Under the pieces are notes generated by a model. That model did no database searches, was not told the DNA's origin, and saw nothing but the letters and a program-made list of their open reading frames with translations. From Gemmatimonadaceae bacterium (lineage in GTDB: Bacteria; Gemmatimonadota; Gemmatimonadetes; Gemmatimonadales; Gemmatimonadaceae), in NCBI GenBank assembly GCA_045803545.1, contig JBJMOW010000005.1, forward strand, positions 608,001-672,000: 64,000 nucleotides of DNA. Direction: 5' to 3'. Positions 1 through 64,000 of the stretch are shown here, one piece after another; the first letter of the stretch is position 1; each line of letters begins with the position of its first letter. A program made the position numbers and the translations under genes.

Positions 1-2
1 TC

Positions 3-1208
3 GGGCTGTTCTTCGTCATCAGACGACAGTTATCCGAACAGCTCGACGATTCGCTACGGAGCGCCACCACTGAGCTGACGCGTGCCGCGCGCATCCGCGA
101 GCTCGAGGAGGCTGCGCCACGCGGCAGCGTTATCGACGCCGTTGACGAGCTCAACATCCCGGACCGCATGCTCTATCTGTTCGATATGCACGGGAATCCG
201 ATCAAGCCCGATAAGGCGGATCAGTGGGTACGACGCGCAGCGCTCCAGGCGGCGCTGCGCGGCCAGGCTACAGTGCAGGAGGAGCTCCCGGCCGACAAGA
301 CACTGCGCGCGCACGCGCTGCGCTTCCGCCTCGACAACGGACAGCAGATGGTCGCCGTCGCCCTCGCCGATCAGGAGGAGCTGGCCAACAAGTACGCAGA
401 TCTGATCGAAGCTTTCATCGGCATCGCGTTATTCGCACTGGTGCTCGTCGCCGCAGGTGGCTTCGTCGTGGTACGCAAGTCGACCGCGCCCGTCGAGCGC
501 TCGATCGAATACATGCGCCGTTTCATGGCCGATGCCGCGCACGAGCTGCGCACGCCAATAACCATTTTGCGTACGCGCGCCGAGATCGCGCTGCAGCAAT
601 CTCGTGACGCAGACGACTACGTCTCGGCGCTGCGCGGAGTGGAAGCGGAAGCGCGCCGCCTCGGTGGTATCGTCGACAGCCTTCTGGTATTGGCGCGTGC
701 GGACACCGGTGAGCGACTGATCGAGCGCGAACGAATTTTCCTCGACGATATCGCCGTTGATGCGGCGAGTGCCGCGCGAGTGATAGCGAAGCAGAAGGGC
801 GTCGACGTCAAAGTGGAGGAATTCGAGGAGGCGCCGGTAATTGGAGATCCGACACTAATTCGCCAGCTGATCATGATTCTCCTCGACAACGCGGTGAAGT
901 TTACCGATTCCGGCGGCGAGGTCGCTGTCGGTGTCGCGATGCGCGACGCAGTTCCCACAATCGTTGTTGAGGACACCGGCATCGGCATTCGACACGACGA
1001 GCTGTCTCATGTCTTCCAGCGTTTCTTTCGTGGAGAGAACGCGCGCAGTCGGACTGATGGCGCTGGCCTCGGTCTATCGATCGCCAGCTGGATCGCCCGC
1101 GAGCACGGCGCAGAAATAGCGTTGCAGTCCAAACCGAGCAAAGGGACCAAGGTCATTGTCACATTCCCAAAAGCAGCTGCTGCGACAGCCTCGCACCGAC
1201 AAACATGA
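3..1208 (+). CDS. Membrane sensor histidine kinase (5' truncated by window edge)
   Basis: Frame is open from position 3. TM segment, H-box (FMADAAHELRTP), N-box (ILLDNAVKFT), G1 (VEDTGIGI) and G2 (GAGLGLSI). Confidence 0.95.
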   Translation, partial: GLFFVIRRQLSEQLDDSLRSATTELTRAARIRELEEAAPRGSVIDAVDELNIPDRMLYLFDMHGNPIKPDKADQWVRRAALQAALRGQATVQEELPADKTLRAHALRFRLDNGQQMVAVALADQEELANKYADLIEAFIGIALFALVLVAAGGFVVVRKSTAPVERSIEYMRRFMADAAHELRTPITILRTRAEIALQQSRDADDYVSALRGVEAEARRLGGIVDSLLVLARADTGERLIERERIFLDDIAVDAASAARVIAKQKGVDVKVEEFEEAPVIGDPTLIRQLIMILLDNAVKFTDSGGEVAVGVAMRDAVPTIVVEDTGIGIRHDELSHVFQRFFRGENARSRTDGAGLGLSIASWIAREHGAEIALQSKPSKGTKVIVTFPKAAAATASHRQT

Positions 1209-1226
1209 TTCCGGTCTGATCGACGC

Positions 1227-1943
1227 ATGACAACGCCGGCAGTCGCCCCAGCGCAGGTACATCACCGGCGCGCGTGGATCCGGAAGCTGTTCACCTTCTG
1301 GACGCTGATCGCGATCGTATCGGGGATCGCGGTCGGCGTGTTTGCCGATGTCGGAGAAGACGTTGCGGAAAAGTCGACGACCGTCTTTGACAACGGTGTC
1401 CGAGCGTGGATGATCGCGCATCGGACACCAATTCTCTATAAGGTGGCGTACTTCATCACCTGGGCCGGCTCACCGCTGGTGATGGTATTGCTGGCGATCG
1501 TCGCCGGTATCTGGTTTTACCGCAGACACGGCCACCGCAAAGCCGGAGTTTTCGTCGCTGCGCCAGCGATCGGCGGTTTGGTTTCGGGGTCCGTAAAGCA
1601 ACTCTACGGGCGGGCCCGGCCACCCGGTGGGATCCTGCTCAACGAGCGGACGTATTCATTTCCAAGCGGCCATTCTCTCACCGCAGCCGCCGTGATGGTC
1701 ACTCTATGCTACGTAATGGCCCGCGAGAAAATCATCTCGTGGCCGGTGGCGATCGCGCTCGGCGGGTTTGTCCCGCTGGTCGTCGGTCTTTCGCGCCTAT
1801 ACCTGGACGTGCACTGGACGACCGACGTCGTCGGTGGGTGGACCGCGGGTTTGTTCATCGCGTCGATCAGCGCCGCGATGTACGAATACCTGCGACGTGA
1901 CGCGCCGAGCCCTGCAGTAGATGCTGCAGTCGAACAATCTTAA
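1227..1943 (+). CDS. PAP2-family membrane phosphatase
   Basis: KxxxxRxRP, SFPSGH and SRLYLDVHWTTDV motifs; several TM helices. Confidence 0.93.
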   Translation: MTTPAVAPAQVHHRRAWIRKLFTFWTLIAIVSGIAVGVFADVGEDVAEKSTTVFDNGVRAWMIAHRTPILYKVAYFITWAGSPLVMVLLAIVAGIWFYRRHGHRKAGVFVAAPAIGGLVSGSVKQLYGRARPPGGILLNERTYSFPSGHSLTAAAVMVTLCYVMAREKIISWPVAIALGGFVPLVVGLSRLYLDVHWTTDVVGGWTAGLFIASISAAMYEYLRRDAPSPAVDAAVEQS

Positions 1944-1974
1944 CGAGAACTAGCGCGGACTACTGGTGGGGCAT

Positions 1975-3288
1975 CTACGGCTTGAGCGCAGCCTCCACGT
2001 GCTGAAGCAACGCGCCGAGCGCAACTCGGTCGAATAGCCTTCCGTTCGCGATCACCGCCGCAATCCGTTTTGTGTTCGCAATGTTCTCCAGTGGATTTGC
2101 ATCGAGTAGCACCAGATCCGCGACCTTCCCCTTCTCCACCGTCCCCAGCGCCCCCTGCATTCCAAAGAATTCGGCTGGATTGATCGTCGCAGTCTGCAAT
2201 GCTTCGAGTGGAGTGAGTCCGGCCCGCACAAGCAACCCAAGCTCATCGTGCAGACTGAATCCCGGGAACACGAACGGTTGTGGCGTATCAGTGCCGGCGA
2301 GGAGTTTCACTCCCGCGACGTGGAGCTGGCGCGTGCGATCGAAGCTGAAGTAACTGCGCACACTCATCGAATCGCCCTTGGCAACCGATGACGCCCGTTT
2401 GATCCATCCGCCCTTCACCAGTCCGGGCACGTACTTCGCCAATTCCGGATGGGTGCTGACGCTGTCGAACATGTGGGCGAGCGGCTGGTATTTGACGAGC
2501 GTTGGCGTCACGGCGGTTTTGTTTCGGGCCAGCGTTCGCGTTACGCTGTCGCACATCGATCGGCTGCGCCCGGCGCACACACGCATCAGATCGTCTTCGT
2601 GTTCCAGACTGCGCTGACCGGAATCCGAAGCTTCGATTACGCTTACTGACTCCGGGACTGCACCGGCGAAGCTGACGCCGATTTTCTTTGCTTCGCGCGC
2701 CAGGTCGAAGTAAGCGGCGCGCGGCACCCTGGCCTCGATGTCGATGAAATCAGCGCGCGGTTTACCGTCCTTCCTGCGCGCAAGAGTGTCTACCGCCCGC
2801 GCGCCATCCTCGGCGGTTTTTACATGCGCTATGAAGCGGGCTTCGTTAACCGGACCATCGACGCGCACACCAGCGACCAGCCGGGGACCAACCACTCTTC
2901 CGGCGTCGATATCCCGCTTCCAGCGGAGCGTCGTATCGATGTAGTACCCCATGTCGCGCGCACCGGTAACTCCGTTTGCGATCATCAGCGGCCCTGCGAA
3001 ATCCGAGAACACGTACAGAAAACCGTGGACATGCATGTCCCACAGCCCAGGGATCACGAATTTCGTCGCGCCGTCGATCTTTCGCGCCCCGGCTAATGAA
3101 GGAGCTGAAGCCGCCGGTCCGACGTAGGCAATCCGATTATCGCGGATCAGCACTGTGAAGTCCCTGCGCACGTCGCCCGTACGAACGTCCACGACCGATG
3201 TGTGAGTGATCGCGATGGGAGAGCCGGCCTCTCCGCGCTGTCGACACGCGGAGACGCCTAGCAAAATGGTCAGCGCAAAACGCGCTAT
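1975..3288 (-). CDS. Amidohydrolase-family protein, probable lipoprotein (start uncertain)
   Basis: PGLWDMHVH, LLAGTD and GKVADLVLL motifs; lipobox-like LLGVSAC near the N-terminus. The track start (3417) overlaps the upstream gene, so the real start is probably near 3288. Confidence 0.85.
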   Translation of the reverse strand: MARFALTILLGVSACRQRGEAGSPIAITHTSVVDVRTGDVRRDFTVLIRDNRIAYVGPAASAPSLAGARKIDGATKFVIPGLWDMHVHGFLYVFSDFAGPLMIANGVTGARDMGYYIDTTLRWKRDIDAGRVVGPRLVAGVRVDGPVNEARFIAHVKTAEDGARAVDTLARRKDGKPRADFIDIEARVPRAAYFDLAREAKKIGVSFAGAVPESVSVIEASDSGQRSLEHEDDLMRVCAGRSRSMCDSVTRTLARNKTAVTPTLVKYQPLAHMFDSVSTHPELAKYVPGLVKGGWIKRASSVAKGDSMSVRSYFSFDRTRQLHVAGVKLLAGTDTPQPFVFPGFSLHDELGLLVRAGLTPLEALQTATINPAEFFGMQGALGTVEKGKVADLVLLDANPLENIANTKRIAAVIANGRLFDRVALGALLQHVEAALKP

Positions 3289-3800
3289 CGCTTGCGGGTT
3301 ACTCGCCAGGTTCCGCTTTGCGGCGCGGCGGTCTGCGCTCCCCGCGTGGTGAAGGTGCCGTCGATGGTGTCGCCAGTCAGGTTTCCGGTGAAAGTCGTGA
3401 CTACGGGACAGTCGCATTGGGGATCGCGATACGCATCGAGCACGCCGCTGACGGTGTCACCGCTCACTCGTACCAGTTTGATGGTGAGAACCTGTGAGGA
3501 CGGTGGTGCCTGAACTCCCGCCGCTGCCGGGGCGTTTCCCGCAGTGTAGGGCGTCAGCGGTCGATCAAGGCCACGCGGCACCATCACAACGTCGCCGCTC
3601 GCTGCGTCCCCGGACGGCGAGAGATTGAACACGATGCTGCCGCTCCTTCCGGTGCTCGGGCTCGAGTATTCCCCGGTCCACTTTCCGGCGAGCGATGCAC
3701 GGTCGCCGGCCTCACCGGAAAGAGTGACGGGTGTTGGCTTCGTCGCGCAGGCCATAGCAATGCCGGCGACGAAGAGGAGCAACCTCGGACGAACATTCAC
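3285..3800 (-). CDS. Hypothetical lipoprotein
   Basis: GTG at 3800 preceded by AGGAGG; signal ending IAMAC; two GxWxG/FTG beta-rich segments; CDC motif. Confidence 0.75.
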   Translation of the reverse strand: MNVRPRLLLFVAGIAMACATKPTPVTLSGEAGDRASLAGKWTGEYSSPSTGRSGSIVFNLSPSGDAASGDVVMVPRGLDRPLTPYTAGNAPAAAGVQAPPSSQVLTIKLVRVSGDTVSGVLDAYRDPQCDCPVVTTFTGNLTGDTIDGTFTTRGAQTAAPQSGTWRVTRKR

Positions 3801-4051
3801 GGACCCTCCTGTGTTCGGTGTCAAACGGAAGGGTGGGCAGCCATAGTGTCGCCCCGATCCCCGCCCGCCGCCAGTGCACGAGCTAAGGATCCGGGTCCGA
3901 TTTTCCCGCAAGAACCTCTCTGAAGTCGGACCGTTAATTGCAACTGTTGCTGGTGCTCGGTCGACGGCCCTTGCTACTGGCGACCGCATCCCGCGATTCC
4001 GTACAATTAACAGTTCGACCTCAGCTTGGTCGCCCTGTGCAGGAGATTATT

Positions 4052-4681
4052 GTGGACCGTTCCCCTTTCAGCCTGGCCAAAGAGCTTTCTCAGGCCGACC
4101 GCAACGTTACTCGGACGCCCGCAGGCGTGGCCGGTCATGACGTGCACTTCTATCGGACCGAGGAGTCGCTCACCGCCTCTGTCGTGGAATTCTTGTCAGA
4201 CGCCATCCGCGTCGGCCAGCCGATCATCGTCATCGCGACCGAGGCGCACCGCCAGGCTTTCGCCAACGGTCTGCGCGCCCAGCGGCTCGATCCGGACGCG
4301 CTACTCGCCGGCCGACTGGCGATCTGGCTCGACGCACGGCAGACACTCGACTCTTTTATGGAGAACGGCTTGCCGAACCGCGAGCTGTTTAACGCGACGG
4401 TCGGCAGTGTGTTCGCTCGGATTCTCGACAAAAGGCAGTACCTGGTGGTCAGAGCCTTCGGTGAAATGGTCGACCTGCTCTGGAAGGCTGGCAACAGCGA
4501 AGGAGCGATTCTTCTCGAGGAGCTTTGGAACGACCTGGCGCACCAATACAAGTACTCTCTCCTCTGCGGCTATTCGGTCGACAATTTCATGCATGAGGCA
4601 GGCGTCGCTGCATTCCGGCGCGTTTGCGACCACCATACGGGTGCCCGACTACTCGACGATCAAGATAAGATCGTCGCCTAG
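4052..4681 (+). CDS. Stand-alone MEDS sensory-domain protein
   Basis: HDVHFY...VRAFGEMVDLLW...LEELWN...LLCGY...VCDHH pattern typical of MEDS; GTG at 4052 follows AGGAG. Confidence 0.85.
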   Translation: MDRSPFSLAKELSQADRNVTRTPAGVAGHDVHFYRTEESLTASVVEFLSDAIRVGQPIIVIATEAHRQAFANGLRAQRLDPDALLAGRLAIWLDARQTLDSFMENGLPNRELFNATVGSVFARILDKRQYLVVRAFGEMVDLLWKAGNSEGAILLEELWNDLAHQYKYSLLCGYSVDNFMHEAGVAAFRRVCDHHTGARLLDDQDKIVA

Positions 4682-4745
4682 ACGTCGGTGAAGAGCACAG
4701 CGGCATTCTGATGAACGCCGACCAGCATTCGATCGTAGAAGACTG

Positions 4746-6905
4746 ATGCCCGACAGGTCAGAGCAATCGTCGACCCGACTGGCAAGGACAAACGGCCGCG
4801 GATTTGATCGCGGCGCCGCTACCGAGCAGCAGGCGCCTGGTGGTTTCGCGCACGAGACGGGTGAGCTGCACCGGCTGCTCGTCGAGAGCGTTGACGAGTA
4901 CGCCATCTTTGCCCTCGATACCGACGGATTCATCCTCAGTTGGAACGCCGGCGCACAACGGTTCAAGGGTTACATAGCCGAGGAAATCATCGGCAAACAC
5001 TTCTCGATCTTTTATCCGCCTGAAAAAATCGAGGAAGGCTGGCCGGAGTACGAGCTGCGCGAGGCGGCGCGGCTAGGGCGCTTCGAAGACGAGGACTGGC
5101 GCATCCGGAAAGACGGTTCGCGCTTTTGGGCGAACGTAGTGATCACAGCTCTTCACGATCCTGGGGGTCACCTCGTCGGGTACGCCAAGGTGACCCGCGA
5201 CCTGACTGAGCGACGCCTGGCCGAAGAAGCGCTGCGTGAGAGCGAAGAGCGCTTCCGACTGATCGTAGAGGGTGTGAAGGACTACGCGATCTTCATGCTC
5301 GACCCAACAGGACATATCACAACCTGGAACGAAGGCGCGCGACGGCTCAAGGGGTACTCTGCCGACGAGATTATTGGTCAGCACTTCTCCATTTTTTATC
5401 CGCCTGAGGCAAGAGCTATCAACCACCCCGAACATGAGCTCGAGATAGCAAAGGCGAAGGGTGCGTACGAAGAGGAAGGTTGGCGCATTCGCAAGGACGG
5501 GACGCGCTTCTGGGCCAACGTCCTCATCACCGCCCTCCGCAGACCGGACGGAACTCTCGCAGGGTTTGCCAAGGTCACTCGCGATCTCACGGAGCGCCGC
5601 GCGGCAGACGAGCGGGCTCTCGACGCGGCGCGTCGAGTGGCTGCCGAGGGAGCCGCGAGACAAGTAGCGGAGGCCAACCGCAACCGCACTTATCAACTGC
5701 AGCGGCTGACCGCCGCGCTGTCGGCCGCACGGACTATCAAAGAGGTCGGACAGGTGGTGTTTGAGCAGGCCTTGCCTGCAGTTGATGCCGGGGCGGGAGC
5801 AATGGGTATGGTGGATGACAAGGGGGAATGGATCACCGTCCGTTCTGATCGCGGTTATGGTGAGGTCCCTGCGTGGGCTCGCACCATTCGCGTCAGTGAC
5901 GGACTGCCGATGGCGGAGGCTGTGCGAACCGGGCAACCGGTGATTCTGCGTACTAGAGCGGACCGCGACCGCCTATTCCCGAACGTTCGCGATTTGTTAA
6001 AAGACTACGCGAGCACAACGGTCTGGCCCCTCACCGCGCGCGGCAAGACTGCCGGCGCGATCTCAATCCATTTCAATAAGGAGTTCGACGACGACGCGGT
6101 GGAGCTAATGAAGGCGTTCGCGCAGCAGGCTGGCCAGGCGCTCGAGCGTGCGATGCTTTATCAAGCGGAGTCGCAAGCGCGCGAGCGTGCTGACGAAGCG
6201 AACCGCGCCAAGAGCGAGTTCCTTGCCGCGATGTCGCACGAGCTGCGCACTCCGTTGAACGCAATCGCCGGTTACGCGGATCTGATAGCGATGGGGGTCC
6301 GCGGTCCAGTCACCGAAGAGCAGCGCGATGATCTCGAGCGGATCAAACGCAGCCAGCAGCATCTGCTCGGCATCATCAATGACATCCTGAACTTTTCACG
6401 CATCGAAGCCGGTCAGACGACCTATGAGTTCTCGGCCGTACCGATCTCGGAAGCGATGGCGACGGTTGGCCACATGATCGAGCCTCAGGCTGCCTCGAAA
6501 GGACTGCGCGTCGACGTTCGCGAGTGTCCCGCGGATGTAGTCGCGTGGGCAGACCGGTCAAAGCTAGATCAGATACTAATCAATCTCGTCTCAAACGCCG
6601 TCAAGTTTACGAAGACCGGCTGCGTCACTCTGAGCTGCGCATGGCAGGACGTGAATCATGTCACGATCACCGTTACCGACACCGGTGTCGGAATACCTGA
6701 CGAGCAGCTGGAGAAAATCTTTGAACCCTTTGTGCAGGTTGGACGCTCGCTAACTCAACAGCACGAAGGGACCGGTCTGGGCCTCGCGATCAGTCGCGAT
6801 CTGGCGCGCGGGATGGGTGGCGAGATCTCAGTCGTCAGCGAAGTCGGCGAGGGATCGACCTTTACGCTGTCACTGCCGCGTCCTGCTGCTGCACCTTACG
6901 CTTAG
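4746..6905 (+). CDS. Cytoplasmic PAS-PAS-GAF histidine kinase
   Basis: Two PAS/PAC repeats (YAIFxLD...WNxGA...[11 protein letters not shown]), GAF-like segment, [17 protein letters not shown], HATPase boxes. Confidence 0.95.
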
Positions 6906-7398
6906 GCAGGACCCATCCCGGTCGCGCAAAGTGGCAGGTGTATCCGTTTGGGTAATGCATCAGATAATCCTGATGCTCCGGCTCGGCCTCCCAGAACGGA
7001 CCCACGGGTACGACTTCGGTGACTACTTTCCCCGGCCAAAGGCCTGACGCGTTTATATCGGCAATGGTGTCGATCGCAGTTCGCTTCTGATCGTCGCTGG
7101 TATAGAAAATCGCCGAGCGATAGCTCATACCGATGTCGTTCCCCTGACGATTCTTTGTGGTCGGGTCGTGAATCTGAAAGAAGAATTCCAGGATTTGGCG
7201 GAAGCTGGTCTTGCGCGGATCGAAAATGATCTCGAGCGCTTCAGCATGGGTGCCGTGATTGCGATACGTAGCGTTCGGGACGTCGCCGCCACTGTAGCCC
7301 ACACGCGTTGAAATGACGCCGGCGAACTTGCGAATCAGATCCTGCATTCCCCAGAAACAACCGCCGGCCAGAACAGCGCGCTCAGTCACGTCCGCCAT
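6862..7398 (-). CDS. msrA: Peptide methionine sulfoxide reductase A
   Basis: GGCFWG active site, [23 protein letters not shown]. Confidence 0.97.
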
Positions 7399-7461
7399 GT
7401 TTCGTATCCCCAGTTAAGAGTATAACCTAGCCGATTGCGCGAGCGCTCAGAAGGCAGCGTG

Positions 7462-8112
7462 TCATTCGATTTCGTCATACCAATCAAAGCGGTACGCCAG
7501 TGCTGGTCCGTTGTCGCCCTCATAGGCGAGTCTCGCGATCAACAGAGTAAATGGCTCGGTGTATCGCGCGATACGTAGAGGCCCGGCGTCGATCGGCTCG
7601 AAGCCAACATCATTGATCAATCGACGGGCCACGTTCTTCGCCTTCCTGTCGTCGCCGAGATAAACCAGGCTCGGCCTGTTCTTGCGGGAGCGTTTCTGGA
7701 ATACGCTGAACAGCACTTCACTTGGAACTGTACCGAACGCCGACACTATTCGTGCGTTTGGGATTTTCTTCGCGAGCTCCTCTGCGCCCGAGGAAGTGTG
7801 TGCGATGGCGAGATCGGTGTCGTCGGCGTTCATCGGCAGCGAGCAGGTCACCACCACCTGGTCCGACAGATTTCCCGCCTGCGCGAGAACATCATCTACG
7901 CGCGACCAGTGTACAGCGAGCAGAACGGCGTCAGCGTTGCGGGCTGCTTCCGCGGGTGATCCAGCGCTCGCGGTCGCGCTTGCGTCGCTGGCGAGATCGT
8001 CGAGCTTCTTCGCGCTGTGCGAGTAGCTGAACACGACCTCGTGGCCGGCGCGGGCGAAGATGGTGCCCAGCTTGCCGCCCATCAGGCCCAATCCAAGAAT
8101 CCCGATACGCAT
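7462..8112 (-). CDS. NADPH-dependent F420-reductase-like oxidoreductase
   Basis: N-terminal Rossmann motif IGILGLGLMGG, SGAEELA, GFEPIDAGPL. Confidence 0.85.
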   Translation of the reverse strand: MRIGILGLGLMGGKLGTIFARAGHEVVFSYSHSAKKLDDLASDASATASAGSPAEAARNADAVLLAVHWSRVDDVLAQAGNLSDQVVVTCSLPMNADDTDLAIAHTSSGAEELAKKIPNARIVSAFGTVPSEVLFSVFQKRSRKNRPSLVYLGDDRKAKNVARRLINDVGFEPIDAGPLRIARYTEPFTLLIARLAYEGDNGPALAYRFDWYDEIE

Positions 8113-8118
8113 CAGAAG

Positions 8119-8191
<73 letters not shown>

Positions 8192-8220
8192 GAGATCAAC
8201 CAACTTACTCGTCGCTGACA

Positions 8221-8250
8221 GAAAAGAAAACGACGCCGAGCGGCGTCGTC
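8221..8250 (-). terminator. Intrinsic terminator after tRNA-Thr
   Basis: Minus strand ACGACGCC-GCTC-GGCGTCGT followed by TTTCTTTTC. Confidence 0.75.
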
Positions 8251-8268
8251 ATTGAACGATGTTGTCAG

Positions 8269-8340
8269 AGCCACAGGTGAGAATTGAACTCACGACCGCC
8301 CGATTACGAATCGGGTGCTCTACCCCTGAGCTACTGTGGC
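8269..8340 (-). tRNA. tRNA-Thr(CGT)
   Basis: GCCACAG acceptor stem, anticodon arm CCCGA-TTCGTAA-TCGGG. Confidence 0.96.
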
Positions 8341-8416
8341 AAGTTCTGGGACTGCCGTATCCCCGCCCTCCGAACTGTGAAAGCTCCTTGCGCTTCACTA
8401 GCCTAGAGGCGTTGTA

Positions 8417-8498
8417 TGCCCTGGAGCGGACTCGAACCGCTATGCCTTGCGGCACCACCCCCTCAAGATGGCGTGTCTACCAATTTCACCACCAGGGC
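8417..8498 (-). tRNA. tRNA-Leu(GAG)
   Basis: GCCCTGG acceptor stem, anticodon arm CCATC-TTGAGGG-GGTGG, long variable arm. Confidence 0.96.
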
Positions 8499-8549
8499 TC
8501 TTCAACTCTCGCCGGTCGCGAAACCTGCGAGTTGCGAACTTTTTTCCAA

Positions 8550-8624
8550 CGGGGCCGACGGGGCTCGAACCCGCGACCTCTCGAGTGACAGTCGAGTGCT
8601 CTAACCAAACTGAGCTACGGCCCC
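8550..8624 (-). tRNA. tRNA-Asp(GTC)
   Basis: GGGGCCG acceptor stem, anticodon arm CTCGA-CTGTCAC-TCGAG. Confidence 0.96.
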
Positions 8625-8700
8625 AACTCTGGAGTCAGGGTCGAAAACCCCTTCCTCACCACGCTCCAAACGCGGACTGGTTGTCAGTCAATCCGTCCTA

Positions 8701-8745
8701 CGCTTCCCGCTTCCCACTTCCCGCCTCCCGCCTCCCGCCTCCCGC
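8701..8745. repeat. Heptamer tandem repeat (CGCTTCC/CGCCTCC) in a tRNA spacer
   Basis: About 6 tandem 7-bp units read directly; the same unit recurs at 61623-61718. Confidence 0.9.
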
Positions 8746-8747
8746 AA

Positions 8748-8819
8748 TAGCCCCAAGGGGAATCGAACCCCTCTCTGCACCGTGAAAGGGTGCCGTCCTA
8801 ACCGATAGACGATGGGGCC
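8748..8819 (-). tRNA. tRNA-Glu(TTC)
   Basis: Anticodon arm GCACC-CTTTCAC-GGTGC, GTTCGATT T-loop. Confidence 0.95.
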
Positions 8820-8842
8820 GATCAGACTCGCGTCTCCATCAA

Positions 8843-8915
8843 TAGCGCTAACGGGATTCGAACCCGTGTTTGGGCCTTGAGAGGGCCCCGTCCTAGTCCC
8901 CTAGACGATAGCGCC
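8843..8915 (-). tRNA. tRNA-Glu(CTC)
   Basis: Anticodon arm GGGCC-CTCTCAA-GGCCC, GTTCGAAT T-loop. Confidence 0.95.
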
Positions 8916-8970
8916 ACATGCCATTCCTTTGGGATACATCAACTGCTGTGAACAGATTGCGAATTGCGAG

Positions 8971-9043
8971 CAGGCCCGGAGGGAATCGAACCCCCAACCG
9001 CCGGTTTTGGAGACCGGTGCTCTACCAATTGAGCTACGGACCT
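8971..9043 (-). tRNA. tRNA-Trp(CCA)
   Basis: AGGTCCG acceptor stem, anticodon arm CCGGT-CTCCAAA-ACCGG. Confidence 0.96.
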
Positions 9044-9055
9044 AGTTCTACTCGA

Positions 9056-9133
9056 TGGGGTGGCTGACGGGAATTGAACCCGCAACCCCCGGAGCCACAG
9101 TCCGGTGCTCTAACCAATTGAGCTACAGCCACC
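9056..9133 (-). tRNA. tRNA-His(GTG) with G-1 and encoded CCA
   Basis: G-GTGGCTG...CAGCCAC-C-CCA, anticodon arm CCGGA-CTGTGGC-TCCGG. Confidence 0.96.
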
Positions 9134-9178
9134 ATCAACCGCTCTGCACATCTTAATTGCGCCCAACTGGTGAATCAA

Positions 9179-9742
9179 TTACTTCGCGCGGTCCATATAC
9201 TCGCCGGTATTCGGATTCACGCGAACCTTTTCACCACTGCTGACGAACTCAGGAACGTTCACCGTCACACCATTCTCGAGCTTCGCCGGCTTCGTTGATG
9301 CTGTCTTGGTTGCCGTCTTCATCACTGGCGCTGTATCGACGACCTGGAGCACCAGTGAGTTCGGCAGCTCGATGCCAATCACCCTGCCGTCATAGTACTC
9401 GGCCTGGATCTTCATCCCCGACTGCATCCACTGCGCGTTGTCGCCGAGCACTTCCTCGTCGATCTCCAGCTGATCGTAGTTCTCGGTGTTCATGAAGTGA
9501 TATGTGGTACCACCTTGATACATGAACTCCAGGTCGTGGGTCTCCATCGATGCCTTCTCGATGGTGTCCGCGGCGCGGAAGCGGTGCTCGAAGTTGTTAC
9601 CGGTGCGGAGGTTCTTGAGCTTCGCCTGCACCATTGCGCGGAGGTTGCCCGGGGTGTGGTGTCGAAACTCTACAACACGACACGGATCGCCCTCGAAAAC
9701 GAGGACCATTCCGCGGCGGATTTGGGTGGCTGGCATAGCCAT
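9179..9742 (-). CDS. efp: Elongation factor P
   Basis: Typical EF-P architecture: YHFMNTENYDQ, KPAKLENGVTVNVPEFV, VNPNTGEYMDRA. Tip loop reads TPGNLR. Confidence 0.96.
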   Translation of the reverse strand: MAMPATQIRRGMVLVFEGDPCRVVEFRHHTPGNLRAMVQAKLKNLRTGNNFEHRFRAADTIEKASMETHDLEFMYQGGTTYHFMNTENYDQLEIDEEVLGDNAQWMQSGMKIQAEYYDGRVIGIELPNSLVLQVVDTAPVMKTATKTASTKPAKLENGVTVNVPEFVSSGEKVRVNPNTGEYMDRAK

Positions 9743-9844
9743 ATCGATAATCCAGGAAAAACAGGTCAGAAACTACAGATCGACGCCGGAACGGTGCCCC
9801 AGCGTCGATCAAATCAAAATCGTAAACGCAAGTAGCCTTGAAAC

Positions 9845-10672
9845 TTAGCCCTGCTTTGCACCTCGGTCAAGTTGAGCGACCAGTGGCTTGAGTCCCTTCC
9901 ACACATTGTCCGCCACGATCTTTTCTCCGGTGACGTTCGGATGAACTCCATCGGCCTGATTGAGTCGCGGAATTCCTGCTACCCCCGCCAGCAGAAACGG
10001 TAGCAGAGGCAAGCCTTCTTTCGCCGCGACTTCGGAATAAATCCGCCTGAAGCTGGACGTGTACGAAACGCCATAATTTGGCGGCGCTTCCATCTGAATC
10101 AACGCGATCTTCGCAGTCGGTTGCCGATGCCGAACTGCCGCGATCAACTGCTCAAGATTCGCCTTGGCAGCCGCCGTCGACAGTCCGCGCAAAGCGTCGT
10201 TCGCACCTGCCTCGATGACAACGAGATCGGCCGGCGTGCGAAGCACCCAGTCGATGCGTCGCACGGCACCGGCTGTCGTCTCGCCGGATAGCCCGGCGTT
10301 CACAGTCTTGATCGCAACTCCTTCGGAACGCGCCTTCTCTTCGATCAGCGTGGGGAAGGCCTGATCGGGATTCAATCCATAGCCCGCCGTCAGACTCGTT
10401 CCAAAGAACAAGACCACCGGCGTGCGCGTCCCTCCAGACCCGCGCGGTGAATTACTTCCTGACTCTTCTACGCTCGCTGCAGCCGACTCCGATCGTACCG
10501 CGGATGACTTCGACGTCCCCATGTTATTCTTCGACACTCCAGTTGCGTTTCCATTTTGAACGTTGGCGGCCGAACCAGAACCGCACGCGACGATTGTTCC
10601 GAGCGCGCCGATCGCAACTACGCGCTGGATTTTCCGTAATTGAAGAATGTGGGCCACTAACGCCTGATTCAT
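9845..10672 (-). CDS. tesA: GDSL/SGNH arylesterase (TesA-like) lipoprotein
   Basis: FFGTSLTAGYG, NAGLSGETT, GANDALRG and DGVHPN blocks; lipobox-like IVACG. In-frame ATG at 10672; start not certain. Confidence 0.88.
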   Translation of the reverse strand: MNQALVAHILQLRKIQRVVAIGALGTIVACGSGSAANVQNGNATGVSKNNMGTSKSSAVRSESAAASVEESGSNSPRGSGGTRTPVVLFFGTSLTAGYGLNPDQAFPTLIEEKARSEGVAIKTVNAGLSGETTAGAVRRIDWVLRTPADLVVIEAGANDALRGLSTAAAKANLEQLIAAVRHRQPTAKIALIQMEAPPNYGVSYTSSFRRIYSEVAAKEGLPLLPFLLAGVAGIPRLNQADGVHPNVTGEKIVADNVWKGLKPLVAQLDRGAKQG

Positions 10673-11396
10673 GCTGATTGCTCGCGAAGTAACCAAAGAA
10701 TACATGAGTGGCGGCCAAAAACTGGCTGTCCTGCGTGATGTGTCGTTCACCATCCAGGAAGGTGAGTTTGTCGCAATCGTCGGACCCTCCGGCAGCGGCA
10801 AGACGACACTGCTTGGCCTGCTCGCTGGACTTGATACCCCGACACATGGCAGCGTGCTCCTCGACGAGTCAGATCTTACGCGACTTTCCGAGAATGACCG
10901 GGCACGACTCCGCGGCGAGAAAGTCGGTTTCGTCTTTCAGACATTTCAGCTGATACCAACCCTTACCGCGCTCGAGAATGTGCAGGTTCCTCTGGAGCTG
11001 CGCGGAACCGCGGGCGCTGTCGAACGCGCGCGGGACCTGATCAACCGCGTTGGACTCAGCGATCGTGGACACCACTTCCCCACTCAACTCTCGGGCGGCG
11101 AGCAGCAACGAGTCGCGATCGCCCGCGCCTTCGCCAATTCACCGAAGATTCTGTTCGCCGACGAGCCAACCGGAAATCTCGACCACGTGACGGGGGAACG
11201 AATCTTCGATCTGCTGCATCACCTCAATGCGGACGAAGGCTCGACAATCGTCCTCGTGACTCACGACTCCAACCTCGCCGCTCGTGCATCGCGCGTCATC
11301 AGATTGCTGGACGGCGCTGTGGTCGAGGACACGGGAAGTTCGGCTGTGACTAATGGCGTAACGACGTCCCACGCAACGCGCGCTACAGGCTCGTGA
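10671..11396 (+). CDS. ybbA: ABC transporter ATP-binding protein (YbbA/LolD-like)
   Basis: Walker [28 protein letters not shown]; lies between a tesA-like and a ybbP-like gene. Confidence 0.9.
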
Positions 11397-13954
11397 CGAT
11401 CTTTTCGCGCAGCATCTGGAGTCTCGCCTGGCGAGAGAGTCGCACCGCGCGCCGACGGCTATTGCTCTACATGTCGTCGATCTCGCTTGGCGTTGCGGCG
11501 CTTGTCGCGATCGACTCCTTCGCCGGCAATATCACTCAATCGGTCAAAGATCAGTCGCGCGCGCTGATGGGCGGCGATATCTCCTTCAACTCCTCGAAGC
11601 CGATTCCACCGGTCATCGACTCGCTCTTCGATTCGCTGTCACACCGCGGCCTTTCGTTTGCTCGGGTCACGACGTTTCCTTCAATGGCTGTCGTTCCACG
11701 CACCGCGGGCACCCGCTTCGCCCAGGTTCGCGGTGTGACGGAGAACTACCCGTTCTACGGCAACATCGTGACGGAACCGGTGGGTGCATGGCGCAACCTC
11801 CAGAGTGGCGCCAACGCCATTGTCGATCCGGGCCTCCTCACCTCCCTCAATGCCCGAGTCGGTGACACACTGAGACTCGGTTTCGGCACCTTCACCATCA
11901 TCGCATCGATCAAAGACCTTCCCGGGGCCGCTGGGATCGCGGAGATGCTGGGGCCGCGAGTTTTCATTCCCGCGCGGTACATTGCCGAAACGCAGTTGCT
12001 CGTTTTCGGCAGCACCGCCGATCGGAGTGTGCTCGCAAAACTTCCTGCCGGCACCGACCCCGACAAGTTCATCAAGCCCTTGAGCAAACGGTTCGGGCAG
12101 CAGCAGATCCGAGTGCGCACGGTGACGCAAACTGAAATGCAAACCGCCGACGCAATCGAAAATTTGTCAAACTTCATCGGTATCGTCGGTCTGGTCGCCT
12201 TGCTCCTTGGCGGAATCGGTGTCGCGAGCGGAGTTCGGGCGTTCGTCGAGCGCAAGATCGATACTGTGGCCGTGATGCGCTGCCTCGGCGCCTCGAGTGG
12301 GCAGGTACTGGCGATCTACGTCGCTCAGGCCGCAGCAATGGGACTGATTGGCGCTGCTGCTGGTGCAGCACTCGGTGTGGCAGTCCAATTCATCCTGCCC
12401 CATGCCCTGACGGATTTCCTGCCCGTCGATGTCCACGTCTCGCTGGTGCCGTCGGCCGTATTGACCGGATTGGGGGTCGGCGGCTGGATCGCGCTGGTGT
12501 TCGCGCTGCGTCCGCTGCTCGCGCTGCGCAATGTCTCACCGCTGCAGACACTGCGTCGCGATACCGACTCCGAGGTCCTGCGCCTGCGCTGGAGCGATGC
12601 GCCGCGACTGCTTATCGATGCGGCGCTGGTTGTGAGCGTAGTCGGAATCGCGTTAACTCGCGCGCGGACACCAAGACAGGCATTGGGCATGAGCGCTGCG
12701 ACGGGCGCTGCGATTCTGGCGCTGGCAATTAGCGCCGCACTTCTCTCGTGGGCTGCTCGCAGAGGTTTGCGCACTCGCTGGCCTTACGTCGTGCGTCAGG
12801 GCGTTGCCAATCTTTATCGCCCAGGCAATCAGACGCGCGCGGTCGTTCTCGCCCTCGGTTTCGGGGCTTTTCTCGTCAGTACACTATACCTGGTGCAGCA
12901 CAATATTTTGCGGCGCTTCACAACAGCACAGGCTGAGGCGCGCGGCAACGTCGTGTTTTTCGATGTGCAGCAAGACCAGCATATCGGTGTTGATTCGATC
13001 GTTCGCGCAAATCATTACGACGTCGTCCAAGAGGCGCCGGTAGTGACGATGCGAATCGCATCGATCAACGGTAAGAGCGTTGCCGACATGGCACCGGCGC
13101 AGGGCCAGCGAGGCGGACGCGCGGGGTGGGCGCTGCGTCGCGAATTCCGATCGACGTATCGTGACAAGCCGGCTGCCAGCGAAGCCATTGTCGCCGGCAA
13201 GTGGTTCAGTGCAGCCTCGCTAAAACAAGCGCCCGATACGGGAGAGATTTCTCTCGAAGACGGAATCGCCGACGAGCTCAAGGTGAAGCTCGGCGACGTC
13301 ATTACGTGGAACGTGCAGGGGGTCGAGATCCCGACACGCATCACGAGCCTCCGCAAAGTCACCTGGACTCGGTTCGAGCCGAACTTCTTCGTGGTGTTCC
13401 CCCCGCCAGTGCTGCGGGGCGCGCCGAACCAGTACATCCTTCTTGCCCAGGTGAGAGATCCGAATGCCGTTCCGCTGTTGCAGCGCGCGGTGGTAAATCG
13501 ATTCCCCAATGTTTCGAGCATCGATCTGACCGCGATCAAGAAGACGGTCGACCGGATCGTTTCTCGCGTGTCACTGGCGATCCGTTTCATCGCACTCTTC
13601 AGTCTTGCCGTGGCAATTCCGGTTTTGTTCAGCGCCGTGTCGGCAACCCGGCGCGCCCGTGTGCGCGAAGGCGTGCTCCTCAAAACGCTGGGTGCAACCC
13701 GCGGCCAGATCGCTCGCATTCTACTCGCGGAATATTCGCTGCTTGGCCTGCTCGGCGGTCTGACGGGTATGTTGCTCTCGGTTGCCGGTGGCTGGGCGGT
13801 GGTCCGCTACATCTTCAAAGCCCCGTTCGGAACACCGGTTGGCCCGGTACTGGGCATAGCGCTGATCGTTGTCGGACTGACGCTGCTGATTGGGTTGCTT
13901 GCCGGTCGCGATGTTTTCCGGGAGACACCGATCGCCGCGCTTCGAGACGCGTAA
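11393..13954 (+). CDS. ybbP: ABC transporter permease (YbbP/FtsX-like, two permease domains)
   Basis: AWRESR, two FtsX-like TM clusters (RCLGAS, KTLGAT), NVVFFDVQ, PNFFVVF. Confidence 0.88.
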   Translation: MTIFSRSIWSLAWRESRTARRRLLLYMSSISLGVAALVAIDSFAGNITQSVKDQSRALMGGDISFNSSKPIPPVIDSLFDSLSHRGLSFARVTTFPSMAVVPRTAGTRFAQVRGVTENYPFYGNIVTEPVGAWRNLQSGANAIVDPGLLTSLNARVGDTLRLGFGTFTIIASIKDLPGAAGIAEMLGPRVFIPARYIAETQLLVFGSTADRSVLAKLPAGTDPDKFIKPLSKRFGQQQIRVRTVTQTEMQTADAIENLSNFIGIVGLVALLLGGIGVASGVRAFVERKIDTVAVMRCLGASSGQVLAIYVAQAAAMGLIGAAAGAALGVAVQFILPHALTDFLPVDVHVSLVPSAVLTGLGVGGWIALVFALRPLLALRNVSPLQTLRRDTDSEVLRLRWSDAPRLLIDAALVVSVVGIALTRARTPRQALGMSAATGAAILALAISAALLSWAARRGLRTRWPYVVRQGVANLYRPGNQTRAVVLALGFGAFLVSTLYLVQHNILRRFTTAQAEARGNVVFFDVQQDQHIGVDSIVRANHYDVVQEAPVVTMRIASINGKSVADMAPAQGQRGGRAGWALRREFRSTYRDKPAASEAIVAGKWFSAASLKQAPDTGEISLEDGIADELKVKLGDVITWNVQGVEIPTRITSLRKVTWTRFEPNFFVVFPPPVLRGAPNQYILLAQVRDPNAVPLLQRAVVNRFPNVSSIDLTAIKKTVDRIVSRVSLAIRFIALFSLAVAIPVLFSAVSATRRARVREGVLLKTLGATRGQIARILLAEYSLLGLLGGLTGMLLSVAGGWAVVRYIFKAPFGTPVGPVLGIALIVVGLTLLIGLLAGRDVFRETPIAALRDA

Positions 13955-13958
13955 ATGC

Positions 13959-13996
13959 AAAAACGGGCCGCGAGATTCGCGGCCCGTTTTCTTTTT
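13959..13996. terminator. Bidirectional intrinsic terminator
   Basis: AAAACGGGCCGCGA-GAT-TCGCGGCCCGTTTT between convergent genes. Confidence 0.85.
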
Positions 13997-14008
13997 CGAT
14001 TTTGGTTA

Positions 14009-15802
14009 TTACTGCACTCGTAAAACGTAGATGTGTTCGCCAGTAAAGTTTGCGTTATTGCCCTGGGCGTCGACGATCTTTACGGTCTTGGTTCCCGCAC
14101 CCGAGGACACCGACAGTCGGTAGTACGTTCCGCTGCCTGAGTGATTCGTTCCGCTGAGGTTGTCGGTCCCCGATCCGATCGACTGCACGGTCAGCGGATA
14201 TGATGCCGTCGACTGATTCAGAACCGACCGGGCAACGGGCGGCATCACACTGCGGAAGTTGTAGCTCTTATACTGGTACTTCGGATCCAGTCCGGCGATG
14301 CCGAGGTGGTCCGCGTACATGGAGACGAGCCACCCTTTGACCAGCGTATCGACGGGTGCTTTGGTTGCCGAGGTGAAATTTTTCACGCCGGTGTCGGGTC
14401 CGGCGGCGAGAGTGCGCGTGAGCGCGCGCGGATCACCGTTTGAATAGTTGTCTGCCGCGTATCGAACGATCGCCCATGCAGCACCGCGAACCGCGAGACT
14501 GGTGTCCGCCATTTTCATGAACGGGGCGTACTGATCCGGATCGACCATCCAATCGGTAAGCCTCGCCAGATTCTGGAAGAAGAAAGCGTTAAAGTCATTC
14601 GCCTGCGCGCAAGGTGAATTGCAAGGTAGAACGTCCTGGAACGTCAACGTCTGCAGATCGCCGAAGCCGCGAGAGACGCGACCGACTGCATCTTCCGCAA
14701 AGTGAGCCAACGCTTCGTCAAGCCATGTCGCCTCGAAGCTGCTGACCGCCGGATTGAAGTAACGGTTGCCCGCGTTGATCATGTGCTGGAACTCGTGCGC
14801 GATGGTGCCGCGCGTTCCCTGGCGCACCGAGCTGGTCGAGCGAACGTTTCCAAAGCGCCCAGTCGGATCGGGAGACAGCAAATAGAAAATCTCGCCTTCA
14901 TTGCTCTCGGCGCAGAACGAACCCGGCCCGCCGCCCTGATCGGTCGCCGGGAAAATGTCGCCGGCAAAGAAAAATCCTCCGACGAATCCGCCCTGAGTAT
15001 TCGGCGGGGTCAGCTTGTTGATCTGGCCGGTGTAAAACAGTACGACGTGTCCATTGGCGTCGATGTCAGTCGGTTTTCCGTAATAGGAGCTGTCGGTCGG
15101 ATAAGTGACGTTGTCGAATTCCGCCGTAATGGAATCAAGCGTCGTTTGCGGGAACAACACCGTCGGTGGCGCCCCCTGAAGGTCGAGAGTATCGATAGCG
15201 AGAATGGCGCGCCGGCTTACAGACGCCACGACCGCCTGTGTCGGGATGAAGTTATCGCAGAGGTTGTTCGTCGAGCCATCGGGGACCTTGACGTTGATCA
15301 CGTCGCCCACGTTTGGTACTGGCGAAGCAACCACCTGAGAGCTGCGCCGGATCGAGAAGCGCGAAGATGGGACGACACCGGTTCGCGAGCGCAGGGTCAA
15401 ATGGGATCTCTCGAACGCGCGAACTTTGTTGTCAGCGGCCTGTTGAGCGGTTCGGGCGAGCGGCACCGCCTGAAGCTGGCGGCTCGATTGCGCCGCCATG
15501 TCGGCGGCCACTTCGATGCCGAAGGTACCAGTCGGCGAGCGGTCAGCCTTGACCGTGTAGTTCGCAGCGACTGCGTCGGGCAGCGTACTGGTGTTGCCGA
15601 CAATTACGATGTAATCGCGATTGCTGGAGGTCGACGGAAGGGTGATACCATTCGGAATGTCGGTGGGCTTCAGTACCCGCACCTCGCCGACGCCCAGGCT
15701 GCTGATATCACTGGGGGTCGTATTCGGGCCCGTCCCGCCGTCTCCGCCACCGCCGCAAGCAGCGGCAAAAAGCAAGGCTACAGGTGCTAGTCTCTTGATC
15801 AC
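14009..15802 (-). CDS. Lipoprotein zinc metallopeptidase (M30/hyicolysin-like)
   Basis: GTG at 15802, lipobox FAAAC, TIAHEFQHMI plus WLDEALAH zincin ligands, DIDANG, GGFFFAGD, SNEGEIFYL. Confidence 0.8.
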   Translation of the reverse strand: MIKRLAPVALLFAAACGGGGDGGTGPNTTPSDISSLGVGEVRVLKPTDIPNGITLPSTSSNRDYIVIVGNTSTLPDAVAANYTVKADRSPTGTFGIEVAADMAAQSSRQLQAVPLARTAQQAADNKVRAFERSHLTLRSRTGVVPSSRFSIRRSSQVVASPVPNVGDVINVKVPDGSTNNLCDNFIPTQAVVASVSRRAILAIDTLDLQGAPPTVLFPQTTLDSITAEFDNVTYPTDSSYYGKPTDIDANGHVVLFYTGQINKLTPPNTQGGFVGGFFFAGDIFPATDQGGGPGSFCAESNEGEIFYLLSPDPTGRFGNVRSTSSVRQGTRGTIAHEFQHMINAGNRYFNPAVSSFEATWLDEALAHFAEDAVGRVSRGFGDLQTLTFQDVLPCNSPCAQANDFNAFFFQNLARLTDWMVDPDQYAPFMKMADTSLAVRGAAWAIVRYAADNYSNGDPRALTRTLAAGPDTGVKNFTSATKAPVDTLVKGWLVSMYADHLGIAGLDPKYQYKSYNFRSVMPPVARSVLNQSTASYPLTVQSIGSGTDNLSGTNHSGSGTYYRLSVSSGAGTKTVKIVDAQGNNANFTGEHIYVLRVQ

Positions 15803-15979
15803 TCGAAAGCTCCTAGGGTGGTTCCGGCCAGAATCGAGGCTCGAAATGTCTGCTTTATTACCCATACTAGCAGAAAAAGGGCCGGGCCGATGATGGGTCA
15901 AAGGTAAGTGCCTGACCCCTAATGATTGGGACATAACTACGCCGGTAACACCGGACGTCGTGTGGACGTCACCATTTGC

Positions 15980-16014
15980 TTGCTCAATGTCCAAGTCATT
16001 TATAGACTCTGAGC
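15980..16014 (+). promoter_or_regulatory. Sigma70-type promoter of a leaderless marR
   Basis: TTGCTC-17 nt-TAGACT-6 nt-ATG; no Shine-Dalgarno sequence. Confidence 0.65.
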
Positions 16015-16488
16015 ATGGCGTCCGCGCAAAAGCCGCATCCACAGAAACCGCCAGAAATCTTCCGCTCGCGCGAGCAGCAAGCGACGCTTGGTCTGTTACG
16101 CACTGCGGACGCGGTCAAGCGCAGTTTGGCGCAGGTGATCGAGCCACATGGAATCACACCGCAGCAGTACAACGTGCTGCGAATACTGCGCGGCGCGGGC
16201 CCTGACGGCTTACCCACGTTGAGCATCGGCGAGCGCATGATCGAGCAGACTCCCGGAGTCACCCGACTCGTCGACCGGCTCGAGCGCAAAGAGCTGGTCG
16301 AGCGCACTCCCTGTCCAAAGGATCGACGGCGCGTGTTTTGTCGCATCACGCAAAAAGGGCTAGACCTGTTAAAAGAGTTGGATGACCCGGTCAATCGGTG
16401 GGATGCGCAGGCAGTAGCCGTTCTACCGCCCTCCGAGCTCGACTCGCTGATCAATCTTCTCGACCGCGTCCGCGCGTCGAACTACTAG
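16015..16488 (+). CDS. MarR-family transcriptional regulator
   Basis: GITPQQYNVLRILRG, VTRLVDRLERKELVER, DRRRV. Confidence 0.95.
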   Translation: MASAQKPHPQKPPEIFRSREQQATLGLLRTADAVKRSLAQVIEPHGITPQQYNVLRILRGAGPDGLPTLSIGERMIEQTPGVTRLVDRLERKELVERTPCPKDRRRVFCRITQKGLDLLKELDDPVNRWDAQAVAVLPPSELDSLINLLDRVRASNY

Positions 16489-16597
16489 AAGACACTCTTA
16501 ACGACGGCGCACCTACAGATAGGTTGGGCGATCGTTGCCTAGTCAACCACTCTGGCTGACGGACTATGGTCGATGCTCCACAATCTTACGACGTGAT

Positions 16598-17365
16598 CTA
16601 GCGAAGCACTCCGATTCGTCTGCCCGCCTCTTCGACCGCCGAGAACAGCTGATCGAACGACTCGACCACGAACAGAACATCCTGGAAATGGTCGATCTCG
16701 AATGGCTGATTGAATACCGCATCGAGTGAGAACGAGCGCCTATCACACTTCGGACCGAGTGCATTGGCGGCGTCGCCATGGGACGAGATGAGGCCGGAGC
16801 CGTACACCTTCACCTGATTGTCTTCGCGAATCAATCCGAACTCCACCGTGAACCAGAACAGCCGCGCCATCCGCGTGGTGTCTTCCTCACTCTCGGCCTG
16901 CGCTGCTACCTGGCCATAGTGCTGGAGGAAATCGGCAAAGACCGGATCGGCGTGAAGCGGAACATGGCCGAAGACGTCGTGAAAAATGTCGGGCTCGGGC
17001 AGGTAGTCGAGCTGTTCGCGTTTCCGAATCGTAACAGTGGTAGGAAACTTTCTGAGAGAGAGGCATTGGAAGAACGCTTTGGCCGGGATGTACCCGCTCA
17101 CCGGAACCGCTTCCCATCCCGTCGGCGGAGCAAGTCGTCGATTGACTTCGGCTAGATCCGGAACCGTTTCCTTCTTCAAGCCAATCGTGTCAGCGCCTTT
17201 CAGAAAGATTCTGCTGCCATTCTTCCTCAGCTGATTCATGCGCCGTTCGTAAAGCATTCCCCAGACTTCATGGTCCTCCCTGGTATAGGAGTTCCAATTT
17301 TGCTTTATGAAAACGGAGGGATCTTCTACGAGATCGTAGAGCTCCGCGGTCGAATGACGTTCCAA
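16598..17365 (-). CDS. phhA: Phenylalanine 4-hydroxylase
   Basis: YLPEPDIFHDVFGHVP, WFTVEFGL and YGSGLISS biopterin-dependent hydroxylase motifs. Confidence 0.93.
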   Translation of the reverse strand: MERHSTAELYDLVEDPSVFIKQNWNSYTREDHEVWGMLYERRMNQLRKNGSRIFLKGADTIGLKKETVPDLAEVNRRLAPPTGWEAVPVSGYIPAKAFFQCLSLRKFPTTVTIRKREQLDYLPEPDIFHDVFGHVPLHADPVFADFLQHYGQVAAQAESEEDTTRMARLFWFTVEFGLIREDNQVKVYGSGLISSHGDAANALGPKCDRRSFSLDAVFNQPFEIDHFQDVLFVVESFDQLFSAVEEAGRRIGVLR

Positions 17366-17407
17366 GGTAAGCCCCCTTTGCGATACGCTTACGATCGCAA
17401 CCGAAAG

Positions 17408-18823
17408 CTAATTCTCGGTAGCTGGGGCTGAAAGCTTAGCGCTGGTGTGTTTGCGCAACGGCAGCGTCAGTGTGAATACCGAGCCGACACTCAGTCGACT
17501 CGTCGCGCGCACATCGCCGCCCATTGCGCGCGCCAGATCCCGGCTGATCGCGAGACCGAGGCCTGTGCCGCCACTCGGCATAGAGCCGGGCGCGCGCACC
17601 TGAACGAAGGGCTCAAAGATCTCTTCGATCTTTTCCTCCGGAACTCCCGAGCCGGTGTCGCGGACGCGAACCATGACGGTGTCGTTCTCAACTCGCCAAT
17701 CGAGCTCGACCGAACCGCCAGGCGGAGTGAACTTCACCGCGTTCGCCAGCAAGTTGACGACGATCTGCTGAACCTTCTCGCGATCGGCAAATACAGTCAG
17801 CGCCGAGTCGCCTGGCCGGTGCGTGTAGAGAACTCCCTTCTTGGCGAACTGCGGCGCGACGAGAGACTCTGCGCCGCGCAGTGTCTCTTCGATCGGAATC
17901 TCCGCCATCGAGAGCTCAACCAGCCCGCCTTCGAGTTTTGCGAAATCGAGAATCATGTTGACGAGCGTCATCAGGTGCTCCTGCGCCTGATGGATGCGGT
18001 CCACATCCTTGCGCTGGTCCTCGTTCAGTCCGCCGTGAATGTTCTGCTGGAGAATCTCGAGGTACCCAGACACCGCGTGCAGCGGCGTGCGGAACTCGTG
18101 GCTGAGACGCGCGAACAGCTCCGACTTGATTCGATTTGCCGCTTCCGCTTCCTTGCGCGCCGCCTGTTCGCCTGCGAGAGCGATCTCGAGCTCGCGGGTT
18201 CTCTGAGCGACGCGGGCGTTGAGCGATCGGTTGAGCGCCAGCATGCTTTCTTCTCTGTCTCGGCTAATGCTCATATCGCGTAGCAGCCAGCAATAGCTTT
18301 CGTGCCCGGCATGCGCCGGGATCGCCGCAACGGTCGTCTCGACGGCCAGCGTCCGCCCATCACGCGTGCTCAGATCGATCAGGATGCGATCGCGCACAGT
18401 GCTACCAAGCGCACGCAAGTGCGCTCGGAATTCAGGGCGGGTACGGATGTCGACGAAGTTGATCATCGGCTTGCCGATCAGCAGCACGGCGGGCACACCG
18501 AGAAATTCGGCGGCTGCAGTGTTGGCCTGTTCGATCGTGCCGCTGGAGTCGGTGACGAGGTATGGATCCGGGGCGAATTCGAACAACGCGCGGTAGCGAT
18601 TTCGCTCGACTTCTAGCTGGCGCTGCGCATCCTGGATTGCGTCTTGTTGGGCGCGGAGCTCCTCTTCGGCGACACTCAGCTCCTCGTAGGCCGTTAACAG
18701 GCGCTCGTGCGCCTCCTCAACGGAAATCCCCTCGGATGCATAGCGCGTTCGGGTGTCGCGCGCGAGCTCGACGAAGTCCGTGAAACGAGCAATGTCTTCC
18801 CTACTCGGCAGCGGCTCAGTCAA
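17408..18823 (-). CDS. PAS-domain histidine kinase
   Basis: Coiled coil, PAS (LFEFAPDPYLVTD), [24 protein letters not shown]. Confidence 0.93.
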   Translation of the reverse strand: MTEPLPSREDIARFTDFVELARDTRTRYASEGISVEEAHERLLTAYEELSVAEEELRAQQDAIQDAQRQLEVERNRYRALFEFAPDPYLVTDSSGTIEQANTAAAEFLGVPAVLLIGKPMINFVDIRTRPEFRAHLRALGSTVRDRILIDLSTRDGRTLAVETTVAAIPAHAGHESYCWLLRDMSISRDREESMLALNRSLNARVAQRTRELEIALAGEQAARKEAEAANRIKSELFARLSHEFRTPLHAVSGYLEILQQNIHGGLNEDQRKDVDRIHQAQEHLMTLVNMILDFAKLEGGLVELSMAEIPIEETLRGAESLVAPQFAKKGVLYTHRPGDSALTVFADREKVQQIVVNLLANAVKFTPPGGSVELDWRVENDTVMVRVRDTGSGVPEEKIEEIFEPFVQVRAPGSMPSGGTGLGLAISRDLARAMGGDVRATSRLSVGSVFTLTLPLRKHTSAKLSAPATEN

Positions 18824-19009
18824 TGATGTGCATGCGAAGGTGAAACGCCTTTGACTCCCAAACAGATGGTTTCAGCGCACATCCACGCTAACGGTAAATC
18901 ATGACAGCGCAAGAGGTAAACTGCGTTGCGCCGTCAGAATGTGACCTGATCCTGACGAGTTGCTTACGCGCCACGAGCCAACTGTGATGCAAACACGAAT
19001 CACGACCGG

Positions 19010-22000
19010 CTAGGGACCGTGCGGGTCGTCGTCGCCAGCCTCCGAATCTGGGCCGAAATCAAAATTGATGATGTCGCTCACTCGTTCCACATGCACGATT
19101 TGTCGGAGTGATTGCCCGCCGACACTGATGGTGACAGCGTAGTCGCCCGGATCGACCAGATTGCCGGCGCGTCCCCCGCCAAAGAACCCACCGCCTTCCC
19201 CGCCTCCCCCACCGGGTCCCATCGTCGGCGCTTCCGCGGGGCGAAGGTTCTCGGCTTGGGCGCCGCCACGACCCCGGCGTGGTCCCCCTTCCACGCCACC
19301 AGCGGTGTCGGTACGGGCGGCGCGCACCGAGTCTTCCCGCGCGCGTCTGACGCGGGCGGCGGTGATGCTGTCCCTCAACGCGGCCGGTCCCAATGGGCGA
19401 GGCCTGCCCCGAAGATCCCAATACGCGTGGTGGAGGCCGGGTCCACCCGGGCCAGTGAGTGTTCGAACGGTATCACCGCGAATGTTGGTGACCACAATTC
19501 GGGCACTGTCGCGCGGACTTCCCGATGACAGTCGGTAAGCCAGCTCGGCACCGTACGACGGATTCGGCGCGATGAAGTTCTTCTGCCCGGGGAAATTCTG
19601 AACGTTGCCGATCGAGTACTCGTAAGCCGTCTTGGGCGTAAAGAAGTTGACTGTCCGCGCAATTATCCCGGTGTTCATCTCCTCCAGCGGCGCGACGTCG
19701 ACGATCCAGATCGAGCGTCCGTGAGTCGCGGCGATCAGCTCACGATCACGGGGGTGAATTTTTAGATCGTGCACGGGAACCGTCGGCATTCCGGTCATGA
19801 AACGTTGCCAGCTCGAGCCACGGTCCGTCGACACGTACGCACCGACATCGCTGCCGAGATACAGTAGGTCGCGATTCGCCGGATCCTCTCGGATGACATG
19901 AACGAAATCCACGCCACCAGTCGGGAGGTTGTTCACGATCGAGCGAAACGTTTTGCCGAAATCGGTTGACACGAAGACGTACGGCTTGAAGTCGTTCTCG
20001 CGGTGATTGTCGAAGGTGACGTACACAGTCGCCGTATCGAAGTGTGATGGCTCGACTCGACTAACCCACGTCTTCTTCGGGACACCCGGGAAGCGCGTGG
20101 TAATGTCGGTCCACGAACCACCGTCGTTCGTCGTCAGCCAAACATTGCCATCGTCGGTGCCGACCCAGAGAATGCCTGGCCGAATCGGCGATTCAGCGAC
20201 CGTTGTTATGGTGCCGTAGGTCTCCGCGCCCGAGTTGTCGCGCGTGATGCCGCCGGTGGTGCGGGTGCTCATGATGATTCGCGCCGAATCCTTAGTCGAT
20301 AAATCCGGCGAGATCGGGTAGAAGTGATCGCCGCGGTCCGACGATTTCAGCAGCCGATTGCCGCCCATGTATACGGTGTTCGCCGAGTGTGGCGACAGGA
20401 AATACGGCGTCGACCAGTTAAACCGGTAGCCGCGCGCCGAATCAGCGGCCGCGCGTCGCCGAACCGCCTCCACCGCGGCCGTGACCTGCGGCGTCTCCGG
20501 ACGCGTGGTGTCGCCTCGGGCGATGATTACTGAATCTTCGAACAGACTCGTGCGATCACGTCCGCCACCACGCATTATCACCGCGCGGGTATTCTGCGCG
20601 ACATTCAGCCGCGAGGCGTTTCCGCCCTGCGATTCGCTGTAAACGATGTTCGGATCGTCCGGATCGATTGCGGTATAGAAACCGTCGCCGCCGCCGACAT
20701 TGTACCAGTCGTAGTTGGTGATGCCGACGCGATTTCGCGAGCGTGACGGACCGCACCACGAACCGTTGTCCTGGAGGCCACCGCACACCTTGTACGGTTT
20801 CTCCATTCCGTAACTGATCGCGTAGAACTGACCGATGGGAAACGTGTTGATGAAGTCGTAGGTGCCGCCTCGATCGTAGGTCACCGCGATTCCACCGTCG
20901 TCGCCGAGGATGAAGTGGTCGGGGTCGCTCGGGTCGATCCACATCGCGTGCCAATCGGTGTGCACGTTCAATGCGCCGCGACGATACGTCTTGCCGCCGT
21001 CTTCCGACGACCGAAAGACCGACGACATCCAGTAGATGCGATCGGGATTCTTCGGATCCACGCGAATTTGTGAATAATAGAACGGACGTGCGTCGCCGAG
21101 TCCGCCTGCACCTGATCCCGGTGGCTCGTTGCGATAAGTCAGTGTCCACGTCGCGCCGCCGTCCGCGGAGCGATAGATGCCGCTGTTCGTCTTCTGTCTT
21201 TTGGACGTGTCGGGTTTTTCGCCGCGCGCGAGCGCGCGGGGCAGTGTGTCAGCTTCGACCCACACGTACAGGACCCGAGGATTCGACGGAGACAGTGCGA
21301 GTCCGATGCGTCCCTTCATTGTCTCCGGAAAACCGCCGCCTCTGATCTCGCGCCAGCTCGCACCGGCATCGGTGGTCTTCCAGAGCCCACTTCCCGGCCC
21401 GCCGCTCTTCAGGAAATAAGGGCCGCGCACGCGCTCCCAACTTGTAGCGTAAAGGGTATTGTGATCCTTCGCGTCCATCGCGATGTCGACGAATCCCGCC
21501 TTGTCGCTAATAAACTTTGACAGCTTCCATGTCGCACCGCCGTCAGTGGTCTTGTAGAGTCCGCGCTCCGGATTCGAGTTCCAGGCGTGACCGAGCGCGG
21601 CGACGTAAACGACGTTCGGGTCCGTTGGGTCGATGACGATGCGACCAATTTGTTGGGTCGCCTCCAGTCCGACCAGCTTCCACGTCCTGCCCGCGTCCGT
21701 CGACTTGAAGACGCCGCCGCCCGGCGAGATGGAATTGCGTGAATCCTCTTCACCCGTACCGGCGTAGAGAATGTTGGGATCCGACGGAGCGATTGCGATA
21801 TCACCCATCGAGATCACCTTCTCTTTGTCGAATGTCGGGAAGAAAGTCGTTCCAGCGTTGATGGTCTTCCAGATACCACCAGTGGCAGTTGCGACGTAAA
21901 AGATCTTCGGGTTGCCGGCGACGCCCTCGACATCAGTCACGCGTCCACCCATGTTGGCCGGTCCGATAGAGCGCCAACGGAACCCGGCGAGCGTTGCCGA

Positions 22001-22087
22001 ATCGAGAGGTGTGGTGAGTTGTGCGGAGGCGGTGCCGGCGAAGAGCACGGCGCAGGCGAGAGCGCAGAGGACCGGATGGGCTCGCAT
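19010..22087 (-). CDS. Secreted BNR/Asp-box (VPS10/sortilin-like) beta-propeller protein, glycosyl-hydrolase-like
   Basis: Signal peptide from the ATG at 22087; WRSIGPANMGGRV; many SxDxGxTW Asp-boxes. Confidence 0.9.
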   Translation of the reverse strand: MRAHPVLCALACAVLFAGTASAQLTTPLDSATLAGFRWRSIGPANMGGRVTDVEGVAGNPKIFYVATATGGIWKTINAGTTFFPTFDKEKVISMGDIAIAPSDPNILYAGTGEEDSRNSISPGGGVFKSTDAGRTWKLVGLEATQQIGRIVIDPTDPNVVYVAALGHAWNSNPERGLYKTTDGGATWKLSKFISDKAGFVDIAMDAKDHNTLYATSWERVRGPYFLKSGGPGSGLWKTTDAGASWREIRGGGFPETMKGRIGLALSPSNPRVLYVWVEADTLPRALARGEKPDTSKRQKTNSGIYRSADGGATWTLTYRNEPPGSGAGGLGDARPFYYSQIRVDPKNPDRIYWMSSVFRSSEDGGKTYRRGALNVHTDWHAMWIDPSDPDHFILGDDGGIAVTYDRGGTYDFINTFPIGQFYAISYGMEKPYKVCGGLQDNGSWCGPSRSRNRVGITNYDWYNVGGGDGFYTAIDPDDPNIVYSESQGGNASRLNVAQNTRAVIMRGGGRDRTSLFEDSVIIARGDTTRPETPQVTAAVEAVRRRAAADSARGYRFNWSTPYFLSPHSANTVYMGGNRLLKSSDRGDHFYPISPDLSTKDSARIIMSTRTTGGITRDNSGAETYGTITTVAESPIRPGILWVGTDDGNVWLTTNDGGSWTDITTRFPGVPKKTWVSRVEPSHFDTATVYVTFDNHRENDFKPYVFVSTDFGKTFRSIVNNLPTGGVDFVHVIREDPANRDLLYLGSDVGAYVSTDRGSSWQRFMTGMPTVPVHDLKIHPRDRELIAATHGRSIWIVDVAPLEEMNTGIIARTVNFFTPKTAYEYSIGNVQNFPGQKNFIAPNPSYGAELAYRLSSGSPRDSARIVVTNIRGDTVRTLTGPGGPGLHHAYWDLRGRPRPLGPAALRDSITAARVRRAREDSVRAARTDTAGGVEGGPRRGRGGAQAENLRPAEAPTMGPGGGGGEGGGFFGGGRAGNLVDPGDYAVTISVGGQSLRQIVHVERVSDIINFDFGPDSEAGDDDPHGP

Positions 22088-22256
22088 GGTTTTGCTTTCG
22101 GGTTGAGTTGTACGCGTCGGCGGAGTCACGACCGTTGCACGACTAAGCTAATACGGCGCGTGATTGGACGGTGTTGACCTCCGTCGCGAACCGTTGAAAA
22201 GCGATAGCTTTGATTCTCAAGTCCGGCGATGGATCCGGTAATCGGGTAAATGCATT

Positions 22257-22907
22257 ATGACGACATTGACTGCAAGCATAGGCGATATGATCCAGGGAGT
22301 TGGCGCGCAGGGCACTCCACAAGCTCCGGAGCGGCCGTCGATGCCGACAGCGGAGCAACGACAGGCGTTGCACGACGCTGCCCGCCAGATGCGCGACGCA
22401 ATCCGAGCGAATGTCAACGGGCAGGTGATAAACGCGCAGGCGAGCGCAGCAGCTGCGAAAGCGAGCGCAGCAGCTGCGAAAGCGCTTCGCGATCAGGGCG
22501 TCACCATCGTGGGGGCGCCCAACATCCAAGGTGTCGATCAGGATGGACCGATTACGATTCAAACTCCCGACGGAAAGACAACCATCGTTAGTCGAGGGAC
22601 TGGGGCACCAGCCATCGCCGGACCGCCTCCCGAAGTAGTGGACATCTCGATCGCGTTTTTCCTGACGGTCGCCGCTATCGTCATATTCCTCCCGCTCGCC
22701 CGCGCATTCGCGCGCAGAATGGATCGGCGGTCGGCCGGGACGCAGGTGCCGCCCGAGGTAACGGCGCAACTCGAGCACCTCAACCGCGCCGTAGACGCAA
22801 TCGCTCTGGAAGTTGAGCGCATCTCTGAAGGTCAGCGCTTTACCACGCGACTGCTCACAGATCAACGCGAATCGATACCTGGCCTGCCCACAGGCGCGAA
22901 TCGTTAG
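22257..22907 (+). CDS. Hypothetical single-TM protein with C-terminal AVDAIALEVERISEGQRFTT motif
   Basis: TM segment followed by a coiled-coil motif also present in 36208-36501. Confidence 0.8.
   Translation: MTTLTASIGDMIQGVGAQGTPQAPERPSMPTAEQRQALHDAARQMRDAIRANVNGQVINAQASAAAAKASAAAAKALRDQGVTIVGAPNIQGVDQDGPITIQTPDGKTTIVSRGTGAPAIAGPPPEVVDISIAFFLTVAAIVIFLPLARAFARRMDRRSAGTQVPPEVTAQLEHLNRAVDAIALEVERISEGQRFTTRLLTDQRESIPGLPTGANR
22440..22484 (+). repeat. Exact in-frame 21-bp tandem duplication (ASAAAAK x2)
   Basis: GCGAGCGCAGCAGCTGCGAAA occurs twice in tandem. Confidence 0.9.
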
Positions 22908-23029
22908 CTCAATTCCCCATTGCTGGGCGCACGCAGCGGAATGACTGCTGTGAAGGTGCTGCCTTTGCCGAGCTGACTCTCGACGATAACGTCACCACCA
23001 AGCAGACGGGCGGGGCTGCGGCTCACGCC
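22904..23029 (-). pseudogene. Remnant of a histidine-kinase HATPase C-terminus
   Basis: VSRSPARLLGGDVIVESQLGKGSTFTAVIP resembles the kinase tails elsewhere in this window; no upstream kinase sequence. Confidence 0.7.
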
Positions 23030-23099
23030 TTTATCATTGACGAACTCTAGGCCAACGCGGAGTGCATTTGCACTACCGGCCCCACGCTTGCACGACAAG

Positions 23100-23537
23100 A
23101 TGAAACCAATGAAAAAAATATCCTCCGCCGGAGCGCTATTTGCAGCGCTGCTCGCAGGTGTCACTAGCTGCGCTACGAAATCGAGCATTGTTGCGCGTAA
23201 TACCGAACTCACGCTCGCCCCGACTTGCGCCGACGCAGTAACGGTTTTCCCTGGCCGCGGAAAGGTGCCATACGACTATTACGAAGTCGCGATAATCGCG
23301 GCTGAGGGAAATTCGGTCTACACGGGAAATGGTGACCTTCTAAAGTCGGCGCGCAACCAGGCAGCGGGGGTGGGGGCCAATGGCCTGGTGTTGGATTCGC
23401 TGACGGCAACGCACGCAACGGTCAAAGTCCTCGGAGCCGCGGTGGGAGCGAAAGACGCGGAGCGCAAGGCGCGCGCGATTGCGATCTGGATGCCGAGCGA
23501 CACCGCTCGTGTGCGCACGGTGTGCGCAGGGAAATAA
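23100..23537 (+). CDS. Hypothetical lipoprotein
   Basis: Signal ending GVTSC; QAAGVGANGLVL motif. Confidence 0.7.
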   Translation: MKPMKKISSAGALFAALLAGVTSCATKSSIVARNTELTLAPTCADAVTVFPGRGKVPYDYYEVAIIAAEGNSVYTGNGDLLKSARNQAAGVGANGLVLDSLTATHATVKVLGAAVGAKDAERKARAIAIWMPSDTARVRTVCAGK

Positions 23538-24091
23538 CGCTCGCGGCACTCATAGCGATTGCCACGGCGAGCGGGTGCAAGGAGAATCGCTGGGTGCCTC
23601 GTGGCCGCGCCGAGATCACTCTCTCTGAGATAAAGCTGCGGGGGCCCGCCGAGGTATCGCGGCGAATCGACTCTGACGAGAGCTTCGGCCAATCGGTGCT
23701 GGATGGGATCGCGTCCGGCGACAGTGTCTGGCTCGATGTCGCGACTCAGTTAACGCCGGCGTCCGCCGCCGCCCAGGCAAGCCTATCCATCGCGCTTGCA
23801 TCGGCCCTACCGCACGCACCAAAAAAAGTTCTTTCGATGGTGGATGACAAGTACCCCGCCGAAGAAGTGTGCGGGATACCATTTCTCAAAGCCGATTCGA
23901 ATGAGGTCATCACCTACCACGACGACGCGATCCGCGCATTGGGCGCGGTCAAAGACTCATCGCTGGTGAATGTCGTCGGCGTTTGTCGCGCCGCCCTGGA
24001 CTCGTCGCGGAGCCGCCGTCTTGAACGCATCGACCCCTCTTGCATCATAAAGAACAGGCCGGCGGCTGCACCGAAGCGGTCGCGGCGATAA
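23522..24091 (+). CDS. Hypothetical lipoprotein
   Basis: Signal ending TASGC; overlaps the upstream gene. Confidence 0.65.
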   Translation: MRREITLAALIAIATASGCKENRWVPRGRAEITLSEIKLRGPAEVSRRIDSDESFGQSVLDGIASGDSVWLDVATQLTPASAAAQASLSIALASALPHAPKKVLSMVDDKYPAEEVCGIPFLKADSNEVITYHDDAIRALGAVKDSSLVNVVGVCRAALDSSRSRRLERIDPSCIIKNRPAAAPKRSRR

Positions 24092-24245
24092 CTGGCAACC
24101 TCATCCGAAGGTTACTCCGGACAAACCTGGTTCGTCCGACTGACGCAACGGAGCAGTGTACGCTGACTTCCGGAGCGCAACTGGAATGCGCGTCTGCACT
24201 TAGGCCGAATGGCCGGACGGGCGCTTCCAAAACACAGGAGTTGTC

Positions 24246-24797
24246 TTGAAGCGTTCCCTAGTAGCGGCCCTTGTGGGCCTCGCGTTTGTGCCGTTTGCGG
24301 CGCATGCGCAAAAGCACTCTTCGTCAGTGTCGAGTGTGAAGCCAGTTCAGTTCGGGATCGCCGGAGGCGCCGCACTTCCGACCAGCGATCTCTCCGATGG
24401 TGCAAGCACTGGCTACAACGTCACCGGCTCGGTCGCCCTTAATTCGAAGGCATGGCCGCTCGGCCTCCGCATCGACGGCGCGTACAACCGCTTTGGCCTC
24501 AAAGGCGGAGCAAGTGGCGACATCCACTTCAGCAGCGTGACCGGCAACGCCGTTTACAGGATCCCGGCGGCGAGCGTATCGCCTTATCTGATCGGGGGCG
24601 CGGGCTGGTATAACGCAGCCGTCAACCTGACCGGCTTCGGCAGCGGATCGGACAACCACCTCGGATGGAACCTCGGTGGCGGTCTGAGCATGCCGCTCAG
24701 CGGTTTCGACACTTTCATCGAAGCTCGCTACAATCAGGTCCAGGGCAGCGGCGGTTCGCTGAAGTTCATCCCCGTTACGTTCGGAGTGATGTTCTAA
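24246..24797 (+). CDS. Small outer-membrane beta-barrel protein (OmpA/OmpW-like membrane domain)
   Basis: Signal peptide, alternating beta strands, SPYLIGGAG, FIEARY, terminal Phe. Confidence 0.85.
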   Translation: MKRSLVAALVGLAFVPFAAHAQKHSSSVSSVKPVQFGIAGGAALPTSDLSDGASTGYNVTGSVALNSKAWPLGLRIDGAYNRFGLKGGASGDIHFSSVTGNAVYRIPAASVSPYLIGGAGWYNAAVNLTGFGSGSDNHLGWNLGGGLSMPLSGFDTFIEARYNQVQGSGGSLKFIPVTFGVMF

Positions 24798-24818
24798 ACA
24801 GCGGGTCTCGATGTAACG

Positions 24819-24853
24819 AACGGGAGGGGGCGATTGCTCCCTCCCGTTTTTTG
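24819..24853 (+). terminator. Intrinsic terminator
   Basis: AACGGGAGGG...CCCTCCCGTT followed by a T-tract. Confidence 0.8.
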
Positions 24854-24907
24854 TTAAGGGACCGGCGTTTTAGTCGTCTGCGTTTAAGACAAACCTCGAC
24901 AAACCGG

Positions 24908-25609
24908 ATGCGCATTCTCGTAGTCGATGATGACAAGGCCATACTCAAGCTCGTCGCGCGAGTGCTGCGCGACGAAGCGTACGCCGTTGATACTGCTTCG
25001 ACTGGCGAAGAGGCAAGAACCCTGGCGCTCGTCAACGAATACGATGGCATCATCCTCGATCTGCAGCTCGGCGACCGGCACGGGTTCGAGATCCTTCAGG
25101 AGCTGCGGCGCAACGGGCGGCATACACCGGTTCTCCTCTACTCCGGCCGCGCCGACACCGAATCGATCGTACGCGGTCTCGACGCCGGCGCCGACGATTA
25201 TGTCGTGAAGCCCGTGTCGAATGAGGAGTTGCGCGCGCGGGTGCGAACCCTGACCCGCCACGGCATAAAGGCGCGAGTCGATGAGCAAATCCGGGTTGGC
25301 AATCTCGTCCTCAATCGCCTCACCCGCCGCATAACGGCCGCAGGCAATGACTTTGCTTTAACTGCGATGGAGCTCAAACTCCTCGAGCATCTGATGCTGC
25401 GCTGTGGCGAGATCGTCACCCGCAGCGAGCTGCACGATAAAGTCTGGGACATGCACTTCGATCCGAGCTCGAACGTCATCGATGCCCACGTGGCGCGACT
25501 TAGAAAAAAACTGCGCGCCGCCGGGGCGGAGACCGAACTCGAGACGCGCCGCGGCGTCGGGTTTACCCTCACTGGCCAGCCGACAACCACTCACAAGGCA
25601 GCGAGCTGA
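24908..25609 (+). CDS. OmpR/PhoB-family response regulator (no adjacent kinase)
   Basis: MRILVVDDD, IILDLQL, GLDAGADDYVVKP, wHTH ending ETRRGVGF. Confidence 0.95.
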   Translation: MRILVVDDDKAILKLVARVLRDEAYAVDTASTGEEARTLALVNEYDGIILDLQLGDRHGFEILQELRRNGRHTPVLLYSGRADTESIVRGLDAGADDYVVKPVSNEELRARVRTLTRHGIKARVDEQIRVGNLVLNRLTRRITAAGNDFALTAMELKLLEHLMLRCGEIVTRSELHDKVWDMHFDPSSNVIDAHVARLRKKLRAAGAETELETRRGVGFTLTGQPTTTHKAAS

Positions 25610-25618
25610 CAGCCTGAC

Positions 25619-25661
25619 GATCATGACTAAGCCGTCATGATCCCTTCATAAAGCCGTCACA
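25619..25661 (+). promoter_or_regulatory. Candidate OmpR/PhoB-type binding site (three 11-bp direct repeats overlapping a 9-bp inverted repeat)
   Basis: AAGCCGTCATG-ATCCCTTCATA-AAGCCGTCACA; GATCATGAC/GTCATGATC. Confidence 0.5.
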
Positions 25662-25736
25662 GAGCGAGGCGCATATTGTGCCTCATCAATAAACGAAGCG
25701 CTTCGGGTTCACCCTCGACGCTCTGAGGCTCTGAAG

Positions 25737-26123
25737 ATGGCAAAGCTCCGCAACATATTCGCTGCACTGGCGCTCGCACTCGCTCTGACAGCGAGCGCGT
25801 CGAATGCACAGCAGCGCGGCTCAGTCAGCCTCACGCACACGGTGATAGTCACAGTACCGCCGCGCGTAAGAGTCCAGGTTGCAACGACGCAACATCAGAT
25901 GCAGTCGACGTCGGACAAGGCGGGCTTGTCGGTAACAGTGAGAGCAACGAGGGATTGGAGTTTAGGCATTGGGTCGAAGAAAGCATCGAGCACCAGGTGG
26001 GTCGATGGAAATAGCGAAGCCGCTTCGATGGTCGTGTACCGCACCACTGCATCACAGCGCACAGCCGGTATGGGCAGTGCCTCGGACTCCGAGCCGGTGA
26101 TGCTGACAGTCGTCGCTCCGTAA
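25737..26123 (+). CDS. Secreted hypothetical protein
   Basis: Signal peptide ending ASNA; beta-rich; ends LTVVAP. Confidence 0.7.
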   Translation: MAKLRNIFAALALALALTASASNAQQRGSVSLTHTVIVTVPPRVRVQVATTQHQMQSTSDKAGLSVTVRATRDWSLGIGSKKASSTRWVDGNSEAASMVVYRTTASQRTAGMGSASDSEPVMLTVVAP

Positions 26124-26169
26124 AGGGGACGGGACGCGAAGCCCGCTTGCGGGCTCGGGAAAGACCGGG

Positions 26170-26200
26170 AAAAACCGCGTCAGCCGACGCGGTTTTTTCT
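26170..26200 (+). terminator. Intrinsic terminator
   Basis: AAAAACCGCGTC-AGCC-GACGCGGTTTTTT. Confidence 0.85.
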
Positions 26201-26423
26201 TGTCTGCAATCACAAATACGGCCGGTAACCAGCTAACTGTGAATCACAATCGTTACTGCCCTTGGAGGTCCCTCGTCTTTTGGACGGCGAGGGACGTCAG
26301 CGCTCTTCTGTCGGGCCATCATGGTCAGGCACGGCGTTCAGAAGCCCTCCCGTAACCAGATCAGCATCCATGTGTCAGCTGTAAGGCACGAATACGGATG
26401 CATTTCTCGAACAAGGAGAAGCT

Positions 26424-26951
26424 TTGAAGCGTTCACTGTACCTCGCGATCGCCACGATCGCACTCGTCGCAGCGCCGCGCATTTCGCAAGCGCAGCTCGG
26501 CCTGGTCAAGCCGTTCTCGCTTGGCTTTGCGGGTGGTGTCACCCAGCCGATGAGCGACCTGTCCAACAGCACCAAGATGGGCTATAACGCGACTGCGGCT
26601 GCGGAAATCAAACTTCCGCTGATCCCGGTTGGTCTGCGCGTCGACGGCGCGTACAACCAGTTCGGTGAGAAAGTCGCCGGCGCTGGCAAGCTGCACACGA
26701 TCAGCGCGACTGGAAACGTCGTGTGGCGTCTGCCGAACGTTGGCGTTCAGCCCTATCTGATCGGTGGAGCTGGTCTCTACATGATCGGTTCTGACATTGC
26801 TGGTGCAAGCACTGAGAATCACTTCGGCTGGAACGGCGGCGCTGGTGTCAAGCTGCCTTACCATGCTTTCGCTGAAGCACGCTATAACCGCGTGTCGGCG
26901 AACGGTGCCTCAATGGAGTTCGTGCCGGTTACCCTCGGCATCATGTTCTAA
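26424..26951 (+). CDS. Small outer-membrane beta-barrel protein, paralogue of 24246-24797
   Basis: Shared GLRxDGAYNxFG, PYLIGGAG, NHxGWNxGxG, EARYN and PVTxGxMF motifs; AGGAG RBS. Confidence 0.87.
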   Translation: MKRSLYLAIATIALVAAPRISQAQLGLVKPFSLGFAGGVTQPMSDLSNSTKMGYNATAAAEIKLPLIPVGLRVDGAYNQFGEKVAGAGKLHTISATGNVVWRLPNVGVQPYLIGGAGLYMIGSDIAGASTENHFGWNGGAGVKLPYHAFAEARYNRVSANGASMEFVPVTLGIMF

Positions 26952-26975
26952 ACTTTCGGCGAAAGCTGAAAGTGC

Positions 26976-27011
26976 AAAAAGGGGAGGGCTCAATGCCCTC
27001 CCTTTTTTTTT
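26976..27011. terminator. Bidirectional intrinsic terminator
   Basis: AAAAAGGGGAGGGC-TCAAT-GCCCTCCCTTTTTTTTT. Confidence 0.85.
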
Positions 27012-27029
27012 GTCCCCACCTGGACCCGC

Positions 27030-27632
27030 TCAGTTGAACTGACGCAACTGTATCTGGGACTGTCCAGTGTACACCCCGTAGAACCGGACGATGTCGCCGT
27101 TACGCAGACTGTTAAACCGGTTCACGTCGTTGCTGCTGGCGTTGTACGGCATCGTCACGGTGACGGTGTTGTAGTTGCCGATGTCGACCGTGAAAAGTCC
27201 ATTGCGCCGATCGACGCTGCGGATGGTGCCCTGGAGCGACTGCACGTTTCCTGACGAGACATTCCCACTACCATTGTTGACTGACTGGTCGACCTGAATG
27301 TAGTTGGTGTAGTAGCTGTTTCCGTTGGCCTGAATACGCGCCGTTATCTGGTCACCGTACTCCAGCGAGGTCGCTGGATAGTTCTGGTTCTGGTAGACGA
27401 CTTGCGTCTGGTTGTCGTAGGAGACCGGCACGGTCTGCCCATTTGATGTCTGAATGGAAATCTGCTGGTAACGCGTGTCGACACCGCGAACAGTGCCGCT
27501 CAGCTGATTACCGCTGGCCCCGCCGCCACCCAGTACTCCGCCCAGAACGTTGCCGAGATTTCCAGCGCAGGCCGTGGCTGCGACCATCAGCGCTGCCGCC
27601 GCGCTTCTACGAATCATTTGCATGTTTGCCAT
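27030..27632 (-). CDS. Lipoprotein with two OB-fold-like repeats (DUF5666-like)
   Basis: Lipobox ATAC; repeated L(S/Q)GT(V/I)RxVD...SLxxGD units; GAGGAGG RBS. Confidence 0.8.
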   Translation of the reverse strand: MANMQMIRRSAAAALMVAATACAGNLGNVLGGVLGGGGASGNQLSGTVRGVDTRYQQISIQTSNGQTVPVSYDNQTQVVYQNQNYPATSLEYGDQITARIQANGNSYYTNYIQVDQSVNNGSGNVSSGNVQSLQGTIRSVDRRNGLFTVDIGNYNTVTVTMPYNASSNDVNRFNSLRNGDIVRFYGVYTGQSQIQLRQFN

Positions 27633-27658
27633 TGGTCATCCCTCCTCTCGGTCATAAG

Positions 27659-27675
27659 AGCAATCGCGGTGCCTG
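27659..27675 (-). promoter_or_regulatory. Candidate sigma54 (-24/-12) promoter
   Basis: Minus strand CAGGCAC-CGCGA-TTGCT with exact GG-N10-GC spacing, upstream of the 27632 start. Confidence 0.55.
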
Positions 27676-27700
27676 TGTTGCGCCCGTATCTTTGACTTCG

Positions 27701-28219
27701 ATGACACAAAGCCGCGGACTGATCCTGACAATGCTGAGTCTGAGCCTGGCTTGCGGTCGGTCGAGAAGTGAGCCGACGGTAGATACGCTCGGCGTTGTCC
27801 TGTCTACTCCCAGCACCGGTAGCGATACCTCCAGCCAGACAGCAAACGCCTGCCCGCGAACCGGCCTCTGGGCGCAATGCAGCGTCGAAAAGCGTCTCTC
27901 GCAGTCCGGGTTCGTGGTCAGACGAATGTCGGACAGCGTCAAGCGGCGCAGCGGCTTTAGCGTGATGCCGATTCCTTACATCCTCGGACGCTCGCGGCTG
28001 GATGTATTCATCTATCCGACCGCCGATGCCGTCACGAGCGAAACGAGCCGCCTGGATACCGCACTGGCAGGCCCGCGTGGGGTGAGGAGCCAGTGGGGCG
28101 TCGGCGTTCAGCCGACGTTTGTCAGGTCGGCGAATCTCATCGCCGTTTTCCTCACCGATAATCCAACGCAAAGCGAGCGGCTGTCGCTCGCGCTGACCGC
28201 GGGCCCGCCGCAGCCGTGA
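27701..28219 (+). CDS. Hypothetical lipoprotein
   Basis: ATG at 27701, lipobox LSLAC; CPRTGLWAQC, FVRSANLIAVFL. Confidence 0.7.
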   Translation: MTQSRGLILTMLSLSLACGRSRSEPTVDTLGVVLSTPSTGSDTSSQTANACPRTGLWAQCSVEKRLSQSGFVVRRMSDSVKRRSGFSVMPIPYILGRSRLDVFIYPTADAVTSETSRLDTALAGPRGVRSQWGVGVQPTFVRSANLIAVFLTDNPTQSERLSLALTAGPPQP

Positions 28220-28325
28220 TTGGAAGTGAGTACGGCTGAGCCGGCTGTGACCGCGTGGGCGGAAGGCAGAGTCTAAAAAGCTACCCGGGTACCAAACGGT
28301 TACTTGCCGGGAAGGAGCAGCGTGC

Positions 28326-29075
28326 ATGAGTCGTCCGGAGCGATCACTCCGCACGAGCCCGTTGGTCAAACCTGGCGAACTATCGTTTGCCGAGGCGTTC
28401 GAGAACGCGCCGCATGCAATGGCGCTGGTGAGCGAGCGCGGCACACTGCTATATGTCAATCGTTCGCTGTGTCGGATGCTTGGCTTTGGGCGGGATCAGC
28501 TCCTCAGGCAGAATGTCTGTGCGATTACCCATCCGGATGATCTACAGACGGAATTGGAGCAGCGGCAGCGTTTGACGCGCGCCGATATCGGGCGCTATGA
28601 GCTAATGCAACGTTATCTGCGCAAGAATGGCGAGCCCGTCTGGGTAAGACTGTCGGTTTCCGCTACGCGGCGAAGTGCGCGCCACCTTGCATATCTCGTC
28701 GTCCAGGTTGAGGCCGTCGCGCCCCCGCGCTGCGGGCCGGCCACGGAAGGGGACGCGTTTCTTCGTCGATTTGGTGACGCCACGCTTTCGGCGATGCACG
28801 AGATCGGAAATACGCTGACGCCGCTGATGGTGAACGCTGAGCTCATCGTCGAGCAGTCGCGGAACCAGCCGCTCAGCGACTTCGCCCACGAGATCTTCAA
28901 GGCAGCCCGCAGAATCGCGTTCACGCTGCGCCGGTTGCGCGGGATCGACGATCGCCAGCCCGTTGCCTATGTCGGCGCAGATCGCATGCTCGATCTGCGA
29001 CTGGTTGCCCCGCGCGTTTCAGCCGACAATGCCGAACCGCCCGTCCTTGAGCAATCGCTGGACAGCGGACAGTAG
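28326..29075 (+). CDS. PAS + DHp-like protein lacking an ATPase domain
   Basis: PAS/PAC (AFENAPHAMAL, ITHPDD, RYLRKNGEPVWV) and H-box-like MHEIGNTLTPL; no N or G boxes. Confidence 0.8.
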   Translation: MSRPERSLRTSPLVKPGELSFAEAFENAPHAMALVSERGTLLYVNRSLCRMLGFGRDQLLRQNVCAITHPDDLQTELEQRQRLTRADIGRYELMQRYLRKNGEPVWVRLSVSATRRSARHLAYLVVQVEAVAPPRCGPATEGDAFLRRFGDATLSAMHEIGNTLTPLMVNAELIVEQSRNQPLSDFAHEIFKAARRIAFTLRRLRGIDDRQPVAYVGADRMLDLRLVAPRVSADNAEPPVLEQSLDSGQ

Positions 29076-29116
29076 CGGCGCCAGAATAGTGGCCTTCCTC
29101 TTTTCGGAGCCGCACC

Positions 29117-29677
29117 ATGAAAATCGGGATTTACACAGCGGCGCTGGTAGCGCTGGCAATTGCGCCGCGCATCGCAGCGTCACAGCAGGCAACCATGGCG
29201 GCAACGTCGGCGAACCCTGTATCGGACGCCTTTCGCGACTACGCCAAGTCCTCGGAGAAGAACTTGATTGCCGCCGCTGAAGCGTTTTCGGCGGACAAAT
29301 ACGGTTACAAGCCGACGCCCGCGCAGATGAGCGTCGGTGACATTGTGGTGCATCTCTCGCAGGGCAACGACTACCTATGTGGCGCGATCGGCGGGATGAA
29401 GGCGCCGCAGCGGACAACGGTTGCCGCAACGGAGAGCAAAGAGGCACTCGTTGCCAGGCTGCGCGAGACGTTCGCATTCTGCGACCAGGCCCTGGCGTCG
29501 GTAACAGACGCGACGATGGGTGAACAGCTACCGTTTTTCGGAGGACGAAAGATGACGCGCGCCGCGATCATGACGCTAACGACCGGTGATTGGGCGGACC
29601 ATTACAGTCAGTACGCCAACTATCTGCGTCTCAATGGCATGCTGCCGCCAACTGCGAATCGTTCAGCAGGCCAATAG
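29117..29677 (+). CDS. Secreted DinB-family protein
   Basis: Signal peptide; YGYKPTPAQMS...VHL; ADHYSQYANYLRLNGMLPP. Confidence 0.88.
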   Translation: MKIGIYTAALVALAIAPRIAASQQATMAATSANPVSDAFRDYAKSSEKNLIAAAEAFSADKYGYKPTPAQMSVGDIVVHLSQGNDYLCGAIGGMKAPQRTTVAATESKEALVARLRETFAFCDQALASVTDATMGEQLPFFGGRKMTRAAIMTLTTGDWADHYSQYANYLRLNGMLPPTANRSAGQ

Positions 29678-29699
29678 CGCCAGTACTTTCCTCTGAAAC

Positions 29700-29734
29700 A
29701 AAAAACCCCGCACCATCATCGGTGCGGGGTTTTT
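29700..29734. terminator. Bidirectional intrinsic terminator
   Basis: AAAAAACCCCGCACC-ATCATC-GGTGCGGGGTTTTT. Confidence 0.85.
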
Positions 29735-29746
29735 GGTAAGCCCGCT

Positions 29747-32722
29747 CTACTTCCGCGACTTCGCCTTGAGCTCCTCGAACCAGTTGTCGACGACGATTAG
29801 CTCGTCTGGGGCGCTGCCAGCAACCCGACGAATCATGATGAATCGGCGGTCGTCCGGCGCGATCGCATACTGTGCTCCATTCGGCCAGGAGAAGTATGCT
29901 GCGGCAGGAAAAAGAGCCGTTGAGCGTCCTAGCGAAAATGTCGGACCAGATTTCACCTTGACGGATATCAAGCTGCCCGCAACGTCACGGTAGAACAGCT
30001 CTTTACCGTTGTGGGACCAAAGCGGCTCGGTGCCTCCGCCAGTCGAGACAGCCCACTTTGCGGCGGCAGTCTTCGGGAACGGCACGACGTAGACATCGTA
30101 CTGACCGGACTCGTTCGATGTATACGCAAGCCACCGTCCGTCCGGAGAAATCGCCGGAGCAAATTCGCTGAACTTGGTCGCCAGCAGCGGAACGGCAGCG
30201 GTGTCGATTCCAGGTCGGAATCCGAGAATGTCTGCGTGTTCAATCCCACCTCTTCGGAAGACAAGCCATTTTCCGTCGGGAGACCAGCGCGGACTGTAAG
30301 CGCCGCGCTTTTCGCGTATTTGCAGCACCGCTTGCGTGCTGCCGTCAGCGCGCTTCGTCCACAGATCGAACGAGCCTGCCGCATTCGAAGTGAACGTCAC
30401 TGATTTGCCGTCTGGTGTCCACGCGGTGTAACGGTCCGACTTTTCTTCGAGCGTCAACTTGGTGCTCGGCCCGCGATCCAGCTGCTTTATCCAGATGTCA
30501 TTTCTTTGGGCGATAACGTCGTAGCCGAAGTTGGGTAGCAATGAGACCGCGAGCCGCCTGCCATCTGGCGCCACCGAGGGATCACCAAAAGTGCCCTGCC
30601 AATCGCCATCGATCGGTTGCGCCTTACCATCGCGCGCAACCCAGACGAGCTCCTGTTTCACTGTTCCTGCGCCGCGAGTGTAGACAAGCGTACCCTCGTC
30701 TGAGACGGCAAGATCGACGGCCGACGAAGGGGTCAGGCGAACACCTTCGACAAGTGACGTAGGCTCTCCAGTGACCTTCATAGCGTTCTGATCGAACGGC
30801 ACTACCATCAGCGTTCTATCCGTCGTCACGTAGAGCAGGTGACCGGTTCGGACATATCGCGCGTAAACAGCGTTGTTCACAATCGTACGGCGCTTCCGCG
30901 AAGACACATCAACAACGCCGATGGACCTGGCTGCGCCTCTCACACCAACCGCGATCAGAATGCCTTTGCCATTTGGCAAAACCTCCGGCCAGGAGTGATC
31001 GAGCTCCGCCAACGCTGTGTCCAACGTCGTGAACCGCTCCGGCACTGCGCCGGCTTTTGCCTCAACACGAATGAGAGGCTCCGCGTCCCTGCCATCGATG
31101 TAGATGTATCCGTCTCGCCCCCAGGATGCGCCTGCCAATCCGATGAGCGAGTCTGTCACGGTGATTAGCGGACCTCCACTCAGGGACGCGATCTGAAGCT
31201 TGCTGCCGCCGGTGACGAAGCCCACCCGCTGCCCATCGGGGGAGAAAAATGGAGTCTGCGCCCCTTCGCTTCCTGGTACTGCGGTGGCGTGCAACTCATT
31301 TCGCTGACGCACCAGAAGCTGCGCATGCGGGCCGCCGACGTACGCCAGACGCGATCCGTCAGGTGAGAGCGTCAGTCGTCCCCAGAAATACCCAATGGGT
31401 TGAATCAGCGCTTCGGTAGAGTCGAACACGTAGCTGTATCTCACCACCTGCTTCGCAGGGGCAGGATGCATCCAACCCCAGACGAGCGTCGCAGCTAAGA
31501 GAATTGCGACCGCGGTCACACCATAGAGGATCTGGCGCAGGCGGGTCGACCGATCTTGCCCGACAACTTTCGCTGGAGCGCTTGACGACAGGAATGCACG
31601 TCGACGCTGATTGGTGGGCGGTCGTGGCGCCTCGGGCATCACGCTCGCGACGACAGGCCGGTCTGGATCGGTGGTTCCGTCGGCGAGCGTCCGGGTTCGG
31701 GCGAGGTCGCCCAGCAGTTCCGCTGCATCCCCGTAACGCTCGGCGGGCTCCTTCTCCAGCAGCCGCACTACAACGCCGTCGAGCGCCGCGGAAATGTCGC
31801 CCCGATACATCGATGGAAGTGGGGGCTCGTCGTGAAGAATCGCGTGCGCAATCGCGACCTCCTCGTCCCCACTGAATGGCTTACGTCCTGTGAGCATCTC
31901 GTAGAGCACTACACCGAGCGCCCACAGGTCTGAACGTCCATCGACTTTCACACCTCGCATTTGCTCCGGCGACATATACGACGCGGTCCCGAAGCGAACG
32001 CCGGCTTCGCTCAGACTCTGATCCCGCGCTTTGGCCAAACCAAAGTCGAGGATCCGTACCGTTCCGTCTGGCAGCAGCATTACGTTGCCCGGCTTCAAGT
32101 CACGGTGCACGATTCCGGAGGCGTGTGCGGCGTGCAGCCCTTCTGCGATCTGCCGCGCGATCTCCAGAGCCTCGCCCACGACAATAGGACCGTCACGACT
32201 AAGCCGCGCTCGGAGCGTTTCGCCCTGATACAGCGGCATGGCCAGGAAGAGCCAGCCCTCGTCGCTCGTCCCCACTTCGTGGATGGTGCAAAGATTCGGA
32301 TGGTCGAGTGCAGCAGCCGCGTGAGCCTCGCGGAGGAACCGCGCGTTGGCGGAGGCGTCGAGGTTGTAGTGAGGAAAGAGAAACTTCAGTGCAACGACGC
32401 GCCCCAGGCGCGTGTCGTATGCACGATAGACAACGCCCATTCCTCCGGCGCCGAGCGCTTCGCGTAGGTCGAAGTGGGAGATGGTCCGTCCGGTGAGTCG
32501 AAGCGGATCCGACCCGCGATCAGACTCAAGCATGAAAGCAGTGTCAATCAGCCGAAGATCCACGCCGGCGGCAGCGTCGGCCTTCAACAACGATTCAAGG
32601 GCTCGATGTAGACCGGGGTCACTCGTCGCCAACATCCCCAGACGGGCCGCTCGGCCGCTCGCGTTCAGCTCGACGAGCTCGTCGAAGCCGGCCTGGATTT
32701 CCTCCCAGCGCTGAGCGTTCAC
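29747..32722 (-). CDS. Hanks-type Ser/Thr kinase with TM and PD40/TolB-like propeller repeats
   Basis: LGAGGMGVVY, VALKFL, HRDLKPGN, DFGLAK, YMSPE, TM segment, repeated SPDG motifs. Confidence 0.96.
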   Translation of the reverse strand: MNAQRWEEIQAGFDELVELNASGRAARLGMLATSDPGLHRALESLLKADAAAGVDLRLIDTAFMLESDRGSDPLRLTGRTISHFDLREALGAGGMGVVYRAYDTRLGRVVALKFLFPHYNLDASANARFLREAHAAAALDHPNLCTIHEVGTSDEGWLFLAMPLYQGETLRARLSRDGPIVVGEALEIARQIAEGLHAAHASGIVHRDLKPGNVMLLPDGTVRILDFGLAKARDQSLSEAGVRFGTASYMSPEQMRGVKVDGRSDLWALGVVLYEMLTGRKPFSGDEEVAIAHAILHDEPPLPSMYRGDISAALDGVVVRLLEKEPAERYGDAAELLGDLARTRTLADGTTDPDRPVVASVMPEAPRPPTNQRRRAFLSSSAPAKVVGQDRSTRLRQILYGVTAVAILLAATLVWGWMHPAPAKQVVRYSYVFDSTEALIQPIGYFWGRLTLSPDGSRLAYVGGPHAQLLVRQRNELHATAVPGSEGAQTPFFSPDGQRVGFVTGGSKLQIASLSGGPLITVTDSLIGLAGASWGRDGYIYIDGRDAEPLIRVEAKAGAVPERFTTLDTALAELDHSWPEVLPNGKGILIAVGVRGAARSIGVVDVSSRKRRTIVNNAVYARYVRTGHLLYVTTDRTLMVVPFDQNAMKVTGEPTSLVEGVRLTPSSAVDLAVSDEGTLVYTRGAGTVKQELVWVARDGKAQPIDGDWQGTFGDPSVAPDGRRLAVSLLPNFGYDVIAQRNDIWIKQLDRGPSTKLTLEEKSDRYTAWTPDGKSVTFTSNAAGSFDLWTKRADGSTQAVLQIREKRGAYSPRWSPDGKWLVFRRGGIEHADILGFRPGIDTAAVPLLATKFSEFAPAISPDGRWLAYTSNESGQYDVYVVPFPKTAAAKWAVSTGGGTEPLWSHNGKELFYRDVAGSLISVKVKSGPTFSLGRSTALFPAAAYFSWPNGAQYAIAPDDRRFIMIRRVAGSAPDELIVVDNWFEELKAKSRK

Positions 32723-33294
32723 TCGAGCGATTCACCATTGAGGTCGAGCGCAAGCCACGCTCGAGCGGAGCGGAGCTCGCGCTTGGCGGTTGCGAGCGAC
32801 ACTCCTACTGCGGTAGCGCTTTCTTCGAGAGTCAAGCCGCCAAAATAGCGGTGTTGCAGCAATTGGCCCTGGCGGGGGCTCAATCCCTCGAGGCGCTTTA
32901 GCGCATCATCCAGCTCCTTGACCGTCTCCAGGTTTTCGTCGGAGATCCATTCGAACTCGTCGAGGTCCAATGGTCTCATGCCGCCTCCACGTTTTTCGGC
33001 GAGGCGGGCGCGGGCCCGGTCGACTAGCAGATTCCGCATGACTTCGGATGCCAGCGCCAGGAAATGGGCGCGGTCGGGGAGGTCGACGCGGGGAGCGCCA
33101 ACGAGGCGGAGGTAAGCCTCATGCACCAGCTCGGTGGTGTTTAGCGAGCTCTCAACAGGCGCGCCCCACAACCGTCGGTGCGCGAGCTCGCGCAGCCGGT
33201 CGTATAGGAGCGGGATGAGGCGATCGCGAGCTCTGTCGTCTCCGGCGCTCCATTGTCGCAGGAGACCCGTGACCTCATATGAGGCAGATGCCAT
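32719..33294 (-). CDS. ECF sigma factor of the STK-associated type
   Basis: ATG at 33294 after AGGAG; VTGLLRQW...LNTTELVHEAYLRL...MRNLLVDRAR...KRGGG...RYFGGLT...ARAWL; ATGA-type 4-nt overlap with the kinase start. Confidence 0.93.
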   Translation of the reverse strand: MASASYEVTGLLRQWSAGDDRARDRLIPLLYDRLRELAHRRLWGAPVESSLNTTELVHEAYLRLVGAPRVDLPDRAHFLALASEVMRNLLVDRARARLAEKRGGGMRPLDLDEFEWISDENLETVKELDDALKRLEGLSPRQGQLLQHRYFGGLTLEESATAVGVSLATAKRELRSARAWLALDLNGESLE

Positions 33295-33433
33295 CGGTTT
33301 CTCCTGATGAGGCAACGGCAACCCACGATAAGGGTCGGAGGTCCCCCCGGCAAGCGGAATGAGCCGGTTCGACCGACGATTCCGTTCTAGGGGTGAGGAA
33401 AGACCAGCTCGCAATCCCGCATCCGGAGTCCCT

Positions 33434-34018
33434 ATGTCCCTCTCAAAGCGCAGTGGTCCGTTGTCTCGTGTAGCCGACCTGTTCAACTCGGCGACAAGCC
33501 CGCATCGGGTGCTCGTCGCCGTGATAGCAGTCGCGGCCGGTGTGTTTGCGTGTAGAGATACGACGACACCGAAACAGCTTTCAAAGTCGGCACCCGCAGG
33601 CGCAAGCGAAACGATGGGAGTTGGATTTACGAGCACGCTCATCGCGCGCGGTAACCTCGGCACGTTTCACATGCAGTCCAAAACCGCCAGTTATGACGTC
33701 GAGCTCAAGTCACACGACAACACTGACGTCGCAGTCGCGAACATTGGCATTGAAGCGGGTGGGAGTTCAGGTTGGCATTCGCATCCCGGGCCCGTCCTGG
33801 TTGTCGTAAAAAGCGGAACGATCACGTTCTTCCGCGCGGACAATCCGAACTGCGCCGCGGACGTTTACGGCCCAGGCAGCTCATTCACTGAGCAAGGCGG
33901 TCTCGTGGCGAATGCGACCAACCAGGGAACGGACCCCGTCGTCGGAGTGGCGACTTTCCTGGCGCCCCCAGGGGCTGCACTGCGAATCGATGCGGCGAAG
34001 CCTGCCAATTGTTCGTGA
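33434..34018 (+). CDS. Cupin-domain lipoprotein
   Basis: Lipobox VFAC; GGSSGWHSHPGPVLVVVKSG cupin motif. Confidence 0.82.
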   Translation: MSLSKRSGPLSRVADLFNSATSPHRVLVAVIAVAAGVFACRDTTTPKQLSKSAPAGASETMGVGFTSTLIARGNLGTFHMQSKTASYDVELKSHDNTDVAVANIGIEAGGSSGWHSHPGPVLVVVKSGTITFFRADNPNCAADVYGPGSSFTEQGGLVANATNQGTDPVVGVATFLAPPGAALRIDAAKPANCS

Positions 34019-34086
34019 TCAGATACTTACGCTGCAGCGAAGCGCCGCCGAGCGGCACTGCAGCGTACTCACATTGGAGGTGTCGT

Positions 34087-34659
34087 ATGTCTTACCGGAC
34101 CGCTGTACTTGTCGTTTCTCTCGCGGTTGCCGCAATGGCGTGTCAGGAACCGTCGACCGCACCGCACGGGGCGTCGGCGAATCGTGGTATTGTCGCAGAT
34201 CGTTCAACGGGCGATACGCCGAACTACAATCTCGAAGTCCTTCTGCGACCGTGTTCCAGCGATGTAGCGGGATGCGTCGCTGGAGGCGACGGTTTCGGTC
34301 ATGTGAAGTTCCGTCAAGCCGGCAACGACGATGCTCAGAGAATAGACCTCGGCGTCTGGGTGCGGGACCTCGCCCCCAACACCGAGTACTTCCTTCAGAG
34401 GGCGGTCGACACGAATCTGAACGGCAGCTGCACCAGCACGTCCTGGCTCACGCTGGGATTGGGCACCGCCCTTCCACCCCAATCGATTACGACTGACGAT
34501 AAGGGCACCGGCAGTCAAGATCTTTTCCGCGTCGTACCCAACCCCGCGGGCTCCACGTTCGACATCTATTTCCGCATCGTTCAGGCTGCAGCGGACCACA
34601 CGCCTGACCCCAGCAAGGTTGTTCTGATAAGTGATTGCTACCAATACAGCGTGAAGTAA
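34087..34659 (+). CDS. Hypothetical lipoprotein
   Basis: GGAGG RBS; lipobox AMAC; four further Cys residues. Confidence 0.78.
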   Translation: MSYRTAVLVVSLAVAAMACQEPSTAPHGASANRGIVADRSTGDTPNYNLEVLLRPCSSDVAGCVAGGDGFGHVKFRQAGNDDAQRIDLGVWVRDLAPNTEYFLQRAVDTNLNGSCTSTSWLTLGLGTALPPQSITTDDKGTGSQDLFRVVPNPAGSTFDIYFRIVQAAADHTPDPSKVVLISDCYQYSVK

Positions 34660-34671
34660 CAGGGGTTGGCA

Positions 34672-34764
34672 GAACCCCGCTCACGAATCCCCCGTGAGCG
34701 GGGTAATAAGTTCTGATTTATTGGCCTGCGTAGAGTCGAAGTACCGACGTCACTCTTGTCAGAC
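34672..34764 (-). repeat. Decayed copy of the tRNA-Ile 3' half plus hairpin (att-like)
   Basis: 34720-34764 matches 36591-36635 at 37/45 by manual alignment; followed on the minus strand by the ACCCCGCTCACG...CGTGAGCGGGGT hairpin. Confidence 0.8.
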
Positions 34765-34793
34765 GGGGTTAAAGGACACCAGCCGATCGGGGC

Positions 34794-35321
34794 TCACTCG
34801 AACATCGGTGGCCCGAGCCTCGTCATGCCGTACTTCGTTGAGATGGCATCGAGCTTGTCGAGAGGCGGCAAGCCACCGAGTGGCGTCACCGCCGAGAGCT
34901 CCACGAAGAAACCGGAGAACATCCCTGGTACCGTCGCGATGAGAAGCCGGGCGTCGGACGTTGTGAAGTTCTGGTACGCGTGGACGACGCCGCGGCGTAG
35001 ATAGACCGTATCGCCTGCGCGTACGGTATGCCGTTCTCCGTCGAGCTCGAACACGACCTCGCCTTCGAGGACGTAGAACAGCTCGTCCTCGCGCGTGTGC
35101 ACGTGGCGCGGCGGCCCGGACATCGGCGGGGCCACGAGGTGGAAGAATGCCAGCGTTCCCTCGGAGTCTTCTGCCGACACCTTCACCAGCGTCTCCTCGC
35201 CGACAATGTTCAAAGGCGCCTTCGTGCGTCCGTCGCGCGCAGCGACGATGGTGAACGCTTTCGGTGTCGGACGGCGCGGTGACTCTGCGAGCTCGGTGGT
35301 TCCAGCGATTTCGGTGTTCAT
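34794..35321 (-). CDS. Cupin-domain protein (quercetin-dioxygenase-like)
   Basis: GPPRHVHTREDELFYVLEGE and RGVVHAYQN motifs. Confidence 0.9.
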   Translation of the reverse strand: MNTEIAGTTELAESPRRPTPKAFTIVAARDGRTKAPLNIVGEETLVKVSAEDSEGTLAFFHLVAPPMSGPPRHVHTREDELFYVLEGEVVFELDGERHTVRAGDTVYLRRGVVHAYQNFTTSDARLLIATVPGMFSGFFVELSAVTPLGGLPPLDKLDAISTKYGMTRLGPPMFE

Positions 35322-35944
35322 GGCCGGTTCTCCTTGTGAAGGGTTGGTTTACGCTTTCGGACGCGTGCACGGGCCTTGGCCGCCGAGATCACCGCCTCGA
35401 AGGCCATCGCCGCGGCCTCACGCGCTTCCTCGGCCGAAAGCTTCCCGCGGTCGCGCAACATCTGCCAGAAGGGAGCGCTGTACATCGCGACACAGACGGC
35501 GACCAAGCGCCGGCTCTCTGCGGGGGAAAGGTCGCGGGTGACGGTCGCCAGACTCTGTTGAAATGCGGCGCGGCCCTCCGCGGAGCCGTGCGCCTGATAG
35601 TGGGCCATCGCCGGGGTGACGATGGAAGCGCGCACAAATGTCTCGTGCTGCTCGAACTGCGCGAATTGTGCGCGCACTGAAGGCGCGATGTCCGCTTCGG
35701 TGGTGGGCCACCGAGTGCCGGTCTCATCGCGCATCCGCGCCCACAGCGCGCCCCCCAAATGGCCGCGCGTCGGAAAATGCCGGTACACTGTTCGCGCCGC
35801 GATCCCCGATCGGTCGGCGATCGCCTCGTGCGTCACCTGCGACGCCGGATCGTCGTGAACCATTCTCATTGCAGTGTCGAGAATAGCGTTCCGGGTTGAG
35901 TCTCTTTGCCGGGCGTGCGCGGATCTAAGTTGCGGACTCGTCAT
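35318..35944 (-). CDS. TetR/AcrR-family regulator
   Basis: TRNAILDTA...IADRSGIAARTVYRHFPTR HTH. Confidence 0.92.
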   Translation of the reverse strand: MTSPQLRSAHARQRDSTRNAILDTAMRMVHDDPASQVTHEAIADRSGIAARTVYRHFPTRGHLGGALWARMRDETGTRWPTTEADIAPSVRAQFAQFEQHETFVRASIVTPAMAHYQAHGSAEGRAAFQQSLATVTRDLSPAESRRLVAVCVAMYSAPFWQMLRDRGKLSAEEAREAAAMAFEAVISAAKARARVRKRKPTLHKENRP

Positions 35945-35979
35945 GGCAGTATACTGTCATCACGTCAGTATTCTGTCAA
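35944..35979 (-). promoter_or_regulatory. Leaderless sigma70 promoter overlapped by two palindromic TetR-type operators
   Basis: Minus strand TTGACA-17-CAGTAT-6-ATG; TGACAGAATACTGACG and TGACAGTATACTGCCA. Confidence 0.75.
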
Positions 35980-36092
35980 GACTTAGCCCCAAAAGGAGAC
36001 GAGCGCACAGTTTGGGAAGCGAAGGTAAGTACAGTGCCTCTCCCAATCCCGACAACAAATTCAGAAACGGGCTGAATTTTTGTAAATAAAGG

Positions 36093-36183
36093 AAAACCCC
36101 GCTAACCTGCGGGGCGTTGCGGGGTTTGCTCTTTTGGAATGGGCCTGCGTAGAGTTGAACTACCGCCCTCACGCTTATCAGGC
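36093..36183 (-). repeat. Copy of the tRNA-Ile 3' half plus hairpin (att-like)
   Basis: 36139-36183 matches 36591-36635 at 43/45; followed on the minus strand by the AAACCCCGC...GCGGGGTTTT hairpin. Confidence 0.9.
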
Positions 36184-36207
36184 AGCTTGATAAGCCATGA
36201 ACTAAGC

Positions 36208-36501
36208 TCAGAAGTTCTTATTCGGAGGGATCTGAGCAACCTCTCTTTCGCGCTCAGCGAGTAGCTTGGTCGTGAAGCGCTGGCCCTCCGAAAGCCGTTC
36301 TACCTCAATGGCAATCGCATCCACGGCGTGCTGGAGTTGTCCGAGTCCATCGTGGATCTCTTTCAGGCCCGGATGTGGGACAGCCGTTCCGCTCGCTCCT
36401 CGCATGTACATCTTGATGAGACTGTACGCGCTGCCACAAACGATGGCGACGATAACAACGGTTGTGACAGCTGGCACCCACAAGTCTGGTGACATAAGCA
36501 C
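36208..36501 (-). CDS. Small single-TM protein with AVDAIAIEVERLSEGQRFTT motif
   Basis: GGGAGG RBS; TM segment; motif shared with 22257-22907. Confidence 0.8.
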   Translation of the reverse strand: MLMSPDLWVPAVTTVVIVAIVCGSAYSLIKMYMRGASGTAVPHPGLKEIHDGLGQLQHAVDAIAIEVERLSEGQRFTTKLLAEREREVAQIPPNKNF

Positions 36502-36543
36502 CCTCCCAAACGAGCACTACGGCCGCGTGAGAGCGAAAGTGCC

Positions 36544-36576
36544 AAACCCCGCGAGCGCCTAAACGCTCACGGGGTT
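36544..36576 (-). terminator. Hairpin/terminator after tRNA-Ile
   Basis: AACCCCGTGAGCG-TTTAGG-CGCTCGCGGGGTTT. Confidence 0.7.
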
Positions 36577-36591
36577 ATGAATTGAGGTTTA

Positions 36592-36665
<74 letters not shown>

Positions 36666-36861
36666 TTTGTCACCACGTAAACCACTCTGACGCAGAGTTT
36701 TGCAAGTTAGCCGTGCCCTGAGCGGGGGTCAATTGATTCTGGCCGCCTCTATGACAATCCCGTAATTCTCGATTCACGAATTCGTCAGGCGACAAGGTGA
36801 GAATTGAAGGCGGGAAAATCCGTCCGCGGATTCGTTGGAACTCCAACCGCTGAGTATTGAG

Positions 36862-37278
36862 ATGGGCGTACTCCGAAAAGGCTTCACGCTAATCGAAATC
36901 CTGATCGTCGTGGTCGTGCTTGGCGCCCTCGCTGCGATCGCCATCCCCCATTACGCTGGGGCGAAAACCAAGGCTTACCAGGCGGCGATGATGGCTGATT
37001 TGCGTACCGCCGCCATTCTGGAGGAACAGTACGCCGCCGATAATCATGGCCAGTACTTCTCGGGGTCGGCGACGGAGGACTCCCCGCTCAACGGCTTCAG
37101 GCCGTCAAAATCGGTGACCGTGACTTTCACTGCGTTCAACATCCTGGGCAGCCAGCTCGGTGACTGGGTGGCTATCGCACACCACGGTCAGTCGAGCGAG
37201 AATTGTGAGCTGCGTAGCGGAATCATTACCTGCACCAACGAACAGGGTTTGGCGACAGGCACGATCCGCTCGCACTAG
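36862..37278 (+). CDS. Type IV pilin-like protein
   Basis: Prepilin cleavage/methylation motif KGFTLIEILIVVVVLG; C-terminal Cys pair. Confidence 0.9.
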   Translation: MGVLRKGFTLIEILIVVVVLGALAAIAIPHYAGAKTKAYQAAMMADLRTAAILEEQYAADNHGQYFSGSATEDSPLNGFRPSKSVTVTFTAFNILGSQLGDWVAIAHHGQSSENCELRSGIITCTNEQGLATGTIRSH

Positions 37279-37850
37279 GCCCAGACGGAAGCTTTTTTCG
37301 CCCAGATCGTGTCCTGATATCGTTCCTTGAACGCATCGGCGGTCCGCTTCAGCGATCCAGCGTCGTGCGTGCCCTTGTACGGCGCAACACCCGCCCAGTA
37401 GAGCGCCTCCGGCGCGGCATTCGTATCAGGGAATTGTTCAACGATCTCGCGAAACCGGCGCTCTGCCTCATCCCACTTCTGCTCGGCGAAAGAAATTTGC
37501 GCGCGACCAAGCATCAACTGAGAGAGGAATTCGTCGTTGGGCAGAAATCCTTCTATACGATGGCGCTCCTCTCCGGCGGGATCGAGCTCCAGAATGGTCG
37601 GCGTCCACTGCGCGTTGAATTTCTCGCCGTACTTCTGAAATAGCGCAGAGTCGTCTTTGACGTGCACACGCGCGGGAATGAAGTTCTGGTTGACGAAGCT
37701 CACTACGCGCGGGTCAGGCCACACCTCGGCATCCAGCCGAGCACAGCCACTTCACATCGGCGCGGCGCTGAAATCGAGGAGAAGCGGTTTGTGCTGCTGC
37801 GCGGCATCCCGAAACGCGCTGTCGACGTCGTGCCTGAAGTTGATTTCCAT
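37275..37850 (-). CDS. Thioredoxin-fold + TPR protein, probable selenoprotein (UxxC, UGA at codon 33)
   Basis: AAGGAG RBS, ATG at 37850, MEINFRHDVDSAFRDAAQQHKPLLLDFSAAPM-UGA-SGCARLDAEVWPDP in frame with the 149-aa track ORF; cis-Pro WTPT; TPR-like FPDTNAAPEALYW. Confidence 0.85.
37725..37741 (-). promoter_or_regulatory. Candidate bacterial SECIS hairpin
   Basis: CTCGGC-TGGAT-GCCGAG begins after a 10-nt spacer following the UGA; G at loop position 2. Confidence 0.7.
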
Positions 37851-37884
37851 GATTTCTCCTTTTCCCGCACCGAAGGACTACAAG

Positions 37885-37907
37885 AAAAATGCCCCTCGCG
37901 GGGCATT
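37885..37907 (-). terminator. Intrinsic terminator
   Basis: AATGCCCC-GCGA-GGGGCATTTTT. Confidence 0.7.
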
Positions 37908-37922
37908 CGTCGATTTTAGCGC

Positions 37923-38270
37923 TCAGTCCTCGTACTTGCGAGGATGCGAGGGATGGGGTCGCTCCTCGTCCTCGGTATCGAACTCATCGTCGAGGTCGAT
38001 GAGGTCGTCGTCAAGGTCGTCGTCGAGATCGTCATCGTCGTCATCGAGGTCATCGTCGTCGAGGTCGTCGTCCTCCAGGTCGTCAGCCGCAGCGTCCTCC
38101 TCGTCTTCGTCCCACTCCTCGTCGTCGTCGAGATCTTCGTCGTCTTCCAGATCGTCCTCGAGGGTTTCATCTTCGGGATCGTCGTCCGTTGTCTTCTTCG
38201 CCAGCCACGCCTCAGGCTTCCCATCGTCCCCGTTCAGGAAGCTCCCCGCGGACTCCAGCATGGCGCACAT
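37923..38270 (-). CDS. Small, extremely Asp/Glu-rich protein
   Basis: AGGAG RBS; long DLDDD/EDDE tract; lies directly downstream of typA. Confidence 0.7.
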   Translation of the reverse strand: MCAMLESAGSFLNGDDGKPEAWLAKKTTDDDPEDETLEDDLEDDEDLDDDEEWDEDEEDAAADDLEDDDLDDDDLDDDDDDLDDDLDDDLIDLDDEFDTEDEERPHPSHPRKYED

Positions 38271-38289
38271 TACCGTGATCTCCTGGTTG

Positions 38290-40134
<1,845 letters not shown>

Positions 40135-40149
40135 AGCCTTGAAAGTTAG

Positions 40150-41124
40150 CTAGGCGTGCAAGTGTCTCTCGCGGTCGAGCATGTCCTCGCGCTCGAGCTG
40201 GATTGTGACGTGCTGGATACCAAACAGACGCATCGCGTCGTGGATGTGCTCCAGGACGTGTTGGTGCTGATCCGGCTCCCGCACAATACAATGCGCACTC
40301 ATCGCCACGATCGCCGGGGTCACTGCCCAGACGTGGACGTCATGGACAGACTCGATGCCCGGAATTGCCTCCAGCTGACTGCGCACCGCAGGCATCGGAA
40401 TGTGCGCGGGGGTCGATTCCAGCAGAATATCGACGGATTCGCGCACGAGCCGCCACGCGCCGCCCATGATCAGGACCGTGGTAAGGATCGACGCAACCGG
40501 GTCGGCCATCAGCCAGCCGGTGAAGCGAATGAGTAGCGCGGCGATGATGGTGCCGACGGTGGCGAGCAAATCGCCGAGTACGTGAAGGTATGCCCCACGC
40601 GTGTTGAGATTCTCGCGCGAGCTGCCGGAAAGAACTCGCGCCGAAACGAGATTGGCGGCCAGCCCCGCCACTGCGACGCCGAGCATAAGTCCGCCTCCAA
40701 CTGCCTCTGGGTGACGCAGTCGGACAACGGCTTCGACGAGGATACCCGCCGAGATGAGGAGGAGCGTCGCACCGTTCACGAACGCGGCAAGGATTTCCCA
40801 CCGCAGATAGCCGTACGTCTTCTGCGGAGAGCTCGGTTGTTTGCTGAACCAGGCGACGAACAAAGCGAGACCGAGCGCGGCGACGTCAGTCAGCATGTGG
40901 CCGGCATCGGCAAGTAATGCAATCGAGTTGGCGAGAACGCCGCCGACGACCTCGACGACGAGGAAAATCGCGGTGATTGTCAGCGCGATGCGCAAACCCG
41001 CTACTGACACATCACCGATGTGCGAATGACCGAGCCCATGACGGTGATCGTGCGCGCCGTCGTGCTGGTGTGGGTGCCCGGAACTGTGGTAAGTTGTATC
41101 CGTGCTCGGTCGGCTGCTCGCCAT
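40150..41124 (-). CDS. Cation diffusion facilitator (CzcD/ZitB-like Zn/Co/Cd exporter)
   Basis: His-rich N-terminus, SIALLADAGHMLTD, AYLHVLGDLL, HDVHVW, HVTIQLE. Start uncertain (in-frame ATG at 41124). Confidence 0.92.
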   Translation of the reverse strand: MASSRPSTDTTYHSSGHPHQHDGAHDHRHGLGHSHIGDVSVAGLRIALTITAIFLVVEVVGGVLANSIALLADAGHMLTDVAALGLALFVAWFSKQPSSPQKTYGYLRWEILAAFVNGATLLLISAGILVEAVVRLRHPEAVGGGLMLGVAVAGLAANLVSARVLSGSSRENLNTRGAYLHVLGDLLATVGTIIAALLIRFTGWLMADPVASILTTVLIMGGAWRLVRESVDILLESTPAHIPMPAVRSQLEAIPGIESVHDVHVWAVTPAIVAMSAHCIVREPDQHQHVLEHIHDAMRLFGIQHVTIQLEREDMLDRERHLHA

Positions 41125-42460
41125 AATTCTGCTCGTGCTCCTGAACGCGTTCTTCGTCGGCGCCGAGTTCGCTCTTGTCCGCTCGCGTCGGACGCGCCTC
41201 GAGGCGATGACACGCAGCGGAGACCGACTTGCCCGCATTGCGTTGCGCGCCTCCTCAAATATCTCGCGCGTCCTCTCGGCGAGCCAGTTGGGAGTGACGC
41301 TCGCCAGCCTCGGCCTTGGCTGGGTCGCCGAATCCACAGTCGGCGAGATGTTTGCCAACCTCTTTGGCAGCCTTCCCTTCGGCCTCGATCTGTCGATGCG
41401 CCTGACGATCGGCGCGACGATCGCGCTGATCATAGTCACCTATCTGCACGTCGTGTTCGGTGAGCTGACGCCGAAGGCCGCCGCACTGAACCATCCTGAA
41501 ATCCTGGCGAAATGGCTTGCGCCACCGCTGCTCTTTTTTGCCTGGATTACCAAGCCGTTCACGTTTTTTCTGAACCGCTCATCGCAATTCATCCTGCGGA
41601 TGCTCGGCCAGGAGAAGGCGGGGAACGAAGAAGCGGTTCACTCGCCGGAGGAGATTCGCCTGCTCGTCGAGCAATCGACCGAGCGGGGCGAGATGCAGGC
41701 GCACGACGCCGACATGATCGACGCAGTGTTCGAGTTCTCCGAAAAAAATGCGCGCGAAGTCATGACGCCGCGCACAGAGCTCGTCGCGCTGCCGGTCGAG
41801 GCGACTCTATCCGACGTGCTTCAGGTCGTACAGGAAAGCGGATTGTCGCGCTACCCGGTGTACGACGAGTCTATCGACAACATTATTGGCGTGGTGCTGG
41901 CGAAGGATCTGTTGAAGCTCCTCGCTCCGCGCGCCAACACTGAAGCGTTTGACCTGCCATCGATCATGCGCCCAGTGCACGTGATACCGGGATCGCGCGA
42001 AGTCGAGGAAGTGCTCGCCGACTTCAAGCGGCTCAAGGAACACATGGCAATCGTGCTCGATGAATACGGCGGCACGGCGGGCGTGGTGACGATGGAAGAT
42101 CTACTCGAGGAGATAGTCGGCGAGATTCTCGACGAGTACGACACTCCCGAGGACGCCGAAGCACCGATGCACACCCGCGCAGGGGAGACTCTCGTCCCGG
42201 GAAGCACACACATCGGTGAGCTGAACGAGCATTTCGGCCTGTCCGTTCCCGACGAGGATTACACGACGATTGGCGGCTACGTGTTCGGGATGCTCGGACG
42301 ATTGCCGGTTGTTGGCGACCGCGTGATCGCCGGCGGCGCGATTTTCAGCGTGCGCGAGATGGACGGGCGGCGGATCGAGACGCTGGCTGTCGATCTCCAC
42401 TCCCTTGGCGATCGTCGCGCGACCGAGCGCGCGCCGCAATCGACGCGCACAGAAGCGTAG
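41102..42460 (+). CDS. CNNM/hemolysin-family protein (DUF21-CBS-CorC)
   Basis: [58 protein letters not shown]. Confidence 0.95.
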
Positions 42461-43301
42461 CCTCGATCATACTAGACGCGTCCGCCCTGTTCTGACCGGC
42501 GATGTCGAGCGCGGTGCCGTGATCCGGTGAAGTCCGAGGAAACGGCAGTCCGAGCGTGACGTTCACCGCGCTACCGAAGGACGCGACTTTGATTGCCGTC
42601 ATGCCGACGTCGTGGTAAGGCGCGATGACTGCATCGAATTCGCCACGCATTGCGCGCACGAACACGGTGTCGGCTGGAAAAGGCCCCGATAAGCGCCCGG
42701 ACCGCGCAGCCGGCTCGAGGATTCTCGCCTCTTCGTCGCCAAACCTGCCGCCGTCGCTGGCGTGCGGATTGAGCGCGCACAACGCGATCCTCGGCTCCGC
42801 AATACCGAACCAATCGCAGAGCCCGCTGCGGGTGATGTGAGCCGTCTCGACGATCACGTCGGCCGTCAGCGAGTCAATCGCCTCACGCAACGGCAGGTGC
42901 GTCGTCGCCAATACCACGCGCAGTTTCTCCGAGGCGAGCATCATCGCGACATTCGAGCGAGTGAGCTCGGCGAGCATCTCCGTATGACCGGGATAGTCAT
43001 AGCCACCAGCCAACAGTGCCTGCTTGTCGATTGGCGCCGTAACTATACCATCGACGTCGCCAGCTTTTGCCAACTCCACCGCGCGCTCGATTGCGAGTCC
43101 GCTCAAAGCACCAGCGAGCGCGGCGTCATCGGTCCGGCCCCATTTGCCCACCGAGATGTCGACGTGCGCGAACGAATTCTCCGGTCCGACCACTACAATG
43201 TCACAGCGCTCGCTGACCCACGGGTCAGCGAGCGCTTTGGTTACAACTTCGGGTCCGATGCCGCGGGGATCGCCCACGGTCATGGCGAGCCGTGTCTTCA
43301 C
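42345..43301 (-). CDS. pdxA: 4-hydroxythreonine-4-phosphate dehydrogenase
   Basis: TVGDPRGIGPE, TAPIDK, PGHTE, LNPHA, YHDVG, RTSPDHGTA. Confidence 0.96.
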   Translation of the reverse strand: MKTRLAMTVGDPRGIGPEVVTKALADPWVSERCDIVVVGPENSFAHVDISVGKWGRTDDAALAGALSGLAIERAVELAKAGDVDGIVTAPIDKQALLAGGYDYPGHTEMLAELTRSNVAMMLASEKLRVVLATTHLPLREAIDSLTADVIVETAHITRSGLCDWFGIAEPRIALCALNPHASDGGRFGDEEARILEPAARSGRLSGPFPADTVFVRAMRGEFDAVIAPYHDVGMTAIKVASFGSAVNVTLGLPFPRTSPDHGTALDIAGQNRADASSMIEATLLCASIAARARSRDDRQGSGDRQPASRSAARPSRAR

Positions 43302-44623
43302 AACCTTATTGCGACGTAGGTCTGCTTGCGTAGTTCGTCGAGCAGGGCGCGAATCGACCGTTCGTCCGAAAGCTGCTGACGGATCTGATCGCGAATCTCG
43401 CTTTCCTTGTACTCACCGGCTTCGGTCAGAGTGACCACCTGCAGTACGGCGAACTTCGGAGCGCCGCGCGGATTGGCGAGCTGAAACGGCTCGGTAATGC
43501 TGCCCGCCTTCGCACCAGCGAGCGCACCGCCATAGGACGCGGGCAATGAATCGCGCGGAAACGGCTGCAGGACGCCTTTCTCTTCGGTCGGGTCGTGATA
43601 CTTCTTGACCAGCGAATCGTACGGCACGCCACGCCGCCACGCGGCGGCGAGAGTGTCCGCCTCGATTCTAGCGCGCGCAACATCCGCCGAATCGATTTCC
43701 GGAGCTATCAGAATGTGACGGGCTTTCACTTCCGCCGACTGCACGCGATCGACGCGAATGATGTGATAGCCGAAAGCCGTTTCTACCACGGGACTCACTT
43801 CGCCCGGGCGAAGCGCGAACATCACCGCCTCGAATTCCGGAACCAGTCCACCGCCGCGACGGTTCCAGCCCAGATCGCCACCCAGCTGCTTGGTGCTGGG
43901 GTCCATCGACTCGCGTTTGGCGATCTGCTCGAAATCTCCGCCCTTACGAATCTCGGCTAGCAATGAATCAGCGCGCGCTTTCGCTTTCGCCTTCGCCGCC
44001 GGTGACGCATGGGGCGCGACGACGATCTGGCGGAAGGTCACTGTTGCCGGCCGCTTCTGGAGATCGGTCTTGCTGCGCTCGAAGGCAGCGCTGACTTCCT
44101 CATCGCTGACGTTCACCGGCTTTGCTTTCTTTTTCAGCTCGGCAAAAGCCTTCTGTTGAAACTGCTGACGGCGGTACTGATCGATGAGCGACTTTCGATA
44201 TTCATCGGGACTTCCCAGCCCGGCTTTGCGCAGCTCGTTGCGGTACTCCTCGTCGGTCTGGAATTGTGAGCGCACCTGCTTGATCTGGCGATCGGCGGCC
44301 GACGTGACGTCCGACTCGACGACCTCGAGCTTCATCTCCTTCGCCTTCTGAACGAGAATCTCCTCGTCGATCAGCTCACCAAGGACCTGATGGGCGAGGG
44401 TGGCCTGCCCCGCCGAGTCCGGCGGCAGCTGCATGCCCTGCGCACGGCGCTGGTTGATAGCGGTGAGAACGTCGCTCCACAAGAGCGGTTGATCGCCAAC
44501 GATGGCGACCACTTTGTCGATTGGCAGCGCCGACGGCACCGGACGCGCAGCCGTTATTGCCGGCGTCTGTGCTGCAAGGCCCACCGGCAGCAGCACTGCC
44601 GCGGCTAGAAGTCGTTTGATCAT
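43298..44623 (-). CDS. surA: SurA-like periplasmic chaperone/PPIase
   Basis: Signal peptide, IDKVVAIVG, parvulin motifs GGDLGW and ETAFGYHII; lies upstream of pdxA as in the common surA-pdxA order. Confidence 0.85.
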   Translation of the reverse strand: MIKRLLAAAVLLPVGLAAQTPAITAARPVPSALPIDKVVAIVGDQPLLWSDVLTAINQRRAQGMQLPPDSAGQATLAHQVLGELIDEEILVQKAKEMKLEVVESDVTSAADRQIKQVRSQFQTDEEYRNELRKAGLGSPDEYRKSLIDQYRRQQFQQKAFAELKKKAKPVNVSDEEVSAAFERSKTDLQKRPATVTFRQIVVAPHASPAAKAKAKARADSLLAEIRKGGDFEQIAKRESMDPSTKQLGGDLGWNRRGGGLVPEFEAVMFALRPGEVSPVVETAFGYHIIRVDRVQSAEVKARHILIAPEIDSADVARARIEADTLAAAWRRGVPYDSLVKKYHDPTEEKGVLQPFPRDSLPASYGGALAGAKAGSITEPFQLANPRGAPKFAVLQVVTLTEAGEYKESEIRDQIRQQLSDERSIRALLDELRKQTYVAIRL

Positions 44624-44663
44624 TTCACTTCCTACCCCGCCCATAATCAGCGGTTCGCTGTCA

Positions 44664-46106
44664 TCAACGTTGTGTCGATGACGCAGCCGGCGGCGCCGCC
44701 GGATTCAGCGGAACGGCGGTCGATGGCTGACCAGACGAGCGCGCCGAATCAGCGCTGCTTCGAATCTTCGACGCTTCCTGAACTGCCCTGTCGAACCCTG
44801 CATCGTTCAGCGAGTTCTTGTACTTCTCCCGCAGAATGTTTGAAACGGGAGTCGGAACCGGCACGAACGGCGCCTGCTCCTGAATCATGCGCGCGAAGTA
44901 TTCGTCAATTCGACGGGCGGCGAGCTTCTCCTTGTCGCCGCCGCCCTTTGCGCTGTCAGCAAGCGCCTGGGGATTAACCCCGAGCTGGGACCACGCGTTC
45001 TGCACTGCGTTGACGAACTGGGAGTGAAGCTGGGTGAGCTCTGCCGGATCAATCGTGATCTTTGCGCTGTCAGCCTGCTTCAACACAAGCTCATTCCTGA
45101 CGAACGTGCGGACGAGCTGAATGAGCATCGAGTCGGGCGAATTACGAATCTGGTCGAGGATGCGCGCCTGCGGCGGCAAAGTCTCCAGCCAGCCAACGAG
45201 TCGTGAGGTCGTGAATTTGCCAGCGGTCGAAGTGGCGAGGACCGTGTTATCCCGACGATAGGCGTCAGGATCGTTCCCAAGGGCGCGAATGGTCGCCACC
45301 GAGCCTTTCTTCACTTCGATCTTGCCGTCCTGTTCCAGCTTGGCGAGGTAGGTGCTCTCGGCAACCGCAACGCTACGACCCTTGGACGCCTGCAGCAACT
45401 GACCTCTGATCTGGTCGAAAGTCGGCCGGCGGATGATGTGATAGCCGTACGGCGTCTCGATGACAGGCGAGATCTCACCCGGCTTGAGAGCGACAAGCGC
45501 TTTCTCGAACTCAGGCACCATCTGACCGGCCGGGAAAATTCCCAACGAGCCACCATTGCGAGCGCTTCCCGGATCCTGGCTGTTCGTCTTCGCAAGGTCG
45601 GCGAAGTTCGCGGCGGTGACCCGTGCACGAAGCGCGTCAGCTTTTTTCTTGACGTCGGCCTTCTGCGTCGGATTCATGCCCTGCGTCAGCAGCAGAATAT
45701 GCTCAGCGGCGAGAATCTGCCCCGTTTCCCACTGGCGTTGCGCGGCGCTGCTGTCTTCAGTGCCCCAGTTCTTGGAAACCACCTGGTACCATTTGCGGGC
45801 CTTCATGTTGGCGATTGCCGGCCACATCACTTCGTCGATCGTTTTTGGATCGTTAAGTGAGTCGTTGTGGGCAGCAGCCTGCCCCAGCAGTTGATAATCG
45901 ACCCACACGTTAGCCATCGACTTGGCGATGTCCTTCCGCACCGGAGCGCGTGATTTGCCGAGCAACGTGGCGAGCTTCGTGACAGTGAGCTCGGCGACAC
46001 CGCCGCGGGCAACCCAGTCGGTGTGCGCGTTGAGCGCATCTCGCAGGCCCGAGCAAGCCGAAAGTGTAACGACCGCAAGCGCGGCCACAGCGAAATTCAG
46101 TCTCAT
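44664..46106 (-). CDS. Parvulin-type PPIase lipoprotein
   Basis: Lipobox LSAC; HILL, SQDPGSARNGGSLG, MVPEFE, ETPYGYHII. Confidence 0.9.
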   Translation of the reverse strand: MRLNFAVAALAVVTLSACSGLRDALNAHTDWVARGGVAELTVTKLATLLGKSRAPVRKDIAKSMANVWVDYQLLGQAAAHNDSLNDPKTIDEVMWPAIANMKARKWYQVVSKNWGTEDSSAAQRQWETGQILAAEHILLLTQGMNPTQKADVKKKADALRARVTAANFADLAKTNSQDPGSARNGGSLGIFPAGQMVPEFEKALVALKPGEISPVIETPYGYHIIRRPTFDQIRGQLLQASKGRSVAVAESTYLAKLEQDGKIEVKKGSVATIRALGNDPDAYRRDNTVLATSTAGKFTTSRLVGWLETLPPQARILDQIRNSPDSMLIQLVRTFVRNELVLKQADSAKITIDPAELTQLHSQFVNAVQNAWSQLGVNPQALADSAKGGGDKEKLAARRIDEYFARMIQEQAPFVPVPTPVSNILREKYKNSLNDAGFDRAVQEASKIRSSADSARSSGQPSTAVPLNPAAPPAASSTQR

Positions 46107-46128
46107 GTTTCCGTCGTACGTGTTTTGG

Positions 46129-49100
46129 TCAGGTGGGCCGCAGTGTCGTGAGCGCACGGACTAATCCATCGAGCATCTCAGCTCCTCCAAGTCGGGTGAG
46201 CTTGAGCGCCAGCGGATGCGCACGTCGCACCTCCGCCTGGAACTGTACCTCGTGGAACGCCGCCGAAATCCCCTTCATCCGGGGCACCGCATGCTCGCGA
46301 AAGGTAATACGGGCCTCATTTCCGCGCACCAGCACAGACTCTATGTCAGACGCGCCGCCCAGGATGCGGAGCAAGGCGACCGCAAAGAAGCTTTGCGCCG
46401 GCTCGGGGAGCGGGCCGAAGCGATCGCGCAGCTCCGCTCTCAGCGCCTCTACTTCCGCGATGTCCGTCATGTGTGTCATCCGTCGATAGATATCGAGCTT
46501 CGCGTCCTGCGAGTTGATGTAATCGTCGGGCAGATACGACGGTGTGTCGACTGAGATTTCAGAGGGTTGCAGCCGTGGTGCCTCATCGCCGCGCATCACA
46601 CGCTTGACGGTTTCGTCGAGCATGCGAAGGTACATGTCGAAGCCCACAGCGTGTACGAAGCCGGATTGCTCAGGGCCGAGCAGGTTGCCAGCACCGCGGA
46701 GCTCGAGATCCTTGAGGGCTATTTGATAGCCGGCGCCAAGCTGAGTGTGGTGCTCGAGAATTGTCAGACGACGATTGGCATCTTCGTCAATCGAATCCGG
46801 AACGAGCAGGTAACAGCTGGCGCGGCGGTGCGACCGCCCGACGCGGCCGCGCAGCTGATAGAGCTGCGCCAACCCAAACATGTCCGCGCGGTTGACGAAC
46901 ATCGTGTTCGCATTCGGCACGTCGAGACCGGATTCGACGATCATGGTGGAAACGAGCACGTCGATCTCGCCGTTTACGAAACTGCGCATCACGGTCTCGA
47001 GGTCACGCTCGCGCATCTGACCGTGTCCGACGCCGATTCGCGCCCGCGGCACGACGCGGCGAATGTGATCGGCCATCCCGTCGATGGTTTCGATTCGGTT
47101 GTGAACGAAGAAAACCTGTCCGCCACGATCCAGCTCGCGAGAGATGCCCTCGTCGATCAAACCGTCATCCCATGGCTCGACGTAGGTGAGCACCGGCGAG
47201 CGATCTCGCGGGGGCGTCTGCATCAAGGTCATGTCACGCAGCCCGGCGAGCGAAAGGTGCAGCGTGCGCGGGATTGGCGTGGCGGTCAGTGTCAACACAT
47301 CGGTCTCCAGTCGGAGCCTTTTGAGCCTCTCCTTGTGTTTGACACCAAAGCGATGCTCCTCGTCGATCACGATCAATCCGAGATTGGAGAAGTGAACGTC
47401 AGCGCTCAGTAGACGGTGGGTACCGATGACGATGTCCACCTTTCCAGCTTTGAGGTCGGCGAGAATCGCCGCCTGTTCTTTGGCCGACTGAAAGCGGCTG
47501 AGTGTCTGGACGTTTATAGGAAAATCAGCCAGTCGATCACCGAACGTACGCGAGTGTTGGTCGGCCAGAATGGTCGTCGGGACGAGCACGACGACCTGGC
47601 GGTCGCTCTGCACTGCTTTGAACGCAGCTCGCACCGCGATTTCAGTCTTGCCGTAACCGACGTCACCGACGAGCAGTCGATCCATTGGTCGCGGCTTCTC
47701 CATATCACCTTTCACATCTGTCGTCGCCGTGCGCTGGTCGGGCGTGTCCTCGAACAGAAACGAGGACTCCAGCTGGCGCTGCCAGACCGTGTCGGGGACG
47801 TGGGCCGGCCGCGTCGCAACCTTTCTCCGGGCGTAAAGGTCGAGCAGCTCGACGGTCATCTCCTGAATCGCGGCGCGTGTTTTATCACGTTGCGTCGCCC
47901 AGCGCCTGCCGCCGAGTGAATGGAGGCGCGGCGGTAGTGCCTCCGAGGAGATGTCGTCCGCCGAGCGATAGCGCTCGATCTGATCGATGCGATAGAGAGG
48001 GACGTTGAGTCGGTCGCCGCCTTCGTACTCGATGACGGCGACCTCGACGGTACTCTCGCGGACAAAAATCTTCTCCATGCCGCGATAGATGCCGACGCCA
48101 TGCTCGAGATGAACGACGTAATCACCTGATTTGAGCGCGGTGAGGCTTTCGAGCGCGCTACCAGTCGCGTAGCGACGTGCGCGGCGGAAGCGCCGTTCAC
48201 GTCGGAAGATTTCGTGATCGGTAAAAACCCGATAGCCGTGGAAGCTCTCCCCACGCGGCGGAATCACGAAGCCGCCATCGAGGACTCCAATCGCAAGAGT
48301 CGCCGGCGACACGTGGTCGTCGTTGAGCAGCTCATCGAGTCGTTCCGCCTGTCCAGCGTTGTCGCAAAGAATTACGGTCGGAATGCCGTCTGCGACGATT
48401 TGCTTGAGGCGCTTGATGTCCCGTCCGATTTCCTCGGGCGGTCGAAACGGGAACGCGATTGACGGCTGTTCGCCGGATAAATCAATGGTCCCGAAACCGC
48501 CGACCGCGCTCAGAGTTACCTCGGGCGCCTCGAACAGCTCGTCGCGACTCGGAGTGTCTTCTCCGCGGCGACGCGCGAGATCGATGTGGTGCTGCGCCTC
48601 GGCCCATGTGCGCTCCATCTCGGGCCTGAGGTGCGTGCCATGCGGCACCACGAAGACGGTATCGGGCGGAAAGAGCGCGCGGATCGAGGACCGCTCGGGC
48701 TCGACGTCCCCAGCTTTGATTTGACCGTCGACCGGAAGGATCAGCGCGAGCTCGGCGTCGCGCGTCGAACGCTGGGTGAGGAGGTCGAAATGGCGAAGCT
48801 CGGTAATCTCGTCACCCCAGAACTCCAGGCGCACCGGTTCGGCCATTCCGAAGCTGTAGATGTCGAAGATTCCGCCACGCACGCTGAACTGCGCGACATC
48901 CTCGACCATGTCTACTCGCTCAAACCCGATGGCCTCGAGATGCTCGGCGAGGGACTCTGGACGTCGGGTGTCGCCTTTACGAATCTCGAGGCGAGCCGAG
49001 GCGAGAGCGCGCGGGAGCTGAGTGCGTTCGAGCAGCGCGCGACTCGTAGTTACTACTATACGTAAGTCGCCGCGTCCGATCCGCTCTAGGGTTTCCACTC

Positions 49101-49410
49101 GTTCGCCGGCGATTTCGGCGTGAGCCTCCGCTTCTCCAAAGCTTTCACGCGGCGGATAGAACGCGACCCCTGCGGGCTCGACGAGGGTGGTGAGATCGGC
49201 CAGCCAGCGCTCAGAGTCGGCGACGTCGTCGCTGACAACAACAAAGAATCTCTGGCGAAGGGCTTCGGTCAGCGCGGCGAGAAGAACGGCATCTGACGAT
49301 CCGTGGAGCCCGCCTACGACGCAACGCGCGCCAGGACCCGGGACGTTCTCCTGCAGCTCGCGAAATTCGGGCAGTATTTCAATGAGCGAGAGCAGTTGTG
49401 GGAGCGGCAT
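46129..49410 (-). CDS. mfd: Transcription-repair coupling factor
   Basis: FSVRGGIFDIY, GDYVVHLEHGVG, GDVGYGKTE, DEEHRFGV, QLRGRVGRS, DLELRGAGNLLG. Confidence 0.98.
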   Translation of the reverse strand: MPLPQLLSLIEILPEFRELQENVPGPGARCVVGGLHGSSDAVLLAALTEALRQRFFVVVSDDVADSERWLADLTTLVEPAGVAFYPPRESFGEAEAHAEIAGERVETLERIGRGDLRIVVTTSRALLERTQLPRALASARLEIRKGDTRRPESLAEHLEAIGFERVDMVEDVAQFSVRGGIFDIYSFGMAEPVRLEFWGDEITELRHFDLLTQRSTRDAELALILPVDGQIKAGDVEPERSSIRALFPPDTVFVVPHGTHLRPEMERTWAEAQHHIDLARRRGEDTPSRDELFEAPEVTLSAVGGFGTIDLSGEQPSIAFPFRPPEEIGRDIKRLKQIVADGIPTVILCDNAGQAERLDELLNDDHVSPATLAIGVLDGGFVIPPRGESFHGYRVFTDHEIFRRERRFRRARRYATGSALESLTALKSGDYVVHLEHGVGIYRGMEKIFVRESTVEVAVIEYEGGDRLNVPLYRIDQIERYRSADDISSEALPPRLHSLGGRRWATQRDKTRAAIQEMTVELLDLYARRKVATRPAHVPDTVWQRQLESSFLFEDTPDQRTATTDVKGDMEKPRPMDRLLVGDVGYGKTEIAVRAAFKAVQSDRQVVVLVPTTILADQHSRTFGDRLADFPINVQTLSRFQSAKEQAAILADLKAGKVDIVIGTHRLLSADVHFSNLGLIVIDEEHRFGVKHKERLKRLRLETDVLTLTATPIPRTLHLSLAGLRDMTLMQTPPRDRSPVLTYVEPWDDGLIDEGISRELDRGGQVFFVHNRIETIDGMADHIRRVVPRARIGVGHGQMRERDLETVMRSFVNGEIDVLVSTMIVESGLDVPNANTMFVNRADMFGLAQLYQLRGRVGRSHRRASCYLLVPDSIDEDANRRLTILEHHTQLGAGYQIALKDLELRGAGNLLGPEQSGFVHAVGFDMYLRMLDETVKRVMRGDEAPRLQPSEISVDTPSYLPDDYINSQDAKLDIYRRMTHMTDIAEVEALRAELRDRFGPLPEPAQSFFAVALLRILGGASDIESVLVRGNEARITFREHAVPRMKGISAAFHEVQFQAEVRRAHPLALKLTRLGGAEMLDGLVRALTTLRPT

Positions 49411-49542
49411 GGCGGAAGCTAAAGCAGGCTGGAAGCAACGGGCGCAACGGGCACGGGTAGTGGTACGTAAACATAATGGGGAACTCGGGCTTGACCTTTA
49501 CCATTGCAAAGCTCCAAATTGTATACAAACATCGGAGGGAAT

Positions 49543-50871
49543 ATGCGGGCAACTAAGATCGGAAGCGCGCTGGGGTCGTTAGTCTTATTGCTCGGGTTTG
49601 GTACCTCCTCTGCGAGCGCGCAGGCGCGCCGCGGGCCGCCGATCATCCGGATTTATTCGGACAACGGCGTCGACTACGTAGGCACGAGCAGCTACATCAC
49701 TCCGCGCATCGAGCTGTCCGAGAACGCGTACGTCTTCGCGCTCGAGATGGACATGGACGGCCAGATTCAGGTTCTCCACCCTGACTTCCCTGGCATCTCG
49801 GTAAGAATCGCCGCTAACAAGGCGTTACGGCTTCCGAATTTCTTTGCCGGATTCAGCAGCTCCCACTACGGCGGAACCGCGTACGACGCCAGCTACAATG
49901 GTTACAGCAGTTACGGGAATGATGATTCGCGCGGAACTGTGATTGCGCTGGCATCGCGCGCACCCTTCAACCTCGAGAAAATCGAGAGCGGCGGCGACTG
50001 GGACGTTAGTGCGATTCGACGTCTGATCGAGAATCGCTCACCCCTCAATGCAGCTGCAGTTCTGGCGCAATATCTCGGGCAGGCCGGTGAGCAGATTGGA
50101 CGCGACTACCTGCGCTTCGACGGCGGTAACCGTTTCGGATACCCGTACTATGCCAACGCGTACGATAGCTACTACTCCTCGTGCGCCGGATTCTACGGGT
50201 ACAACGTTCTCCCCTCGTACGTTCTGCGGCAACTTCAAGCGTTCGCGCTTTATACGCGGCTTCGCGGAACGGGACAGGGGCGGGCATTGCTTGGCTTCGA
50301 CGCCTGCGGCTCTCCGATTTTCATCGGCGGCGGCGTCGTCAATGGAGGTCAGCAGACACCGGTCGGCCACTTCCCGCCACCGCGCGGTCACGGCGACACC
50401 ACTGTGTTCCCGAAATCCAGGCTTCCGAGGACGGCGCCTGTTCCGCGTGGAAGCGGGGGAACGACGGTATTCGCCAATGCGCTCGACGCGAGTATGCCGG
50501 TGACGCGTCAGGGTGCGTTGCCGCGGATGGGTGATGTCACGGTGAAGGCGAGCCCCACCGGTCGGCGCGGCGAGCCCCGTGTGTACCTCCAGGATTACAA
50601 CGGAGGAAGCATGAGTGCCCCACTCGGAAGAGTGCCGGTCGAACGGACAATCGTTCCGCGCGGGGCAGTTTCGGGTGGCGGGCTCCAAAGTGTTCCGACG
50701 AATCGCGGCGAGCCGAGGGTCGAGTCAGCGCCGGCAAGAATGCCCGAGCGGACGTCGCCGCCACCGGTAATTCATGAGCGGCCATCGTCTCCGCCACCGC
50801 CGCCGCCAAGATCGGAGCCGTCTACGAGATCGGATCCGCCGCGCCAGCCTCCACCGTCGCGCGGACACTAA
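49543..50871 (+). CDS. Secreted DUF4384-like protein with Pro-rich tail
   Basis: GGAGG RBS, signal peptide, AYVFALEMDMDGQIQVLHP, VIALASRAPF, Pro/Arg-rich C-terminus. Confidence 0.7.
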   Translation: MRATKIGSALGSLVLLLGFGTSSASAQARRGPPIIRIYSDNGVDYVGTSSYITPRIELSENAYVFALEMDMDGQIQVLHPDFPGISVRIAANKALRLPNFFAGFSSSHYGGTAYDASYNGYSSYGNDDSRGTVIALASRAPFNLEKIESGGDWDVSAIRRLIENRSPLNAAAVLAQYLGQAGEQIGRDYLRFDGGNRFGYPYYANAYDSYYSSCAGFYGYNVLPSYVLRQLQAFALYTRLRGTGQGRALLGFDACGSPIFIGGGVVNGGQQTPVGHFPPPRGHGDTTVFPKSRLPRTAPVPRGSGGTTVFANALDASMPVTRQGALPRMGDVTVKASPTGRRGEPRVYLQDYNGGSMSAPLGRVPVERTIVPRGAVSGGGLQSVPTNRGEPRVESAPARMPERTSPPPVIHERPSSPPPPPPRSEPSTRSDPPRQPPPSRGH

Positions 50872-50884
50872 CAGGCTGAGATCG

Positions 50885-50914
50885 AAAAAGGGCTGCGATT
50901 CGCAGCCCTTTTTT
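50885..50914 (+). terminator. Intrinsic terminator
   Basis: AAAAAGGGCTGCG-ATT-CGCAGCCCTTTTTT. Confidence 0.85.
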
Positions 50915-50991
50915 CTTTGGCGGGGCTCTGGAAGCTAAGGATTATATTTCTGAGCTCCTCCCTCGTTCTCCCGCAAAAGTCAGAGTTCTGT

Positions 50992-52788
50992 TTGAAGCTC
51001 GATCACATTCGCAACTTCTGTATTGTCGCACACATCGACCACGGCAAATCGACGCTTGCCGATCGATTGATCGAGGCGACGGGCATGCTTCAGAAGCGCG
51101 AAATGAAGGCGCAGGTGCTCGACACGCTCGATCTGGAGCGAGAGCGAGGCATCACGATCAAGCTCAATGCGGTGCGCATGAGCTATACGGCGGAGAACGG
51201 GCAGGAGTACGAGCTCAACCTGATCGACACGCCGGGCCACGTCGACTTCACATATGAAGTTTCCCGGTCGCTGGCGGCTTGCGAAGGCGCCATACTCGTC
51301 GTGGATGCCTCGCAGGGCATCGAGGCCCAGACCCTGTCCAATCTCTTTCTCGCGATGGACGCTGGGCTCGAGATCATCCCGATTCTAAACAAGATCGATC
51401 TTCCCGGAGCAGAACCAGAGCGACGCCGCAAGGAAGTCGCCGATCTGCTCGGCATCGAAGAGGACGCGATTCTCCTCGTCAGCGCGAAGGAAGGAATCGG
51501 GGTCGACGAGCTGCTGGAAGAAGTGGTGCGCAAAGTTCCGCCACCCGAAGGGGACGAAAACGCCCCTCTGCGCGCGCTGATTTACGACTCGTACTACGAC
51601 AAGTATCGCGGCGCGATCCCCAGCGTGCGTGTCGTCGATGGCGTGATCAAGAAGGGAACGCACATAACCTTCGGCGCCAGCGAGTCGGTCTACGAAGTAG
51701 ACGAAGTTGGTTATAACCAGCTGCGTCAGGTCGCAACTGATCAACTGGGACCGGGAGAAGTTGGGTACGTAGTCGCCAGCGTACGGTCCGTCAGCGAAAC
51801 TCGCGCAGGTGACACCATCTTCGACGCCGAAAACCGCGCGAGTGAGGCGCTGCCAGGATATCGGGCGGTGCGCAGCTTCGTGTTCGCCGGACTCTACCCC
51901 ACCGACACCACGCAGTACGAAACGCTGCGCGACGCACTGGAAAAGCTGAAGCTCAACGACGCTTCGTTGAACTACGAGCCTGAGACGTCGACTGCTCTCG
52001 GATTCGGATTCCGCGCTGGGTTCCTCGGTCTCCTTCATATGGAAATCGTGCAGGAGCGACTGAGCCGGGAGTTCGATCTCGATCTCGTGACCACGGTGCC
52101 GTCAGTCGAGTACAAAGTCTATCTGACTGACGGGACGATGAACCTGATCGAGAACCCGTCGCTGATGCCGAACGCGCAGATCGTCGAGTACGTCGAAGAA
52201 CCGTACGTCAAGGCGCGCATCATGGTGCCCTCGGAATACATCGGTCCGATCATGACGCTCGGCACTGAGCGACGCGGCGTCTACAAGAACATGACCTATC
52301 TCGACACCCAGCGCGTTGAGCTCGATTGGGAATTTCCACTCGCCGAAATCATTCTCGATTTCTTCGACAAGCTGAAGACAGTTAGTCGCGGCTACGCATC
52401 CCTCGACTACGAGATGCTGGAGTATCGCCGGAGCGATCTGGTGAAGTTGGATATGTTGATCAATGGCGATTCGGTGGACGCGTTCAGCGTCATCATTCAC
52501 CGCGACAAGGCATACGAGTGGGGACGCAAGATCGCCGACAAGCTGAAAGATCTGATCCCGCGTCAGTTGTTCGAAGTCGCGATTCAGGCGGCGATCGGAA
52601 CGAAGGTCATCGCGCGCACAACGGTGAAGCCGCTGCGAAAGGACGTCCTCGCCAAGTGCTACGGCGGCGATATCACGCGTAAGCGCAAGCTGCTCGAGAA
52701 GCAGAAAGAAGGCAAAAAAAGAATGAAGCAGGTCGGGTCGGTTGAAATCCCACAGGAAGCCTTCCTTGCGGTGCTGCAGGTCGACTGA
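50992..52788 (+). CDS. lepA: Elongation factor 4
   Basis: [55 protein letters not shown]; probable TTG start. Confidence 0.98.
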
Positions 52789-53817
52789 GTGAGCGTCTCG
52801 CTGGTCATCCAGACGAGCTTCCTCGGCGACGTCATCCTGACGACGCCGCTGATCGCGGAGCTCGCGAGGAGAGGACCGGTGGATGTTCTGGCAACGCCGC
52901 AGGGTGCCAGTGCGCTCGCCAACAATCCGGACATTCGCAGGATCATCCGATACGACAAGCGTGGTACCTACGGCTCCGCCCTGGGAACGTGGCAGACGAT
53001 CAAGGCAGTCCGCTCGCAGCGTCCGTACGATGCTGCGTATCTGGCCCAGGGATCGTTTCGCAGCGGACTGCTGGCGATGCTGACCGGCGCGAAGGAGCGA
53101 ATCGGGTTTGCGAGCTCCACCGGCCGGGTTCTTTACACCAAGCAAATCCCTTATCGCCCTGATCACCATCACGCCCAACGCCTATGGTCGCTCGCGATGT
53201 CGGAGTGCGCTGACCCGCCATTGCCCGATCAGATCCGTCCTCGGCTCTACCCTTCAGATTCGGACCGCGCCGAGGTCGACCAACTGCTCCGCAAAAACGG
53301 GGACTCGTTGCGGCCCATCGTCGCCGTCGCGCCCGGCAGCGCGTGGGGGACCAAACGGTGGCCCTACTACGTCGACCTCGCGAAGAGGCTTGCGGACGAG
53401 TTTAGAATTGCCATCATCGGTTCCACCGCTGACTCGGCCATCGCGAGCGAGATCGCGAGTGGCCTGTCGGCGGAAGGAGCAATCGACGGTGCGGGAACGC
53501 TTTCGCTGCTTGCCTCCGCCGAGCTGATCGGACGGGCGCAGGCAATCGTGACAAACGATTCGGCGCCGCAACATCTGGCGTCGGCGATGGGAACGCCAAC
53601 TCTCTCGATTTTCGGCCCGACGGTTCCCGAATTCGGGTTTGGTCCGCTCGCTGAGCGTCACCTAGTCGTGGGTCACCAAGGATTGTCTTGTCGGCCGTGT
53701 CACCGCCATGGACCACAGCGTTGTCCGCTCGGTCATTGGCGCTGCATGCGCGAATTGTCGACAGAATACATCTCCAGTTTGCTACCGCAGGTTCTTCATC
53801 CACCGGTCCCGGTATGA
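52789..53817 (+). CDS. waaF: LPS heptosyltransferase (GT9, WaaF-like)
   Basis: FLGDVILTTP, APGSAWGTKRWP, TNDSAPQHLA, IFGPT, CRPC. Confidence 0.85.
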   Translation: MSVSLVIQTSFLGDVILTTPLIAELARRGPVDVLATPQGASALANNPDIRRIIRYDKRGTYGSALGTWQTIKAVRSQRPYDAAYLAQGSFRSGLLAMLTGAKERIGFASSTGRVLYTKQIPYRPDHHHAQRLWSLAMSECADPPLPDQIRPRLYPSDSDRAEVDQLLRKNGDSLRPIVAVAPGSAWGTKRWPYYVDLAKRLADEFRIAIIGSTADSAIASEIASGLSAEGAIDGAGTLSLLASAELIGRAQAIVTNDSAPQHLASAMGTPTLSIFGPTVPEFGFGPLAERHLVVGHQGLSCRPCHRHGPQRCPLGHWRCMRELSTEYISSLLPQVLHPPVPV

Positions 53818-54812
53818 ACGCGAAAGAGAAATTCATCATCGGTGTTGATCTTGGCGGCACCAACATCGTGGCCGGTGCGATGCCAGTTGATGGCAGCCGC
53901 GAGATCGCGATGCATACGATCCCCACACTTGCCGAGGGTGGCGCTCACTCGGTGACTGATCGCATCGCAGGCCTGATCGAGCAGGTCATCCAAGACACGA
54001 TGGCCGAGACCAAAGCGAAGCGCACCGATTTTGTCGGCGTCGGGATCGGCTCACCCGGGCCGCTGAATCGCGACAAAGGCATCGTGATCGTGACGCCGAA
54101 TCTGGGTTGGAAGAATTATCCGCTTCGCGACGAGATCTCCAGTCGGGTGAAAATGGATGCGACCCTCGACAACGACGCCAACTGCGCCACGCTCGGCGAG
54201 TTCTGGTGCGGCGCCGCGCGTGGCGGGCGCAACGTGATTGGCATCACGCTTGGCACCGGCATCGGCGGCGGACTGATTCTCGAAGGCCAGCTCTATCACG
54301 GTTCGTCGGATGTGGCCGGCGAGATCGGCCATACGTCGATCGATTCTACCGGCCGGCGCTGCAAGTGCGGCAACTATGGTTGCATCGAGGCCTACGCTTC
54401 CGGACCCGCGATCGCAGAGCGAGCGAGAGAGGCGCTACGCGGTGACGAAGGTGAGTCGATCCTTGTGAGCCTGGCCGACGGAGATCAGCGAAAGATCACC
54501 GCGGCAATCGTCTACGAGGCGTCGAAGCGCGGCGATGCGACGGCGAGAGAAGTTGTACGCGAAACGGCGCGCTTCCTTGGGACCACCGTCGCAAATCTGC
54601 TCAACATCTTCAACCCCGACATTGTCGTTCTGGCTGGTGGAGTTACACAGGCAGGCGACGCGCTTTTTCAGCCACTGCGCGCAGAAGTCCGACGTCGCGC
54701 ATTCAAGCCTGCGTGGCAGGTTTGCAAGATCGTCCCGGGTCAGCTGCAGCTTTCCGCCGGCGTCGTCGGCGCGATCGCGACATTCAAGCAACAGAAGTTG
54801 GGTGGGCTTTAG
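53814..54812 (+). CDS. ROK-family sugar kinase (glucokinase-like)
   Basis: GVDLGGT, NDANCA, TLGTGIGGG, GEIGH, CKCGNYGCIE. Confidence 0.93.
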   Translation: MNAKEKFIIGVDLGGTNIVAGAMPVDGSREIAMHTIPTLAEGGAHSVTDRIAGLIEQVIQDTMAETKAKRTDFVGVGIGSPGPLNRDKGIVIVTPNLGWKNYPLRDEISSRVKMDATLDNDANCATLGEFWCGAARGGRNVIGITLGTGIGGGLILEGQLYHGSSDVAGEIGHTSIDSTGRRCKCGNYGCIEAYASGPAIAERAREALRGDEGESILVSLADGDQRKITAAIVYEASKRGDATAREVVRETARFLGTTVANLLNIFNPDIVVLAGGVTQAGDALFQPLRAEVRRRAFKPAWQVCKIVPGQLQLSAGVVGAIATFKQQKLGGL

Positions 54813-54840
54813 GACTGCGTGCTGCGAGCCCAACGGATTG

Positions 54841-54930
54841 GTCCGAGTTGCGAGCTAAGTCCGAGTTGCGAGCTAAGTCCGAGTTGCGAGCTAAGTCCGA
54901 GTTGCGAACCTACTGCGAGTTGAGAGCTCG
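54841..54930. repeat. 18-bp tandem repeat (GTCCGAGTTGCGAGCTAA), 3 exact plus 2 degenerate copies
   Basis: Read directly in the ROK-pfkB intergenic region; no spacers. Confidence 0.92.
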
Positions 54931-54945
54931 GGCCTTGGCTTTTCG

Positions 54946-55920
54946 ATGACACCCAAAAAACGTGTCGGTGTTATCGGGAGTTTCGTCTGGGATGTCATCC
55001 ATGGGCGCGATCCGCGTGACGTGCCCGTTGAAGAGTGGGGTGGCATCACCTACGGCTTGAGCGCATTTGAGGCCGCACTTCCGACTGATTGGGAGTTCGT
55101 TCCTGTCTTGAAAGTCGGGAGCGATCTCGCGCAGTCGGCGCGAGACTTTGTCGCGAGGCTGGAGCGCGTGGCACCGGGGATGGGGCCAATAGAAGTTCCC
55201 TACCCTAACAACAAAGTCACTCTTTATTACCAGAGTGACGAGCGCAGGTGCGAGATGCTGACCGGCGGAGTACCCAAGTGGCACTGGCTCGGGCTCAAAC
55301 CGCTTCTAGTCGGACTCGACGCGCTCTACATCAATTTGATCAGTGGCTTCGAGCTGGATCTCGAGGTCGCTCAGCTGATACGCCAGAACTTCAGCGGGCC
55401 AATCTACTGCGATCTGCACTCGCTGTTGCTGGCAATCCAGACCAACGGGATGCGAACGCTGCAGCCGTTGCCGAACGCCGCAGCGTGGATGCGCTGCTTC
55501 GACTTCGTCCAGGTCAACGAAGACGAAATGAGCATGATGGCACCTGATCCAATGGGCCTCGCGGCGATTGCGTTCGCCAACGGAGTGAAGACACTGGCGA
55601 TCACGCTTGGAAGCCGGGGAGTCGTCTATTTTGCGGCGCCGGGATTCGAGACGATCCGTGACCTCCGTCGCGATACTCTCAGTGATCCTTCCGGCGCGAT
55701 CCGCACGGCTCGGGTTCCGGCAAAGCCAACTCGTCACGGACCCGGAGATCCGACGGGATGTGGTGATGTTTGGGGCGCTACGTATTTCTCTCGACTGCTC
55801 GCCGGTGATAAGTTAGACGCGGCAATCGACCGAGCGCTCGAAGCGGCGGCTCGTAATGTCGATCATCGGGGCGCGACCGGCCTCGCCGATTACCTCCGCG
55901 GAGAGCTCAGCACAAAGTGA
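54946..55920 (+). CDS. PfkB-family carbohydrate kinase
   Basis: QVNEDE, ITLGSRG, DPTGCGDVWGA. Confidence 0.85.
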   Translation: MTPKKRVGVIGSFVWDVIHGRDPRDVPVEEWGGITYGLSAFEAALPTDWEFVPVLKVGSDLAQSARDFVARLERVAPGMGPIEVPYPNNKVTLYYQSDERRCEMLTGGVPKWHWLGLKPLLVGLDALYINLISGFELDLEVAQLIRQNFSGPIYCDLHSLLLAIQTNGMRTLQPLPNAAAWMRCFDFVQVNEDEMSMMAPDPMGLAAIAFANGVKTLAITLGSRGVVYFAAPGFETIRDLRRDTLSDPSGAIRTARVPAKPTRHGPGDPTGCGDVWGATYFSRLLAGDKLDAAIDRALEAAARNVDHRGATGLADYLRGELSTK

Positions 55921-56804
55921 CGACCGTCATCAACGTTCCGCACTCGCTCGAAGACAAGTCATTCGAACAAGTGGTGGAGCAGGTCGCGCCATTGCCTGTC
56001 GACGAGAAAATCATCGTCGACGCAAGGCACGCGCGCTGGGCATCGCCTTACGGGTTGACTGCCCTGCTGGCCCTCGCGCAATCCAGGGCTGAGCGTCCCA
56101 TTCTGTATGTGCCTGAGGCTGAGAACGTCAGCGGTTACTGGTCGCGCATGGATTTCTTCAAGCACGCCGCTGAGCTATACGAAATTCAGGGTCGCGTCAA
56201 GTCTGCCAAGGCAGCCGAGACTAGCGTACTTCTTGAAGTCACTTCGATCTCGAAAAGTGACGACGTTCACGAAGTCGTGGACAAGATCCAGCAGCGGGCG
56301 CAGGAAGCATTAGTAAAAAACCTGAACCTCGACGCAAAGATCACCATGCGATTCACGATGGCGTTGTCGGAAGTCTGCCAGAATATCGTCGAGCACGCGG
56401 GACGCGGTGGCTGGGTCGCAGTTCAGACCTACACCTGGCGCGTGCGGCTCGGCGGACGGCGCGTCGTCGTCATCGCGGTCGCGGACCCGGGAATCGGATT
56501 CCGCCATTCACTCGAGTCGGCGCCGGGATTTCAAAGAAAGGACCGCTGGGACGATGGCCAGGCGCTCGAAGAGACCGTCATGCGCGGCGCTTCCCGGTTC
56601 AGGGATCCCGGCCGCGGTCAAGGCCTTGCCGGAGTGAGGCGCTTTGTCGGAAACTGGGACGGCAAACTTTCGATCAGAAGCGGAACTGCCCGCATCGCGG
56701 TTCTCCCCAAGGGAGACTGGGACGAGGACGAGCCGCTTTTGGAGAATCTTCCCTTCTTCCCAGGCTCACAGGTGCAGATCACGATTCCGGAGCGAGTGGC
56801 TTGA
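55917..56804 (+). CDS. STAS-like + HATPase (RsbW/anti-sigma-kinase-like) protein
   Basis: N-terminal IIVDARHARWASPYGL; SEVCQNIVEHA N-box, VADPGIG G1, GRGQGL G2; no H-box. Confidence 0.78.
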   Translation: MTTVINVPHSLEDKSFEQVVEQVAPLPVDEKIIVDARHARWASPYGLTALLALAQSRAERPILYVPEAENVSGYWSRMDFFKHAAELYEIQGRVKSAKAAETSVLLEVTSISKSDDVHEVVDKIQQRAQEALVKNLNLDAKITMRFTMALSEVCQNIVEHAGRGGWVAVQTYTWRVRLGGRRVVVIAVADPGIGFRHSLESAPGFQRKDRWDDGQALEETVMRGASRFRDPGRGQGLAGVRRFVGNWDGKLSIRSGTARIAVLPKGDWDEDEPLLENLPFFPGSQVQITIPERVA

Positions 56805-57388
56805 TCAATCACATCGACGTGAGCTCGATGCTGCGCAAGAGCGTGTGCGAGCTCTATTCGAATCTGGTTACGCGGCCAACTGGTGCCGCGGTTCGCTCCG
56901 AGATCGAGCATGAGCTCGATCGGATCGGCGACAGAGCGCTGACGGTAATCGACTTCTCTCACGTTGGACTGCTCGATTTTTCCTGCGCCGACGAGATCGT
57001 CGCCAAGCTTCTTCTTCAGTACATCAGCACCGATGCGCCGCGACGCGAGGTCTATTTCCTGTTCCGCGGCATCAGCGAAGCGCACATGGAGGCGATCGAG
57101 ACGGTGCTGGAGCGACACAAGCTGGCGCTGGTGACGCAGCACGCCGACGGCGAGACCACTGTCCTGGGCATTCTTGGACTCGAAGAGCGTCGGGCCTGGA
57201 AGATTATCTCGGAGCTCGGCGCTGGCGCGGTGGCGGATGTGGCCGAGCGTACGGGGCTTTCGCGCGACGACACCGAGCGAACACTGGATACTCTTTGGCG
57301 TCGTCGACTGCTGATCCGGGCGGACGACGGTTATGTGGCGGTGGGGAGCGCGACAATTGGCGTCGCACCTCGTAGCTTAGAGGCATGA
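56801..57388 (+). CDS. STAS-like (DUF4325-like) + C-terminal wHTH protein
   Basis: LVTRPTGAAVR...VIDFSHVGLLDFSCADEIV; VADVAERTGLS...LDTLWRRRLL. Confidence 0.7.
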   Translation: MINHIDVSSMLRKSVCELYSNLVTRPTGAAVRSEIEHELDRIGDRALTVIDFSHVGLLDFSCADEIVAKLLLQYISTDAPRREVYFLFRGISEAHMEAIETVLERHKLALVTQHADGETTVLGILGLEERRAWKIISELGAGAVADVAERTGLSRDDTERTLDTLWRRRLLIRADDGYVAVGSATIGVAPRSLEA

Positions 57389-57690
57389 TCGAACAGTTTC
57401 GGCCCTGGCTACTGGTTACCGATTACATCGCAACGAGGTCTGGCGATCCTGACCGAGGACCCATGGTCAGGCTGCATCCGACCGAAGCGCGCAAGCGGTT
57501 GCTGGAGGACGGTGAACTCGTCTGGGTCTATGGACCGCGGCATCACGAGCTGGCCGTGCTCGTAGTCGATGACACGGTGAGTCCCGGCAACGTCATCGCG
57601 CGCGACATTCTCGGTGTCGCACCCGCCGAAAAGGTGCGCGTCGTCAAGCACGACTTCGACGCCGGACGAAGCACGCGCAACCTCGGATAG
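57385..57690 (+). CDS. Stand-alone molybdopterin-dinucleotide-binding-like (double-psi barrel) protein
   Basis: VRLHPTEARKRLLEDGELVWV...VVDDTVSPGNV pattern. Confidence 0.7.
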   Translation: MIEQFRPWLLVTDYIATRSGDPDRGPMVRLHPTEARKRLLEDGELVWVYGPRHHELAVLVVDDTVSPGNVIARDILGVAPAEKVRVVKHDFDAGRSTRNLG

Positions 57691-57699
57691 GAGATCTCA

Positions 57700-58860
57700 T
57701 TGGCTGAAGGGACACGCAAACTGGGATTGTCGACGACCGCCGTGCACGGCGGCACTCCAAGGCCAACTCCCGGTACCGGCGTCACCTCTCCGCTCGTACA
57801 ATCCGTGAACTTCGCTCAGGACACCGGAACGAGCGAAGGACTGATGTACACGCGTTACGGGAATACTCCGAACGCAGAGATCGTACAACGACGCCTTGCA
57901 GAGCTCGAAGGCTCGGAAGCCGCACTGGTTCTGTCGAGCGGAATGGGCGCTACTGCATGTGCGATGCTCGCTCTTTTGCGCGGCGGCGACCATCTGGTGA
58001 CCAGCTCGTGGATTTATGGTGGAACGCGCACGCTGTTCACCGAGGATCTCCCGGGCATGGGCATCGAGGTGACATTCGTCAACCCGCTCGAGCCGCGCGC
58101 ATGGCGTAAGGCACTGAGGAAGACAACGCGCGTGATTTTCCTCGAGTCGCCGGTCAACCCGACCTGCCGCGTCATCGAGCTCAATTCGCTGCAAAGCCTC
58201 GCTCATTCAGAGGGTATTGCACTCGTTGTCGATTCGACATTCGCCAGCCCGATCAACTTCCGCCCGATCGAGCATGGCGCGGACGTGGTAATTCATTCAG
58301 CGACAAAGTTTCTCAACGGCCATCACGATCTTCTCGCCGGCGTCGTCTGCGGCAACGAGCCGTTGATCGACGAAGTGCGTCGCAAGATGATGGTCTGGGG
58401 TCAGGCGCCCGATCCATTTGGGTGCTGGCTGCTGGAGCGCGGACTGAAGACGCTCGAAGTACGCGTGAAGCGGCAGAACGAGAACGCGATGCGCATCGCC
58501 GATTGGTGCACGAAACGTCCCGAGTTCTCGAAGGTGCACTACCCTGGCCTGCCGACGCATCCCGATCACGAGATTGCGAAGACACTGCTGGACGGTTTTG
58601 GCGGAATGATGGCGTTGGAGCTCAAAGGCGGCGGTCCAGCGGCGGTGCGCTTCATCAACGGTCTCAAGATCTTCGCCCATGCGGCCAGTCTTGGAGGCTG
58701 CGACTCGTTGATCATCGAGCCGCGCTACAGCTCGCACGAACATCTCTCGGCGGAAGAGCGCGCTCGCATCGGTATCCCTGATGGATTCCTCAGAGTGAGC
58801 ATCGGCGTTGAAGACGCCGACGATCTGATCGCGGATATCGAGCAGGCGCTGCAGCAGTAA
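57700..58860 (+). CDS. Cys/Met metabolism PLP enzyme (cystathionine gamma-synthase/lyase family)
   Basis: YTRYGNTP, SSGMGA, ESPVNP, VDSTFASP, HSATKFLNGH, SLGG, LRVSIGVE. Confidence 0.93.
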   Translation: MAEGTRKLGLSTTAVHGGTPRPTPGTGVTSPLVQSVNFAQDTGTSEGLMYTRYGNTPNAEIVQRRLAELEGSEAALVLSSGMGATACAMLALLRGGDHLVTSSWIYGGTRTLFTEDLPGMGIEVTFVNPLEPRAWRKALRKTTRVIFLESPVNPTCRVIELNSLQSLAHSEGIALVVDSTFASPINFRPIEHGADVVIHSATKFLNGHHDLLAGVVCGNEPLIDEVRRKMMVWGQAPDPFGCWLLERGLKTLEVRVKRQNENAMRIADWCTKRPEFSKVHYPGLPTHPDHEIAKTLLDGFGGMMALELKGGGPAAVRFINGLKIFAHAASLGGCDSLIIEPRYSSHEHLSAEERARIGIPDGFLRVSIGVEDADDLIADIEQALQQ

Positions 58861-59603
58861 TGATTCGCCTTACCGAAGTAGGAAAGGAATACCCGCGCTC
58901 GGGCGTAGCGCTCGCACACGTCAACTTCCAGGTGAGGAAGGGCGAGTTCGTTTTTCTCACCGGACCAAGTGGCTCGGGCAAGACGACCATCCTCAAGCTG
59001 CTGTACATGGATGATCGCCCGACGAACGGTGAAGTGTGGATCAACGGCGTCAGCTCCAAAACGGCTGCCCGCTCCGAGATCACGCGGCTCCGCCGGCGTA
59101 TCGGAATCGTGTTTCAGGATTTTCGACTGCTCGAAGACCGCAGCGCCGAGGCCAACGTCCGGTTTGCGCTGGAGGTGACGGGCTCGCCCAAGGCGACGAT
59201 TCGCTCCAAGGTGACGCGCGTGCTGACACAGGTCGGTCTGTCATCGAAAGCAACGAGTTTCCCGCGCGAGATGTCGGGCGGTGAGCAGCAGCGGGTCGCA
59301 ATCGCACGCGCGCTGGTTAACGATCCATTCGTGCTGATCGCAGACGAACCGACCGGAAATCTGGACGAGCGTGCGACCCGCGGTGTATTCCAGTTGCTGC
59401 GGGACATCAACGCGTCGGGCACCGCCGTGATCATGGCAACTCACGATCTCGACCTGGTACGTCGATCGAACTACCGCACGATCGAGCTGAATCACGGGCG
59501 CCTGGTGTTCGATTCGGCTGAGACGCCCGGCACCCCGCCGCCGCCGTTCGACGAGGAAGCTCCGGCTCCGGAGACGCCAACCAGCTCGGCGGACGCGATC
59601 TAA
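58860..59603 (+). CDS. ftsE: Cell division ATP-binding protein FtsE
   Basis: [33 protein letters not shown]; adjacent to ftsX. Confidence 0.95.
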   Translation: MIRLTEVGKEYPRSGVALAHVNFQVRKGEFVFLTGPSGSGKTTILKLLYMDDRPTNGEVWINGVSSKTAARSEITRLRRRIGIVFQDFRLLEDRSAEANVRFALEVTGSPKATIRSKVTRVLTQVGLSSKATSFPREMSGGEQQRVAIARALVNDPFVLIADEPTGNLDERATRGVFQLLRDINASGTAVIMATHDLDLVRRSNYRTIELNHGRLVFDSAETPGTPPPPFDEEAPAPETPTSSADAI

Positions 59604-60448
59604 TGAGGTCGGCAAGAGAAGCGCTGACGGCATCGCGTCGGGCGCCCTTATTGAGCGCGCTCGGCGTGGTGACGATTGCGTTCTCTCTGTTCGCGTTCGG
59701 GTTGTTCGGCCTCGTTGCCATCAACATCCGGCGTGCGCTGGAGCAGGTCGAGGAGCGCGTCGAGGTCCGCGCTTTCCTCAGCGACAGCGCCGACATCGAG
59801 AATGTCGCTGCTGCGATGAAAGACATCGGCGGATTTCCGGAAGTGTTGCGAGTCGACTACCTCTCGAAGGAGGCCGCGCTCGAGCGCGCGCGCAAGGAGA
59901 TGGGCGAGTTCGCCGATGTGTTCGAGGCGGGCGTTCTCCCTGCGTCGATCGAGGTTCATCTGCGTCCCGGGATGCGCAGTCCGACAACGGTCAAGTCAGT
60001 CGCCGAAAAGATCAAGACGTATCATTTCGTCGACGACGTGCGTTACGGTGAAGAATGGGTCGAGAAGCTATATCGTCTGCGTAACATCGCGACTGTGGCG
60101 GGGATAGCACTCGGAGTTGCTTTCGCGGCCGTCGCCATCATCATCATCGGCGCAACCATTCGCATGACGGTGCTCGCGCGCGCGAAGGAGATCTCGATCA
60201 TGAGACTCGTCGGCGCCACCGATATGTTCATTCGCATGCCGTTTCTGATTGACGGGGTCGTGAAGGGCGTATCAGGCGGATTGCTGGCGTTGCTGCTGGT
60301 GTGGATCACCAACCGCGTAATCAATCAATACTTCATCGAGACGATCTTCTTCGATCGCCAGATGATTTTCCTTGGCGTGATCGGCGGCGCCGTGATGGGA
60401 GTCCTCGGTAGCCTCGTCTCGGTGGGGAGGCATCTACGACGCGTTTGA
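59603..60448 (+). CDS. ftsX: Cell division permease FtsX
   Basis: SKEAALE, LPASIEV, TIRMTV...EISIMRLVGATDMFIRMPF. Confidence 0.95.
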   Translation: MRSAREALTASRRAPLLSALGVVTIAFSLFAFGLFGLVAINIRRALEQVEERVEVRAFLSDSADIENVAAAMKDIGGFPEVLRVDYLSKEAALERARKEMGEFADVFEAGVLPASIEVHLRPGMRSPTTVKSVAEKIKTYHFVDDVRYGEEWVEKLYRLRNIATVAGIALGVAFAAVAIIIIGATIRMTVLARAKEISIMRLVGATDMFIRMPFLIDGVVKGVSGGLLALLLVWITNRVINQYFIETIFFDRQMIFLGVIGGAVMGVLGSLVSVGRHLRRV

Positions 60449-61623
60449 AGTTGGCCGGAGCGTTGATCGCTGTTCTGGTTTCGCTTCCGGCAGTATCGCG
60501 CGCACAAACCGACGCCGAAACGCGCGTCAACGCACAACGCGAAGAGCTGGCGAGAATCCGCGCGGAGCGGGACGAGCTCGAGCAGAAAATGAGCGGACTG
60601 CAGAACACCGCCCATGAGCTGCGCGACGAAGTCAATCTCCTTGATAAACAACACGACGCGACCGCGCGAATGGTGAAGTCGCTCGATCAACAGCTCGTGT
60701 CCATCACTGAGGAAGTGAGCAACACTACCACCGATCTAGCGAACTCAGAGCGGGAAGCGACGATCAAGCGCGAGGTGCTCCAGCGTCGTCTCATCGAGAT
60801 CTACAAACGCGGACCACTCTATTCGGCGGAAGTTCTCTTCTCCGCGCAGTCGGTTGGCCAGCTGGTTGCCCGCTACAAGTACCTTCACCTGCTGGCGCTC
60901 CGTGACCAGGGATTGGTGAAACGTCTCGACGAGCTGCACGAGAAAATCGAGGCGCAACACGGCCAGCTCGTGCGCCTGCAGAGCAGCGTCGCTGAGAACC
61001 GGTCCGAGAAGGAGAAAGAGGCAGCGAGACTAGCCGACCTCGAGCAACAGCAGGCGAGCAATCTCCAGCGGGTTCAGGAAGACACCAAACGCACCAAGGC
61101 GAGGCTCGCAGAGCTCGAGAAGAGTGAATCGCGCCTCAACAATTTCATCGCATCGTTCGAGGCGGAGCGCCGTCGCGCAGGGACGCGCGGGGCAGCAAGC
61201 GCGGGTCCCAGCTCAATTCGCACTACCGACATCGGTCGGCTCGATTGGCCGGTCAGCGGGACCTTCCTCTATCGATTCGGCCGCCAGGTAAATCCGAATA
61301 ACACCACCACTCGGTGGAACGGTGTCGGGATCACGGCGGCCGCGGGCACCTCAGTCAAAGCGGTATCTGCCGGAACTGTGGCGTACGCGGGGCCGATGGG
61401 CACCTACGGCAACACGATCATCGTCGAGCACGGTGGTGGCGATTACTCAGTGTACGGCTCACTCGGGCGCATGGACGTCCGCAAGGGAGCGCGCGTGATC
61501 AAGGGTCAAGCCCTCGGCACGGTCGGCGTCAGTGATCCGGCACTCGGGCCGCACTTGCACTTCGAGATCCGGAAAGGCGGCCCCGCGGTGGATCCGGCGG
61601 AGTGGTTGCGGGCAATCCGCTAG
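60445..61623 (+). CDS. envC: EnvC-like coiled-coil + degenerate M23/LytM protein
   Basis: Signal peptide, long coiled coil, LDWPVSG, WNGVGI (HxxxD lost), GPHLHFEI; follows ftsEX. Confidence 0.88.
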   Translation: MKLAGALIAVLVSLPAVSRAQTDAETRVNAQREELARIRAERDELEQKMSGLQNTAHELRDEVNLLDKQHDATARMVKSLDQQLVSITEEVSNTTTDLANSEREATIKREVLQRRLIEIYKRGPLYSAEVLFSAQSVGQLVARYKYLHLLALRDQGLVKRLDELHEKIEAQHGQLVRLQSSVAENRSEKEKEAARLADLEQQQASNLQRVQEDTKRTKARLAELEKSESRLNNFIASFEAERRRAGTRGAASAGPSSIRTTDIGRLDWPVSGTFLYRFGRQVNPNNTTTRWNGVGITAAAGTSVKAVSAGTVAYAGPMGTYGNTIIVEHGGGDYSVYGSLGRMDVRKGARVIKGQALGTVGVSDPALGPHLHFEIRKGGPAVDPAEWLRAIR

Positions 61624-61718
61624 CGGGAAGCGGGAAGCGGGAGGCGGGAGAGAGAGGCGAGAGGCGTTTTTAGTTTTTGGCGCTTCCCGCTTCCCGCTTC
61701 CCGCTTCCCGCTTCCCGC
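61623..61718. repeat. Inverted pair of heptamer arrays (GCGGGAA/G)x4 ... (CGCTTCC)x5 between convergent genes
   Basis: Read directly; the arms abut the envC and mgtE stop codons. Confidence 0.9.
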
Positions 61719-63112
61719 TAAAGCAGTGTTCCGTGCAGTACGAGGAATGCCACCGAGAAATAGATCACCAATCCGGTCACGTCGACCAGCGTTGCGACGA
61801 AGGGCGCTGACGCACTCGCGGGATCGAATCCGATCCGCTTCAATAGAAATGGCAGCATCGAGCCAGCCAGGGATCCGAAGGCAACGATCCCCACCAGCGC
61901 AAATCCCACGGTTATCGCCAACAGCAAGTAGTGTGGACCGTAGTTGAAGATGTGCATGTTCTGCCACAGCACGATACGCACGAACCCGATCACACCAAGG
62001 ATGGATCCGAGCAACAAACCGGTCGGTAGCTCGCGCACTGCGATCTTCCACCAGTCTTTGAGCTTCAGCTCCTGCAGGGCAAGAGCACGAATGACCAGGG
62101 ACGTGGCCTGCGATCCGCTGTTGCCTCCTGAGCTCATCACCAGCGGGATGAACATCGCCAGGACCGCGGCCCGCTCGATTTCACTCTGAAAGCGCTGCAT
62201 CGCCGTCGCCGTCAGCATCTCGCTCAAAAACAGCGCGCACAGCCAGCCGGCGCGTTTTCGCACCATCTCGACAAACCCGATCTCCATGTACGGCGCGTCG
62301 AGGGCTTCCATACCACCGAATCGCTGCACGTCTTCAGTGGTTTCCTCTACCAGAGCGTCGATGACATCGTCGACGGTTACAATGCCAAGTATGTGGCGCT
62401 CATCATCCACCACCGGAATCGCAAGCAGGTTGTACTTCGAAATCAAACGCGCGGCCTCTTCGCGCTCCGCCTCCGGCTTCACCGTCAGCGGCGGACGCCT
62501 TCTACCGACATCGAGCACGTTATCCTCGCGGTCGGAGGTCATTAGATCGCGAAGCGAGACGACGTGCTCCAGCGTTTGCAGGTCGGTGTCGACGACGTAA
62601 ATCGCATAGACCGTCTCTTTCCTGCCGCCAACCTCGCGAATGAGGGACAGCGCCTGGTGTACTGTCCAGTCGGCAGGCACGCTAACGAACTCGGTGGTCA
62701 TGATTCCGCCGGCAGTCTCTGGCGTGTACTTGAGCAGCTTGCGTAGGGTGACCCGAGTCTGTTCCCTGACACGCGCCAGCAACGCATTCCGCTGATCGCC
62801 GGGAAGCTCGCGGAAGAGATCTGCCTGCTGATCCGCGGACATCGCCTCGATCAGCAATCCAACTCTTTCAGGATCGATGTTCTGGATTATCGCGCAGCGA
62901 TGGCGCGTAAGCTCCGGCTCGTCGAATACCTGCACCGCCAGATCGAACGGCAAAGCCGCCATTACTTTCGCCGCGGCTTCCGGCGGCAACTCCTTCAATG
63001 CCTCGGCGATGTCCGGCGCGCGCAGCTCGCCGAGCGCTTCCTGGAGCTCCTCCGGATCGCTGTGGACCAGGTATAGGAGCTGTGCAACGGTCTGAGACGA
63101 GATTTCGATCAC
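61718..63112 (-). CDS. mgtE: Magnesium transporter MgtE
   Basis: TAGGIMTTEF, CBS pair, GGNSGSQA, DPASASAPFVATLVDVTG. Confidence 0.97.
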   Translation of the reverse strand: MIEISSQTVAQLLYLVHSDPEELQEALGELRAPDIAEALKELPPEAAAKVMAALPFDLAVQVFDEPELTRHRCAIIQNIDPERVGLLIEAMSADQQADLFRELPGDQRNALLARVREQTRVTLRKLLKYTPETAGGIMTTEFVSVPADWTVHQALSLIREVGGRKETVYAIYVVDTDLQTLEHVVSLRDLMTSDREDNVLDVGRRRPPLTVKPEAEREEAARLISKYNLLAIPVVDDERHILGIVTVDDVIDALVEETTEDVQRFGGMEALDAPYMEIGFVEMVRKRAGWLCALFLSEMLTATAMQRFQSEIERAAVLAMFIPLVMSSGGNSGSQATSLVIRALALQELKLKDWWKIAVRELPTGLLLGSILGVIGFVRIVLWQNMHIFNYGPHYLLLAITVGFALVGIVAFGSLAGSMLPFLLKRIGFDPASASAPFVATLVDVTGLVIYFSVAFLVLHGTLL

Positions 63113-63176
63113 TGGCGCTGTTCGTGGGTTACTTTCTTTTGATCCCTGCGTGCCTCAGGAGAAACGAATTAGAACG

Positions 63177-64000
63177 ATGAGCGTTTCGAGATTCTGGCCG
63201 TCAGCATTACTCGTTGTAGTCAGCTTGTCAGGGGCGGTTAAGGCGGAAGGACAGTCCTCGTACAGAAACCTCGAGGCCGGCCGCCCCGTGCGCATCGAAG
63301 ACGCCGTCGTGACCGAGCGGTACGCGCTCGATGTCGACCTGTTCAATCTCCGCTACGACGAGTTATCGGATCTACGAAGTCGGTTTCTCTGGGAGCCTGA
63401 GGTCGCCTACGGGGTACTCCCCCGCACAGAAATGTGGCTGCGACTTCCGGTATTCTATCGTGAGCGAACCTCGGTACCGCGCGGAGGGCTCGCCGGACTG
63501 GGCGTGGGCGCCATGTATCAATTCAACCTCGAGAGTGAATTCCTACCAGCCGCCGCTCTCTCAACCGAGCTTTTCAAACCGGCCGGTCCAAACGCGCTCC
63601 CACTCTCTTATTCGTTGAAAGCGCTGCTAACACGCAGCTTTTCGCCCGGCCGCGTTCATATCAACGCGAGTGTCGCGTCATACGCGGTGCCAGCCGCGGC
63701 CAGTCTTGTGATTACCTGCCCCGGAACTTCGACGTTCGATCCAAATTGCGGGGGTACTCCATTGCCTCCACTGGACGGTCCTTGCTCCGTTGGACCGGCT
63801 CCGGGCGCTTCGTTCCAATGCGGAGTCGCTGCACAGGAGCCGGCTGCTTCCGAGGTGGCAATTCAACCAGAGACGCACGCCCACTGGCTGGTAGGCCTCG
63901 GCTACGACAAAACGATTCCGCTGTCGTCGAGTCTCGTCATCGCAGATCTGTTCGCGGAAAAGTTCGAGGGAATAGGGCGGAAGACTGACATGACCGCCGA
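63177..64000 (+). CDS. Secreted/outer-membrane hypothetical protein (3' truncated)
   Basis: Frame is open from the ATG at 63177 to the window end (translated by hand): signal peptide, YRNLEAGRPVRIEDA, amphipathic beta strands. Confidence 0.7.
   Translation, partial: MSVSRFWPSALLVVVSLSGAVKAEGQSSYRNLEAGRPVRIEDAVVTERYALDVDLFNLRYDELSDLRSRFLWEPEVAYGVLPRTEMWLRLPVFYRERTSVPRGGLAGLGVGAMYQFNLESEFLPAAALSTELFKPAGPNALPLSYSLKALLTRSFSPGRVHINASVASYAVPAAASLVITCPGTSTFDPNCGGTPLPPLDGPCSVGPAPGASFQCGVAAQEPAASEVAIQPETHAHWLVGLGYDKTIPLSSSLVIADLFAEKFEGIGRKTDMTA

Follow-up and report, generated by a model that had tools for sequence, protein, structure and literature searches.

Gene, reading frame and surroundings

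The window, that is, the whole stretch of 64,000 nucleotides analysed from a contig of a Gemmatimonadaceae bacterium, holds on its minus strand a gene of 191 codons (37275..37850) whose codon 33 is an in-frame TGA. The gene opens with an ATG (37850-37848), set 5 nt from a ribosome-binding site AAGGAG (37856..37861), and closes with a TAG (37277-37275); with TGA translated as selenocysteine (Sec, U) the frame yields 191 residues and zero other stops, comprising a thioredoxin-like part (residues ~1-117) and a TPR-like helical part (~105-190). The TGA (37752..37754), in a column conserved among homologues, takes the first position of a UxxC motif (U33-S-G-C36) and would encode Sec33, while the codon of the predicted resolving cysteine, Cys36, follows at 37743..37745 and is invariant in all 20 rows of our alignment A1. 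After a 10-nt spacer (37751-37742) comes a putative SECIS hairpin (37725..37741), made of the stem CTCGGC (37741-37736), the loop TGGAT (37735-37731) and the stem GCCGAG (37730-37725). Further downstream, the codons of W82-T83-P84 (37599..37607) also correspond to invariant alignment columns, and presumably form the cis-Pro loop of the thioredoxin fold. Gene callers report the C-terminal part of this frame as a 149-aa ORF starting at GTG (37275..37724), which has neither U33 nor C36.

The preliminary description of this DNA had proposed a selenoprotein overlooked by annotation, with this ribosome-binding site, ATG, TGA, spacer, stem and loop UGGAU, and with a 191-aa frame running into the 149-aa ORF. 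All of these elements are present in the sequence, and translation with TGA as U bears out the frame. It had also contemplated a sequencing error at the TGA; the contigs of four public runs, compared as contigs and not as raw reads, agree in showing no alternative base at 37754-37752. The segment 37589-37791 is spanned by one RNA-library contig, which departs from it at a single position away from the TGA; presence in such a library was not taken as transcription, and runs with small word shares were not used for habitat or expression.

Upstream and on the same strand, an intrinsic-terminator-like hairpin with a T run (37880..37908) ends an acidic ORF ~30 nt before the start codon, although the two terminator-like hairpins found, against 1.4 expected in shuffles, do not make a significant count. 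This ORF (37923-38270, minus strand) encodes 115 aa, largely Asp and Glu, lies between typA (38290-40134) and the predicted selenoprotein gene, and recurs in 7/99 loci, those of the closest relatives. On the opposite strand a prepilin-like ORF (G-F-T-L-I-E; 36835-37278) converges on the gene and overlaps its stop codon; this ORF recurs in 6/99 loci. Matches to a sigma-70 promoter were zero in 36700-38500. Among 1,364 flanking ORFs no conserved neighbour appeared, the largest clusters reaching 11/99 loci, with flanks being short in many of them, so that nothing in the surroundings points to a substrate.

The UGA codon among homologues

TGA occupies the column of codon 33 in 99 of the 99 loci that cover it, from an initial set of 100 loci, and in 123 of 124 distinct loci of a larger set, the remaining one having CGA; both counts include the gene of the window. 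The larger set derives from 132 loci tried, one of them without the column, and an unpublished genome (G279) is the source of L148, a locus that enters the tallies and the tree. Relatives from metagenomes (468 confirmed, the best 80 of the 468 kept) were retrieved with patterns that select the peptide after the UGA, and neither codon 33 nor synonymous choices. The loci with TGA span Gemmatimonadota, Acidobacteriota and one deltaproteobacterium, reach down to ~30% protein identity, and like the window gene show a purine-rich ribosome-binding site and a start ~32 codons before the TGA.

At the protein level, the distant relatives present the column as a redox cysteine column. Out of 150 representatives, the 121 of at most 260 aa were scored: 47 carry CxxC, 60 are truncated or do not cover the column, and 14 show something else. 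A close homologue (P0086) also has Cys at the position of U33. The alignment of homologues, proposed earlier as a check, returned TGA or Cys in this column, and the non-Cys residue that was to count against the proposal is seen in rare cases: Trp in three of the best 120 database proteins (P0040, P0106 and P0121) and WxxC in one of the 121 distant representatives, both at the protein level, and Arg in one of the 124 loci. The Arg locus (L162, in genome G546) has CGA for TGA, yet retains a perfect hairpin in the 16-nt register described below, and its genome contains selA; either Sec was lost there recently or the assembly is wrong at this point. The Trp and Arg forms, each one base from TGA, appear to be sporadic losses, errors or readings by gene callers and not the state of the family. 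Two further copies are either damaged genes or assembly errors, namely L108, which meets a further stop at residue 151, and the copy of G314 (L154, L159), which is split over two frames and looks frameshifted.

Some full-length distant relatives (P0138, P0224, P0227, P0240, P0262 and others; 14/121 scored) miss one redox residue, showing SxxC, CxxS or GxxS, which hints at a non-catalytic role of the fold in some branches. In five longer proteins (P0145, P0156, P0164, P0168 and P0282; 354-866 aa) the family profile matches 3 to 6 separate stretches, which may be tandem thioredoxin domains of the same type.

Database records mostly give a truncated protein. Among the best 120 matches, 116 are 139-155 aa long, 79 of them being exactly 149 aa, as expected from the earlier claim that gene callers would truncate the product. 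The four full-length ones carry Cys (one) or Trp (three), exceptions that are enriched among full-length entries since gene callers give full length only when the codon is not a stop. The NCBI entry HTD83331.1 is likewise truncated, at 153 aa, which fits the absence of an NCBIfam model.

The nearest homologues, 81-82% identical, occur in Gemmatimonadaceae genomes, which would make the host a relative of these. The distribution of the gene is patchy. A full-length copy was found in 12 of 201 genomes of the class, every one with one TGA and with selA, and in none of the three of the same genus. A phylum search of 301 genomes gave a copy in 17, ten of these new, and in Acidobacteriota, the phylum of G202, 21 of 251 genomes have one (21 matches with TGA, 1 without). 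All 21 of these acidobacterial genomes contain selA, compared with 198 of the 251 overall (one of the 198, G392, being unpublished), and in the class of the window selA is present in 185/201. Co-occurrence of the gene with selA is thus suggestive of Sec use, although it constitutes a weak test, selA being so common and kin not being independent. One host of a copy, G201, gave no match to selA, together with a partial selB above cut-off and two candidate matches to the tRNA-Sec model.

The hairpin downstream of the UGA

The 17-nt hairpin has a folding energy of -10.0 kcal/mol (z -3.55; 1/200 shuffles as good), and the first 40 nt fold at -17.6 kcal/mol, while a longer stretch of 65 nt lacks significance (z -1.33; 21/200 shuffles as good). 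The same geometry follows 305 of 109,505 genomic TGA triplets and, when this peptide is recoded synonymously 20,000 times, appears in 65 of the recodings; these counts serve as backgrounds and not as independent tests, because the geometry was defined after seeing the window gene and selD. An Rfam search gave zero matches in 36800-38400.

Bacterial SECIS elements are described in PMC13188914 (Fig. 2, summarising the consensus of Zhang and Gladyshev 2005) as having a loop of 3-9 nt, an upper stem of 4-16 bp, 16-37 nt from UGA to loop and an energy of at most -7.5 kcal/mol, with a G within the first two nucleotides of the loop, frequently with G or U after it. Against these values the hairpin of the window shows a 5-nt loop, a 6-bp stem, a distance of 16 nt, at the lower allowed limit, and -10.0 kcal/mol, and its loop U-G-G-A-U has G at position 2 and then another G; the SECIS-like hairpin with an early loop G proposed in the preliminary description therefore falls within all four published ranges. 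It shows no firm lower stem. Four extra pairs with a bulged G can be drawn there, mostly G-U and with one pair broken in 4/19 rows, and they were set aside as weakly supported.

Codon usage was compared across the 99 loci. Considering the 61 conserved degenerate positions with four or more codons, where the median share of the top codon is ~0.6, five of the six most codon-fixed belong to the hairpin: L39 (CTG 93/93; share 1.00), R38 (CGG 90/90; 1.00), A37 (GCT 91/92; 0.99), A41 (GCC 91/94; 0.97) and V43 (GTG 86/93; 0.92). S28 is the sole position outside the hairpin with a share >0.9. GCT makes up 13% of the Ala codons of the host genome, yet 91 of 92 sequences use it at this point. In the stem, L029 and L031 have A-U where the others have a G-C pair, with Arg turned into Gln; the two are sisters in the tree, and their double change counts as one event. 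Two more double changes were discounted, since both belong to L059, whose hairpin is a different one. One-sided breaks in the outer stem occur in L128, L164 and L165. As for the covariation sought for this hairpin, the loci show frozen synonymous codons and one compensatory change, and these sequence comparisons indicate selection on the hairpin at the RNA level.

Two registers within the family

Comparison of the 124 loci separates two registers of the hairpin. In 111 loci the distance from UGA to loop is 16 nt, the loop begins with UGG in 111/111, and at least 5/6 pairs form in all 111, the peptide being x-x-L-D/E-A-E. In the other 13 this distance is 23 nt, the loop reads CGUGAC in 12/13, the stem is 98.7% paired, with an A-U to G-C double change in two rows, and the peptide is x-x-M-D/G-A-V. 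The 16-nt register was tried on these 13 and rejected, with 33% of cells paired, no better than shuffles. Both groups share the string G-G-A-U-G-C (codons L/M-D-A), which provides the loop and the 3' arm in the 16-nt group and the 5' arm in the 23-nt group. Among the 111 loci of the 16-nt group, nine pair fully in both registers, 86 retain 5/6 of the pairs in the 23-nt register, and the remaining 16 retain fewer. For several of the nine, the 23-nt hairpin is more stable than the 16-nt one.

From these double-register sequences it may be envisaged, tentatively and at somewhat under even chances, that the SECIS slid by 7 nt within the family via intermediates able to form both hairpins, without a non-functional stage. 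If such a slide took place, it rewrote the first helix of the protein, which reads A-R-L-D-A-E-V in one group and x-x-M-D-A-V-T in the other. The second pairing may alternatively be a by-product of the conserved D-A and Y-P codons. The tree gives no direction of change: it is unrooted and includes 3 of the 13 loci with the 23-nt register, two of them as long branches, a motif filter having removed 11 loci, 10 of that group. A single SelB would have to read both loop types, considering that the host genome combines selD at 16 nt with a peroxiredoxin-like gene at 21 nt with the loop CGUGAUCA. A narrow literature search did not return the two-register split, and BSepDB may contain the sequences.

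Selenocysteine machinery and other selenoproteins of the host

The host genome (G000; 3.70 Mb, 93% complete) contains the full set of genes that the preliminary description had named for a search: selA (560.8 bits), selB (356.3), selD (378.8, with one in-frame TGA) and tRNA-Sec (64.9 bits), all above curated cut-offs. ARAGORN identifies the latter as tRNA SeC(tca), the sole tca tRNA among the 50 found in this genome. selD, which reads C-A-G-U-A-S-K around its TGA, stands directly before tRNA-Sec (C3:40928-42042; L009, L014), and selA and selB lie apart on C6. Past the TGA of selD lies a 5-bp hairpin with G at loop position 2 and, again, 16 nt from UGA to loop; this hairpin is no more stable than shuffles (z -0.05).

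Outside the window, a peroxiredoxin-like gene (G000:C4:1075562, plus strand; PF00578, 94.6 bits) has an in-frame TGA in T-K-G-U and, 21 nt after it, the loop CGUGAUCA of a 7-bp hairpin. Its features make it a probable second selenoprotein, possibly exported, as its N-terminus resembles a signal peptide. A genome-wide screen combining coding score and hairpin missed both known cases in its first version and gave ~77 candidates, mostly chance, in its second, selD and the peroxiredoxin alone being confirmed by family searches; the screen being so noisy, the listing of the host selenoproteome is incomplete. selA is nearly universal in these soil groups, although no formate dehydrogenase alpha above the TIGR01553 cut-off was found in the host genome.

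Fold and family membership

The product matches PF13098 (Thioredoxin_2) with 56.4 bits against a cut-off of 27, as well as TPR models weakly. Its AlphaFold model (pLDDT 95.9) displays a thioredoxin fold and then five helices, in line with the thioredoxin and TPR architecture proposed earlier; in this model residues 1-32 supply a helix (H9-19) and a core strand (E23-28) of the thioredoxin fold. The closest solved thioredoxin domains are those of DsbD-gamma (Z 15.9, rmsd 1.9, 111 residues) and DsbH (Z 15.8, rmsd 1.9, 118 aligned), and the helical part is closest to YbgF/CpoB and BamD. None of the solved structures covers both domains, which does not imply a new fold. The C-terminal stretch W183-W190 is strongly conserved. 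Neither a signal peptide nor a membrane segment was found, the best 19-residue hydropathy being 0.89, and the protein is thus soluble and probably cytoplasmic. The host genome gave no paralogue.

DsbD-gamma and DsbH are periplasmic CxxC proteins, DsbD also having a membrane domain. The protein of the window differs from them in that it lacks signal and membrane segments, has Sec by prediction and carries TPR-like helices. Identity with DsbD was rejected (32.1 bits against a cut-off of 330, and no membrane domain). YbbN/CnoX shares the order of thioredoxin and then TPR helices, but identity with it was equally discarded (282 versus 191 residues, TM-score 0.42, rmsd 11.3, 16% identity, no NCBIfam match). 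The NCBIfam models TsoB (NF045694), VPGUxxT (NF041382/NF041383) and Trx7/PDZ (NF041199) describe related thioredoxin-like domains with Sec, and the scores obtained are all below their cut-offs (48.7/805, 37.1/275, 22.7/350 and 18.9/300, bits/cut-off); no model of NCBIfam 20.0 covers the protein.

The protein does fit a described family. Table 1 of PMC13188914, a review of 2026, includes selenoproteins named 'thiol:disulfide interchange protein', with PF13098, UxxC and WP_011366075.1 as representative, listed there as predicted with high confidence and citing Kryukov and Gladyshev 2004. Supplement 4 of PMC1794560, a paper of 2006, gives three members of ~190 aa, from Geobacter metallireducens, G. 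uraniireducens and Syntrophus aciditrophicus. Compared by eye with these (PMC1794560), the protein of the window shares the length of ~190 aa, the absence of a signal peptide, the Sec in the same column, and the motifs LLDF..P.U.GC, the WTP loop and APEA.Y..GV. The published members read U-I-G-C-x-x-M-D-A-V, like our 23-nt group at the protein level, in contrast to U-S-G-C-A-R-L-D-A-E, with the 16-nt spacing, in the window. A bridge between them is provided by L059, from a deltaproteobacterium, which has the published active-site peptide DFFNPG-U-IGC and is 40% identical to the window protein over 190 residues (E 3e-46).

Taken together, (i) the PF13098 domain, (ii) one predicted Sec in UxxC, and (iii) the full-length likeness, C-terminal helical part included, as judged by eye and through L059, make it highly likely that the gene belongs to this selenoprotein family. 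It also has the features of bacterial selenoproteins in general, with selA, selB, selC and selD in the genome and Cys homologues, at the protein level, in the same column. The window protein, like the family (listed as predicted in PMC13188914), is a predicted selenoprotein. The gene was therefore hidden as regards automatic annotation, as the preliminary description had put it, but not as regards the literature, where PMC13188914 traces the predicted family to 2004. The main text of PMC13188914 makes no mention of Gemmatimonad, Acidobacteri or TPR, and a search listing of literature on selenoproteins with TPR or in Gemmatimonad showed nothing on this family. BSepDB screened 64,762 genomes, Gemmatimonadota included, with all reported families (PMC13326102), and this branch may already be in it.

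Decoding of the UGA and alternative readings

The complete machinery, the conserved column and the constrained hairpin all support the earlier reading of a Sec-containing redox protein, and on this basis Sec is almost certainly decoded at UGA 33. A CxxC thioredoxin gene whose first Cys codon had turned into a stop, as a pseudogene or private nonsense change, might explain the patchy occurrence (12/201 genomes of the class, 0/3 of the genus) and would be at home with the few damaged loci (L108, G314). Such decay is already refuted by conservation and retains a practically negligible probability: the TGA persists in 123/124 loci down to ~30% identity across two phyla and a deltaproteobacterium, frames are open on both sides with a ribosome-binding site and start ~32 codons upstream, and synonymous freezing concentrates at the hairpin. 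It is also extremely improbable that Trp or some other standard amino acid is inserted at the UGA, by code change or suppression, to give WxxC. The three database proteins with Trp and the single distant WxxC, at the protein level, would agree with that, against which TGG is found in 0/124 loci, five loci (L026, L029, L030, L055 and L056) end in a true TGA stop after the conserved C-terminus, tRNA-Sec is the sole tca tRNA among 50 in the host, the column is that of the redox Cys, and a change of code leaves the hairpin unexplained. Two products, a 32-aa leader and a 149-aa protein re-initiated at the GTG at 37724 under control of the hairpin, are very unlikely as well. Gene callers do report the 149-aa ORF, and some 32-aa product is expected anyway because Sec insertion competes with termination. 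The short form would nonetheless be deprived of U33 and C36, although C36 is invariant; the modelled thioredoxin fold draws one helix and one core strand from the first 32 residues, and the Cys homologues are one chain.

The main rival to a disulfide reductase accepts Sec insertion and sees the protein as a chaperone gated by redox state, in the manner of E. coli YbbN/CnoX, or as a redox-switched binding adaptor. YbbN/CnoX combines holdase activity with hand-over to GroEL. The architecture of thioredoxin and TPR, the presence of YbbN among the Foldseek matches, the resemblance of the TPR part to YbgF/CpoB and BamD, which bind partners, and the strong conservation of W183-W190 all speak for such a role. 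On the other hand, the match of YbbN over the whole chain is poor (TM-score 0.42, rmsd 11.3, 282 vs 191 residues), DsbD-gamma and DsbH are nearer to its thioredoxin domain, and the keeping of a costly Sec together with a resolving Cys fits catalysis; a chaperone or adaptor appears rather unlikely. The protein would more probably than not be a stand-alone cytoplasmic enzyme that reduces disulfides or carries out redox repair on specific protein clients. As a whole, the observations very probably reflect a working selenoprotein gene that belongs to the described thiol:disulfide interchange protein family.

Regarding the mechanism of this proposed reductase, translation would start at 37850, and SelB carrying Sec-tRNA(Sec) would bind the hairpin whose loop begins 16 nt after UGA 33, leading to Sec insertion, as suggested by conservation and the established bacterial pathway. 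Fold and motif suggest that Sec33 would then attack a disulfide or oxidised thiol of the client and that Cys36 would resolve the intermediate, in a selenenylsulfide cycle. The two or so pairs of TPR-like helices would most likely dock or select the client or partner protein.

Implications for the family

Since the family was already predicted in 2004, the gene of the window is mainly an annotation fix. It corrects a systematic error, the active site being missing in 116 of the best 120 database matches, and it places a family first described from three anaerobic deltaproteobacteria (PMC1794560) as common in soil Gemmatimonadota and Acidobacteriota. The two SECIS registers are what this analysis adds to the family. 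Together with the natural double-register members they offer a cheap test of the spacing and loop needs of SelB, and such register pairs also bear on how an RNA signal shapes protein sequence.
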